From the IMG/VR virus record IMGVR_UViG_3300012933_000154, positions 1 to 41,845 of that record: a DNA stretch of 41,845 nt; one strand, written 5' to 3'. Positions 1-41,845 of the stretch are shown one piece after another. Both the position numbers and the translations under genes were made by a program. Origin of the DNA: a virus (taxonomy: Duplodnaviria > Caudoviricetes). Each line of letters opens with the position of its first letter. Position 1 is the first letter of the stretch. A model generated the notes under the pieces. The model saw only the letters and a program-made list of their open reading frames with translations, did no database searches and was not told the DNA's origin.

Positions 1-9
1 GAACTAGGT

Positions 10-1113
10 TTATGAACCTGCACCAGTCGAAGCAACGGTACCGGTTGGAACCATGAAACCACCAGTTGCAACGTGACGGATTCGCATCTCGAAGTCGTCG
101 TTGTCGAATGAACCATCGCGTACAGGAACTGCACCGCCACCTAGGAATAGGCCGCCGTTTGCCTTCACACGAAGTTCAGGGGTCTCGTAACCGCGTAGGA
201 AGCCTAGGGCTACCGATGGGTTTAGAGTTGCTGATGGAACTGGGATTAGGAACCAGTACGCTGAAGCGCCTGAGTTGATCTTGGTGATCCAGTCGTTTAC
301 AACGATCTCAACCTGTGAACCGATTGGGTTTCCGGTAACGGTCGAGGTTACAACACCGCTAACGGTGGTCTCGGTGCGAACTTCCTGAATCGCAAGGATC
401 TTGCGAGCGGTCATCTCTAGCGAACGTGGGATAACCAGCGCGAAGCGGGTCACTGTCGAGATTAGGTTGCCGTTGTATGACTGCTTGTTAGCAGCCTCGA
501 TAGCAGCCTCTAGAGACTCTAGGGTTAGAGCAGCGTTTCCAGAAAGAAGGTTGCCGTTACCTGAGTTGAAGTTGGTGGTGTTTAGACCAGCAGCAGCAAC
601 AAGTTGCTTGGTAACTTCTTCGTCTTCCTTGCCAGCAGCCTTGATACCAAGTTCGATAGGTAGACGCTCAAGGGTTGAGATGTTGCCATCGTTGATGATA
701 GCCTCCCATGAGAAGCGAACACGCTGACCTGACTTCTTCAACTGAAGTGACTTCTCAGTAACTGAGAACCAACCTGCAGTAGGGTACTCGTCGTACTCGC
801 CAACGGTAGGAAGTGAACCATCGCGGAAAGAGTCTCCAGCGTTGTCCTTGCCGTCATCCTCGTACTTAAGGTTCATGAACTCCTGAGGACGGAAGTCGTC
901 AAGAACCATCTTGGTTGCAAACTTGTCCCAAACCTTAGGCTGTGCCTGGTAGTTCTCAAGAAGAATCTTGTTGATGGTTGGGGCCAACTGCACAGGAAGG
1001 TCAGAGGTGCTGATACCTTCCTGAAGAGCCAACTTGTCACGCTTGTCGCCGCGTAGCGCGCCTTCGAGAAGTTTTGCAGCCTCTACCTGACGTGAAGTAA
1101 TGTTCTCAGACAT
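10..1113 (-). CDS. Major capsid protein
   Basis: 367 aa, downstream of portal, protease/scaffold and cement genes; C-terminal 'GSFDNDDFEMRIRH' resembles Mu gpT-like/HK97-fold actinophage capsids; GAAAGG RBS upstream. Confidence 0.9.
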   Translation of the reverse strand: MSENITSRQVEAAKLLEGALRGDKRDKLALQEGISTSDLPVQLAPTINKILLENYQAQPKVWDKFATKMVLDDFRPQEFMNLKYEDDGKDNAGDSFRDGSLPTVGEYDEYPTAGWFSVTEKSLQLKKSGQRVRFSWEAIINDGNISTLERLPIELGIKAAGKEDEEVTKQLVAAAGLNTTNFNSGNGNLLSGNAALTLESLEAAIEAANKQSYNGNLISTVTRFALVIPRSLEMTARKILAIQEVRTETTVSGVVTSTVTGNPIGSQVEIVVNDWITKINSGASAYWFLIPVPSATLNPSVALGFLRGYETPELRVKANGGLFLGGGAVPVRDGSFDNDDFEMRIRHVATGGFMVPTGTVASTGAGS

Positions 1114-1126
1114 TATTTACCTTTCC

Positions 1127-1468
1127 TTACGCAGCCTGTGATAGACGAACGTAAACGTCGCCTGCCGAGGTGCCAGCCTTAGCCTTGACGGCGTGACCAA
1201 TGAACTTGTTACCAGAAGCGGTAACGTTGATAACTCCACCAGAAGTAACGTAAACTGCTGCGCCAACAGATACTGCTACTGAAGTGGTGAACTTGAAAAC
1301 GCCGTTGAACTTTAGAGTGGCGTAGTAGTTGCCATCCTCGCCAGCCTTAGCGTCGTGCTGTGCTACGCCAACTAGTGCGCCAACCTGAACCAAGTCGCCT
1401 GAGTTAACAGTGCTTGCAACAGGAAGGACGAGTTCGTTACCGTCTTTGTAAATCTCGTTAAGAGCCAT
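1127..1468 (-). CDS. Capsid cement/decoration protein (DUF2190-like)
   Basis: 113 aa, Gly/Val/Ala-rich, 'V.SGD.V.VG.LVGVA..D' and 'G.F.F' pattern; lies between scaffold and capsid genes. Confidence 0.8.
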   Translation of the reverse strand: MALNEIYKDGNELVLPVASTVNSGDLVQVGALVGVAQHDAKAGEDGNYYATLKFNGVFKFTTSVAVSVGAAVYVTSGGVINVTASGNKFIGHAVKAKAGTSAGDVYVRLSQAA

Positions 1469-1480
1469 TTACGATTTTCC

Positions 1481-2485
1481 TTACTTTTTCGCGATGCGCG
1501 AGGTAATAGCCTCGAACTCATCAGATAGCGAAGCAGACTTGTTAGCCGCTTCCTGAACAGTTCCAACAACAGCGTCAACTGATGAAGGGATTGCTGCGGT
1601 AAGAGCCTCGGCGTAAGCCTTCTCTTCTGCAACAAGTTCATCAACAGACTTGGTGTTGGTTTCGGACTTTAGTGCCTCAGCAACGCGGGTAAGCGCGATC
1701 TTTGGTAGTCCAGATTCGTTGAACTTCTCAGCAACTTCAACTGGGTCGAGCGCAGGAGCCTCATCTTCCACAGTCTCAGTTTCTCCCGCAGCAGCGTCAG
1801 CCTCTTCGGCAACAGCAGCAGACTCAATAAGAGTCACTACTGATTCGCGTAGCGGAGTGAGAGCCTCAACGAAGGTTGCCTTAACGTCAGCAATTGCTGC
1901 GTCAAACTCTTCCTTAGTAATAGACATATCTTCATTTTCCGTTTCTGATTCGGCTACAACAGTAGCGTCACCTTTTGATTTATAACTTTCGAGGAGAGAA
2001 ACAAACTTCCCACCTGCTCCGGCTACTGTTACCACATCGACACTAGTAAAAGGATCTGATACTAGAGATTCAACAATGGAACCTTCTCTGCCTTCAGCCT
2101 CGCCCTGATAGGCGACACCCATAGCATGAATTGAAAGACCTACGTCTCCAGCCATCTCCTTGATGATTGGGGCGTAGTGAGAATAAAACTCAACATCAGC
2201 GTACAAAGACTTGTCTGCTTCGTTGTAGTATGCGTCAGTGACTAGTTTACCAGCCAACTGGTGAACGTCACGCTCTGGGCGGTCAGAAGCCTCAGAAAGT
2301 GAAGGGTGGTTCATGTAAACCTTGGTGCCCTTAGTGAAAACACTAGGACCGAACTGTGCGAGCATCTCAGCACCGTAATAGCCTGAAGATCCCCAGCCAG
2401 ACTCAATAACCTTGACGTTCCACTTTTTTCCGCTAGAAGCAACAGCGGTAAAGCCGACACTCTCACTGAGATTTAAGCGTTCCAT
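1481..2485 (-). CDS. Capsid maturation protease/scaffold fusion
   Basis: N-terminal 'G.GSSGYY', 'YMNHP', 'GLSI', 'SVDVVTVAGAGG' motifs followed by an acidic helical scaffold-like C-terminal half; synteny. Confidence 0.8.
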   Translation of the reverse strand: MERLNLSESVGFTAVASSGKKWNVKVIESGWGSSGYYGAEMLAQFGPSVFTKGTKVYMNHPSLSEASDRPERDVHQLAGKLVTDAYYNEADKSLYADVEFYSHYAPIIKEMAGDVGLSIHAMGVAYQGEAEGREGSIVESLVSDPFTSVDVVTVAGAGGKFVSLLESYKSKGDATVVAESETENEDMSITKEEFDAAIADVKATFVEALTPLRESVVTLIESAAVAEEADAAAGETETVEDEAPALDPVEVAEKFNESGLPKIALTRVAEALKSETNTKSVDELVAEEKAYAEALTAAIPSSVDAVVGTVQEAANKSASLSDEFEAITSRIAKK

Positions 2486-2524
2486 GAAACTCCAATAGCG
2501 TTATGTATCATTACGTCAAAAATA

Positions 2525-2536
2525 ATGATACCACAG
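2525..2536 (-). promoter_or_regulatory. Putative late promoter, extended -10 (CTGTGGTATCAT)
   Basis: TG-n-TATCAT between portal and protease genes; identical 12-mer at 40039-40050. Confidence 0.55.
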
Positions 2537-2539
2537 CGC

Positions 2540-4048
2540 CTACAGGTTCTGATCGCGGAGTTCGTTATCGCCGTCAGCCATAGAACCAACAGTTCCAGAC
2601 TGGCCCTGACCTGGGGTCACACTGTCATTCGGAGTGTCAGTACCGTCATTGGTCTTAGTCTGAATGAAGTTTAGGTTGTTCGGAATCATGATGCCTTCAG
2701 GAGCGCCAACCTTAACCGGGGTGATGTCCAAAATGTCCAAGATAGCCTTACGGTACTCTTCCTTGTTCAAAGTGCCAGTCTCCCAAGCCATCGCCAAAGC
2801 CTGAACCATACGGTGAGTAGGCTCAGTCTCAATTGAAGGCCAAGTGATCTCCACATCAGCATCCATGCCATAGTTGCGCAGCACACGCTTGTAGAACAAA
2901 GACCAAGACTGCTGACGAGCCTCCATAGCCTTCTGGGTAGGAGTGTCCAAAGTCTGTGCGGTACCATAAGCGCCCGAAGAGCCCGGGTCAGAAAGCAAAG
3001 CAACAATTGAAACTTCCAAACCAGAAGCAATCATCGCAGCAATAGGCTTACCAGCATCAAAGTCGTAACCTGCACCAGCACGAGGCATAGGCAGTAGGTC
3101 GGTGTCAGCGCCCATAGCAGCAGTCGCACCAACGCGGTTCACGCCACCATCAGCAACCGCAATCTTCGCAGCAGCATTATTCACACCGGCACGAGTCTTA
3201 GACGACACCTTGTACGCAAACTGCGCCAAAGCCTTAGTCATAATAGTTCCATTTTCAAGGAACTCGCGGTACAATCTAGCCCAAGCCAAAACTGGCAGAG
3301 CGTCAGGGACACCAAAAGTCCAACCGATCTGACGGTTGAAACCGTGATAAAACATGGTCTTGTTAGCGTCAACAGGTTCAGCCTTGCCATTCACAACAAT
3401 GCTCGCACCAATACGACCAGTGTAAGCGTCAGTGTAATACCAGCGAACAACCTTCTTATCAGCCGAAACGTTGTTGCGCTGAGTCCACTCACGACGAACA
3501 GCCCAAATAACCTCGTTGTTATCCGGGTCAGTCATAACAGCAGTGATCTCCTCCAAAGAAACACGCATAGGTGCCTTCTTTGAGTCAATCAAAACAAAAA
3601 TATTGCCGTCAGTGTAGGCGGCAAGTTCCAACTCTTCCCAAGCAACAGCCGAGAACAAGTAACGCTCACTGAGCGAAGAATAAACCTTATTTTTCATCTG
3701 AGTGGTCATCTTAGGCAAACCCATGCCACGAGACCACACATAAGACGAACGCAACTTTGCGCCACGCTTCAACAACGGGTTTCCAACCACAAGTTCACGC
3801 AACTGTGCAGAAGCAGACTTAAGGCTGGCCAAATCCAAACCAGACTCCTGAGTATCATAGGTCGGATTCCAACCCTGATTGTCAATCATCATCGAAACAT
3901 TCGCCAAAGACTCCGACAACTCAAAGTTTTCGCTCTGCATACGCAAAAACGCGTTCTTCAACTGCGAAATCTCCGCATTTTCGCTCTGAAGTTGCGAAAA
4001 GTCCTCTTTTAACTGCGAAAGTTCGTCATTTTTTTTCATAAAACCCAT
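2540..4048 (-). CDS. Portal protein
   Basis: 502 aa directly after terminase; 'DGNIF' and 'FGVPD' portal-like motifs; synteny. Confidence 0.88.
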   Translation of the reverse strand: MGFMKKNDELSQLKEDFSQLQSENAEISQLKNAFLRMQSENFELSESLANVSMMIDNQGWNPTYDTQESGLDLASLKSASAQLRELVVGNPLLKRGAKLRSSYVWSRGMGLPKMTTQMKNKVYSSLSERYLFSAVAWEELELAAYTDGNIFVLIDSKKAPMRVSLEEITAVMTDPDNNEVIWAVRREWTQRNNVSADKKVVRWYYTDAYTGRIGASIVVNGKAEPVDANKTMFYHGFNRQIGWTFGVPDALPVLAWARLYREFLENGTIMTKALAQFAYKVSSKTRAGVNNAAAKIAVADGGVNRVGATAAMGADTDLLPMPRAGAGYDFDAGKPIAAMIASGLEVSIVALLSDPGSSGAYGTAQTLDTPTQKAMEARQQSWSLFYKRVLRNYGMDADVEITWPSIETEPTHRMVQALAMAWETGTLNKEEYRKAILDILDITPVKVGAPEGIMIPNNLNFIQTKTNDGTDTPNDSVTPGQGQSGTVGSMADGDNELRDQNL

Positions 4049-4052
4049 TCTA

Positions 4053-5585
4053 TCAGATAGGCAAACCGTTTCTTACGCCCATATCGAGCATTTCCCACGG
4101 ATCCATAGTCACCACAGTGCCCTGCTGATATAAAGCGTAAGGGTTATCCACAACAGCGCCAATCTCAGCACAGGCATAAACGGCAGCATCCAAATTGTCA
4201 GGAGATTTCATGCCACGGGAGCGCATATCGTCCTTAGACTCAATCTGAACACCACCCTTAGGGGAAAACTTGAACTTAATCATCAACATTTCGTCCAGCA
4301 ACTTCTCATCACGAGGGTCAATGTCCAGTTCGCGCTTCGCCATCTTCTCACGCATCTGGTCATAATACAAAGCACGAGCGTTCAACCAGCGAAGGGTATC
4401 AGGCGACTTACCTGAACCAATCATCGCCACAACCTTATAACCCTTACGGTCATAATTGCCATCATTCATCAAAATATCGATAACACCAGCACCAATACCA
4501 GAACCGTCAATACGAACCTCAGAAGCATTAGTATCAATCGCAATACGGTGAATACGCCCAGCCGTCTCAGTCAACGTAACCTTGTTCCACTTGTCATAAA
4601 GTCGCAGGCGGCCCTCATGGTTAGTGTAAACAGCGTTATAGTCGTCACCCATACGGGCAATGTCGACACCCAAAACGCAAGGCTTATCCAAGTTCTCCGG
4701 AACCTCAGTGTCCACAGCGCGATCAATGTTCGCCTGCGAGAAAAACATCGCATCCGACTCTTCAGGGAACTCAGCCAAAATCTTAGCCTTAAAGCGGGCC
4801 GAATCCTCACCCCACTGAATCTTCATATCCTCAACCCACTGCACCTGAGGCAGAAGGCTCGCCAACTTCTCAGAAACCGGCTCCCCCGTAAAGTTCGGGG
4901 TATCGTGTGCCGAAATGGTCAACTTAGTCCAAGTAGGGTCATTCTGTTTAAAAATGCGACCAAACGCAGTCTGAACATCATCAGGGTTAGCAATCGCCAA
5001 AATGCGACAATTCTCCGCAGTCGTATTAACTTCCGCAGCGGTAAAAATCATCTCAGGGCAACCAACAGCCTCATCAATCAAAAACATGACACCATCAGGT
5101 CGGTGCAAACCCTGAAACGCAGAAAAGTCCATGTCGGCAGGGCGGCGACCAAAAGCAATCTGCTTCTCAATGATACGCTTGTTACCCTTATCATCCACAC
5201 CCTCAACTGGGGTCTTCCACTGGTCATCCTGCGTAATCTTCCCAGGCAAACCATTCTCAACATAATGTTTACGGATTTCCTCCCACAAAATGTTATGCAC
5301 CTGGTTATAAGTAGGCGCAGTAGACACCACAAGGCTATTTGGGCCACGAGTACTAATCCACCAACAAGCAGCAATACCCATCGTGTAAGACTTACCAGTC
5401 GAGTGAGCAGACTTCACAGCCGTACGCTTATTCTGCGCCAAAGACATCAACATGTCTTTCTGCTTCGACCACAACTCGGCCCCCAGAACCTCCTCAGCCC
5501 ACAAAACCGGGTCGTTATAGTACAAGTCATTCTTAGACTTCTTACGGAGTACCTCTAGCGCCCCGTCAATAACCTCGTCAAGCAC
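4053..5585 (-). CDS. terL: Terminase large subunit
   Basis: Walker A 'SAHSTGKS', Walker B 'FLIDEA', motif III 'ANP', nuclease motifs 'LGVDIARMGDD' and 'SPDNLDA'. Confidence 0.95.
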   Translation of the reverse strand: MLDEVIDGALEVLRKKSKNDLYYNDPVLWAEEVLGAELWSKQKDMLMSLAQNKRTAVKSAHSTGKSYTMGIAACWWISTRGPNSLVVSTAPTYNQVHNILWEEIRKHYVENGLPGKITQDDQWKTPVEGVDDKGNKRIIEKQIAFGRRPADMDFSAFQGLHRPDGVMFLIDEAVGCPEMIFTAAEVNTTAENCRILAIANPDDVQTAFGRIFKQNDPTWTKLTISAHDTPNFTGEPVSEKLASLLPQVQWVEDMKIQWGEDSARFKAKILAEFPEESDAMFFSQANIDRAVDTEVPENLDKPCVLGVDIARMGDDYNAVYTNHEGRLRLYDKWNKVTLTETAGRIHRIAIDTNASEVRIDGSGIGAGVIDILMNDGNYDRKGYKVVAMIGSGKSPDTLRWLNARALYYDQMREKMAKRELDIDPRDEKLLDEMLMIKFKFSPKGGVQIESKDDMRSRGMKSPDNLDAAVYACAEIGAVVDNPYALYQQGTVVTMDPWEMLDMGVRNGLPI

Positions 5586-6088
5586 TACTCGCCACGCTCC
5601 CCAGCCAACTCATACTTAGCCTTCACCAAGCCCTCAGCAGCCAAACGATCCAACGTCCCCTTAGAAACCTCCGGGAACTGACGCAACAACTCCTTCTTCA
5701 TGTGCTCCAAAGCAATATCAAAAGCGCGCCCCATCAACTGACCCTGATGCTCAGTAACACGCAACACATCAACATCCAACTTCTTATTCTCAGCATCCAA
5801 ACGCGACCCAATAGTCGTCAAAGTCTGCAACAAAAGCCTCGCATGTTGCGGGTCCTTCAAATCCAACGAATTCTGACGCAACGAATCCTTCAACTCATTC
5901 AACTCATGCAACAACAACTGACGGCGCTCCAACTCCGTCCAAATGTCACGCCCCTCCAGCATCTTCTTAACGTGCATCACAGCCTGAGCAGCAGGCACAC
6001 CAGACTGACGCTCCATCTCCTGGCCCGAAGCCCCACTGGCAGCCAAACGGAGAAGGATCTCATCCAACACATTTACTTCTCTAGACAC
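5585..6088 (-). CDS. Putative terminase small subunit
   Basis: 167 aa, helical with N-terminal HTH-like segment; stop overlaps the terL start. Confidence 0.55.
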   Translation of the reverse strand: MSREVNVLDEILLRLAASGASGQEMERQSGVPAAQAVMHVKKMLEGRDIWTELERRQLLLHELNELKDSLRQNSLDLKDPQHARLLLQTLTTIGSRLDAENKKLDVDVLRVTEHQGQLMGRAFDIALEHMKKELLRQFPEVSKGTLDRLAAEGLVKAKYELAGERGE

Positions 6089-6270
6089 GCATCCACCTTC
6101 GCCTCAATCGCATCCAAACGCGACTTAAAATACAAACCCAACCCATCCAATACCTCAAGCACAGAAGGCTCAACCACCAACGGCTCCGAGACAGGCTCAT
6201 CAGCGATACCCCTCTCGCTGGATTTTTTATTAAAAAATTTTTCAGCATCCATAAAACTAGACACCCTCAC
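6073..6270 (-). CDS. Hypothetical protein
   Basis: ORF tiled in the terminase operon; start uncertain (may be the internal MDAEKFF). Confidence 0.5.
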   Translation of the reverse strand: MRVSSFMDAEKFFNKKSSERGIADEPVSEPLVVEPSVLEVLDGLGLYFKSRLDAIEAKVDACLEK

Positions 6271-6472
6271 TCAACTGGAAATCTTTAAACGCAACCAACG
6301 CACAGCCAAGGATGTCCCACACCTCAGCCTCATGCGGAGCCTCAAAAAAGACCACAAAATCATCATCAAACGTCGCAGAATAAACCACCGCAACCTCATC
6401 AGGATCTGGATCAACCAAAACAATCGACAACGAACGCGTCTCATTGAAATTCACATTAACCAAAAAGTTCAT
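6257..6472 (-). CDS. Hypothetical protein
   Basis: 71 aa acidic ORF at the head of the packaging operon. Confidence 0.55.
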   Translation of the reverse strand: MNFLVNVNFNETRSLSIVLVDPDPDEVAVVYSATFDDDFVVFFEAPHEAEVWDILGCALVAFKDFQLSEGV

Positions 6473-6584
6473 ACCACAACCCTACTACATAGTCAAATCG
6501 AAACACAGACACGGGGGAGGGGGGATCAAAAGTCCAAAAATGGCAAAACAACAGATACGGTTCCTAGATTCCGCCCGTAGCCAA

Positions 6585-6620
6585 AATCCAGCCATAAATT
6601 GATTTCTTTATGGCTGGATT
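6585..6620 (-). terminator. Hairpin after the amidoligase gene (terminator-like)
   Basis: Perfect 14-bp inverted repeat AATCCAGCCATAAA/TTTATGGCTGGATT with 8-nt loop, 11 nt beyond the amidoligase stop; short T tail. Confidence 0.6.
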
Positions 6621-6631
6621 CCAGCTCGTGA

Positions 6632-7480
6632 TTATTTGCGGTCGCGCAACATCTGGCGTAGGTGGTTCAGGTCTCGCGCGCCTCCGAGCCAGAAGACGCT
6701 CGCGTTGCCTTTGGCGAATTCGACAATCTCAATCAGCAACATTGCCCAAGCGCGAATCTTGGCGGTGTCGGTCTCGCCTGCGTGCTGACGGAATTCGATG
6801 GTCTTCGGGCGGTAACTGCCATCGTGAAAGTGGGTTGCGGTGTTTACGGCGCGGTATTTCTCCGAGCCGTAGCCTTGGCGTGCGTGGTCGCTGTCGGCTA
6901 GTCTCGGGGCTTGCGCGTAGTAAACGCCTTGTCTGCCTGCTAGGGGGTCGAGGATGTGCAGGGCTTGGCGGTATGCGCTGATTACTCGCGCAACCTGCTG
7001 TGGGGTCAGGTCGGCGCTTCCAATGTGGATGTGCAAGCCTGTCGAGTCGTTGGTTTCGCAATCGCTCAATCCTGACTCGGCGAGGATGGCGAGGGCTTCG
7101 GGGTGTGTGGTCGAGATTCCGCCGATGGATGTAATTTCTTGGTATTCGCCAGTTCCCGAGCAGGCAGAGCCTCCGCAATGGTCTAGCGAGGTATAGCCGT
7201 TGGTTAGGTCGCAATTATCGCAATCGCAAGAGTGTTCGCAGTCCGAGCAGTCGCACTCGCAGTCGTGGTCTCCATCGTTGCCACGCGTAACGCTTCCGTC
7301 TCCCTTGAATTCCAAGTTTTCGCGCATTAGCGCAAAGTCAATTCGGGCGTGCACATTGTCCGCGTCTGGGGTCTCGATTTCAAAGCCCCAAGTGCGTGGG
7401 GTCTCGGTCGGCTCGGCTTCGGCTAAAGCTTCGGCGTAGGTGTAGAACTGGCGAATTACTTCGTAGGTGTTGATGGTCAT
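6632..7480 (-). CDS. Putative amidoligase (COOH-NH2 ligase, Amidoligase_2-like) with Cys-rich insert
   Basis: Family motifs 'TWGFEIE', 'DGSV', 'EITS', 'TGLHIHIG', 'KYRAVN', 'KTIEFRQHAG'. Confidence 0.85.
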   Translation of the reverse strand: MTINTYEVIRQFYTYAEALAEAEPTETPRTWGFEIETPDADNVHARIDFALMRENLEFKGDGSVTRGNDGDHDCECDCSDCEHSCDCDNCDLTNGYTSLDHCGGSACSGTGEYQEITSIGGISTTHPEALAILAESGLSDCETNDSTGLHIHIGSADLTPQQVARVISAYRQALHILDPLAGRQGVYYAQAPRLADSDHARQGYGSEKYRAVNTATHFHDGSYRPKTIEFRQHAGETDTAKIRAWAMLLIEIVEFAKGNASVFWLGGARDLNHLRQMLRDRK

Positions 7481-7650
7481 TAGTTGCCTGCCTTTGGTAG
7501 TGATAGGGCGATGAGTGAGACTAGGGCGGTTGCTAGGGCGATTGCGGTTAGGTGTGGGGACTGTTCGCCGTCTGATAGGTAAAGCCCGAGGAATAAGCCT
7601 AGGTTCAGGGTGAACGCTAAGACTGTCGCTAGTTGGCGTAGTTCGCGCAT
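7480..7650 (-). CDS. Small two-TM membrane protein (56 aa)
   Basis: ATG at 7650 with AGAAAGG RBS; MRELRQLATVLAF... has two hydrophobic segments; TAATG coupling to the amidoligase gene. Confidence 0.7.
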   Translation of the reverse strand: MRELRQLATVLAFTLNLGLFLGLYLSDGEQSPHLTAIALATALVSLIALSLPKAGN

Positions 7651-7696
7651 TGGTGTTGCCTTTCTGTGTGGTCGGTGGGGCGGTTGCCTTACTCCA

Positions 7697-7725
7697 AGTT
7701 TACGGGGTTCCCCGATGTTGCACAA
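7697..7725 (-). promoter_or_regulatory. SigA-type promoter for the membrane protein/amidoligase operon
   Basis: TTGTGC-17 nt-TAAACT; spacer holds inverted repeat CGGGG-n2-CCCCG; tandem GACACGACAC upstream at 7751-7760. Confidence 0.65.
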
Positions 7726-7805
7726 GTCTTTATAGGGATTTTCTTTTGGCGTGTCGTGTCCCCTTATAGGGGCGTTTCTAGCTCGTGATTTATCGCTAGA
7801 TTTTA

Positions 7806-7821
7806 TCGAACAGATTTTCGA
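7806..7821. promoter_or_regulatory. LexA (SOS) box, one mismatch
   Basis: TCGAAC-AGAT-TTTCGA versus actinobacterial consensus TCGAAC-N4-GTTCGA. Confidence 0.6.
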
Positions 7822-7851
7822 AAATCCGGTCGAGCCGGGAACGACTATTTT

Positions 7852-7867
7852 TCGAACATTTGTTCGA
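7852..7867. promoter_or_regulatory. LexA (SOS) box, perfect consensus
   Basis: TCGAAC-ATTT-GTTCGA in non-coding DNA. Confidence 0.8.
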
Positions 7868-7935
7868 TAGCTGACGGCCGGCATTGCGCGGTTTTGTCTA
7901 GGGGGGGTTGACAGAATCCTGCCCCGATTTTCACG

Positions 7936-7979
7936 CTCTCAGCCGGCTCTCAGGAAACTCTCAGGAAACTCTCAGGGTT
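7936..7979. repeat. Four tandem 11-bp units with CTCTCAG core
   Basis: CTCTCAG at 7936, 7947, 7958 and 7969. Confidence 0.9.
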
Positions 7980-8047
7980 CTGCCCTGCGCGCGCGCCCGC
8001 GTATAAGCGCGCAAGCGAGCGAGCGAGCGCAAGTAGGTGCTACACCC

Positions 8048-8179
8048 AGCGCGAATTCCCAAATAGAGCGCGAGTGCCAGCGTCAGCGCGAATTCCCAAA
8101 TACTACGGCGAGCGCGTGCCCCAACGAGCGCGAATTCCCAAATAGGCAGGCGTGCAATGCCAGCGCGAATTCCCAAATA
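8048..8179. repeat. Four identical 18-bp direct repeats AGCGCGAATTCCCAAATA
   Basis: Copies at 8048, 8085, 8127 and 8162; spacers of 19, 24 and 17 nt. Confidence 0.95.
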
Positions 8180-8188
8180 TCGATCGAT

Positions 8189-8218
8189 TTGACACGATGG
8201 CCTGACACCTGCTAACTT
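8189..8218 (+). promoter_or_regulatory. SigA-type promoter
   Basis: TTGACA-18 nt-TAACTT with TG extension. Confidence 0.5.
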
Positions 8219-8270
8219 ACATTTCAGCAACAACCCCACGATGGTCTGACCCCCCTCAAACCGTTATGGC

Positions 8271-8299
8271 TTGACAGGTGACAACTTGTCCGGTAGAGT
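8271..8299 (+). promoter_or_regulatory. SigA-type promoter
   Basis: TTGACA-17 nt-TAGAGT. Confidence 0.7.
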
Positions 8300-8305
8300 T
8301 GTTGT

Positions 8306-8387
8306 TACGAGCCATCGAGGAGGATGGTTTGGGAGTTTACGAGGTTCGACTTTCCGTGGTTGGGGAGTCGGGTCTCGTTTTCTTTTT
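8306..8387 (+). ncRNA. Candidate small RNA (~80 nt)
   Basis: Bounded by the promoter at 8271-8299 and a terminator; 5' hairpin GAGCCATC/GATGGTTT with GAGGAG loop; 5' end estimated. Confidence 0.5.
8339..8387 (+). terminator. Intrinsic terminator
   Basis: 17-bp stem ACGAGGTTCGACTTTCC/GGGGAGTCGGGTCTCGT; its G.U pairs form only on the + strand; followed by TTTCTTTTT. Confidence 0.75.
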
Positions 8388-8408
8388 CCTTTATTTCGTT
8401 CCTATTAC

Positions 8409-8437
8409 TTGACATAATGTTGTTTTGTTTGTAAACT
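8409..8437 (+). promoter_or_regulatory. SigA-type promoter of the amidotransferase gene
   Basis: TTGACA-17 nt-TAAACT; GAAGGAG RBS at 8466-8472. Confidence 0.8.
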
Positions 8438-8482
8438 GTTTATTAGACCGCACAAGTGTTGCGGTGAAGGAGTGTGTTGTTT

Positions 8483-9535
8483 ATGTGTTCAATTGCTGGT
8501 TTTAGTTTGTCTCGTGGTTCTGTTGTGAGCCCTCGTAAGTTGTCTCGTGCTTTGTTGGTTGAGATGGATGTTCGCGGTAATCAGGCTTCTGGTTTTGCGT
8601 GGCAGTCGCCGTCTGGTGCTGGCGTGTTCAAGAAGGATGTTGCCGGTGCGAATCTGCCTACTAAGTCAATGCCTAAGGATGCTGGCGTTGTTGTGTTGCA
8701 CACTCGTTATGCGACTCACGGCACTATCAAGAATATGGCGAATAACCACCCTGTTCTCAGCCCTGATAAGTCCATCTCGTTGGTGCACAATGGCGTTATC
8801 TATAATCACGATATTGTTCGCACTCACCTAGACGCTACTTTGCCCGAGGTTGATACGGCTGTTATTCCTGCCATCCTTGAGCAGTTCGGTCGTGACGCTG
8901 ACAAGTTCTCTATGCTCGATGGTGACGCTTCGGTTGCGTGGTTGGATGATTCTGACCGTATGACTCTCAAGGTTGCTCGTATCAGTCACTCACCGCTTGT
9001 TATTGCCCAGTTGGCTGATGGCTCGTTCGTGTTTGCTTCTACAGAGACCATCTTGCTAAATGCCCTAAAATCGATCGATGTTCCGGTTGTTTATATGGAG
9101 GTTGTCCCTGAGCGCGTTCTTATGACTGTTCGTGACGGTCGTTTGTGTGATGTTGAGGCGTTGCCTTCGCTTGACCCTGCGTTCGAGCAGAAGTTCGATT
9201 ACTCGACTAGCAAGTATCGTGATATGACTTCTGGCGGTTGGGGTTCGACCGATACTCTCGGCTATAAGTTCAATGCGCCGTCTACTGCGTTTGGCGGTGG
9301 CGAGTTGTATCAGTTCGAGGGTTTGGTGGAGCAACTTGGCTACCCTGTTGTCTCGGGTATGGTGGCTAACGAGTTCGGTGAGTATTTCGATGAGATGGGC
9401 AACTTTATGGGGTCGTTTGACGATTTGGTGGAGACCGGCTACATTCGTGAGTCAGACTTTTACACTCAGGATAGCCAGACTATTTCGTCTCGGACTTCGA
9501 TGTTTGCGGAGCGTTATGTTAGTGACCTTTTCTAA
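8483..9535 (+). CDS. Class II (Ntn) glutamine amidotransferase
   Basis: Start at ATG 8483 gives N-terminal nucleophile 'MCSIAG'; 'RG.QASG', 'HTRYATHG', 'NNHP', 'HNGVI.N', 'VDT', 'FASTE'. Confidence 0.9.
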   Translation: MCSIAGFSLSRGSVVSPRKLSRALLVEMDVRGNQASGFAWQSPSGAGVFKKDVAGANLPTKSMPKDAGVVVLHTRYATHGTIKNMANNHPVLSPDKSISLVHNGVIYNHDIVRTHLDATLPEVDTAVIPAILEQFGRDADKFSMLDGDASVAWLDDSDRMTLKVARISHSPLVIAQLADGSFVFASTETILLNALKSIDVPVVYMEVVPERVLMTVRDGRLCDVEALPSLDPAFEQKFDYSTSKYRDMTSGGWGSTDTLGYKFNAPSTAFGGGELYQFEGLVEQLGYPVVSGMVANEFGEYFDEMGNFMGSFDDLVETGYIRESDFYTQDSQTISSRTSMFAERYVSDLF

Positions 9536-9623
9536 ACTGCACCGTCACCCTGTATCTATTTACTATTGTATTATTATATAAAATAATATATAGTATAGGT
9601 ATGTAACCGGATTCAGACCGCCT

Positions 9624-9848
9624 TGAATCGAATATGTTCCACATTCCACGCTTTTTGGAACATATTTGATTCACCCCAAGAAGCACCTCGACCGTTTTCC
9701 CTAAACTTTCAAACTATTTGGCAACATAATTCAAAACAAGTTATTGACTTTTCAAATAGTGTTTAGTAAGATTGGTCTTAGTTCCACCGACCACATTTGA
9801 TTCCTGAATCGAATATGGTCAGAGCAAATATTTAGTGAATCAAATATG
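9624..9848. repeat. Five copies of TGAATCRAATATG (direct and inverted) next to an AT-rich tract
   Basis: Copies at 9624(+), 9661(-), 9792(-, two mismatches), 9805(+) and 9836(+); pure A/T run at 9569-9592. Confidence 0.85.
9744..9772 (+). promoter_or_regulatory. SigA-type promoter
   Basis: TTGACT-17 nt-TAAGAT upstream of AAAGGAG RBS of the 9865 ORF. Confidence 0.7.
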
Positions 9849-9864
9849 GTAAAAGGAGAAAACC

Positions 9865-10107
9865 GTGATTCAGAAACTCAAGCAAAGCATTACTCGTTCC
9901 GAGGCTCGTATGGCTGACTATGCCGACAACCTCGCTAACTGGTTCGGCACAGAGCGCGAACTGACCGAGAAGTTCAAGCCGTCAATGCCGTTCGAGTCGC
10001 AGTATGTAAAGGCGATGTTGGACAAGATGAACGGCGAGTATCGCAACCTTCTGAGCCTTCAGGCGCAGTTGTCAGAATTTGAAATGTTGGAGGATGTAAA
10101 TGTCTAA
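9865..10107 (+). CDS. Hypothetical protein
   Basis: GTG start with AAAGGAG RBS; helical 80 aa. Confidence 0.75.
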   Translation: MIQKLKQSITRSEARMADYADNLANWFGTERELTEKFKPSMPFESQYVKAMLDKMNGEYRNLLSLQAQLSEFEMLEDVNV

Positions 10108-10429
10108 TTTGATCGATAGCAGACTGATGGCGCACATCGAGGAGATTCTCGAATTTGCCAAAGACAGGGGAGCGTTTTGCAAGGGGGAACTCGAGAAGGT
10201 CGAAGACACCCGAGACGGCGCATACGACTACTACGAGGGTCTCGTGGATGGTTACGGCATTATGGAGACCAAAATCCAAACCGTCTACAACCGAGCGTTG
10301 TATGAAATGCGTCAGGATGGCGCAGATACGATGTGGGGTTGCCCAGACTGCAAGTCCATAATGCTGTATTGGCAGGAGGCGCACCACAAGGCAACCGGTT
10401 GTGTTCCGTTTCACCTAGGAGGTATCTAA
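10100..10429 (+). CDS. Hypothetical protein with CxxC...H...C motif
   Basis: GGAGG RBS; operon tiling. Confidence 0.7.
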   Translation: MSNLIDSRLMAHIEEILEFAKDRGAFCKGELEKVEDTRDGAYDYYEGLVDGYGIMETKIQTVYNRALYEMRQDGADTMWGCPDCKSIMLYWQEAHHKATGCVPFHLGGI

Positions 10430-10638
10430 TGGCAAAAGTTCAAGAAGTAATCAACTGGCTGTCAAAGCGCGACCCTGAAGAGGTTATCGCGCTGACCGGC
10501 TGGTGGTATCAGTCCGACATTGAGAACAACAACGAGGTGGAACTCACCGAAGACCAATGGGAGACGATTGTAGACCGCCACGAGTCCGACATACAACGCG
10601 ACATCGATGAGATTGTCAGCGAGGTTCTCAATGGCTAA
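10429..10638 (+). CDS. Hypothetical protein (MAKVQEV...)
   Basis: TAATG overlap and AGGAGG RBS; start moved from the ORF-track position. Confidence 0.7.
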   Translation: MAKVQEVINWLSKRDPEEVIALTGWWYQSDIENNNEVELTEDQWETIVDRHESDIQRDIDEIVSEVLNG

Positions 10639-10849
10639 GATGGCATCCCTGCACCAAGAGCCCCAGAGCCCACCAAGGGGGGCTTTTTGCAAAGATTGCA
10701 ACTGGGCACAACCAAATGTGAAACAAATCGCTTTCTGCCCAAAATGTGGCACAGACAAGATTGGATACTACGATGAGCAGAATCAAAACCGTGGGAGTTT
10801 ACACGACCGACACCAGCAAGTTTCTGGGGGCGTTCAACTCAAAGGCTAA
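10631..10849 (+). CDS. Zinc-ribbon protein
   Basis: CKDC...CPKCG; GAGG RBS; overlaps the next ORF by 77 nt. Confidence 0.55.
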   Translation: MAKMASLHQEPQSPPRGAFCKDCNWAQPNVKQIAFCPKCGTDKIGYYDEQNQNRGSLHDRHQQVSGGVQLKG

Positions 10850-11003
10850 AGCCCAAGAGTTCGCACTCACATATCCCAAGTTTACTGAGATGGTCTTTTA
10901 CTACCATTTGACCATTGCACAAGTCGAAGTTTTGCCTTACGCTCAAGCGTATGACTTTGAAAACAAAATCAAAACCGCAACGAATTGGAGAAAAATTGCC
11001 TAG
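10773..11003 (+). CDS. Hypothetical protein
   Basis: Fills the gap before the DUF3846-like gene; start uncertain. Confidence 0.55.
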   Translation: MSRIKTVGVYTTDTSKFLGAFNSKAKAQEFALTYPKFTEMVFYYHLTIAQVEVLPYAQAYDFENKIKTATNWRKIA

Positions 11004-11424
11004 GATTATGAAACTAAAAGCCAACAACCAGTTGGAGATTACCGACTACCCAGAAGCAGGTATGGGTGATTCCCTAAAGTTCCTGCAAGGTGTCGTGGGT
11101 GGCTACATCGAGTTCATCAACCTGCCTAAGCAGGGCGTTGTGATGGTTGTGAACGAGGAGGGCAAACTTCGCGACCTCCCAACCAATGTTTTTGCCAGCG
11201 TGCTTTTCTATCAGAACTATCAGGAGAGCGCCGACTTCATCGTTGGCGATGTCGCTTTCCTGAGTGCCGAGGTTGATGAGTTCGGAGACCCTGCCGGATT
11301 GTCTAACTCACAGGTGAATAGCCTGTATAACGAGATGCAATGGCTGATTGATGAGGCTCAGAGTGAGGCTATCGATCGACGAGAAACAGACCGCGAATAC
11401 TACGCAGAATCACAAGGAGAATAA
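10996..11424 (+). CDS. DUF3846-like protein
   Basis: 'LQ..VGGYIE', 'NEEGKL..LP.N', 'IVGDV'; TTG start after GGAG. Confidence 0.75.
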   Translation: MPRIMKLKANNQLEITDYPEAGMGDSLKFLQGVVGGYIEFINLPKQGVVMVVNEEGKLRDLPTNVFASVLFYQNYQESADFIVGDVAFLSAEVDEFGDPAGLSNSQVNSLYNEMQWLIDEAQSEAIDRRETDREYYAESQGE

Positions 11425-11425
11425 A

Positions 11426-11743
11426 ATGACTGAATTTATGACCGCACAGAAACTTATCGACCGCCTAAGCAAGTTAGCACCAGACACCCCTGTTGTGGGC
11501 TTTGTGGGCGCACCTGACAGTCTTATGGGGCAGTATGGGTTCATTCCTACCCAGAACGACTGGCAGAAGATTGTGGAGGCTTTCCACGAGTATTCAAAGA
11601 TTGGCTTCGACCAAGTTTGGGACGCGTTCGCTGACGCAAAGTTGGATGTTCTATCCGAGTGGCTTTGCTGGTCGTGTGAATCGTATTCTTACACTTGCGA
11701 AGATGTTGATGGCGCACCAACTTGTTCGGATTGTTCCGAATAG
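11426..11743 (+). CDS. Hypothetical protein with C-terminal CxxC...CxxC
   Basis: AAGGAG RBS; CWSC...CSDC. Confidence 0.7.
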   Translation: MTEFMTAQKLIDRLSKLAPDTPVVGFVGAPDSLMGQYGFIPTQNDWQKIVEAFHEYSKIGFDQVWDAFADAKLDVLSEWLCWSCESYSYTCEDVDGAPTCSDCSE

Positions 11744-11747
11744 GTGC

Positions 11748-11776
11748 TTGACAACAACACTATTTCCAACTAAACT
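11748..11776 (+). promoter_or_regulatory. SigA-type promoter of ssb
   Basis: TTGACA-17 nt-TAAACT. Confidence 0.8.
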
Positions 11777-11805
11777 ATTTATACAGTCTATAAAAGGAGA
11801 AATAT

Positions 11806-12333
11806 ATGTCTGAAAACATTTCGGTTAGCGGTCTAGTCGCTACCACCCCACGCTACCTTGTAACCGCAGACGACCTGCCTATTGTGTCGTTCCGCCTCGC
11901 TTCGTCTACTCGCCGGTTTGACCGCGCCACTAACCGTTGGGTTGATGGCAACACCAACTGGTATACCGTCACCGCGTTCAACACGCTCGCTACCAACGCC
12001 AACTCGTCAATTCACAAGGGCGACCGCATTATGCTTACCGGCAAGTTGCGTGTTCGTGACTGGGACAACGGTGAGCGTGCCGGCACTTCGGTTGAGATTG
12101 AAGCCGAGGCTATGGGGCACGACCTAACTTGGGGTAGTTCTGAGTTCACTCGCACCGCGCTAACTCGCCCTGAGGCAACCCCTGAGGATGTCGAGACGCT
12201 TATTGCCTCTGTCAGCAACGCTTTTGCTGAGGAGACCAAACCTGTCACCCTGAACGATGTTCGTGACGAAATTTCTACCGGCAGAAAGCACGCCTGCAAC
12301 TGCCGTAACTGCTCAAACAAGGAGAACAACTAA
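11806..12333 (+). CDS. ssb: Single-stranded DNA-binding protein (actinobacterial type)
   Basis: OB-fold motifs 'SFRLAS..RRFDR...WVDG.TNWYTV', 'LA.N...S..KGDR....G.L..R.W', 'GHDL'. Confidence 0.9.
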   Translation: MSENISVSGLVATTPRYLVTADDLPIVSFRLASSTRRFDRATNRWVDGNTNWYTVTAFNTLATNANSSIHKGDRIMLTGKLRVRDWDNGERAGTSVEIEAEAMGHDLTWGSSEFTRTALTRPEATPEDVETLIASVSNAFAEETKPVTLNDVRDEISTGRKHACNCRNCSNKENN

Positions 12334-13172
12334 TGCCAAACTGGGTTTTCAATTCAATTGTTGTCGAAGGCGCAAAAGCCGATGTGGACGCGTTCCTAGA
12401 GCACGCTAAGAAGCCGACACCGTTCTGCGCCAATGACGACCACGAACGCGAGTTCAATTTCCACTCGTTCATTACTCCACCAGCCGACAAGGTTGAGGAG
12501 TATTTGGGGCAGTCCGGTTGGATTGGTGGCGAGCAGGTTGGCTCTGGTGAGTTCAACTGGTATCAGTGGAACAACGCCAACTGGGATACGAAGTGGAACG
12601 CCTGCGATGTGAACATCGATCGACACTCAGACGGTTCTGTCTCGATTCGTTTCGATACTGCGTGGTGTCAGCCAACTCCGATTTTTTGCGCTATGGCTGA
12701 ACAGTTCCCTAACCTCAACTTTGACATTGAGTATGAGGAGGAGCAGGGTTGGGGCGGAACGATTCGTTTCGTCAAGGGCGAGGTCGCTTTCGAGTCAGAA
12801 TGGGATTGCCCTGATTCCCACTCGGACTACACCGAGCGAGGTCGTGACTGCATTTGCACTTATGAAGATAATCAAGAAGACTGGTATGGCGATTGCCCCA
12901 GAGAAGAGGAACTAATGATTGAGAACACTATTACCGTAACCGGAACTGATGTAAATGTTGGCGAGGCTGTGGACGCTGTAATCAACGGCGAAGCAGACCT
13001 TAGCGTCACTTACGAATACAAGAGCGCAGATATGTATGGTCTGGGCGAAGACCCTCGTCAGGTTGGTGCTGATGTTGATGTTCAGACACTCGTGCCTATC
13101 ACCAACGAAGACCTTGATGGCTTCCGCTTGCAGTTCCCTGCTATTGACGCTGAGGTGGCGAAGAATGACTAA
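12333..13172 (+). CDS. YubB/Api92-like ferredoxin-fold protein (DUF1281-related)
   Basis: 'MPNW..N', 'WY.W...NWDTKWN', 'FDTAW..P', 'FP.L.F...Y.E'. Confidence 0.75.
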   Translation: MPNWVFNSIVVEGAKADVDAFLEHAKKPTPFCANDDHEREFNFHSFITPPADKVEEYLGQSGWIGGEQVGSGEFNWYQWNNANWDTKWNACDVNIDRHSDGSVSIRFDTAWCQPTPIFCAMAEQFPNLNFDIEYEEEQGWGGTIRFVKGEVAFESEWDCPDSHSDYTERGRDCICTYEDNQEDWYGDCPREEELMIENTITVTGTDVNVGEAVDAVINGEADLSVTYEYKSADMYGLGEDPRQVGADVDVQTLVPITNEDLDGFRLQFPAIDAEVAKND

Positions 13173-13665
13173 GTTGTCACCGCGCGCTGAGACCGCACTC
13201 GATATGTTGCGCGAGAAGCACATCGCTTACACGATTGCCAAGGCAACCATTGAGTCGCAGTTGAAGCAGGAACTTGCTACACGCTTGTCTACTATCCGCC
13301 ACGACCGCGATATGGCTTTGCGCCTCGCTGCCGAGGAGGGTGTCCCTAAGACTCAGTTGGGTAAAGCCATTGGCACAAGCAACTACCGCACCGTTCAGGA
13401 GATTATGGCTCTGACCGATGGCGTTGTTGCTTCGGTTGAGTCCGGTGGCACATCGATCGATGTTCGCGCTTCGTCAGACATTGGCGAGTTTGAGGTTACT
13501 GTAACCAACCTTGGAGAGCAACGCCTGTCCGGTGTTGTCTTGTTGAAGGTTACTGACGGCGGTCTCGACTACATTGACGGTGACGCTTTCATCATCCCTC
13601 AGTTGTATCGTGCCGGACTTGTCGATGATGTTATCGCGCGAATTACGCGAATCGGTGACAACTAA
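13165..13665 (+). CDS. Putative HTH DNA-binding protein
   Basis: 'GVPKTQLGKAIGTSNYRTVQEI' HTH-like segment; GAGG RBS. Confidence 0.55.
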   Translation: MTKLSPRAETALDMLREKHIAYTIAKATIESQLKQELATRLSTIRHDRDMALRLAAEEGVPKTQLGKAIGTSNYRTVQEIMALTDGVVASVESGGTSIDVRASSDIGEFEVTVTNLGEQRLSGVVLLKVTDGGLDYIDGDAFIIPQLYRAGLVDDVIARITRIGDN

Positions 13666-13946
13666 TGGTCTACTTTTCTGGCGATGACAACGATGACGGT
13701 CTCAGACCGTTCGACTTCGATGAGGTGCTTCAAGAGGCGCGTAATCACGAATCCCTAATTGCTGAGGCTACTGGCGAGCGTTACATTCAGGTTGGTATTC
13801 ACAACTCTGACGCTTACGACTTCGAGGTTTGGGCTGACGGTGGGCGTTTCGGCGTGAAGACCCGATACTTCATCGACTTTATGGAACTTCGTGCCGAAGC
13901 CAAGTTGCTTTACCCTGAGGCTGATTGGGCTGAAGTTGGATGGTAG
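13665..13946 (+). CDS. Hypothetical protein
   Basis: TAATG overlap; acidic 93 aa. Confidence 0.65.
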   Translation: MVYFSGDDNDDGLRPFDFDEVLQEARNHESLIAEATGERYIQVGIHNSDAYDFEVWADGGRFGVKTRYFIDFMELRAEAKLLYPEADWAEVGW

Positions 13947-15334
13947 ACGCACCGCTACAACCGTATGAGTATCAGCAACGCGACATTGACAACCTTGTAG
14001 CCCACGATGGCACAGGGATTATTGCTACGCAGGTTGGTGGCGGTAAGACACTTGTTGCCATCGAGGTCGCTAAGGCACTCGGCACGGGTTGCAACCTTGT
14101 GATTGCGCCTAAGGGAACTCACAAGCGCGCGTGGGAGAAAACCATTCAGCGTCAGATTCCTGAAGCCGAAGTGAAGTATGTGAACTCGACCAAGAAGGGT
14201 CAGGAAGCGTTTGCCCAATTGCACAAGGGGGACGCTGGCTGGTATTTGATTAGCCCAGAGTATTTCCGCTCGTTGCATTGGGCTGGCGTAACACCGGACT
14301 TGGCTGTGTTTGATGAGGTGCACCGCGCGTCTAACCGTAAGAGTAAGACGGCGAAGATGTTGCACACTTTGAAGGCTAAACGCCGGATTGGTATGTCTGG
14401 CACGATTGCTGGCAACCGCGTGGAGGGTTTTTGGGCTGTGTTGCGTTGGGTTTACCCCGATGTGGCTACTCGATCGTTCTGGGCGTGGGCTAACAAGTAT
14501 TGTCAGATTGTTGATGATTTTTGGGCTGGCAAAACTGTTATGGGTGAGAGAGTGCCCGGCTCGATTGTCAGCGACATTCCTTGCTACATCCGTCACTTGA
14601 AGCGTGAGAAGTGTTGTGAGTTCCACCAAGAAGGTATGGATGCAGATTTGCCAAGTATGGTGACGATTGAGCGCACCGTGCAGTTGGGCGCGGAGCAGAA
14701 GCGTATTTACAAGAAGATGGAGCGTGACCTGTTTGTTTTCCTTGAAGGCAACCCTTTGGTTGCGGAAGTTCCGATTGCCGTTCGCGTTCGCTTGCGCCAG
14801 ATTACTTTGGGAACGCCGTCAATATCTGAGAGCGGTGAAGTGTTTTTTGATGTTGATTGCAAATCGACCAAACTCGATGAGTTATTTAGTATCATCGCTG
14901 ACCATCCTGAAGGCGAGGCAATGCTAATTCTGACCCATTCGCAGAAGTTTGCAAATGTGGTTACGAAGCGTCTGGAGGCGAGTGGCAAGTCTGCTTTCGA
15001 GTGGTCTGGTCAGGCTTCCCAAAAGTTGCGTGACGAGGCTCTGACCCAGTTCATCGCCGGTGACATCCAATACATTGTTGGTGTTATTTCGGCTATTGGC
15101 GAGGGCACAGACGGCTTGCAGGAGCGCGCCAGCGTTGTTGTGTGGTTGTCTAAGGATGATAACCGCTTGCTGAATGAGCAGGCCGCCGGCCGTCTCGATC
15201 GACGAGGGCAAAAGGGTTCGGTTGTGTCTTATGAGATTTTGGCTGAAGATACTTATGATGAGGGTCAGTTGTCTAAGTTGATTTTAGACCAGTTGGCTAT
15301 GAATGAAAGTTTGAGAGGAGAACTAAATGTTTAG
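13940..15334 (+). CDS. SF2 (SNF2/DExH-like) helicase
   Basis: 'VGGGKT', 'FDEVHR', 'MSGT', 'EGTDGLQ', 'QAAGRLDRRGQ'. Confidence 0.92.
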   Translation: MVDAPLQPYEYQQRDIDNLVAHDGTGIIATQVGGGKTLVAIEVAKALGTGCNLVIAPKGTHKRAWEKTIQRQIPEAEVKYVNSTKKGQEAFAQLHKGDAGWYLISPEYFRSLHWAGVTPDLAVFDEVHRASNRKSKTAKMLHTLKAKRRIGMSGTIAGNRVEGFWAVLRWVYPDVATRSFWAWANKYCQIVDDFWAGKTVMGERVPGSIVSDIPCYIRHLKREKCCEFHQEGMDADLPSMVTIERTVQLGAEQKRIYKKMERDLFVFLEGNPLVAEVPIAVRVRLRQITLGTPSISESGEVFFDVDCKSTKLDELFSIIADHPEGEAMLILTHSQKFANVVTKRLEASGKSAFEWSGQASQKLRDEALTQFIAGDIQYIVGVISAIGEGTDGLQERASVVVWLSKDDNRLLNEQAAGRLDRRGQKGSVVSYEILAEDTYDEGQLSKLILDQLAMNESLRGELNV

Positions 15335-15464
15335 AAAGTTTTTGGAGTGGTTGAATAGACCGATTATTGTTCAAGACGCGACAGATGATGAATTGCCATA
15401 TGAGGCGCGTAGCACTTGGGAGCGTTTAGACGACGCTTATGGGTTTGACGATGAAGAAGACTAG
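15327..15464 (+). CDS. Small hypothetical protein (45 aa, MFRKFLEW...)
   Basis: Translated by hand; GAGGAG RBS; below the ORF-track size cutoff. Confidence 0.6.
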   Translation: MFRKFLEWLNRPIIVQDATDDELPYEARSTWERLDDAYGFDDEED

Positions 15465-15471
15465 GGATACG

Positions 15472-15639
15472 ATGTTATTTATGTCTGTTGGACAGAAGCA
15501 CATTATGGGCATTGGCACGCAACACGAGCGTCGTCGAGTGTTAGATATCATCAAGAAGGTTCACAGCGCGAAAACCCATTCTTTGAGTGTGAAGTGTGAC
15601 TGGTGTGTTGTTGTTGAAGAAATTGAGAAGGGTAAGTAA
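15472..15639 (+). CDS. Hypothetical protein
   Basis: Operon tiling; CxxC; start uncertain. Confidence 0.55.
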   Translation: MLFMSVGQKHIMGIGTQHERRRVLDIIKKVHSAKTHSLSVKCDWCVVVEEIEKGK

Positions 15640-16329
15640 ATGGAGAAAAAGGTTTTAGATAATGGCTATGTCCGGTTGGTTGATGTTTTGGGCAACGACT
15701 TGTCTGTTGTCAATGCTGCTCGAGTTTCTTATGATAAGGAGTCAGTTGAGTTTGCTGACCGAGATGCCGGGCTTCTAAAGTTCCTAATTCGTGAGGGTCA
15801 CACTTCGCCGTTTCGTCACGCTGCTTTGACTTTTGAGGTCTATGCGCCTTTGTTTGTTGCGCGTCAATGGTGGAAGTATGCTGTTGCTTCGACACACATC
15901 GACGACCAGAACGGCTGGAATGAGTCCTCTCGCCGTTACATTACTGAGCAGGAGGAATTCTACATTCCGGACTCTCTAGGCTGGCGATCGAAGCCGGAGA
16001 ACTCTAAGCAGGGTTCTGGTGCACCGCTCGATATGGAAACTGGAATGATGCTTACCGCCGACCTGATGTATCACATCGAGTCTGGCGTGGAGAAGTATCA
16101 GCAGGCGATGGAAGTTGGTGTCGCGCCAGAGTTGGCTCGATTGTTCTTGCCTGCTTATGGAATGTATGTTCGTTGGCGTTGGACCACTTCGTTGCAGGGT
16201 GTTATGACTTTCCTTGACCAGCGTCTCGGGCACGATGCTCAGGTTGAGATTCAGGATTATGCCAAAGCAGTTCAAGAACTCTCGCACTCAGCGTTCCCAA
16301 AGACTTTCGAAGTTTTGGAGAGCCTGTAA
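15640..16329 (+). CDS. thyX: FAD-dependent thymidylate synthase ThyX (variant motif)
   Basis: 'VVNAARVSY', 'GHTSPF.H', 'P.FVARQW', 'NE.S.RY', 'E.AR..LP', 'AQ.EI..YA'. Confidence 0.88.
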   Translation: MEKKVLDNGYVRLVDVLGNDLSVVNAARVSYDKESVEFADRDAGLLKFLIREGHTSPFRHAALTFEVYAPLFVARQWWKYAVASTHIDDQNGWNESSRRYITEQEEFYIPDSLGWRSKPENSKQGSGAPLDMETGMMLTADLMYHIESGVEKYQQAMEVGVAPELARLFLPAYGMYVRWRWTTSLQGVMTFLDQRLGHDAQVEIQDYAKAVQELSHSAFPKTFEVLESL

Positions 16330-16547
16330 TGAAGAACGATGCCGTAAACCACCCTGTGCACTACACCAGCGACCCTAGTGGCGTTGAGTGCATCCAGATT
16401 ACTCGTCACCGCAACTTCAACATTGGTAACGCCATCAAGTATTTGTGGCGCGCCGGTCTAAAAGATGGCAACAGTAATACCCAAGACTTGCGAAAAGCGG
16501 TATGGTATTTACAGGATGAAATCAGACGGATCGAAGGAGAGGGCTAA
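16329..16547 (+). CDS. DUF3310 protein (T7 gp1.7-like)
   Basis: 'D.VNHP.HY', 'GVECI', 'GNAIKYLWRAG.K', 'DL.KA.WYL'. Confidence 0.88.
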   Translation: MKNDAVNHPVHYTSDPSGVECIQITRHRNFNIGNAIKYLWRAGLKDGNSNTQDLRKAVWYLQDEIRRIEGEG

Positions 16548-16745
16548 GTGTTTGAAACAGAGGCTATCCGCCAGAATTATGAGTTGGGCGTGTTGGTTGG
16601 TGAGGCTAGAGAGCAAAAGCGCATTATCAAGTTGCTAGAGAAGCACCTTATTTGGTCTTATGACATTGGGCTTGGCTACAAACTAGGCTCTCAGATAGAC
16701 CTAGATGACCTATTTGAACTTATCAAGCACAAAGGAGAGAAGTAG
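16548..16745 (+). CDS. Hypothetical protein
   Basis: GTG start after GGAG; operon tiling. Confidence 0.6.
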   Translation: MFETEAIRQNYELGVLVGEAREQKRIIKLLEKHLIWSYDIGLGYKLGSQIDLDDLFELIKHKGEK

Positions 16746-16916
16746 ATGGTTGAGATTGAACTCACTCAAGAGCAGGTGAAACTTTTATTCCCAGCATTGA
16801 AGCAGGCAGAGTCTGCTTACACTCAGGCTGGTCAATGGAAGGCTTGCAAAGAGTTAGACAAGTTACACAGGGAACTACACAAGCAGATTTTCACATACGG
16901 TCAAGTAGAGGATTAG
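16746..16916 (+). CDS. Small hypothetical protein (56 aa, MVEIELT...)
   Basis: Translated by hand; AAAGGAG RBS. Confidence 0.65.
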   Translation: MVEIELTQEQVKLLFPALKQAESAYTQAGQWKACKELDKLHRELHKQIFTYGQVED

Positions 16917-16920
16917 CCAG

Positions 16921-17607
16921 ATGAGGCTTCTAGACCTTTTTTGCAAAGCCGGTGGCGCAAGTCGAGGTTACGAACTTGCAGGATTTACTGAAATTGTTGG
17001 AGTAGACATCAAGAAGCAAAAACGCTACCCATACACTTTCATAAAAGCCGACGCTTTAGAGATTATGAAAGACTTAGATTTTCTTCGATCTTTCGATATG
17101 ATTGCCGCGTCTCCACCGTGCCAAACCCATTCGCGCACCAAGCATTTGCGAGATGCGCAGGGTGGGACAACAAAAAAGATCGACCTCATTCCAGAAACAC
17201 GCGAAGCCCTGATTGCCAGCGGTGTGCCATACATCATCGAAAATGTTGAAGGTGCACCGCTAATAAATCCGGTAACTTGCTGTGGCAGTTCGTTCGACTT
17301 GAGCGTTCGCCGTCATAGAATCTTTGAATCTAACCTGCAATTGGAGAGTTCAGTCTGCGACCACAAGTCACAGGGCAAACCAATCGGGGTTTATGGCAGG
17401 ATGAACGACCACGCGCAAGGGCTAGACAAAACTACCGGCAAATATGTTTACGGTGGAAAAACCGCAACAAGTCTAGAAGAGGCCCATACTGCTATGGGCA
17501 TTGATTGGATGATTTGGACAGAAATTATCGAAGCAATCCCCCCAGCGTATACACACTTTTTAGGCAAGCAAGCAATAACTCAGATTAAGGAAAACAAATG
17601 CAAGTAA
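16921..17607 (+). CDS. Short DNA (cytosine-5) methyltransferase
   Basis: Motif I 'LDLFCKAGG', motif IV 'SPPCQ', motif VI 'ENV', motif VIII-like 'RRHR.F'. Confidence 0.85.
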   Translation: MRLLDLFCKAGGASRGYELAGFTEIVGVDIKKQKRYPYTFIKADALEIMKDLDFLRSFDMIAASPPCQTHSRTKHLRDAQGGTTKKIDLIPETREALIASGVPYIIENVEGAPLINPVTCCGSSFDLSVRRHRIFESNLQLESSVCDHKSQGKPIGVYGRMNDHAQGLDKTTGKYVYGGKTATSLEEAHTAMGIDWMIWTEIIEAIPPAYTHFLGKQAITQIKENKCK

Positions 17608-17849
17608 CCGTCTGGACCACCACCAACTGCGTGCAGTGCATGCAAACCAAGAAGCAGTTTGACAAGTTTGGCATCAAGTATGAAGAGAAGTCGCTTGAGG
17701 ATAACCTTGAGCAACTTGAATCATTCAAGGCACAGGGGTTCGCTTCTGCCCCAATCGTGCAGGCTGGGCTAATCACTTGGAGCGGTTTCCGGCTAGACCA
17801 CATCAAAGATGTTGAGCACAAGTTGTTTGGAGAGAAAAGAAATGGTTAG
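17598..17849 (+). CDS. nrdH: NrdH-like glutaredoxin
   Basis: 'CVQC..TK', 'SAPIV', 'WSGFR'. Confidence 0.92.
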   Translation: MQVTVWTTTNCVQCMQTKKQFDKFGIKYEEKSLEDNLEQLESFKAQGFASAPIVQAGLITWSGFRLDHIKDVEHKLFGEKRNG

Positions 17850-18078
17850 AAACGATGCAGACTTCTTGCAGGGATTCCTTGACTGGCAGATCGATATGCG
17901 ATTTTCGGCAAACGACTTCAGTCCGGAACGATACCTGAAAGAAATTGAACAGTTCAAAAAAGTTCAGGCAGTTGACAAGGCTCTGCTAATGATCGAAGCA
18001 TACGGCAATCAGGGCATTGACTGGAATCAAGAAATGATTAACCACCTAGCCCTCATCTTGAATGGCGAAGATGAATGA
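17842..18078 (+). CDS. Hypothetical protein
   Basis: GGAG RBS; operon tiling. Confidence 0.65.
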   Translation: MVRNDADFLQGFLDWQIDMRFSANDFSPERYLKEIEQFKKVQAVDKALLMIEAYGNQGIDWNQEMINHLALILNGEDE

Positions 18079-18197
18079 TAACGTTCCTCGTTATTAGTGC
18101 CCTTGTTGGCTTCATCGGCGCTGTGTTGTTCTTGCTTTTTTCGTTCGCAAGCATTATGTTTGATGATAACGACCCACTCGAACATTTGAAAGAATAA
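18075..18197 (+). CDS. Small single-TM membrane protein (40 aa)
   Basis: Translated by hand (MITFLVISALVGFIGAVLF...); ATGA and TAATG overlaps with neighbours. Confidence 0.6.
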   Translation: MITFLVISALVGFIGAVLFLLFSFASIMFDDNDPLEHLKE

Positions 18198-18538
18198 TGG
18201 CTAAGTCAGACAACTCATCAGAACCAACATACTTCGGTATCAAAAAAGAGGCTTTGCGAGCAAAGCAACTGCTTGAAGAAGGAATGGATGAATATCCGGA
18301 CTTCCCCTGCCGAGAAAACCCTGGCCCGTATATGGATTATGACGACTACCTTCTTGAAGATGATGAGGTAGAAATTCCGCCTAGACGCACGCCGGGGGAG
18401 ACTTTTAGGCTTTGCGCGCTGTGCCCAATCATTGACCTATGTTACGACTTCGCTAAAGCGAACGATGAAACACACGGCATATGGGGCGGAACAGACTTCG
18501 GAGATCGAGCCAACCGCAGGTTAGGAAAATTGTTCTAA
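18197..18538 (+). CDS. whiB: WhiB-family Fe-S transcription factor
   Basis: C...CxxC-x5-C plus 'GIWGG'. Confidence 0.88.
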   Translation: MAKSDNSSEPTYFGIKKEALRAKQLLEEGMDEYPDFPCRENPGPYMDYDDYLLEDDEVEIPPRRTPGETFRLCALCPIIDLCYDFAKANDETHGIWGGTDFGDRANRRLGKLF

Positions 18539-18546
18539 CAGGTTGC

Positions 18547-18575
18547 TTGACAACCAACAACTAGATAACTAAACT
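18547..18575 (+). promoter_or_regulatory. SigA-type promoter
   Basis: TTGACA-17 nt-TAAACT; GAAAGGAG RBS follows. Confidence 0.8.
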
Positions 18576-18593
18576 GAATTTGAAAGGAGAAAT

Positions 18594-19307
18594 ATGATTC
18601 AGAACACCAGAATTCGTGACATTGCTGTTGAACTATTGAAACAGGAATCGGACCGAGACAAGCAAAAGAACATCGGCGCGTCAGACTTCAGCGACCCTTG
18701 TGCCTATCACCTTGCAAAGAAACTATTGCGAGAGCCAGAACAGCCATCAAAGTATTGGCTTGGGGCAAAGGTTGGCACAGCCATCCACTCATACCTTGAG
18801 GATGCGATGGAGAAGGCCGACTATGTTTCAATGCCGGAACTTACCTCTCGCATCGTCGAGGAGAAAATCTACCTTGGCGAACTCGAAGGCTACGGAGTAA
18901 TCAACTCCAAGCCTGACCTTGTGCTAGTAGACAACAAGCACCTTGTCGACTGGAAAACCAGTAGCCGTGACAAGAGTCGCAAAATGCAACGAGTGCTTTT
19001 CGAGAACGCAAAACTTCCAGATATGGAATACACGCTTGAAAAGTATTACACCCAGACGCAAATCTATGCGTGGGGCAAAGTCAAGCAAGGCATCGACATC
19101 GACGGTCTGTCAATCGTTTTCGTAAACCGTGACGGAACAACAGAGAACGATGTGTGGGCTTGGACATTCGAATATGACCCAGAGCACGCACAGACCGCTT
19201 GGGACCGCCTAGAAGCCATCTGGAAAGGCTTACAAGCCAACCCAGACCCATCGCAGTTCGATCGACACGACCACTGCTTCAAATGTAAGGTGACAGACCC
19301 AGCATGA
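18594..19307 (+). CDS. Cas4-like / PD-(D/E)xK exonuclease
   Basis: 'GAS....PC', 'GTAIH', 'PD', 'DWKT', 'Q.Q.Y', C-terminal 'C..C'. Confidence 0.85.
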   Translation: MIQNTRIRDIAVELLKQESDRDKQKNIGASDFSDPCAYHLAKKLLREPEQPSKYWLGAKVGTAIHSYLEDAMEKADYVSMPELTSRIVEEKIYLGELEGYGVINSKPDLVLVDNKHLVDWKTSSRDKSRKMQRVLFENAKLPDMEYTLEKYYTQTQIYAWGKVKQGIDIDGLSIVFVNRDGTTENDVWAWTFEYDPEHAQTAWDRLEAIWKGLQANPDPSQFDRHDHCFKCKVTDPA

Positions 19308-19522
19308 AACAACTAAAAATCGCAATGGCAATAACCGGCATCATCGTAGTATCCTTTCGGATACTGGTAGGCGCGCTATTAATAACCGCGTCATACGAAC
19401 TAGACACATATTTTCTGAGGCTACTTGCAATCTGCTCGGGAATGTGGATAATAGTTCTTGCAGGAAGAAAAGTATTCACATTCATAAAGGCATACAAGCA
19501 ATTGTTTGCACAAAGTGAATAG
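19304..19522 (+). CDS. Membrane protein
   Basis: Two hydrophobic segments; ATGA overlap. Confidence 0.6.
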   Translation: MKQLKIAMAITGIIVVSFRILVGALLITASYELDTYFLRLLAICSGMWIIVLAGRKVFTFIKAYKQLFAQSE

Positions 19523-19535
19523 AATATGGTAGTAT
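19506..19535 (+). promoter_or_regulatory. Putative promoter of the ATPase/SSB/primase operon
   Basis: TTGCAC-18 nt-TAGTAT with TG extension. Confidence 0.5.
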
Positions 19536-19565
19536 CTAAAACACACACACATGAAAGGAGAAGTC

Positions 19566-20303
19566 ATGTCAGCAACGACACCACTTCCAACGCTTAGTTT
19601 CGCTAAGTTGATTCACAAGGCAGAAGCCTTGAACGCACCAAAGACCATCCTCATCTACGGAGACGCAGGACGCGGAAAGACTTGGCTTGCAGCATCTGCT
19701 GCAGAAGTAGCCGACATGTCACCAGTTCTGCTGATCGATGTCGAAGGTGGCGCATCAGCAGTCGCTCGTGACTGGAAGGATGTTGATGTAATCAACGTCT
19801 CAACCCACGAACAGTTCGACGCTGTAGTTTCAGACCTGCTAAACATCCAGCACAAATACAAGACCGTCATTATTGACACCCTTGGCGTGCAGATGGACCG
19901 CGCAGAGAAGGCTTTTGGAGAAAAGCCAGAGAACAAGGGCAACAAGTTTGGTAAGTGGGGCGACCTGAAGATTTGGGCAAACGACACCGTTCGCGCAATG
20001 CACTCAGCACCATTCACCTCAATCATTCTGACCCACGCAGTAGATGAAAAGGATGAGAACACCGGCGCAGTGAAGACTGTGCCAAACATCCCGGGCGGTT
20101 CGAAGAAGGACCTGCCGGGCATCCCAGACATCATCGGATACATGACGCTTCAGAAGACCGAAGAAGGCGCAAAGCGCGTCCTAATCGTTGACGCAAATGA
20201 CCGACTAGTAACAAAGAACCGCTTCAACTTGCCAGCAGTAATCGTTGAGCCAAGCATGAAGAAAATCACAACCCTTATCAAGGAATCAGGAGAAAAGAAA
20301 TAA
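19566..20303 (+). CDS. AAA_24 / Sak4-like ATPase (annealase)
   Basis: 'YGDAGRGKT', 'IDVEGG', 'IIDT', 'DIIGY', 'KNRF'; AAAGGAG RBS. Confidence 0.85.
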   Translation: MSATTPLPTLSFAKLIHKAEALNAPKTILIYGDAGRGKTWLAASAAEVADMSPVLLIDVEGGASAVARDWKDVDVINVSTHEQFDAVVSDLLNIQHKYKTVIIDTLGVQMDRAEKAFGEKPENKGNKFGKWGDLKIWANDTVRAMHSAPFTSIILTHAVDEKDENTGAVKTVPNIPGGSKKDLPGIPDIIGYMTLQKTEEGAKRVLIVDANDRLVTKNRFNLPAVIVEPSMKKITTLIKESGEKK

Positions 20304-20770
20304 TGTCTAATATCACTATTAGCGGAATCACCACACAGTCACTAGAGACCAAGAGTGACTACTCACCAATCCCAGCCGGCAACTACAACGCCACCATCTT
20401 CGACGTAAAGTCAGAAGAAGTCCGTTCAGGCGCAAACGCTGGTAAGCCACGCTTCAACATCCAGTTCAAGATCGTTGGCCCACTACACGAGAACCGTCGC
20501 GTATTCAGCCTCGTGCCACTATACGTTGCAAACGACTTCTGGAAGACCCAAGCGTTCTTCTCAGCACTCGGCTACGACATGAAGGCTGGAGACTTCGCAG
20601 TGCCAGAGGTGTCAGAACTTCTAGGCAAGGCAATCTCAGTTCGCGTCAAGATTGGCGCAGACCAGAACGGTGAGCCACGCAACGAAGTTGCAGGGTTCGA
20701 CGCTTCAAAGGCTGGCGACAGCCTAGCAGACCTCCTAAAGGGTCAGGGAGCAACCGAGAACGTCTGGTAA
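20303..20770 (+). CDS. Phage SSB-like protein (DUF669-like)
   Basis: 'Y.PIPAG.Y...I', 'L.GK...V.V', 'RNEV'; follows the Sak4-like gene. Confidence 0.7.
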   Translation: MSNITISGITTQSLETKSDYSPIPAGNYNATIFDVKSEEVRSGANAGKPRFNIQFKIVGPLHENRRVFSLVPLYVANDFWKTQAFFSALGYDMKAGDFAVPEVSELLGKAISVRVKIGADQNGEPRNEVAGFDASKAGDSLADLLKGQGATENVW

Positions 20771-20786
20771 ACAGACCTGAATGGGC

Positions 20787-20816
20787 AGACCTGAGCCACG
20801 TCTTAAAACTGGCTCA
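20787..20816 (+). ncRNA. H-type RNA pseudoknot
   Basis: S1 AGAC/GTCT, S2 TGAGCCA/TGGCTCA, loops of 1, 1 and 6 nt. Confidence 0.6.
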
Positions 20817-20819
20817 CTA

Positions 20820-20890
20820 CTCTCAACTGGTGTCACGCAAACTTCTTCTCCTTTCAATTGCGTGTTCAAGTTCGATTCTTGAATGAGGGA
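20820..20890 (+). ncRNA. tRNA-shaped element with anti-SD loop in the primase leader
   Basis: Closing stem CTCTCA/TGAGGG; stem CACGCAA/TTGCGTG with 17-nt pyrimidine-rich loop; T arm TTCAAG-TTCGATT-CTTGAA. Confidence 0.65.
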
Positions 20891-20917
20891 CGAAATGGAG
20901 AAGAAGAAAGGGCAACC

Positions 20918-23119
20918 ATGTTAACAAAAGATTTTTTCGAAGCGATTTACGGAGACGGTGCAGGCTACGCCACACTAGTCACCCGAGACGCTAGAAACAA
21001 CCCAACAGTTCAGAAGTTTTTCAGTTACCCTGATGAAATCGACGAAATGGTCGAATACTCAGAGCGATTCAAAGACGAAGACGTTTACGTCTCACCAATC
21101 CTGTTCTACGAAGAGCGACGAATCCGCGAGAACGCCAAATCTGTCGCAGTAGTCTACGCAGACGCAGACGCATGCCCACCAGAGAAGTTCCTAATCGAAC
21201 CGTCAATCTCTGTGCAGACATCACCAAACCGCTGGCACTGCTACTGGATTCTGCCACAGTCACACGACCCAGCCCAGATTGCCCTGCTATCAAAGAAGGT
21301 AGCCTACGCGCACAAAGACGACGGCTGTGACCTATCAGGCTGGAACCCAACCAAGTTGCTTCGTGTTCCAAACACAAGCAACCGCAAATACGATGTCTCG
21401 CACCCTGTAATCGCAACCACCACCGGCGCAATCTACACCGTTGCCGACATGGAAGCAGTCTACGGAGACATCAAGGTTGACTCGATCCTCGACCTAAGCC
21501 TTCAGCCAATGCCAGAACAGCCACTAAATGTTATGGACATCCTAGGCAAAGTCCCAAGCAACCCAGAAGTAATGTCTCTCTACCTAGATGAGCCACTACC
21601 GGGGCAGGATTTGTCACGCCGACTTTGGAAACTAGAACTTGAACTATTCCGTGTCGGGCTAACCGCCGAAGAAGTCTTCGCTGTAGTTCGCCACGCAAAG
21701 TGCAACAAATACCACCGCACAGACCGCCCAAAGCGCATGGACGCAGACGGCGACCTGTGGCGTGAAGTTCAGCGCGCCTCGCAGGTCTACCTAGTAGACG
21801 GCAATGCCGCTTTCGAGAAGATGGAACTCATCCCGAAAGAAGAAGAGAAGAAGGTAGACTTCCTACTCGCTCACGAGCGCGAGATTGTCAAAGACCACCC
21901 AACCTTCATTGACCGTTACAACGACTGGGCTTCAAAGAAGACAGATGCCGCATACCAGTATCAGGTAGCGTCAGCGTTCACCGTGCTCTCATCGGCGTTC
22001 TCAGATAGTGGACACGCAATCCCTAAATACGGCAAGATGGGCCTAAACCTTTGGTTCATGATTCTCGGTGAAACAACCCGTAGCCGTAAGTCGACCTCGC
22101 GTCAACTAATGCTACGAATGGTTCGTGAATACGAAAAGTTCGCCGGCTACCAGATCGATGTCGGTTCAGATGTGACCGCAGAAGGTCTAGTCAAGTTGCT
22201 GTCAAACCGCGACAAGCAGACCTCGCTATTCCACCGCGACGAAGTTCAGGGTATGTTCAAAGACTTCATCAACAAAACATACATGGCAACCGCTGCTGAA
22301 CGCTTCACCGAACTCTATGACGGACACGTCCCAGTGGTCGTTCGCTCAACCGGCGGAGGCACGCCGGGCAAGGGTTCACAGTCTGAGCGCGCGGAAACCA
22401 ACTTCATCATGTATCTAATGGGAATCACCTCAAAGACCGCAGATGTTCTAACAACCGAATATTTCCGTTCAGGATTCCTAGCCCGATTCATTTATGTAAT
22501 CGCAGACGCACCAGACCGCACCTACGAAAGCGAAGCAATCCAGCAAGCCGACGAAGTAGAGGTATCTGTTCGCGACGAAGAGATGCACGCAATCGTGCGC
22601 TCACTCTACGACTCATACATGTATTGGCAGAAGAAGGGCGCACCATTCCCACGCCCAGTTCGCATGACAGACGAGGCCCTAGAGCGCTTCAACGCCTTCA
22701 AATGGGAGATGGGTAACTTTACCGCAGGGCACGAACACGAAGACTCTATCGAGCCTTCACGCCAGCGTCTAGCCCTATCTGTTTGGAAGTGCGCCGTGCT
22801 CCTAGCAATGTATGACAAGTCAGACATGGTAGAACTACGCCACCTGTTAATCGCAATCCACTACTCAGAAGACTGGTTCAAGAACCTAGTCCGAATGGCT
22901 GGAGCAATCTCAGCGTCAGAATGGCAACGAGAAGTAGACGAACTAGAAGCACTCGTCACCTCAAAGGGTGGACGCATGCGCTACGAAGAGGCATACCGTC
23001 GCTTTGGCGCGAAGCGTAAGCGCGAGTTCGACGAAATGGTTGACGCGCTAAAGTCTCAAGGCAGAATGGCAATCGTAAACGAAAGCAACAAGATGTTCTT
23101 GGAGGTGGCTCGTGGATAA
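20918..23119 (+). CDS. AEP primase(-polymerase) fused to a DUF3987-like P-loop helicase
   Basis: N-terminal 'YADAD', 'QTSP.RWH.YW', 'LLRVP'; C-terminal 'LGETTRSRKST', 'T.EGL', 'RDE', 'SGFLARF'; ATG 20918 after GAAAGG. Confidence 0.82.
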   Translation: MLTKDFFEAIYGDGAGYATLVTRDARNNPTVQKFFSYPDEIDEMVEYSERFKDEDVYVSPILFYEERRIRENAKSVAVVYADADACPPEKFLIEPSISVQTSPNRWHCYWILPQSHDPAQIALLSKKVAYAHKDDGCDLSGWNPTKLLRVPNTSNRKYDVSHPVIATTTGAIYTVADMEAVYGDIKVDSILDLSLQPMPEQPLNVMDILGKVPSNPEVMSLYLDEPLPGQDLSRRLWKLELELFRVGLTAEEVFAVVRHAKCNKYHRTDRPKRMDADGDLWREVQRASQVYLVDGNAAFEKMELIPKEEEKKVDFLLAHEREIVKDHPTFIDRYNDWASKKTDAAYQYQVASAFTVLSSAFSDSGHAIPKYGKMGLNLWFMILGETTRSRKSTSRQLMLRMVREYEKFAGYQIDVGSDVTAEGLVKLLSNRDKQTSLFHRDEVQGMFKDFINKTYMATAAERFTELYDGHVPVVVRSTGGGTPGKGSQSERAETNFIMYLMGITSKTADVLTTEYFRSGFLARFIYVIADAPDRTYESEAIQQADEVEVSVRDEEMHAIVRSLYDSYMYWQKKGAPFPRPVRMTDEALERFNAFKWEMGNFTAGHEHEDSIEPSRQRLALSVWKCAVLLAMYDKSDMVELRHLLIAIHYSEDWFKNLVRMAGAISASEWQREVDELEALVTSKGGRMRYEEAYRRFGAKRKREFDEMVDALKSQGRMAIVNESNKMFLEVARG

Positions 23120-23513
23120 CGACATTAACCGCATGCGCGCAATCAACGAAGCCATCTGGCTACGCGACAACGCCACACGCCTACCAAGGCCAGAACTTGT
23201 CAAGATCGTCACAGACATCACCCGATACGAAGTCTACTCAGCAAGGCAACTCTCTGTGCTAACCGGAGGCGCTCTCTCGCACCAAACCGTCGCAAGATTA
23301 GCAGGTAAAACTGCCAAAACCGGCGGTCGGCTTGCGCCCGAAAGCCTAGACGACATCAAACAATGCTTCCACGACCGTGTAAGTAAAAACGTAAACTTCA
23401 TAACCGTGAAGCGCGTGCTAGATTCCGGCACATCCCAAGGGATGCTCAAAAAGTTGAGCGGAATCAGCCAAGCAAAAATTAGCAAAGGCGTAACAAAACT
23501 TGGACCTCTTTAG
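23112..23513 (+). CDS. HTH DNA-binding protein
   Basis: Two HTH-like segments ('SARQLS..TGG.LSHQTV', 'SQGML.KLSGISQ.KIS'); GGAGG RBS. Confidence 0.65.
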   Translation: MDNDINRMRAINEAIWLRDNATRLPRPELVKIVTDITRYEVYSARQLSVLTGGALSHQTVARLAGKTAKTGGRLAPESLDDIKQCFHDRVSKNVNFITVKRVLDSGTSQGMLKKLSGISQAKISKGVTKLGPL

Positions 23514-23646
23514 TCGCAAAGCAAAATTCGAATTCGTAATCCAAAACGAAGAGGCGGTAATGTTCCACGCAGTCAAATGGCAGTCAGGCGCTCGCTACGA
23601 ACTAGCGAAGCAATGCTTCCAATACGTTCAGCAGAAGAAAAAATGA
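23500..23646 (+). CDS. Small hypothetical protein (48 aa)
   Basis: Translated by hand from TTG; its stop overlaps the resolvase ATG (ATGA). Confidence 0.5.
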   Translation: MDLFSRKAKFEFVIQNEEAVMFHAVKWQSGARYELAKQCFQYVQQKKK

Positions 23647-24098
23647 AAAGCATCCTAGCCTTCGACCCCGGAGGGACAACCGGCTTCGCGTTCATTGGAT
23701 ACACGGACGACACAGAAGCAGTAATCTTTGAATCGGGACAAATCCCAAACGGACACAAAGGATTTATTGAATGGTGGAACGATCGCGTAGTCTACCTCCC
23801 AGAAACCGCCATCGTGTGCGAGTCGTTCACGCTAAGAGAAGGTGTCCGAGGTGTGAACTTAGAACCGTGCTATGTGATGGGTGCACTCGAAGCCTTGTAC
23901 AACGACAAAATCTTCTATCAGTCGCCTTCGTACAAAAGTTTCTGCGATAACGACGCGCTCAAGGAACTAGGCTTCTACGTCCGAGGGCAACAGCACGCAA
24001 GAGACGCTTTCAGACACGCAGTTGCATACCTTCGAACACAAGAACGACACAAGCCGACACTCCTAAAAGGTTGGCCCGACAGGGATCTAGTAGAATAG
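23643..24098 (+). CDS. RuvC-like Holliday junction resolvase
   Basis: 'ILAFDPGGTTG', 'VCESF', 'HARDA'. Confidence 0.82.
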   Translation: MKSILAFDPGGTTGFAFIGYTDDTEAVIFESGQIPNGHKGFIEWWNDRVVYLPETAIVCESFTLREGVRGVNLEPCYVMGALEALYNDKIFYQSPSYKSFCDNDALKELGFYVRGQQHARDAFRHAVAYLRTQERHKPTLLKGWPDRDLVE

Positions 24099-24153
24099 TG
24101 TTAATAACACTATACTTAAACTTGACAGTTAACGTAAAATAAGGGGCGACCAG

Positions 24154-25479
24154 TTGTCAACCAATTGCAAACTATGCGGGCTACTACCAGACGCAGAACT
24201 ATCAACTGCACTAATGACTAAATCAAGTCGTTGGATTGCAAGCCGCTACGCAGTTGGCAAAACAACCGTGAACACTCACAGAAACGCCTGCATGGGCATC
24301 GGCGTTCCAGAAGCGACCGAGACTCGCATGGAAGACAACGAACTCAAAGAAGTTGTCTGGAACGGCGACAAAGGCGAACTCCGCACCGGAACTCTAGGCC
24401 AATCACTTAGCAACGTAAGCCCAGAATCAATCCTAGAGATGTTCGGCTACAACAGCGACGAAGTAGAAATCGTCGGTGTGCTACGAGAAAAGCACGCCCA
24501 GTACTGGAGCCGAGACCTAGAAGAGATGCTGTGGAAGCACAGTTACGCCTTCGGTGTCAAGCGCAAGCAAGCAACAGAAGTAACTGACTCAATCGACCCA
24601 GTAGCGCTACTCAAAGAACTGGGAATCAAATCACAAACAAAAACAACTAACAAAGTAAATGGGGAAGACTCAACGTGGGTATTGGACTGGGCAGACTGGC
24701 AGGTCTGCAAAGCAGAAGGTGGGGGCTCGGCTGGCTTCGTTCAGCGCTTCAACCAAGTAATGGAAAGCGCACAAATTCGACTAGACGAACTTCGAAGCAC
24801 AGGGCGCAAACTCAACGAATTGCTGATAATTGGCGGAGGAGATATCGTCGAGGGATGCGTAATCTATCCCCAGCAATCATTCCATATCGATGGGCACAGG
24901 CGCGATCAAATCAGGCTCGCCGTCGCAACAATATTGCAAGGGCTGTACACTCTCGCACCACAGTTCGATAAAGTCCGACTACTCGTCGTCCCGGGAAACC
25001 ACGGCGAACACCGCATCAACGGCAACCGCACCGCAATTGGCGACAACGACGACCTGCTAGTTTTTGAAATGGCGCAGGTTGCCATCGCCAACGACCCAAA
25101 CATGCAGCACGTCTCATTCGAAATCGCTGAAGACGAAGTGTCAATGGTCACAGAAGTTCAAGGCTGGAAGTATGGTGCAACACATGGTGACGTTTACGGT
25201 CGTAGCGGTGGCTCCGGTATTCGCAACAAGGTCTTCAACTGGGTTCGCACGATGGCCGCTAACCGCCACCCTGTTGGCTTGGTTGACGTGCTTGTCACTC
25301 ACCACTATCACCACGACGCTTTAGAGGATTGGGGATCAATGCTATGGGTTCAAAATCCAACAATGGATGGTGGAAGTCACTACTACAAAGAAGCAACCGG
25401 TCACTACGCAAGACACGGAATGAACAGTTGGGTAGTCACGAAGAGCGAGCGTTTCCAAGACAAACAGATTCTCCGATAG
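24154..25479 (+). CDS. Calcineurin-like metallophosphoesterase (Mre11/SbcD-related)
   Basis: 'ADWQ', 'GDIVEG', 'PGNHG', 'HGD', 'HYHH'; N-terminal C..C and HTH-like region. Confidence 0.85.
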   Translation: MSTNCKLCGLLPDAELSTALMTKSSRWIASRYAVGKTTVNTHRNACMGIGVPEATETRMEDNELKEVVWNGDKGELRTGTLGQSLSNVSPESILEMFGYNSDEVEIVGVLREKHAQYWSRDLEEMLWKHSYAFGVKRKQATEVTDSIDPVALLKELGIKSQTKTTNKVNGEDSTWVLDWADWQVCKAEGGGSAGFVQRFNQVMESAQIRLDELRSTGRKLNELLIIGGGDIVEGCVIYPQQSFHIDGHRRDQIRLAVATILQGLYTLAPQFDKVRLLVVPGNHGEHRINGNRTAIGDNDDLLVFEMAQVAIANDPNMQHVSFEIAEDEVSMVTEVQGWKYGATHGDVYGRSGGSGIRNKVFNWVRTMAANRHPVGLVDVLVTHHYHHDALEDWGSMLWVQNPTMDGGSHYYKEATGHYARHGMNSWVVTKSERFQDKQILR

Positions 25480-25691
25480 TAGACGTATTCTTCGATCCTG
25501 ACACCGGTAAGTATTACGAAGCGACACTAATCTGCTCGTGCGACACCCCAGTCTATGGCTTGCCTGAACGGCACTTCTTCTGCCAGCACTGCGACCTACC
25601 GTGCCCAGAAGAGCCATGCGTCACTTGTTGGGGTTATAATAGAAACATCGACGAGCGACTAGCGTGGCTTGAAGATGAGGGCTTGGATTAG
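25428..25691 (+). CDS. Cys-rich putative Zn-binding protein (start uncertain)
   Basis: CSC...CQHCD.PC....C..C; nearest in-frame start is TTG 25428. Confidence 0.55.
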   Translation: MGSHEERAFPRQTDSPIVDVFFDPDTGKYYEATLICSCDTPVYGLPERHFFCQHCDLPCPEEPCVTCWGYNRNIDERLAWLEDEGLD

Positions 25692-25761
25692 GTTTCGTCT
25701 ACACTTAAAATCCGTACACGGCCGGTGTAGCACCACGGTTCGATTCCGTGCAGGTCCACTA
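25679..25761 (+). ncRNA. Miniature tmRNA-like RNA (tRNA-like domain only, no tag ORF)
   Basis: Acceptor stem GGGCTTG/CAGGTCC with G3.U70 and discriminator A; stemless 13-nt D-loop containing GGTTTCG; stem CTACAC/GTGTAG; 3-nt linker; T arm CACGG-TTCGATT-CCGTG. Confidence 0.75.
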
Positions 25762-25772
25762 AAACTAAATAA

Positions 25773-25848
25773 TCCCCTATAACTCAGTTGGTAGAGTGTT
25801 CGGCTGTTAACCGAAATGTCATTGGTTCGAGTCCAGTTGGGGGAGCCA
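25773..25848 (+). tRNA. tRNA-Asn(GTT)
   Basis: Full cloverleaf: TCCCCTA/TGGGGGA, anticodon arm TTCGG-CTGTTAA-CCGAA, encoded CCA. Confidence 0.95.
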
Positions 25849-25849
25849 A

Positions 25850-25954
25850 CAGTAACGACGGTCAGTGAGCCTAGCGTAAACTAACCCCCGCCTGAACTTC
25901 TATGTCTGGTGCTAGGATGTTAGTTGTTACTGGGTGGGTTCTGCAGAACCTGCC
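25850..25954 (+). ncRNA. Unidentified structured RNA between the tRNAs
   Basis: Nested stems CAGTAACGAC/GTTGTTACTG and CCTAGCG/TGCTAGG, plus 3' hairpin GGTGGGTTC/GAACCTGCC. Confidence 0.55.
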
Positions 25955-25958
25955 ACTA

Positions 25959-26029
25959 GTGTCCCAAGTGTTACGGTAGCACGTCGGTCTCCAACACCGA
26001 AAGCCTAGGTTCGACTCCTAGGGGATATG
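25959..26029 (+). tRNA. tRNA-Trp(CCA)
   Basis: GTGTCCC/GGGATAT; anticodon arm TCGGT-CTCCAAC-ACCGA; T arm CTAGG-TTCGACT-CCTAG; discriminator G; no encoded CCA end. Confidence 0.88.
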
Positions 26030-26044
26030 CTGAAAAGGAGTAAC

Positions 26045-26233
26045 ATGCCAACATACGAATACAAGTGCCCAACATGCCAAACTAAATACACAGAAGTTAG
26101 AAGCATGCACGAGGCTCAGACAATCACAGACTGCGAGAACTGCAAAGTTCCGCTAATCAAGCAGTACGGGTCCCCGACTGTAACCTTCAACGGCAGTGGC
26201 TTTTACAGCACAGATAAGAAGAACAATGGCTGA
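26045..26233 (+). CDS. FmdB-family zinc ribbon protein
   Basis: 'MPTYEYKC..C', 'C..C', 'F.GSGFY.TD'; AAAGGAG RBS. Confidence 0.88.
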   Translation: MPTYEYKCPTCQTKYTEVRSMHEAQTITDCENCKVPLIKQYGSPTVTFNGSGFYSTDKKNNG

Positions 26234-26546
26234 CGAATACAAAGTCCCATCCGGCGTGCAAAGCGCAGCAAGCCGAGCCCTCAAATGGATCGCTGACGGC
26301 AAAGCCGGCGGAGGATTCACCTCAGTCGGAAGACGCAGAGCATCACAACTCGCAGCAGGCGGATCGATCAGCCGCGACACCGTAGCCCGAATGAAGTCAT
26401 ACTTTGCACGACACCGCGTAGACCGTCAAGCCACAGGCTTCAACTCAGGCGAAGAAGGCTATCCATCACCGGGCCGAGTCGCATGGGACGCTTGGGGCGG
26501 AGACGCGGGCCAAGCATGGGTCACAAGAATAAAACTAGACAAGTAG
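26226..26546 (+). CDS. Conserved phage protein of unknown function
   Basis: 'A.RAL.W', 'VG..RA.QLA', 'RM.SYFARH', 'AW..WGG.AG' pattern recalled from phage proteins; not verified by search. Confidence 0.7.
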   Translation: MADEYKVPSGVQSAASRALKWIADGKAGGGFTSVGRRRASQLAAGGSISRDTVARMKSYFARHRVDRQATGFNSGEEGYPSPGRVAWDAWGGDAGQAWVTRIKLDK

Positions 26547-26547
26547 A

Positions 26548-26582
26548 AGAAAACCCCCAGTCACCTCGTCTGGGGGTTTTCT
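26548..26582. terminator. Bidirectional terminator at the convergence of the two genome arms
   Basis: AGAAAACCCCCAG/CTGGGGGTTTTCT with 9-nt loop. Confidence 0.85.
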
Positions 26583-26600
26583 CTGTCGGGTAATTCCGCC

Positions 26601-26840
26601 CTACGGTAGCAGGACGCTTACTGCCGATACCAACACAGCCATAATGGCAATGCCGATCGCAATCTTGTTGCTCTTGTCGTCGCGCTGAGTCTTCAGTTCC
26701 TTGACATCAAGTTCGATTTCGTTAATGCGAGCATCTTGCGCATCAAACTTTTTTTCCATGCGGTCTTGTGATTCGCGCATATTGCGAACACTCTCCTCAA
26801 TTCTTCCAAGGGTTACGTAAAGTTCCGGCGACTCCGACAT
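26601..26840 (-). CDS. Membrane protein (coiled coil plus C-terminal TM), lysis-cassette type
   Basis: Heptad pattern then a hydrophobic C-terminus; last gene of the late arm. Confidence 0.7.
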   Translation of the reverse strand: MSESPELYVTLGRIEESVRNMRESQDRMEKKFDAQDARINEIELDVKELKTQRDDKSNKIAIGIAIMAVLVSAVSVLLP

Positions 26841-26846
26841 TCGTTC

Positions 26847-27101
26847 TTACTTCTCCGAGTCGTGCTGCTCTTGCAACTTATTGAAAGACGAGTTCATTTC
26901 ATCAGAAGTGATTTTGCCATCGTTCAGGAAGTTGCGCGACATCTCTTCTGCGATCTCCATGATACCGACTGCAGCCGCCATCACACATGACTGCCAAAAG
27001 GCAAGCCCAATTGCAGAACCTCCAACGAAAGTTCCGCTAATCTTCATGATTATGTAGGCGAGAGTGCGACCAGATAGGTCTTTAACAATCTGCTTGTCCA
27101 T
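26847..27101 (-). CDS. Putative holin
   Basis: Small, two hydrophobic segments, charged C-terminus with 'DGKIT.DE.N'; near the endolysin. Confidence 0.55.
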   Translation of the reverse strand: MDKQIVKDLSGRTLAYIIMKISGTFVGGSAIGLAFWQSCVMAAAVGIMEIAEEMSRNFLNDGKITSDEMNSSFNKLQEQHDSEK

Positions 27102-27157
27102 TTTTACTCCAACGGTTATGCGCCCATTGGTTAATAGTATTACTATTGTACCTTATG

Positions 27158-27346
27158 TTATTTGTCGGAGTTTCGAATCTTGCTGGTGGCAACCCACACA
27201 ATAAGAGTCACGATAACAATGTTTGCAGTCGTGGTCTTCGCAGAACCTTCGAGCACAAGCCAACCAACGGCTAGTGCAACCAAAGTCCACAACTGGTCCA
27301 AAACTTCCATAAAAATGGTCTTTAGTGCCGATGCGATTTTCTTCAT
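27158..27346 (-). CDS. Small two-TM membrane protein
   Basis: 'QLWTLVALAVGWLVLEGSAK' and a second TM; coupled to the upstream gene. Confidence 0.7.
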   Translation of the reverse strand: MKKIASALKTIFMEVLDQLWTLVALAVGWLVLEGSAKTTTANIVIVTLIVWVATSKIRNSDK

Positions 27347-28806
27347 TATTTTATCTTTCTAGTAGATGATGTTGCTGCTGATGCTGATACGGCAGCCGAC
27401 GCGGCTGCTGACGCTACTTGCCCAACGATTACGGACGCGACAACGGCATCCTCCGCCTGCTCACGGACCACAGGAGACATATCCGCCCCGATGTTACCGA
27501 TCGCGTTAAAAGTCTCTAGAGCGGCCCCTGCAGCCTCTCCCAGAAGGGGAATAGCGGCCAACTCTGCAGGCAGTTCAGCGTCATCCGCCTGGGCGAGCAC
27601 AGTCAGAGCCTCAAGCGCCTGCGCATACTCCGGAGAGCCTTGCTGGGCAGTCTCGAACACTGCCATAACAGCAGCCTCCAACTGTGCGACCTGAACATCT
27701 GTCATTTCTTCCGGCGCGATTTCTTCTAAGTCCTCGATGACTGCGATAGACTTTTCTTCTACACTCTCAACAACAGGAGGTTCAGGTGCAGGTTCTGCAA
27801 CAGGTTCGGGCGCTGATTCGGCTAAAGGTGGCTCTACTGCTGGCGCGGGTGTTTCTGTCTCGACAGGAACTGGATCAGGTTCTGGCTGAGGGCTTTCGAC
27901 AGGCTCAGGTGCAGGCTCTGGCTCAGGAGCAGGCTCGACAGGAAAAGGAATAGGCTGTGGCTGGGGAGCAGGTTCAACAACAGGTGGAGTCACGACTGGT
28001 TCCGCAATCGGAATGGGCGAAGGCTCTGGCTGACTCGGCTGGGGTTGCTCTGGGACTACTGGGTCTGGCGGTGTATCTGAAGATGTCGCTGGGGTTTCCG
28101 TTGGTGCTGGTGTTGGGGTTGGTGACGGCTCGATTTGCCCTGGCGCTACTGTACTGGTCAGGTTCACGCGCAAAACCTTAACGACTCCACCGCAAGGGTC
28201 GCCAAATACGCCGTTGTCGGCGCTAACCTCAAAAGTGTTGCTACCAAGATAGGTCGCCAAGACTGCGCTAACATCAGCGCCGCAACTCGGATCATTCGGT
28301 GCGCCATACCAGCCAGTTACAGCAGTAAAGACTTCACCTGCTGGGGCAGTAGCCGAAAACAGCTGACCTTCCCAAGTGCCAGTTTCAACAACCGGCTCAG
28401 TCACAATAGGGGCAGAGAAGATTGGGCCATACCAGCCACCCCAAAAACCCTCATCCTTGCCAGAAGCCTGAATCAGAACCTCGCCAGAAACAACTGTCTC
28501 AACAGTAAAAACTTCAATGCTGTTGCCCTGCCAAGTCTGACCGTTAATAGTCAAAGTCCACGTATCAGGAATCGGCGTGCAAGTACCAATACAGTTAGCA
28601 GTCGTATTGTTCACAGTCATGGCAATGGTTGACCCCTCAGCAGCCTGCAGGGTTTGAACAGCCGAACCGCCACGATAATCAAACTGCACAGAGCCATCGA
28701 CAACTCGACCATTAGTCGTCTGCCACTCAGCAGCCAAAGCCGGCTGTGCAAAAGCAAGTGAACCAAACGCCAAAAAAAGCGCTGCAACCAGTCTGATCTT
28801 TTTCAT
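27346..28806 (-). CDS. Exported Pro-rich protein with SUEL/galactose-lectin-like domain
   Basis: Signal peptide (MKKIRLVAALFL...ALA); 'YG....C...N.VFGDPCGGVVKVL.V'; long PEP/APE linker; Ala-rich C-terminus. Confidence 0.7.
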   Translation of the reverse strand: MKKIRLVAALFLAFGSLAFAQPALAAEWQTTNGRVVDGSVQFDYRGGSAVQTLQAAEGSTIAMTVNNTTANCIGTCTPIPDTWTLTINGQTWQGNSIEVFTVETVVSGEVLIQASGKDEGFWGGWYGPIFSAPIVTEPVVETGTWEGQLFSATAPAGEVFTAVTGWYGAPNDPSCGADVSAVLATYLGSNTFEVSADNGVFGDPCGGVVKVLRVNLTSTVAPGQIEPSPTPTPAPTETPATSSDTPPDPVVPEQPQPSQPEPSPIPIAEPVVTPPVVEPAPQPQPIPFPVEPAPEPEPAPEPVESPQPEPDPVPVETETPAPAVEPPLAESAPEPVAEPAPEPPVVESVEEKSIAVIEDLEEIAPEEMTDVQVAQLEAAVMAVFETAQQGSPEYAQALEALTVLAQADDAELPAELAAIPLLGEAAGAALETFNAIGNIGADMSPVVREQAEDAVVASVIVGQVASAAASAAVSASAATSSTRKIK

Positions 28807-28823
28807 ATATCCCTCAAATAAAA

Positions 28824-28853
28824 AATGGACCCCAGAATAAACCGGGGCCCATT
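28824..28853 (-). terminator. Intrinsic terminator after the endolysin gene
   Basis: Minus strand AATGGGCCCC/GGGGTCCATT followed by a T-run. Confidence 0.7.
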
Positions 28854-28870
28854 AGTTTTTAAATTATTTG

Positions 28871-29476
28871 TTACTGAGCGGATGCTTTCGCAGCCAATCT
28901 TGCAGCCTCAAGCATTTCAGCCTGAGCGTCATCGTGCGTAGGAGCAGGAGCAATAAGCGCCTCTTCTGGAGTAGCAACAGGAGCAGTAGCAATAGCCTTC
29001 TCCTTAGCAATCAAAGCCTTGAAGAAAGCAATCGGCTCAATATAGTTCTTGCCAGCAGCATCCCAAATGTGAGACTTGCCAAGACGCAACTCCCAGTGAA
29101 GGTGCTTACCGGTCGACATCCCAGTCGTGCCCATCTTGCCAAGAGGCATACCAGCAGTTACCTTCTGGCCCTTCTTGACCTTGATAGTGCCATCCTGCAT
29201 GTGAGCGTAAAGGGTGGTGTAGAACTTGCCGTCAATCTTGTGAAGAATGATTACGAAGTTACCGAAGCCGCCACCTGCAGCAGTAGACTTGCGAGCCTCT
29301 AGAACCTTGCCATCGTAAGGCGCTTCGATCCAGCAAGGTTCGTGGTGCGACCAGATGTCGGTACCGTTGTGGTGCTTCTTAACGTTCAACTTTGGGTGGA
29401 TACGCCAGCCCATGAGAGAAGTGATCTTGAAGTCTTTGCCTAGTTTTCCGTCAATCGGGAACTGTGCTTTAGCCAT
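28871..29476 (-). CDS. Endolysin, M23 peptidase
   Basis: 'HNGTD', 'LYAH', 'G.TG.STG.HLH.E'. Confidence 0.9.
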   Translation of the reverse strand: MAKAQFPIDGKLGKDFKITSLMGWRIHPKLNVKKHHNGTDIWSHHEPCWIEAPYDGKVLEARKSTAAGGGFGNFVIILHKIDGKFYTTLYAHMQDGTIKVKKGQKVTAGMPLGKMGTTGMSTGKHLHWELRLGKSHIWDAAGKNYIEPIAFFKALIAKEKAIATAPVATPEEALIAPAPTHDDAQAEMLEAARLAAKASAQ

Positions 29477-29485
29477 TGTTTATCC

Positions 29486-29845
29486 TTAAGCGAAAGTGCT
29501 GGCCATCCAGACCAGGGTGAGAGATTCTGCTACAGTGCCAGCAAGGCGGTGAACCTTTACAGTGAAACCAGTAGTTGTTGGGTTTGCAGTAATGTTGCAA
29601 ACATACGGATTGCCAGAAGCGGCGTTCTGAACATTCACAACAACCTTTGGCGCTGTCAGAAAAGCCTTTGGGAAAGTGACGGTGATAGTTACCGGGGTGT
29701 CAGTGGTCGGACCTGTGATGCCCTGAGTTCCGCTAACGATACCGACGTTATCTGCGCTGTTCGCAAGGTTATGAAAATAGGTTTCCAAAGGTGCGATGTT
29801 ATCGCTAGAAACAGGGTAAGGTACGCCCTTGTTAGTTAGTGCCAT
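29486..29845 (-). CDS. Minor tail/fiber protein (H-type lectin-like C-terminus)
   Basis: 'V.FP..F...P.VVV', 'T.TGF', 'W.A'. Confidence 0.65.
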   Translation of the reverse strand: MALTNKGVPYPVSSDNIAPLETYFHNLANSADNVGIVSGTQGITGPTTDTPVTITVTFPKAFLTAPKVVVNVQNAASGNPYVCNITANPTTTGFTVKVHRLAGTVAESLTLVWMASTFA

Positions 29846-29978
29846 TTAGTTCCTCAATCTTTTTGCTCAGTGAATCCACGGTAGCCTTCAGCACGGCGAT
29901 CTCCTGCGCTTGAATTGCATTAAGTTCGCGGAAATGTCTTAGAATGTCTTGAATGTCAAGTTGTGGTTCTTCGCTCAT
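29832..29978 (-). CDS. Small coiled-coil protein (48 aa, MSEEPQLDI...)
   Basis: Translated by hand; fills the gap in the tail operon. Confidence 0.6.
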   Translation of the reverse strand: MSEEPQLDIQDILRHFRELNAIQAQEIAVLKATVDSLSKKIEELNGTN

Positions 29979-29981
29979 TTA

Positions 29982-31028
29982 TTAACCTAATCTTGCTTCT
30001 AGCGCCTTAATGCGCTCTTGCTGTTCTGCAACAATCTTGTGTAGGAACATGTACATTTTATCATAGCGCAACTGGATCATCTCGTCCGGGCTCTGAGGCT
30101 GAGTTACAAGTTCATCACCAAAACCTGCGTCTTCAAAGTCTTCAGCGATGAAACCGATGATGTCCCAGTCTTTTTCTTCTTCACGAAGGATGCCTTCGTT
30201 GTATTTGAAGATTACCGGCTTAATGTTGATGTAGGCTTCTGAGTCGAACTGAAGTTCGCGGATGTCTCGCTTGCTTTCGCGCGATGAGGTAGCAGTGCTT
30301 CGGTAGATGCGGTAAGCATTTGCCGAGCCTTGGATGTGCACGTTTGAAGCAGAAGATGATGTTGCGTTGTAAATTCCAGAAGAGTAAACTCCGCCGTCAA
30401 GGCCGACATCGCCACTAACGCCCAACTCGCCAATAATGCCAGTATCTCCATTGATTTCCACGGATGCCCCCAAGTTAATTTCGCTAGGAGCGCCCTTCAA
30501 CTGAAGATTGCCAGAGTTCATGTAAACCAAAGGCTGACCAGTAGAAGTCACTAGGACACCGTTATCGCCAGAGTTAATAGCGCCAGTAGTGTTAGTGCCG
30601 GAGACTGAACTATAAAAGTTAATGCTAGAGCCACTAATCTTAACGCGCTGACCGCTAGTGCCAGTTTGCAAAGTCACACCAGTGATAGTTCCACCAATGA
30701 TGTTGTCAGCGTTAAGCGTGTAACCGCTACCCGTAGCGCCCAAACCAATAAGGCCATTAAGTGCAATGTTTGCAGAATAAGCAGCAGCGGCTGCATCATC
30801 AGCGGCAGCCTGAGCCTCTTCAACAGCGCCCTGAATGGCGATGTCAGCAGCAACCAGCCCGATGACCGTGTTGTCAATACGAGCGTAACTAGCAGCCAAC
30901 TGGTTGTCGCGCGCAGTGTTATTGATCTCATTTGCCGTAGTAGAGGCAATCAAAGTCGAAAGTTGCTTCTCAACCTCACGACCCCAAGGCATCGAGCCAG
31001 AAGGTAGATTGCTATTAGGGAACGCCAT
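29982..31028 (-). CDS. Tail fiber/spike with C-terminal S74 intramolecular chaperone
   Basis: Gly-rich beta region; 'SSRESKRDI', 'GFIAED', 'LRYD', terminal coiled coil. Confidence 0.8.
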   Translation of the reverse strand: MAFPNSNLPSGSMPWGREVEKQLSTLIASTTANEINNTARDNQLAASYARIDNTVIGLVAADIAIQGAVEEAQAAADDAAAAAYSANIALNGLIGLGATGSGYTLNADNIIGGTITGVTLQTGTSGQRVKISGSSINFYSSVSGTNTTGAINSGDNGVLVTSTGQPLVYMNSGNLQLKGAPSEINLGASVEINGDTGIIGELGVSGDVGLDGGVYSSGIYNATSSSASNVHIQGSANAYRIYRSTATSSRESKRDIRELQFDSEAYINIKPVIFKYNEGILREEEKDWDIIGFIAEDFEDAGFGDELVTQPQSPDEMIQLRYDKMYMFLHKIVAEQQERIKALEARLG

Positions 31029-32614
31029 TATGCCTCCAGCAGTGGAATTACAGTAAACTCGTTAAACTTTAAAGCCTGAGTGGGGCTGATAGTTGAATCA
31101 AAAACTGCCGTAGTAAAAGCAGAGAACGTCTTGCCAGACCACTTAGCATTGAAGTCGCTAATCTGAGCGCAAGCCAAAGCGGTGATGCCGGTAGAGCCAG
31201 GCCCGTAAGAAACAGAAGTGTTACGGAACTTGTTACTCTTAACAACCTGCATCTTGCCAGGAGTCTCGCCAAACGGCGAAGAATCAGTAATGGTCTGAGC
31301 GAGCGAAACGGTCGGACCGCAAGCCACCTGGGCAGCGGCCAAACCGCGCGTGCTCTCAGTGAAGTCGTTGGTAATGAAAGGGTTGTCAATTGACATCGCA
31401 GAGGTCTTCGAGGTGTAATCCGCAGAAGCGCCAGTCATGTAGACCCTACTAGTCTTGTTGAAGAAAACGCCAGTACCAACAATGTAAAGCGCCGGATACT
31501 CTTCGCCACCAGAAGTCTCAACACCGATCTTGTAAGGCGCGTTTGTAGCCTCGGCTGGATCGGCTGCGGTAGGCAACTGCACAGACGGCGGTGCGACAAC
31601 AGTAATCTCAATCTCGGCAGGGTTCTCAGTCAAAGAAACAGTCAGGCTTCCACCCAAACGAACCCACTCTAAAGGCTCGATCGGCAGGTCGTCGTTGCCG
31701 ACAACAACATACTGACCCTGTGACCCAGAGTAAGGCAAAGGGAAGATTGCGCTGACAGGCTCAGGCTGCTTAACTGACTCAAGCGAAGCGTTAATCAAAA
31801 AGCGCTTAGTGATAGTTTGCCCAGCATCAACCTGCATGCTGTCAGTGATCGACACCTTAGCGTTCGCAGAAAAAAGTTTGCCAGTCCTATCCTGCTCCTG
31901 AACGATACGGTTCACGCCGTAAGAAGTGTTGTAGTTAAAAACTTCAACAGACTGCGCTGCTTCGAAACTATCAACTGAAAGAGTCTCGCTCGAAACCTTG
32001 TCAGAATAACTGACGGTAGAGGTCTTTGCTTCTCTAAAGTACAAGTCGTTGCCTGAAACGTAAGCCTCAATGCCAATGTTCGCGGTTGTGCTCGCGCTAA
32101 CTGCGGCACACAGCATCTTGATGTGGTCCCAGACGTTTCCAGTCCAACCAATAAAGTTCACAGGCACTGCTTCAAGTTTTGCGGCGAAAGCCTCATCAAC
32201 AAGAGGAGTAACACCGGCAAGCCAGCAATAGTATTCGATTGCGCTCATCAAAGTCGAGCCACTAAGCCCACCCTGAGGCTTTGCGGTTGCAATAGTGTTA
32301 AGTCTTGCCATGATAGTGTCGCCGGTGATAGAAACGACACCAGATGAGGTGCTTAGTTTCTTAACCTGAAACTCGACCGAGCCGTGACTGTCATCGGTCA
32401 GGGTCATCTTGTTATTGACTAGCAGGTTGCTATTAGGGTGAGTGAGCCCAACAGTGTTTTCTTCGACAGCCAAAGCCGATACAGAAACCTGGCTTGTGCC
32501 ACCAGAAAGGCTGGAAGGTTCTAGCGAAGTGACATCTTCAGAGTATGAGTATGTTGCAATCGCTTCGTCTTTTACGGAACCGCTACCGCCATTATTTACG
32601 AGACTGAAACCCAT
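31028..32614 (-). CDS. Minor tail protein (Tal/hub-like)
   Basis: 528 aa, second gene after the tape measure gene. Confidence 0.7.
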   Translation of the reverse strand: MGFSLVNNGGSGSVKDEAIATYSYSEDVTSLEPSSLSGGTSQVSVSALAVEENTVGLTHPNSNLLVNNKMTLTDDSHGSVEFQVKKLSTSSGVVSITGDTIMARLNTIATAKPQGGLSGSTLMSAIEYYCWLAGVTPLVDEAFAAKLEAVPVNFIGWTGNVWDHIKMLCAAVSASTTANIGIEAYVSGNDLYFREAKTSTVSYSDKVSSETLSVDSFEAAQSVEVFNYNTSYGVNRIVQEQDRTGKLFSANAKVSITDSMQVDAGQTITKRFLINASLESVKQPEPVSAIFPLPYSGSQGQYVVVGNDDLPIEPLEWVRLGGSLTVSLTENPAEIEITVVAPPSVQLPTAADPAEATNAPYKIGVETSGGEEYPALYIVGTGVFFNKTSRVYMTGASADYTSKTSAMSIDNPFITNDFTESTRGLAAAQVACGPTVSLAQTITDSSPFGETPGKMQVVKSNKFRNTSVSYGPGSTGITALACAQISDFNAKWSGKTFSAFTTAVFDSTISPTQALKFNEFTVIPLLEA

Positions 32615-33483
32615 TAGACTTCAACCCACCCGGCAGACATTCCAATCTGCCCGTCGTTAATTGCCGAAGAGTAATACTCGATAGTTGGTCGAGATGAGAA
32701 CTCAAGCGAGGTAGTTCCGCGACCTGAAATAAAACCGCCAGCCTTAACCGACGAAGTTGCCGGGAGAATCTGTGCAATCATCGCAGAGATGTTGATAGTA
32801 GCAGTTGCAGCAGAAGCAATAAAAATCTCAACATGAGAGTAAGTTGTTCCGCTGACCTGAGTGTTAGTGCGCACAGAGCCACCAACGATCAGTTTCGCAG
32901 GGTTTAGAGCAGTGTCAGCAGCGCCAGTGCTGCGAAGGTAAGGCACGACGCGAACTCCAGTGCTTGAGTTTCCGCTAGGACCGTGCCAGCCGAAGTGCAA
33001 CTTGTAGCCAGTCGGGATGATAAGAGTCAACTTGTTTGTGCTTGCGTAAGCCCCAGAAGTGACATAGGTTGCGTAAGAAGATGGGTAGTTGTTCGCAGAA
33101 GCGACAGCGCTAAATGTTGGGGTCAAGCCAGTTGCAAGGTTAGGCCAGTCGTTCTGAGTAATCATTGGCGCAGCCCAGTGAGGCGGCAAAATGTTACTAG
33201 CAGCAGCAAAAGGGTCAACCCAGTAGAAAGGCCCGTTGCCGTAAATACCGTCAGCAAAATCCTTAATAGTCTGCAGGCTCTCAGATAGGTCTTCAGAGTT
33301 CATAGAGCCAACCCAAGATGGGCTTAGGACGCGGTGAGATGCTGCAGAGCGGCTCAAAGAAGTGCGACCGTTAAGAAGTTCAGTCTCAACAGACCAACCC
33401 TTAGAAAGCGCGTTCATGCCAGATGTCGGCGCTTTAATCCATGTCTGCTTAATAGCGTTGCCGAAATAGACTTGACCAGCCAT
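32614..33483 (-). CDS. Minor tail protein (Dit-like)
   Basis: First gene after the tape measure gene; 'GPFYWVDP'. Confidence 0.7.
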   Translation of the reverse strand: MAGQVYFGNAIKQTWIKAPTSGMNALSKGWSVETELLNGRTSLSRSAASHRVLSPSWVGSMNSEDLSESLQTIKDFADGIYGNGPFYWVDPFAAASNILPPHWAAPMITQNDWPNLATGLTPTFSAVASANNYPSSYATYVTSGAYASTNKLTLIIPTGYKLHFGWHGPSGNSSTGVRVVPYLRSTGAADTALNPAKLIVGGSVRTNTQVSGTTYSHVEIFIASAATATINISAMIAQILPATSSVKAGGFISGRGTTSLEFSSRPTIEYYSSAINDGQIGMSAGWVEV

Positions 33484-36400
33484 TAGTTAATACCTCTCTG
33501 GGCCAGCAGAACATTGCCAGCGTTAGCCGATGAAGCAATCTTACCAGTCTCAGTAAAGAGGTTTACTGGGCGATCAATCGCAGCGCGAAGAAGTGCGCGG
33601 TCGTCAGGTGAAAGATAGACAACCTGTGAACCGCCGTTTGAACCGGCAGCGCTTCCGGCACTAACTGGCATGCGACCGTACTTCATCTGGTTTAGTGAAT
33701 TCATGAAGTCAAGGCCGTAAGTCTTGACAGAGGCTGCGTTCATAACGAACTCGCCATTTGACAATCGCGCAGGGATGCTGTCTGAGCGTGAACCGCCAGG
33801 ACCAGAAACGTAACCACCGTTAGCGTAGGCGAGTTTCACATCAAAAGGCTTGTACTTTAGTCCGTTGGTTGCTTCCCACTTGCTAATGTACTTCATAGCG
33901 TTATCGAGCACCATTGAGTGAGCGATTCGAGTAAGCGACTGGTCCCACCAGTTCTTCTTGTTCCAAGAAGTCATTTCTGCGCGAAGGTCGTTGTAAACCT
34001 TTAGGTAGGTAGCCAAGCCGGTAGGTGTCTTAGGTCCGGCTGGCGTAGTAGTAGTCTTAGTAGTAGAAGCAGCAGGAGCAGCAGGGAGTTTTAGCCCAGA
34101 AGCCGGGTTAGACGTGGCTCCGGTTGCAGTCTTACTACTGGTAGTCGTAGGAGGCGTGACAGTGCCTGCGCTATTAGCAACGCCATCCTTGTCGTAAACA
34201 ATTTTGACGTTAAGCATGTGCTCTTTTGCAAGGTATTCCTGCACAGCGTTGAACTCATCTGTCTTGCTTGCGTCGAACTCGATAGTCACATCGCGAGGAG
34301 TAGTGTGTACAGCCGTGGCGTACTTGTCGAACTGGTCAGCGTACAAAGCCAATTCGGTAGAGTTGAAACCAACCTGCTTACCCTGATCGATAAACTTCGC
34401 CTTTAGGTCAGTCACCTGCTTTTCAAGGTCAGTACCTTTAACGCCAGTGGCCATCAAAGCCTGAATGTAAGACTGATACTTGCCAAGCATGTCAACCATG
34501 CCAGCGCGGTTAGCCGCACCAACCTCAGTGCTGTCGGTTAGCGACTTGTTAGTTGACTCCTGAGCCTTAGTCAAGTCAGAGTTTGCGTCAGCGAGTTCGC
34601 TAGTCTTCTTAGCAATCTCGGCACGGAGTGCAGTTGCTCGCTTAGTGTCGCCGTAGCGAACAGCAACAGAAAGTTTGTAGTCAAGGATTCCCTTGTCAGC
34701 ACTTAGGCTGGCAACTGTGTCCTTTGCCTTCTGCACGGACTTCGCGGCCTCATCGGCTGCTGTCTTCATGCTTCTCCAGCCAGCAGAAATCTCATCAAGG
34801 CCAGTCTGCTTAGAGAACTTAATGTCATCGATGCGCTTAAAGATGCCGATCATCTGTGAAGCGTAATCTACAACAGTCTTTACAGCGTCTTTAGTAGACT
34901 TAGCGCCCTTAGTCAAATCCTTAACCGAAACAAGAGGGGCCTTGAACGCGTCAGCAACTTTCTTTCCAGTCTGGTCAGCGCCCAAACCAAGCAAGATGGT
35001 TTCGTTGTAAGAGCCTTGCATTTCAACCTGCAAGCCCTCAAGAAGCATGTTGGCATTAGTCCAAGCATCGTTGAACAGACCAGGGAAAATCCACTTCTGG
35101 CCCTCGATCTTCTTCTTCAAGCCCTCAAAGTAAGTTTCGCCCTTACCGCTAAAGACTGCAGCCAAAGCCTTGTCAGGGTTATAGCCGGTCTTTGCGAGAA
35201 GGTCCATAGCGTCTTGGTTCTTAGCAACCTTCTTGACAACCTCGCTACGAGCGATTGCGTTCTTCATCCAAGCAACGGTGTTAGAGCCGATCGCAATAGT
35301 CTGCTCGCCAATTCTCGTAGTGGAGTTAGCGAAATAAGTTGGTTCTGCACCAACAATGCTCAGAACGTTGTTGTGCGCAGCAATAGCGTCATTAACTTCT
35401 TTAGAGTTGTCAGCGGTAGCCTCGGTGTGGATAAGAATAATACCCTGTGCTTTTGCATACTCTTCAGCAGTCTGCCCGGCAGCCCTAGCGTTTTCATTTA
35501 GCGCAGCAGTGTCAGAGGTTAGAGCATCCTGTAAGCCGTCAAAGCCGCCAAGCATACTCTCAGCCTGAGAGATCATTGCGCCCATAGGGTCGACAGCCTT
35601 GTAGATAGCATCGCCAATCGCAACGATAGCCGCCGCAGCAGCAGCCAGAGCAGCAATCCAGCCGGCAGCCTTCATCGCCTGGCCCAAAGCAAGCATCGCC
35701 ATTTTAGTAGCACTTAAAGCGCCTGTCGCGCCGGCTGCGGTGGTAGCAGTAGCCACCATAGCACCATCAACGCGAGCCAAGCCTGCAACTGCAGTATTAG
35801 CAGACTTGCTGCCCATACTCTCCATAGCAGTACCGAAAGCAAAAATAGCAGCCTGACCCAGAGCCATAACACCAGCCAGCGTGCCAACGATAGCGACCAG
35901 AGAAGAAATGCCGATAGCAATAGCACCAAGCCAGTAGCCGACAGGACTGCGAGACATATCAGTCATGGCCTTTAGCACAGTGTTGATACCATCAAGAAGA
36001 AGTTTGAAAGCGTCACCAACGACACTCTCACCCAAGCCTGCAACAAAGTTGTCCCAGTTGTTCTTCAAAAGTTCTAGTTTTGCTGCAACAGTATCCTGAA
36101 TTTTGCCATAAGACTCGGTTAGGTAAGAGCCCTCAGCAAACGCCTCCTTGGCGTTGCGGATAGAGTCGGCGTAAACGTTGTAGTTGTCACCAAGTTTTTG
36201 CACAGTCTGGATGTCACGAACATTCTTCAGGCCGATGCCACGAAGCACAGTGTCAAGGTTCTGACCCTTGTTGCTCATAGACTGGAGGCCCTTTACGAAG
36301 CCATCAAAAGCAACCTGACCATTCTTAGTCCAAGAACTAGAGAACTCTTCCGCAGACATGTTAGCGATAGACGCATAGGTCTCAAGAGAAGCGCCACCCT

Positions 36401-37577
36401 TAGAAACAGCCTCATTGATGCCAGCAAAGGTACGCATGATCGAACCACGAGCCGCTTCAGGGGCGATACCAACAGAAGCCAACGCGGTAGCCAAACCAAT
36501 AACTTCAGGAGTCGAGAACTTCGCCATCTTGGCGGTAGTAGCAATTTCCTTAGTAACTGCAGTAATCTGCGTTTCAGTAGCAACAGCCTTTACACCGGCA
36601 AAAGCAATAGCCGAACCAAGTTTTGCGTAAGCGTCTTCTCCCGGACCGACTTCTTGCTCAACGTTCAAAAGTTCACCAATACGACCGAACGACATAGCAG
36701 TCGCCTCAGCAGTCATACCAGTAGTCGTTGCGAACTGTGCGACAGTCTTAGAGAAACTTGCAACCTCACCCTGGGCGATGCCCAACTGGTTTGCAATGGT
36801 GGCGATCTCGGAAACCTTGCCGAAAGCCACAGGAATCTCAGAAGCAACCTCCATGAGGGCATACTTCATGACACGCGCTGCTTCACCGACCTTGATGCTA
36901 GTGAACTCGGTCGTGCGCTCAACGTTAACAAAAGCACGCTCGTAGGCGATAGCAGTGCCAGCCATCTCCTTGATCGCCATCGCTGCCATGCCTGCAACCT
37001 GCTGGTAAGCGGCAGCGACATCGTAAAGTGCGTAACGTTCACGAGCCAAGTTGCGAACATTATCGCCAGAGCCCTTTGCGCGAGCAGCATCAAAACGCTG
37101 ATTCATTGCGTTAGCCTGAGCGTGAATCTTATTCATGCGCTCACGCTCAAGCATCTGACCCTTTATAGAGTCAGAGAAAATCTTGCCTTCACGGCGCTGC
37201 AGAGCAATAGCGTCTTCATAAAGGCTGGAAGTAGTGCGGTGATCCTTAATGCGGGCATCCATAGCCTGCTTGCGCATCATCTCAGACTGCAACTCGACCT
37301 TGGCGTTATTGCGCTCAGTCTGGCCCATGGCCTTAGCCATTTGCTCTTCTTGAGCCATAGCCTGCATAGCGGCGTTAGCCGCAGCCTTACGAGCGTTAGC
37401 CTCAGAAGAAGCCTTGCTAGAAGACGCAGCAGAAGTGCTGGCCTGGATAGAGACCTTCTTGGCGTTTAGCGCATTGATCTCAGCATTAAGGTTCTGAACA
37501 GCGTTCTTAGCGCGCTCGATGTTAGCGAGGAATGGCGCAACGTCAACATTAATTTGTGCATCAAAGTTTAACGCCAC
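33483..37577 (-). CDS. Tape measure protein
   Basis: 1364 aa, Ala-rich and helical; TP901-type core; C-terminal 'YANGGYVSGPG..RSDSIPARLSNGEFVM'. Confidence 0.95.
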   Translation of the reverse strand: MALNFDAQINVDVAPFLANIERAKNAVQNLNAEINALNAKKVSIQASTSAASSSKASSEANARKAAANAAMQAMAQEEQMAKAMGQTERNNAKVELQSEMMRKQAMDARIKDHRTTSSLYEDAIALQRREGKIFSDSIKGQMLERERMNKIHAQANAMNQRFDAARAKGSGDNVRNLARERYALYDVAAAYQQVAGMAAMAIKEMAGTAIAYERAFVNVERTTEFTSIKVGEAARVMKYALMEVASEIPVAFGKVSEIATIANQLGIAQGEVASFSKTVAQFATTTGMTAEATAMSFGRIGELLNVEQEVGPGEDAYAKLGSAIAFAGVKAVATETQITAVTKEIATTAKMAKFSTPEVIGLATALASVGIAPEAARGSIMRTFAGINEAVSKGGASLETYASIANMSAEEFSSSWTKNGQVAFDGFVKGLQSMSNKGQNLDTVLRGIGLKNVRDIQTVQKLGDNYNVYADSIRNAKEAFAEGSYLTESYGKIQDTVAAKLELLKNNWDNFVAGLGESVVGDAFKLLLDGINTVLKAMTDMSRSPVGYWLGAIAIGISSLVAIVGTLAGVMALGQAAIFAFGTAMESMGSKSANTAVAGLARVDGAMVATATTAAGATGALSATKMAMLALGQAMKAAGWIAALAAAAAAIVAIGDAIYKAVDPMGAMISQAESMLGGFDGLQDALTSDTAALNENARAAGQTAEEYAKAQGIILIHTEATADNSKEVNDAIAAHNNVLSIVGAEPTYFANSTTRIGEQTIAIGSNTVAWMKNAIARSEVVKKVAKNQDAMDLLAKTGYNPDKALAAVFSGKGETYFEGLKKKIEGQKWIFPGLFNDAWTNANMLLEGLQVEMQGSYNETILLGLGADQTGKKVADAFKAPLVSVKDLTKGAKSTKDAVKTVVDYASQMIGIFKRIDDIKFSKQTGLDEISAGWRSMKTAADEAAKSVQKAKDTVASLSADKGILDYKLSVAVRYGDTKRATALRAEIAKKTSELADANSDLTKAQESTNKSLTDSTEVGAANRAGMVDMLGKYQSYIQALMATGVKGTDLEKQVTDLKAKFIDQGKQVGFNSTELALYADQFDKYATAVHTTPRDVTIEFDASKTDEFNAVQEYLAKEHMLNVKIVYDKDGVANSAGTVTPPTTTSSKTATGATSNPASGLKLPAAPAASTTKTTTTPAGPKTPTGLATYLKVYNDLRAEMTSWNKKNWWDQSLTRIAHSMVLDNAMKYISKWEATNGLKYKPFDVKLAYANGGYVSGPGGSRSDSIPARLSNGEFVMNAASVKTYGLDFMNSLNQMKYGRMPVSAGSAAGSNGGSQVVYLSPDDRALLRAAIDRPVNLFTETGKIASSANAGNVLLAQRGIN

Positions 37578-37618
37578 AAAACACCGCCTAAAGTATAATC
37601 TATAACTACTATTCTACC

Positions 37619-38631
37619 CTATTGATTCTCAGCAAGGCTTTTGTAGAAGTGCATGCGAGAAGGCATATCGCCACCATCGTAAGTGTAAGCAACCGAATAA
37701 GGGTACTTGCCATAGTTCTTGGCAGAGTCCTTCTTCTTGCTTTCCTTCTCCTGCCACTTGTCCATCTCCGCCTTAGCGAAACAAACAGCAGTCTTAATCT
37801 TGAAGCCAACGTTGGAAGCAGCCTCGTTCCGGCACACCCAAATAGGATTACCGCACTCGTTACAAGTTTCCTCTTCGAGGATTTGCATAGCCTCGACCAA
37901 AAGAAAGTCCAAATCCGTCCAGGGTTCCGTTGGTTGTTCACGGAACAACATCGCGGCTGGACGGATATTGGCTTTGAGGGCAGCCTTTATCTTGGTAATA
38001 TAGCCGCGATTACCTTCCCAAGTTAGGACTTCGGTAAAAAACCTGCATCCGTCAAGCCCTTGAAGTATGCTCCGGCAAGAGTCAACTGCTGCATCTTCTC
38101 AGTAACCATGTCCCAGATTTCCTTAGGCAGGTACTGACGGAACTCGTTAACATCCTCAGAGGTGAAGACGCGCTCGTCAAGTTCACCAGCAGCGTTCTCA
38201 ACGCTGACAAGGTTTGCAGCGACAAGGCCACAAGTCCACTCGCGGATCCACTCAGGGTTAGTTTCTTCCTGACCAAAAGCGTTCACAGTTGCAGGATAAA
38301 GTTCGTCGCACTTCTTAGAAATGCTCTCAATGATGCTCTGGTTTACACCGCGCATGTGGAAAACAATCTTAGACGCTAGGAGACGCTCAGAGAGCACCTT
38401 AGCCTGCGCTTCAAGGTCAGCAACCTTAGCCTCTTCGCCAAACAGCACAGAGTTGATCTGTGAGTTGATCTTGGTTAGTTCGTATGCTGCATCAACGTCA
38501 AGGTATGCGGTGACGCTATCAGAAGGGTACGCGCGACCCTTAGCAAACTCAGTAATGTCGAAAACGCCCTTAGACTGCGCCTTTTCGACGAGTTTAAGAA
38601 CGTTCTCAGTTGAATCTTGTGCTTCGCTCAT
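37619..38631 (-). CDS. Tail assembly chaperone, -1 frameshifted long form (G-T)
   Basis: Slippery T TTT TTA at 38041-38035; the -1 frame reads FTEVLTWEGNRGY...AAMLFREQ without a stop into ORF 37619-37951. Confidence 0.85.
38023..38631 (-). CDS. Tail assembly chaperone, short form (G)
   Basis: Between major tail and tape measure genes; ends '...DAGFLPKS'. Confidence 0.85.
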   Translation of the reverse strand: MSEAQDSTENVLKLVEKAQSKGVFDITEFAKGRAYPSDSVTAYLDVDAAYELTKINSQINSVLFGEEAKVADLEAQAKVLSERLLASKIVFHMRGVNQSIIESISKKCDELYPATVNAFGQEETNPEWIREWTCGLVAANLVSVENAAGELDERVFTSEDVNEFRQYLPKEIWDMVTEKMQQLTLAGAYFKGLTDAGFLPKS

Positions 38632-38666
38632 TTTTTCGCCTATTCATCGCCCGTTTGAAAGTTTAA

Positions 38667-38705
38667 AGTCAGGGAGGGGGAATGGGCGCAAACCCCTCCC
38701 TGACT
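38667..38705 (-). terminator. Terminator/attenuator hairpin after the major tail gene
   Basis: 13-bp perfect stem AGTCAGGGAGGGG/CCCCTCCCTGACT, 13-nt loop, then TTAAACTTT. Confidence 0.75.
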
Positions 38706-38713
38706 GTTCTAAC

Positions 38714-39796
38714 TTAGGCTACAGCAGCAACGTTTACAGCCAACTTGCCCTGAGGCTGGAAGTTGACCATGAACTTAACGCTGTCTTCACCTTCGGTGTT
38801 GTCCATAGTTGCATCTGCGATGAACTTGAAGGCGTTAACCTTCTGAGTTGCAGCAAGTGCAGTGGTGGCAGGAACGCCGATACGGGTCACTAGGAAGCCC
38901 TGTGGGCGTGAGCCGTCAGTTGATGCCTTGAAGGTCTCAAATGCGTCGTAGTACGCGCCTGACTCTTCTGCGAGGATTCCACGGAAGAAGGTTAGTGAGC
39001 CAGAGAACTGTGCGAAACCACGAGACTGAACTGCACCGGTGTCAACAATGCCACGGTCGTCAATCTTGTTAGAGTCGGTAGCGCCAAGGTCGTAACCATC
39101 CCACGCAATAGCGTTGGTAAGTTCAACAGAACCAGAAGCAGTGAAGTCGCTGATGTCTGGAGCAGCAAGCCATGCGTCCTCGGTGCCGGTGATGTTGCTT
39201 GATGGAATCCACCAAACGCGAATCTTACCGTTAGAGGTTGACTTGGTTCCGACAGTAGCAGCAAGTGCTGGACCGGTACCTGCAGTACCTGAACCAACAG
39301 CAACGTTGATGCCAACTTCACCGGTGGTTAGGAAACGTGCGCCGATGCGAAGCATCTCGCCGTCGCCAACAAGGTCAACAGGGAAGTCGGTCTTTACGCC
39401 GTAGATTGAGATAAGGTCGCCTGCAGCGAAAGCAGCAGTGTGAGCCTTACCAATACGCTTGATGATGTAGTACTTAACATCAGCGGTAGCGAAAAGGTCA
39501 CGGAACTTGTTGTAAACCGAAGTCGCTGAAGGGTTCTCGTCACGGAAACCGTCAAGAGAAGCCTCGTAGTTGTAGTAAGTTGGGGTGCTGACGTTAGCGT
39601 TGTCGACAATTGCTAGTGAAGTGTCTGCGTCTGAGTCAGTCTGGTTTAGGGTATAGTCGTCGGTGACGGCTGGTGAAATGTTGAATACCTTAGTTGCGTC
39701 GGTGATCTCAGTCAGCGTAGGGGCTGCCCAGTTAGCGAACGCATCAGCGGCGGCAACATAAATACCAACGTTTGGACGAAGCATCTTTGTAGCCAT
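38714..39796 (-). CDS. Major tail (tube) protein with tandemly duplicated domain
   Basis: 'AAPTLTEI' tail-tube motif; second half repeats the pattern; synteny. Confidence 0.88.
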   Translation of the reverse strand: MATKMLRPNVGIYVAAADAFANWAAPTLTEITDATKVFNISPAVTDDYTLNQTDSDADTSLAIVDNANVSTPTYYNYEASLDGFRDENPSATSVYNKFRDLFATADVKYYIIKRIGKAHTAAFAAGDLISIYGVKTDFPVDLVGDGEMLRIGARFLTTGEVGINVAVGSGTAGTGPALAATVGTKSTSNGKIRVWWIPSSNITGTEDAWLAAPDISDFTASGSVELTNAIAWDGYDLGATDSNKIDDRGIVDTGAVQSRGFAQFSGSLTFFRGILAEESGAYYDAFETFKASTDGSRPQGFLVTRIGVPATTALAATQKVNAFKFIADATMDNTEGEDSVKFMVNFQPQGKLAVNVAAVA

Positions 39797-39799
39797 GCT

Positions 39800-40012
39800 T
39801 TATTCCTCGTTCTCTTCAATGTTGATTTCAGGTTCAGGCTTTACAACCTTGACCACTGGAGCAGGCTGCTCCTTGATTTTTGTTTCTTTTTTTGGTGCAG
39901 CCTGGATTTCATCCTCAACGAGAACTAGATCCTTGCCCAAAACTGAGTGACCCACATAGTGGGCAGGCACGGAAACAATGTTCCCAGTGCGAGTATTCTT
40001 TACCAAAGGCAT
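39800..40012 (-). CDS. Small hypothetical virion-module protein
   Basis: GAAGGA RBS; directly upstream of the major tail gene. Confidence 0.7.
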   Translation of the reverse strand: MPLVKNTRTGNIVSVPAHYVGHSVLGKDLVLVEDEIQAAPKKETKIKEQPAPVVKVVKPEPEINIEENEE

Positions 40013-40036
40013 GCTAAGATTCCTTCCGAATCATAT

Positions 40037-40471
40037 CTATGATACCACAGTGTTCACTATGAACACGAATGGAATCTCCGCGACGTAACGCTCTGGGGCC
40101 CCGTTTCCATCAGCGTCTACATAGTTTCTGCCACCTGGAGTCAGGCGCATTTCTCCAGCATCACTCGGAGTAAAGCCAAGCAGTTTGTCTCGAACCAAAC
40201 CAGCAACCTCTCGGGCCGCTCGCTCAGTAGGGGCAATGCACTTGACAACTGCGTAACTAATGCCGACGTTGTGGCGCACAGAGGTGATGCCGCGCCCACG
40301 GGCGCTCTCCGCCATATCGCCGTAACTTACAACAATATAAGGCAGGAACAACTTGTTGCCACCGTGCGTAATCTTGACATTCTCAGGAACGGCAGTGTCG
40401 TACACATCCTGATTAAGTTCTTTAAGTTTGTTCGTAATCTGATCTTGAACTGCAAGAAGATTTAAACTCAT
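40037..40471 (-). CDS. Tail terminator
   Basis: 'VYD..VP', 'PYIVV', 'A..V...L.G'; synteny. Confidence 0.7.
   Translation of the reverse strand: MSLNLLAVQDQITNKLKELNQDVYDTAVPENVKITHGGNKLFLPYIVVSYGDMAESARGRGITSVRHNVGISYAVVKCIAPTERAAREVAGLVRDKLLGFTPSDAGEMRLTPGGRNYVDADGNGAPERYVAEIPFVFIVNTVVS
40039..40050 (-). promoter_or_regulatory. Putative late promoter, extended -10 (CTGTGGTATCAT)
   Basis: Identical to 2525-2536; upstream of the major tail operon. Confidence 0.55.
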
Positions 40472-40995
40472 GACCAAGTACCTCCACCTGAAACTATGAA
40501 ACCGTTTTCTTTAGCGACCATGCGCAAGTTATTTTCAGACGCAACCGCTGCGCCGAGTTCCTGCAAAACGCCCTTAGAGCCGCCAGCCGTGCTGTTAATA
40601 AGACCCATACCCATGCGCTTGCCAGTCTTATAGTTACCGGAGTCCTGCTGCAAGAAGTAATCCTGCTTGTTCTCAATCCAACCAAACTTACCCGTAATGC
40701 CCTGGCCCTTAATAACCGCGTCTTGCTTCTGCACGCTGCGGTACATGTTTCCAGGGTTAGGTTGCGCAGGCCAATCACCATAAGTCGCGTTACCGAGGCG
40801 AGAGCCGTCAGGGTAGCCGTTAGCGGCGTTCTTGGCATCGTGCCCTTCGCTGCCGGTAGGGCTGCCTTCCATGATGTATTGGCGCATGTAAGACTTACCA
40901 AAGTCAACAGCGGAACTTACAGACTTTGCGCCAGCAGCCTTAACTTGAATCTCGAACTCGATAGCGAAACTACCGAACTCTGAAAGTTTAGGCAT
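40468..40995 (-). CDS. Neck/tail completion protein (HK97 gp10 position)
   Basis: Between stopper and tail terminator genes; 'G.M..SV' motif. Confidence 0.55.
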   Translation of the reverse strand: MPKLSEFGSFAIEFEIQVKAAGAKSVSSAVDFGKSYMRQYIMEGSPTGSEGHDAKNAANGYPDGSRLGNATYGDWPAQPNPGNMYRSVQKQDAVIKGQGITGKFGWIENKQDYFLQQDSGNYKTGKRMGMGLINSTAGGSKGVLQELGAAVASENNLRMVAKENGFIVSGGGTWS

Positions 40996-41452
40996 TAGGG
41001 TCAGACTCCATATCAACATCGCACACGAGGGTGCGCTGCCAAGCGTTAGAACTGTTAATCACAGAACGAACAATGTAAACAAACTTTGTCAACTGGTCAG
41101 AAGCCGGAGAAGAAGAAACAATGATGTAGTTGCCTGGGCGAATGTCAACCATGTCACCGTTAGAGCCAGTAATCGTGTTGCCCTGCAAATCAAGTTGCAT
41201 CTCGACTTGCTGAACAACAGTGTTGTTACCAGAAAGGCTACGGTCCGAACCATTCATCTTAGGCTGCACACGGGCGCGCCCAGACCAGATAGCGGTCTCG
41301 TTAGTGTCCCAAGTGTTGTTTACCGCGTTGTAAACGCGAGCAGACTGGTTCTCGTTATAGACGGTAATAGTCGCAAGTTGGAAAGCGCGCGAAACAGGTC
41401 GGTGGTGTGTCAACCAGCGAGGATCAAGTGCGCTTCTACCATTCACGCTCAT
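40988..41452 (-). CDS. Head-to-tail stopper (DUF6093-like)
   Basis: 'IWSGRARVQ' and a beta-rich pattern; follows the adaptor gene. Confidence 0.7.
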   Translation of the reverse strand: MSVNGRSALDPRWLTHHRPVSRAFQLATITVYNENQSARVYNAVNNTWDTNETAIWSGRARVQPKMNGSDRSLSGNNTVVQQVEMQLDLQGNTITGSNGDMVDIRPGNYIIVSSSPASDQLTKFVYIVRSVINSSNAWQRTLVCDVDMESDPNA

Positions 41453-41844
41453 TAAAAAGCATTTCTGTTAAAGTCCACAATTTCAAACGCATCAAAAGCG
41501 TCAGCGAAATCATCCTGATCTGCCTGAGCCCGCAACTCTGCAGCCTGAGCGCGAAGTTCAGCACCAAGTTTCGCGCCATCAGTTTGCAAGTCGTCAGTCT
41601 TGATAACTTTGCTGATTAGCGCTTCTGAGGTTGCTAGAACAAGTTTCGCTTGTGCAGCAGCGCGCTTGACGTTGTTGCTGTACAGGGTTGCGAAAGCCTG
41701 AATCTGGCTGTCGTTGAAAATGTATGCTGGAGTAACCGAAACGTCGGCAGGGTCGCCTAACTGGTCAACGTCAGGGATGAGCAGACGAATCTGCCCAACA
41801 ACGGTTGCATAGTCTGGTGGGGTTACGTCAGGAATCGTAGGCAT
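41452..41844 (-). CDS. Head-to-tail adaptor
   Basis: 'GQIRLLIPD', 'F.D.QI.AF', 'V.RAAA', 'DL.TDG'; follows the capsid gene if the window is circular. Confidence 0.8.
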   Translation of the reverse strand: MPTIPDVTPPDYATVVGQIRLLIPDVDQLGDPADVSVTPAYIFNDSQIQAFATLYSNNVKRAAAQAKLVLATSEALISKVIKTDDLQTDGAKLGAELRAQAAELRAQADQDDFADAFDAFEIVDFNRNAF

Positions 41845-41845
41845 A

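Follow-up and report, generated by a model that had tools for sequence, protein, structure and literature searches.

Counterparts among described RNAs

Two phage antisense RNAs, C4 of P1 and P7 and CI of P4 (RF01695), are RNase P substrates and have no equivalent of a T loop, as stated in PMC5499578. Both are phage-encoded, 70-80 nt long and located within the transcript that they control. Their consensus consists of a long closing stem and two hairpins, and they serve the immunity of temperate elements; the targets of P1 C4, a2/b2, lie just 3′ of it, where the following gene has its leader. Other small RNAs are directed at Shine-Dalgarno (SD) sequences, namely: the anti-SD sRNAs of the cuckoo/ar14 type, which are host-encoded plain hairpins, and the 6C RNA of Actinobacteria (RF01066), likewise made of host-encoded plain hairpins. 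The C-rich loops of 6C repress the helicase gene dnaB at its ribosome-binding site (RBS), according to PMC6486639. Finally, the MALAT1 triple helix lies 5′ of mascRNA, and it is RNase P cleavage that gives the upstream RNA its 3′ end (PMC8457004).

The locus described here is part of a 41,845-base phage record, the whole of which is referred to as the window. Early replication genes are found on the + strand and virion genes on the − strand. The early set comprises a WhiB-like gene and the genes for a Cas4-like exonuclease (18594), a Sak4-like protein (19566), an SSB-like protein and a primase. The interval between the last two genes contains a pseudoknot and a tRNA-like RNA, with the following features:

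20303..20770, + strand: SSB-like gene
20787..20816, + strand: H-type pseudoknot (stem 1, 20787-90/20800-03; stem 2, 20792-98/20810-16)
20820..20890, + strand: tRNA-like RNA, consisting of acceptor-like stem, GG-containing linker, loop stem, T arm and discriminator A (20890)
20820-25/20884-89, + strand: closing (acceptor-like) stem, 6 bp
20826-33, + strand: linker ACTGGTGT
20834-40/20858-64, + strand: 7-bp stem carrying the loop
20841..20857, + strand: 17-nt pyrimidine loop complementary to early-gene ribosome-binding sites
20865-70/20878-83, + strand: T stem, 6 bp
20871-77, + strand: T loop TTCGATT
20918..23119, + strand: DNA primase(-helicase) gene, start ATG 20918

Like C4 and CI, the tRNA-like RNA has a loop complementary to sites in its own transcript, as judged by predicted pairing and covariation. 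Its geometry fits RNase P, which is predicted to make its 5′ end. It differs from C4 and CI in having an invariant GTTCRA T arm and in its predicted targets, which are the SDs of replication genes. The comparison with C4 and CI drawn in the original prediction holds for the mode of action and not for family membership: the RF01695 covariance model has no match in the window or in 16 loci, while it scores the P1 C4 and P4 CI controls at 68.8 and 74.9 bits, and the tRNA-like RNA's own model in turn misses P1 C4 and P4 CI. With 6C it shares an unpaired C-rich loop and, by prediction, a G-rich RBS as partner. 6C has no tRNA scaffold, whereas here a single loop appears to be tuned to the SD word of each phage, and the 6C family (hairpins with C runs) gives no Rfam hit at E≤10.

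The likeness to tRNA (RF00005) extends to the T arm, T loop, GG, 12-position top half and A discriminator. In contrast to tRNA, there is no D stem, loops of 10-32 nt replace the 7-nt anticodon loop, and the helix is split 6+6 rather than 7+5. The tRNA-like domain of tmRNA also has no D stem, and it shares the T arm, GG, 12-position top half and A discriminator with the RNA described here. The G3-U70 pair of tmRNA is absent in all 64 rows of our alignment, in which the third acceptor pair is C-G (60 rows) or U-A (4 rows).

Fold and conservation of the tRNA-like RNA

The stems, linker, loop and T arm are all found exactly where the original prediction had placed them. The fold (20820-20889) is that of a tRNA top half in which the 17-nt pyrimidine loop replaces the anticodon arm, and the three-helix form is both the minimum free energy (MFE) and the centroid structure of the 70-nt piece. 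Since the folding energy of this piece alone is unremarkable (z −1.48; 15 of 200 shuffles equally good), the tRNA-like RNA is accepted as real because of its conservation across loci. Neither ARAGORN nor Rfam calls it in the window. The expression data consist of four RNA-labelled runs and one unlabelled run, assembled into contigs without ends at a depth of ~2-13, and a processed species was not seen among them; one 151-nt contig of a close relative covers 20806-20956 and tells neither strand nor processing.

Viral loci were collected by SSB search (6 loci) and primase search (66 loci). A covariance model, which had been proposed as a check, confirms that the structure is conserved. It matches 63 of the 66 primase-linked loci, many of which are among the 45 hand-picked copies used for training, and the three misses are contig ends less than 100 nt from the primase. 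RNAalifold on an unfitted MAFFT alignment (n=45) returns the same three helices, and 16 of 17 pairs are changed on both sides. In the model-fitted alignment, which holds 64 distinct rows including ~6 weak non-members, 94% of the cells are paired, compared to 64% when shuffled and 34-45% when slid. A primase-independent pattern scan yielded 120 loci, and 12 of the 100 that were searched contain strong model matches.

RNase P reads the T loop, the GG, a top half of 11-12 nt and an A discriminator, and all of these features are kept in the tRNA-like RNA. The linker GG and the T-arm GTTCRA are invariant across copies, one alignment gap aside, with the T arm reading TTCAA in two added loci. The T loop and the acceptor end are 12 nt apart in 44/52 loci and 11 nt apart in 8/52; the discriminator is A in 51/52, and the first base is G in 38/52.

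Rfam has no match for the tRNA-like RNA in the window or in 16 loci, under conditions that detect P1 C4 and P4 CI. The loop-bearing element is also absent, by our own covariance model, from the cultured relatives Amigo, Nonagon and Jojan60, where scores reach at most 28 bits and fall on tRNAs and a tmRNA-like unit. Targeted literature searches, which covered sources outside subscription journals, returned no description of it. Its motif words and contig ids are absent from the searched supplements of the virus csRNA catalogue PMC10690425, and the term tRNA-like is absent from the accessible part of PMC5737381. The family may nevertheless sit, without a function, among the ~10,000 unannotated models of PMC10690425. 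Judged by sequence comparison, the tRNA-like RNA represents a genuine family of phage RNAs that is uncatalogued and whose targets have comparative support.

The phages that carry the RNA form an uncultured clade. The host is probably actinobacterial, as suggested by the WhiB-like gene and by the nearest cultured primases, which are ~39% identical and belong mostly to Arthrobacter and Curtobacterium phages. No host genome or prophage was found among GTDB genomes, and no integrase among the 52 window proteins scanned.

Two further observations concern related elements. In one genome, a second copy with a different loop is found elsewhere (G013:C1:32268-32346, − strand), ~30 nt 5′ of an early gene, and the leader of this gene shows partial complementarity to that loop. 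Another locus (L106:607-677 and 1586-1674) carries a pair of tRNA-top-half elements that belong to a different type; a similar short motif precedes each of them, and neither has an Rfam match.

The loop and its predicted targets

Loop length varies from 10 to 32 nt among the 40 distinct loops, which are 89% pyrimidine, and 36 of them contain CTCCT. In the window, loop complements are found at the following sites, listed together with a promoter match:

9852..9860, + strand: 9-nt match at the RBS of a small early gene (GTG 9865)
11793..11801, + strand: 9-nt match at the RBS of the second SSB gene (ATG 11806)
18547..18575, + strand: sigma70-type promoter match TTGACA-17-TAAACT 5′ of the Cas4-like gene (consensus match only)
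18580..18591, + strand: predicted target at the RBS of the Cas4-like exonuclease (ATG 18594), 12 nt
19552..19563, + strand: 12-nt match at the Sak4-like RBS (ATG 19566), with weak or no covariation in relatives
20892..20906, + strand: predicted primase-leader target, 14 bp with one bulge, −19.6 kcal/mol

The complementarity is as originally claimed, both for the 14 bp with one bulge in the primase leader and for the 12 nt at the Cas4-like and Sak4-like RBS. The placement of the primase site beside the RBS needs qualification: the pairing is there, and the site ends 11 nt before ATG 20918, just 5′ of the likely SD (AAAGGG). The five longest perfect loop complements of the window include the Cas4 and Sak4 12-mers and a primase 10-mer; the remaining two are 10-mers at 35995 and 41106, antisense inside virion-side genes.

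For the comparative tests, own and foreign loops were scored against gene leaders with row and column effects removed. The set comprised 19 representative genomes (of 25 with the loop; near-duplicates dropped) and 26 genes, giving 52 tests with a Bonferroni threshold of ~0.001; start codons were chosen by a script that favours purine-rich SDs. With common descent controlled only in part, own loops fit better than foreign ones at the primase (p=0.0001 by longest match, 0.0008 by energy) and Cas4 (p=0.0004 and 0.0010), while Sak4 gives p=0.03 and 0.18 and SSB shows no covariation (p=0.53 and 0.46). Four further genes reach nominal p<0.05, two of them on the virion strand.

For a repeat of the test, 52 loci were reduced by clustering to 29, 22 or 14 representatives, and the primase and Cas4 both give p≤0.0005. 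Within-clade permutation leaves the primase at 0.001-0.04 and Cas4 at 0.004-0.03, compared to 0.93-0.95 for Sak4 and 0.57-0.86 for SSB. Sak4, with p of 0.018-0.25 overall on the clustered loci, was therefore rejected as a co-evolved target. The original prediction's option of a trans-acting repressor of replication genes is thus supported for the Cas4-like and primase leaders, which covary with the loop, and weakly or not at all for Sak4.

Genome-wide, own loops have 45 RBS sites of at least 9 nt, compared to 22.4 for swapped loops (p=0.0014, 20 genomes), and 43 of the 45 are on the early strand. They include 7 primase, 6 Cas4, 5 Sak4 and 3 second-SSB sites, the rest being mostly at small unnamed early genes. 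It should be noted that the sites are unevenly spread, with 26 of the 45 in three genomes and none in 6 of the 20, and that many loop-target duplexes are only 6-9 nt long.

The same counts bear on whether the loop might instead be a decoy or host-directed sponge that mimics the 16S rRNA tail and thereby absorbs a host nuclease or silences strong host messages. The toxin MazF-mt3 cleaves the anti-SD and U^CCUU, as reported in PMC6101614. TCCTT is present in 28 of the 40 loops, and a tRNA scaffold should be stable. Nevertheless, the loops do not converge on the tail, which we take to end in ...CACCUCCUUUC: CACCTCC occurs in 0/40, ACCTCC in 2/40 and TCTCC in 21/40. Furthermore, the generic tail gives 12 RBS sites in the 20 genomes where own loops give 45, and we regard a decoy role as improbable.

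The position of the match relative to the start codon differs between the two main genes. For 39 of 44 Cas4 leaders, no more than 10 nt separate the end of the match from the start, so that the match covers the SD itself. In the primase the best match ends at least 11 nt before the start in 18 of 46 leaders, 5′ of a second SD-like word. The primase arrangement would suit an activator or ribosome-delivery adaptor, whose pairing beside the SD would open the leader or recruit ribosomes to early messages. We rate this as the least probable of the readings, since the Cas4 matches cover the SD, and sRNAs that cover an SD are known to repress.

The SD words of other genes were also recorded. GGAG is present in 0 of 11-12 leaders for the capsid, decoration, major tail, chaperone and one minor tail gene, and in 10/10 scaffold leaders and 8/10 leaders of another tail gene. 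The capsid, decoration and major tail leaders have AAGGA or GAGGA in all 11-12 genomes, and early replication genes have mostly GGAG.

A translational switch acting on the adjacent primase had been the other option put forward. According to this explanation, the uncut loop would block the primase leader, and the tRNA fold together with processing would free it. The primase start is at most 45 nt from the tRNA-like RNA in 23/50 loci, 60 nt away in one and 74-744 nt away in 26/50, with tRNA genes in between in several of the distant loci. For 20 of the 23 adjacent loci, folding without constraint gives a structure that is 1.5-18.7 kcal/mol more stable than the tRNA fold, in an energy model that ignores elbow contacts. 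For the uncut RNA of the window, the energies are −34.7 kcal/mol unconstrained and −17.8 kcal/mol for the tRNA fold, and the MFE structure with the leader included is a loop-leader hairpin. Energy covariation in the adjacent loci (p≤0.01) likewise agrees with a switch.

However, the loop-primase match persists where the primase is more than 70 nt away (p≤0.005, clustered representatives), as exemplified by the 11-nt matches at 149 nt in L048 and 244 nt in L028, and a cis switch therefore cannot be what the RNA does in general. Covariation is equally strong for the Cas4 leader, which lies 2.3 kb upstream. Because this leader and the distant primases covary too, trans action is the common denominator. 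We consider the cis switch unlikely as the main function; a cis fold, as modelled, is a possible extra where the primase adjoins the tRNA-like RNA. Given the preference of the uncut RNA for a non-tRNA fold, release would depend on folding during transcription or on stabilisation by tertiary contacts; the whole tRNA fold is transcribed before the primase target is.

The original prediction had also allowed for an N-terminally extended primase read through the region from TTG 20858. This candidate was rejected: only 8 of the 23 adjacent loci have an open frame that reaches the T arm, and the peptides are unrelated.

The upstream pseudoknot, the tRNA slot and a model for release

The pseudoknot, which formed no part of the original prediction, ends 3 nt 5′ of the tRNA-like RNA, and its stems covary. 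It is present in 43 of 48 distinct loci, compared to 53 of 1040 shuffles, and the SSB stop lies 36-57 nt 5′ of the tRNA-like RNA in 47/52 loci. It is also a stand-alone phage motif just after many different genes (L249-L370), a possible 3′-end element, with ~770 IMG/VR stretches as estimated from one pattern, and nearly all of these copies have no tRNA-like RNA behind them. No Rfam match was obtained in the 20 loci tested. STAXI (RF01728) consists of tandem pseudoknot repeats, which the pseudoknot here does not match by the description in PMC2864571; it occurs as a single copy, and the STAXI rows look unlike it.

In Arthrobacter phage Amigo, the same pseudoknot follows the SSB stop and lies 3 nt before an annotated tRNA. 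The tRNA-like RNA thus occupies a tRNA slot, given the true tRNA behind the Amigo pseudoknot at equal spacing. True tRNAs are also found 5-15 nt 3′ of the tRNA-like RNA in several loci, and we infer that it derives from a tRNA gene.

This position would also be expected of a degenerate tRNA that serves as a processing signal only, directing RNase P to split ssb from the primase while its loop stays passive. Three loci carry a loopless minimal tRNA-like unit in the same slot: in L053 (3575-3631), L054 (3728-3784) and L055 (3706-3762), the pseudoknot is followed by a 57-nt unit that has no anti-SD loop. The same three loci have a loop-bearing copy 80-100 nt beyond, and so retain the loop although a separate unit supplies the cut site. 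A passive loop would also not hold CTCCT in 36/40 cases while the flanking stems vary freely, nor would it track its own leaders of two genes. It is thus improbable that processing is the sole function.

Taking the comparative data as a whole, we think it fairly probable that the tRNA-like RNA is a trans antisense repressor of early genes that would be released by RNase P. It would be transcribed within the early sak4-ssb transcript, which host RNase P would cut at 20820, and the 3′ end would then be trimmed. The pseudoknot would cap the new 3′ end of the sak4-ssb message after cleavage, while the freed RNA, presumably stable, would build up. Its loop would pair in trans over the SD regions of the Cas4-like exonuclease, the primase and small early genes, and this pairing would repress rather than activate translation. 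The net effect would be a delayed negative feedback in which the SSB message is kept and synthesis of the nuclease, the primase and small early proteins declines as the RNA accumulates.

The pseudoknot may protect the upstream 3′ end in parallel to the MALAT1 triple helix. In both systems, a small tRNA-like RNA is immediately preceded by a structured element. The likeness is an analogy: here it is a bacterial phage, an H-type pseudoknot instead of an ENE triplex, a protein-coding upstream RNA and an antisense loop. A broader scenario is possible, and we advance it tentatively. A phage tRNA gene may have become a regulator, its anticodon arm turning into an anti-SD reader that co-evolves with the private SD word of the early genes; host tRNA processing would start an early-to-late timer, and the pseudoknot and mimic together would form a bacterial counterpart of MALAT1/mascRNA.

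If released and active as proposed, the RNA would add to phage regulatory RNAs an uncatalogued kind that is spread across a clade and built on a real tRNA elbow, and whose targets are named by natural loop-target covariation. It would offer a testable route by which a phage shuts down its own early translation through host enzymes and with no repressor protein, and would suggest a regulatory function for some of the tRNA-like units within phage tRNA arrays. It may also provide a scaffold, small and probably stable, on which antisense RNAs could be designed for use in actinobacteria.

Other structured elements were also seen. In L296 (807-1010), a sub-threshold match to the GIR1 ribozyme (57.5 bits; cut-off 100) occurs soon after the pseudoknot. 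The window itself contains a second tRNA-top-half unit (25679-25758) 5′ of tRNA-Asn, with a 7-bp acceptor that includes a G3-U pair, a 13-nt linker and a short helix; it resembles the tRNA-like domain of tmRNA without the message part and is called by neither ARAGORN nor Rfam. Domains of the tmRNA tRNA-like kind without the mRNA part, 83 nt long, are found in the ssb-primase interval of Stenotrophomonas virus Jojan60 (L375:4874-4956) and of L158 (79-161), with Rfam tmRNA scores of 61.8 and 44.4 bits, respectively. Our guess is that these two domains might be decoys for SmpB or for alanine charging. Units similar to them are seen in L006, L033 and L035.

What the first reader, a model, noticed from the sequence alone, without database searches (positions are those of the whole stretch)
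25679..25761. Miniature tmRNA mimic: alanyl tRNA-like domain with no tag reading frame
Seen: GGGCTTG-GATTAGGTTTCGT-CTACAC-(20 nt)-GTGTAG-CAC-CACGG TTCGATT CCGTG-CAGGTCC-A-CTA, first in a tRNA cluster. Known tmRNA hallmarks are matched: G3.U70 and discriminator A (AlaRS identity), a stemless D-loop with GGTTTCG (actinobacterial ssrA starts GGGGCTGAACGGTTTCGAC), a P2 helix in place of an anticodon arm, and a 3-nt linker to the T arm, which is the SmpB-binding surface. The pseudoknot/mRNA domain of several hundred nt is replaced by 20 nt. The usual D-loop-terminal A and linker G are changed to T and C. I know of tagless tmRNAs from jakobid mitochondria and full-length ones from phages, but not of this form in phages. 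Inference: an SmpB/EF-Tu decoy that inhibits trans-translation, a tag-free ribosome rescuer, or a decoy for tRNA/tmRNA-targeting defence toxins.
Basis: partly seen in the sequence, partly recalled or inferred. Interest (0 to 1): 0.9.

Follow-up and report, generated by a model that had tools for sequence, protein, structure and literature searches.

The report
Phage tag-less mini-tmRNA, DS6A family
This freshwater phage carries an 80-base gene that copies only the tRNA-like end of the bacterial ribosome-rescue RNA (tmRNA); this kind of gene is already known from one mycobacteriophage, turns out to recur unannotated in many phages, and likely works by soaking up the host's rescue protein SmpB so that stalled proteins are not tagged for destruction.

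Summary
The element is real: 25679-25758 is a tmRNA tRNA-like domain (G3.U70, A73, stemless D-loop, P2a helix, 3-nt linker, T arm) with no tag frame. It is not a new kind. Mycobacteriophage DS6A's 'TLD only' tmRNA is in print (PMC4131195, PMC11915505), and a model built without either sequence scores the window 65 bits and DS6A 61 (next hit 20). This scan has already reported the family on other genomes. What the calls add: 116 distinct viral copies of nearly fixed length, strong helix covariation, unannotated copies in cultured Streptomyces phages, a conserved A-rich loop plus hairpin inside the '20 nt', and no SmpB or full-length tmRNA in 48 carrier contigs. The upstream gene's stop codon lies inside the RNA. 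Most likely it is an alanine-chargeable competitor for host SmpB that dampens tagging (0.55); tag-free ribosome rescue is the main rival. Expression and function were not testable here.

The parts
25679..25761 (+). Tag-less (TLD-only) mini-tmRNA gene; 80 nt to the discriminator, then CTA at the CCA position
   Evidence: Sequence; held-out model R1 65.0 bits
25679..25685 (+). Acceptor stem 5' strand, G3 at 25681; pairs with 25751-25757 (U70 at 25755); A73 at 25758
   Evidence: G3.U70 and A73 in 116 of 116 unique viral copies (U70 and A73 partly fixed by the search pattern, G3 not)
25686..25698 (+). Stemless D-loop with U17, C18, G19 (SmpB-contact positions in E. coli numbering) and variant U20 at 25698
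   Evidence: contact positions from PMC8363625 passages
25699..25730 (+). P2a helix (25699-25705/25724-25730) capped by an A-rich loop (25706-25711) and a 3-bp hairpin (25712-25721) in place of the pseudoknot and mRNA domain
   Evidence: Folds; P2a 7 of 7 pairs with two-sided changes; hairpin in 84 of 101 vs 35 in shuffles; same module in DS6A
25731..25733 (+). 3-nt linker: variant C333, conserved A334, C335
   Evidence: A334 in 116 of 116 viral copies, not fixed by the patterns
25734..25750 (+). T arm (5-bp stem, 7-nt T loop)
25461..25691 (+). Conserved Cys-rich ORF (start codon not fixed) whose last 13 nt, stop codon included, overlap the 5' end of the mini-tmRNA
   Evidence: tblastn hit in 19 of 19 syntenic phages; same 13-nt overlap in L123, no overlap in L122
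25773..25848 (+). tRNA-Asn(GTT), likely co-transcribed neighbour
   Evidence: also follows the mini in L122 and L123
25959..26030 (+). tRNA-Trp(CCA)

Best explanation
It is a phage gene for a tmRNA cut down to its tRNA-like domain, and the RNA likely competes with the host's full-length tmRNA for SmpB and so likely lowers tag-and-destroy rescue during infection. Shown: the gene, its structure by covariation, its membership of the DS6A family, the lack of a tag frame, and the lack of a phage SmpB. Inferred steps: transcription with the upstream operon; 5' cutting by RNase P and 3' trimming with CCA addition (the gene has CTA there, as DS6A does); charging by host AlaRS through G3.U70 and A73; binding of host SmpB through U17, C18, G19 and A334; sequestration of SmpB, and entry of Ala-RNA.SmpB.EF-Tu into non-stop ribosomes where it can take the peptide but add no tag. 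The benefit to the phage would be that its proteins, made while host mRNA decay or defence nucleases generate broken messages, escape ssrA-tag proteolysis.
For: Same family as DS6A. PMC4131195 states that a molecule like the DS6A RNA, chargeable or not, strongly inhibits tmRNA, perhaps by titrating SmpB; PMC11915505 says the DS6A form inhibited endogenous tmRNA in E. coli. SmpB-contact bases named in PMC8363625 are kept in the window; A334 is in 116 of 116 viral copies without being in the search patterns. A TLD fragment closed by a short loop binds SmpB in a crystal structure (PMC3985003). SmpB is absent from the window and from 0 of 48 carrier contigs, so the partner must be the host's. Full-length tmRNA is found in 0 of those 48 contigs, and 3 metagenome-assembled genomes hold both a mini and a full-length ssrA (binning not checked). 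Only 17 of 72 copies have a tRNA within 1 kb, so it is not just tRNA-array cargo.
Against: No expression, charging or binding data for this copy. The primary experiment (Mao 2009) was not readable and the two citing papers differ on whether the DS6A RNA itself or a similar molecule was tested. Inhibition was reported not to need charging, yet G3.U70 is invariant (116 of 116), which suggests that charging and ribosome entry matter. A pure decoy does not explain the conserved A-rich loop and hairpin. Streptomyces phage Riptide carries both a 269-nt tagged tmRNA and a mini, awkward for a simple inhibitor, although its mini has an altered D-loop and helix mismatches. U20 was seen in no full-length host tmRNA read here (0 of 29; 0 of 5), so this copy's SmpB affinity is not guaranteed.
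Confidence: 0.55

Rival explanations
1. Tag-free ribosome rescuer or alanine-tailing RNA: charged RNA with host SmpB enters non-stop ribosomes, takes the peptide, translocates, and frees or hands on the ribosome without a degradation tag; the conserved loop and hairpin serve ribosome transit.
For: Invariant G3.U70 and A73; tight length, 104 of 116 at 75-80 nt; conserved cap module; peptidyl transfer to a TLD-only tmRNA is reported (PMC3895274 passage); tagless tmRNAs persist with SmpB in mitochondria (PMC11915505).
Against: No stop codon is supplied, so release needs another factor; the one reported test of this form showed inhibition. The outcome for tagging would overlap with the best explanation.
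Confidence: 0.22
2. Decoy for host defence proteins that recognise tmRNA or tRNA (nucleases, or systems with SmpB-like domains).
For: CoCoNuT defence systems carry SmpB-like domains predicted to bind tmRNA (PMC11090510 passages; a prediction). Patchy presence among close phages (2 of 19 syntenic relatives) fits an arms-race accessory gene. Coexistence with a tagged tmRNA in Riptide is easier to explain.
Against: No defence system is shown to be blocked by such an RNA in the papers seen; patchiness fits any accessory function; most copies do not sit in tRNA arrays (17 of 72).
Confidence: 0.13
3. Non-functional relic: an attP fragment of host ssrA, a recent deletion remnant, or a decayed tRNA.
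For: ssrA is a common integration site (PMC11915505); this copy is missed by ARAGORN and RF00023.
Against: Both halves of the domain are present and co-vary (96.2% of cells paired vs 69.1% shuffled; 15 of 22 pairs with two-sided changes). No tyrosine or serine integrase in the window (record about 85% complete) and a tyrosine integrase in only 5 of 48 carriers. The P2 cap does not resemble the P2 region of 29 host tmRNAs. In two near-identical relatives the only differences listed inside the gene are in loops.
Confidence: 0.04

Closest known systems
Mycobacteriophage DS6A 'TLD only' tmRNA (tmRNA Website tmID 11587; Phage__Mycobacterium.9; JN698994.1 28478-28557)
   Same: Same 80-nt length, alanine identity, P2a, A-rich loop and hairpin cap, C333 linker and CTA at the CCA position; both score above 60 bits on a model built without them.
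   Different: The window has the canonical host-type D-loop motif but U20 in place of A20; it sits in front of tRNA genes and overlaps an upstream ORF, in a freshwater WhiB-bearing phage with no integrase found.
Standard bacterial tmRNA (Rfam RF00023)
   Same: tRNA-like domain: G3.U70, A73, stemless D-loop, P2a, 3-nt linker, T arm; 17 of 20 homologs tested pass the RF00023 gathering score in about 80 nt.
   Different: No pseudoknots, resume codon, tag frame or stop; this copy itself does not match RF00023.
CDS-less organellar tmRNAs (mitochondrial RF02544; about 65-bp Mallomonadaceae plastid genes, PMC11915505)
   Same: Tagless tmRNA that keeps the tRNA-like domain.
   Different: Those are the organelle's only tmRNA and mostly permuted; here the RNA is phage-borne, one-piece, and meets a host with an intact ssrA.
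Full-length phage tmRNAs (Bxz1-like mycobacteriophages, Streptomyces phages Jada and Riptide)
   Same: Phage-borne ssrA derivatives near tRNA genes.
   Different: They keep a tag frame (about 270 nt in Jada and Riptide) and lack the mini's cap.

Membership tests
DS6A-type TLD-only phage tmRNA | Complete tmRNA tRNA-like domain, both halves in standard order | tested here: met
DS6A-type TLD-only phage tmRNA | No mRNA-like domain or tag frame | tested here: met
   32 nt between D-loop and linker, closed in cis
DS6A-type TLD-only phage tmRNA | Homology to the DS6A RNA | tested here: met
   Model R1 without either: window 65.0, DS6A 61.3 bits, best non-family hit 19.6; shared cap module
DS6A-type TLD-only phage tmRNA | Phage-encoded, no own SmpB | tested here: met
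   Virus record with capsid, tail and WhiB genes; no SmpB; record about 85% complete
DS6A-type TLD-only phage tmRNA | Inhibits host trans-translation | not testable with these tools
   Reported for DS6A or a similar molecule; needs a bench test here
Standard tmRNA (RF00023) | Alanine identity G3.U70 and A73 | tested here: met
Standard tmRNA (RF00023) | SmpB-contact bases U17, C18, G19, A334 | tested here: met
   against PMC8363625 passages; position 15 is U, as in 29 host tmRNAs read except one with C
Standard tmRNA (RF00023) | Tag reading frame and pseudoknot ring | tested here: not met
   Absent; no RF00023 match for this copy
Permuted two-piece tmRNA (RF04321) | 3' half of the tRNA-like domain precedes the 5' half; separate coding piece | tested here: not met
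   Standard order, P2 closed in cis; no Rfam hit in 23000-29000; the downstream structured RNA occurs without a mini in 5 of 5 contigs
Ordinary tRNA (RF00005) | D stem and 7-nt anticodon loop | tested here: not met
   No D stem; ARAGORN miss; 18.9 bits against a cut-off of 29

The most novel reading that the evidence does not exclude
These RNAs are not passive decoys but a phage-borne, tag-free ribosome rescue or alanine-tailing system run on host SmpB, in which the conserved A-rich loop and hairpin replace the whole mRNA domain; and in this lineage the cut that frees the RNA also strips the stop codon from the upstream gene, so that the RNA controls the fate of its own neighbour's protein.
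Probability: 0.2. Interest if true: 0.8.

Novelty: new member of a known kind. Interest (0 to 1): 0.45.

Why it matters
In the papers found, the phage TLD-only tmRNA is a single curiosity (DS6A; 9 'standard, no CDS' genes among 97,179 in the 2025 database). The calls show a widespread, strongly selected family that ARAGORN misses, with unannotated copies in Streptomyces phages that grow on laboratory hosts (LuckySocke, Shaeky, BRock, Riptide read here). That makes an old open question testable: whether phages actively shut down trans-translation, and whether a tagless tmRNA inhibits or rescues, which also bears on mitochondrial tagless tmRNAs. The U20/C333 subtype and the fixed cap are natural probes of what SmpB and the ribosome need. 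This one copy adds little beyond the family.

Tried and rejected
ARAGORN and Rfam do not call this copy. Folding energy alone is not significant. The promoter scan found no full consensus site upstream. No RNA holder was listed among public runs, so expression is untested; laid runs were DNA contigs only. The genome-contig scan was dominated by the 3' piece of permuted picocyanobacterial tmRNA and tRNAs; only 13 of 120 loci parsed as minis. The idea that U20/C333 mirrors the host tmRNA was not supported: G333 in 37 of 40 genomes of a related actinobacterial order, a non-G linker in 1 of 301, a chance coding match; across the phylum 7 of 201 genomes had the C333 linker and the 5 read have A20; the real host is unknown. 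The absence of full-length tmRNA in 48 carriers does not show mutual exclusion, since only about 2.3% of phages carry one (PMC9004378). The structured RNA at 25850-25955 was considered as a separate coding piece and rejected (absent beside the minis of L122 and L123; present without a mini in L510-L514). RNAalifold did not predict the cap hairpin and only 1 of its 3 pairs shows two-sided change. Mao 2009 was not held; the 2025 database itself was not in the supplement text that could be read (cut file, no phage names), so overlap between its 9 CDS-less genes and my set is unknown. Literature searches for a family-level description found none.

Full report
Observation. The sequence at 25679-25761 is as described: a 7-bp acceptor stem with G3.U70, discriminator A at 25758, a stemless D-loop, a P2a helix of 6-7 pairs, a 3-nt linker, a T arm, and CTA at the CCA position. 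The predicted fold recovers the helices, but its energy is not beyond shuffles (z -0.27 and -1.16). ARAGORN finds only tRNA-Asn and tRNA-Trp in the window; Rfam gives a sub-threshold tRNA hit and no RF00023 match. The window is a virus record, about 85% complete, with capsid, tail and WhiB genes, so its host is likely an actinobacterium. Related DNA occurs in freshwater and wetland metagenome contigs.

Homologs. A loose pattern over viral contigs returned 120 of an estimated 660 stretches, of which 53 parsed as this architecture. A stricter pattern returned 120 of about 300, 110 of which parsed. A variant D-loop pattern gave 56 stretches, a mixture of minis and tRNAs. Pooling the viral loci gives 116 unique sequences, window included, one misparse (L049) dropped; 104 are 75-80 nt. 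Copies that my parser rejects (for example L076/L177, with a shifted helix register, and L439) are not in these counts. 17 of 20 homolog loci pass the RF00023 gathering score in about 80 nt. Cultured Streptomyces phages LuckySocke, Shaeky, BRock and Riptide carry unannotated copies; GiJojo, pSt2308 and Alone3 matched by BLAST only. Of 19 syntenic phages, 2 (L122, L123) carry it at the same place.

Structure. On 46 aligned copies (those with the same D-loop length, 46 of 98 aligned), 96.2% of cells pair against 69.1% in shuffles and at most 52.1% in slid controls; 15 of 22 pairs have two-sided changes. Caveats: the patterns fixed the D-loop and T-loop motifs and, the last four bases; the parser required pairing; related sequences inflate such counts. 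Not fixed by any pattern: G3 (A would pair with U70 as well) and A334, both 116 of 116 (107 and 106 of 108 in the set with genome hits). The '20 nt' is a conserved cap: A at one loop position in 96 of 101, and a Watson-Crick hairpin of 3 or more pairs in 84 of 101 against a mean of 35 (maximum 50) in 300 shuffles. The hairpin is less well supported than the other helices (1 of 3 pairs covary; not in the RNAalifold consensus). In two near-identical relatives the only differences listed inside the gene are at loop positions 25706 and 25717.

Known kind. PMC4131195 (passages read) lists 'Mycobacterium phage DS6A (TLD only)' and says a similar molecule, chargeable or not, strongly inhibits tmRNA, perhaps by titrating SmpB (citing Mao 2009). 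PMC11915505 (parts 1-3 of 5 read; supplement listed and searched but cut) counts 79 phage tmRNAs and 9 standard CDS-less genes in all, and says the DS6A form inhibited endogenous tmRNA in E. coli. Mao 2009 itself was not held. I located the DS6A RNA at JN698994.1 28478-28557: same length, same cap, same C333 and CTA end. Model R1, built without the window, L122, L123 or DS6A, scores them 65.0, 65.5, 70.8 and 61.3 bits; the best non-family hit is 19.6. Seven literature searches found no family-level description (listings only). Earlier notes of this scan report the same family on other genomes; none near this place.

The two 'changed' bases. Among 116 viral copies, 10 have U20 and all 10 have C333; 6 more have A20/C333 (the Fisher value of 1e-10 ignores relatedness, but three of the ten have an A20/G333 copy as nearest neighbour, and syntenic L123 is A20/G333). 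A targeted metagenome scan gave 25 of 81 loci scoring as minis with U20/C333 and an intact alanine acceptor that was not in the pattern. C333 also occurs in full-length host tmRNAs (7 of 201 phylum genomes; 5 read, all A20), whereas 29 of 29 from a related order are A20/G333. Neither base is among the SmpB contacts named in the passages of PMC8363625 (positions 15, 17, 18, 19, 334). So this is a tolerated subtype, with U20 seen here only in minis.

Context. Of 48 longer carrier contigs, none has a full-length tmRNA (all strong hits 76-89 nt; 3 had no hit at the cut-off), none has SmpB, and 5 have a tyrosine integrase; the window has no SmpB and no integrase of either type. Only 17 of 72 copies with full flanks have a tRNA within 1 kb. 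Three metagenome-assembled genomes hold a mini and a full-length ssrA. Against a simple inhibitor, Riptide has both a tagged 269-nt tmRNA and a mini, the latter with an altered D-loop and mismatches; its relative Jada has only the long form. The upstream Cys-rich ORF is conserved in 19 of 19 relatives, and in the window and L123 its stop codon lies inside the RNA, 13 nt of overlap; RNase P cutting would then leave a non-stop mRNA (inference; PMC4131195 notes a like overlap for smpB in Carsonella).

Mechanism. Shown: a selected, alanine-identity, SmpB-type tRNA-like domain without message, in phages without SmpB. From the literature: such a fragment binds SmpB (PMC3985003 passages), can accept a peptide (PMC3895274, one passage) and inhibits tmRNA in vivo. 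Inferred: processing, charging, and competition for host SmpB that lowers tagging (0.55). Rivals: tag-free rescue or alanine tailing (0.22), favoured by invariant G3.U70 and the fixed cap; decoy for defence proteins (0.13; PMC11090510 passages, prediction only); relic (0.04). RNase P, CCA-adding enzyme and AlaRS behaviour are taken from general knowledge and PMC3985003.

Verdict. Observation confirmed; interpretation partly supported; new member of a known kind (DS6A-type), already met by this scan elsewhere. Interest 0.45, resting on the family's unrecognised breadth and testability in laboratory phages rather than on this copy.

Noticed in passing
window 25850-25955: A second, unannotated structured RNA directly 3' of tRNA-Asn: a 10-bp outer stem (25850-25859 with 25923-25932), an inner stem and a following hairpin. 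Nearly identical in 5 viral contigs (L510-L514), always right after tRNA-Asn and better conserved than the tRNA; no Rfam match, no cultured-phage match. Identity unknown.
   Followed up: partly
window 25461-25691: Conserved small Cys-rich ORF with no Pfam match; its stop codon lies inside the mini-tmRNA here and in L123, and its start is unclear (it overlaps the end of the 441-aa gene).
   Followed up: partly
PV654398.1 83298-83374 and 94862-95130 (L498, L504): Streptomyces phage Riptide carries both a divergent mini and a tagged 269-nt tmRNA; neither falls under an annotation in the part read for the mini.
   Followed up: partly
L220, L263, L280, L302, L368, L385, L406: Still shorter TLD-only forms (65-70 nt) whose P2a ends in a plain loop without the cap; may be a second class or independent reductions.
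   Followed up: no
L123 about 1385-1440; L130 about 4515-4570: Two related phages share a short motif resembling a methionine anticodon loop inside a stem upstream of the zinc-ribbon gene; possibly another small RNA.
   Followed up: no
window 25635-25640; L122, L123, L125, L130-L132 at the end of the Cys-rich ORF: A -10-like hexamer recurs near the end of the Cys-rich ORF in several relatives, hinting at a dedicated promoter for the RNA cluster; the consensus scan did not call it.
   Followed up: no
L511-L513 upstream of tRNA-Asn: Long GC-balanced stretches between tRNA genes with no Rfam match, possibly further unannotated RNAs.
   Followed up: no
window 6632-9535: Amidoligase and glutamine amidotransferase genes on opposite strands.
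   Followed up: no
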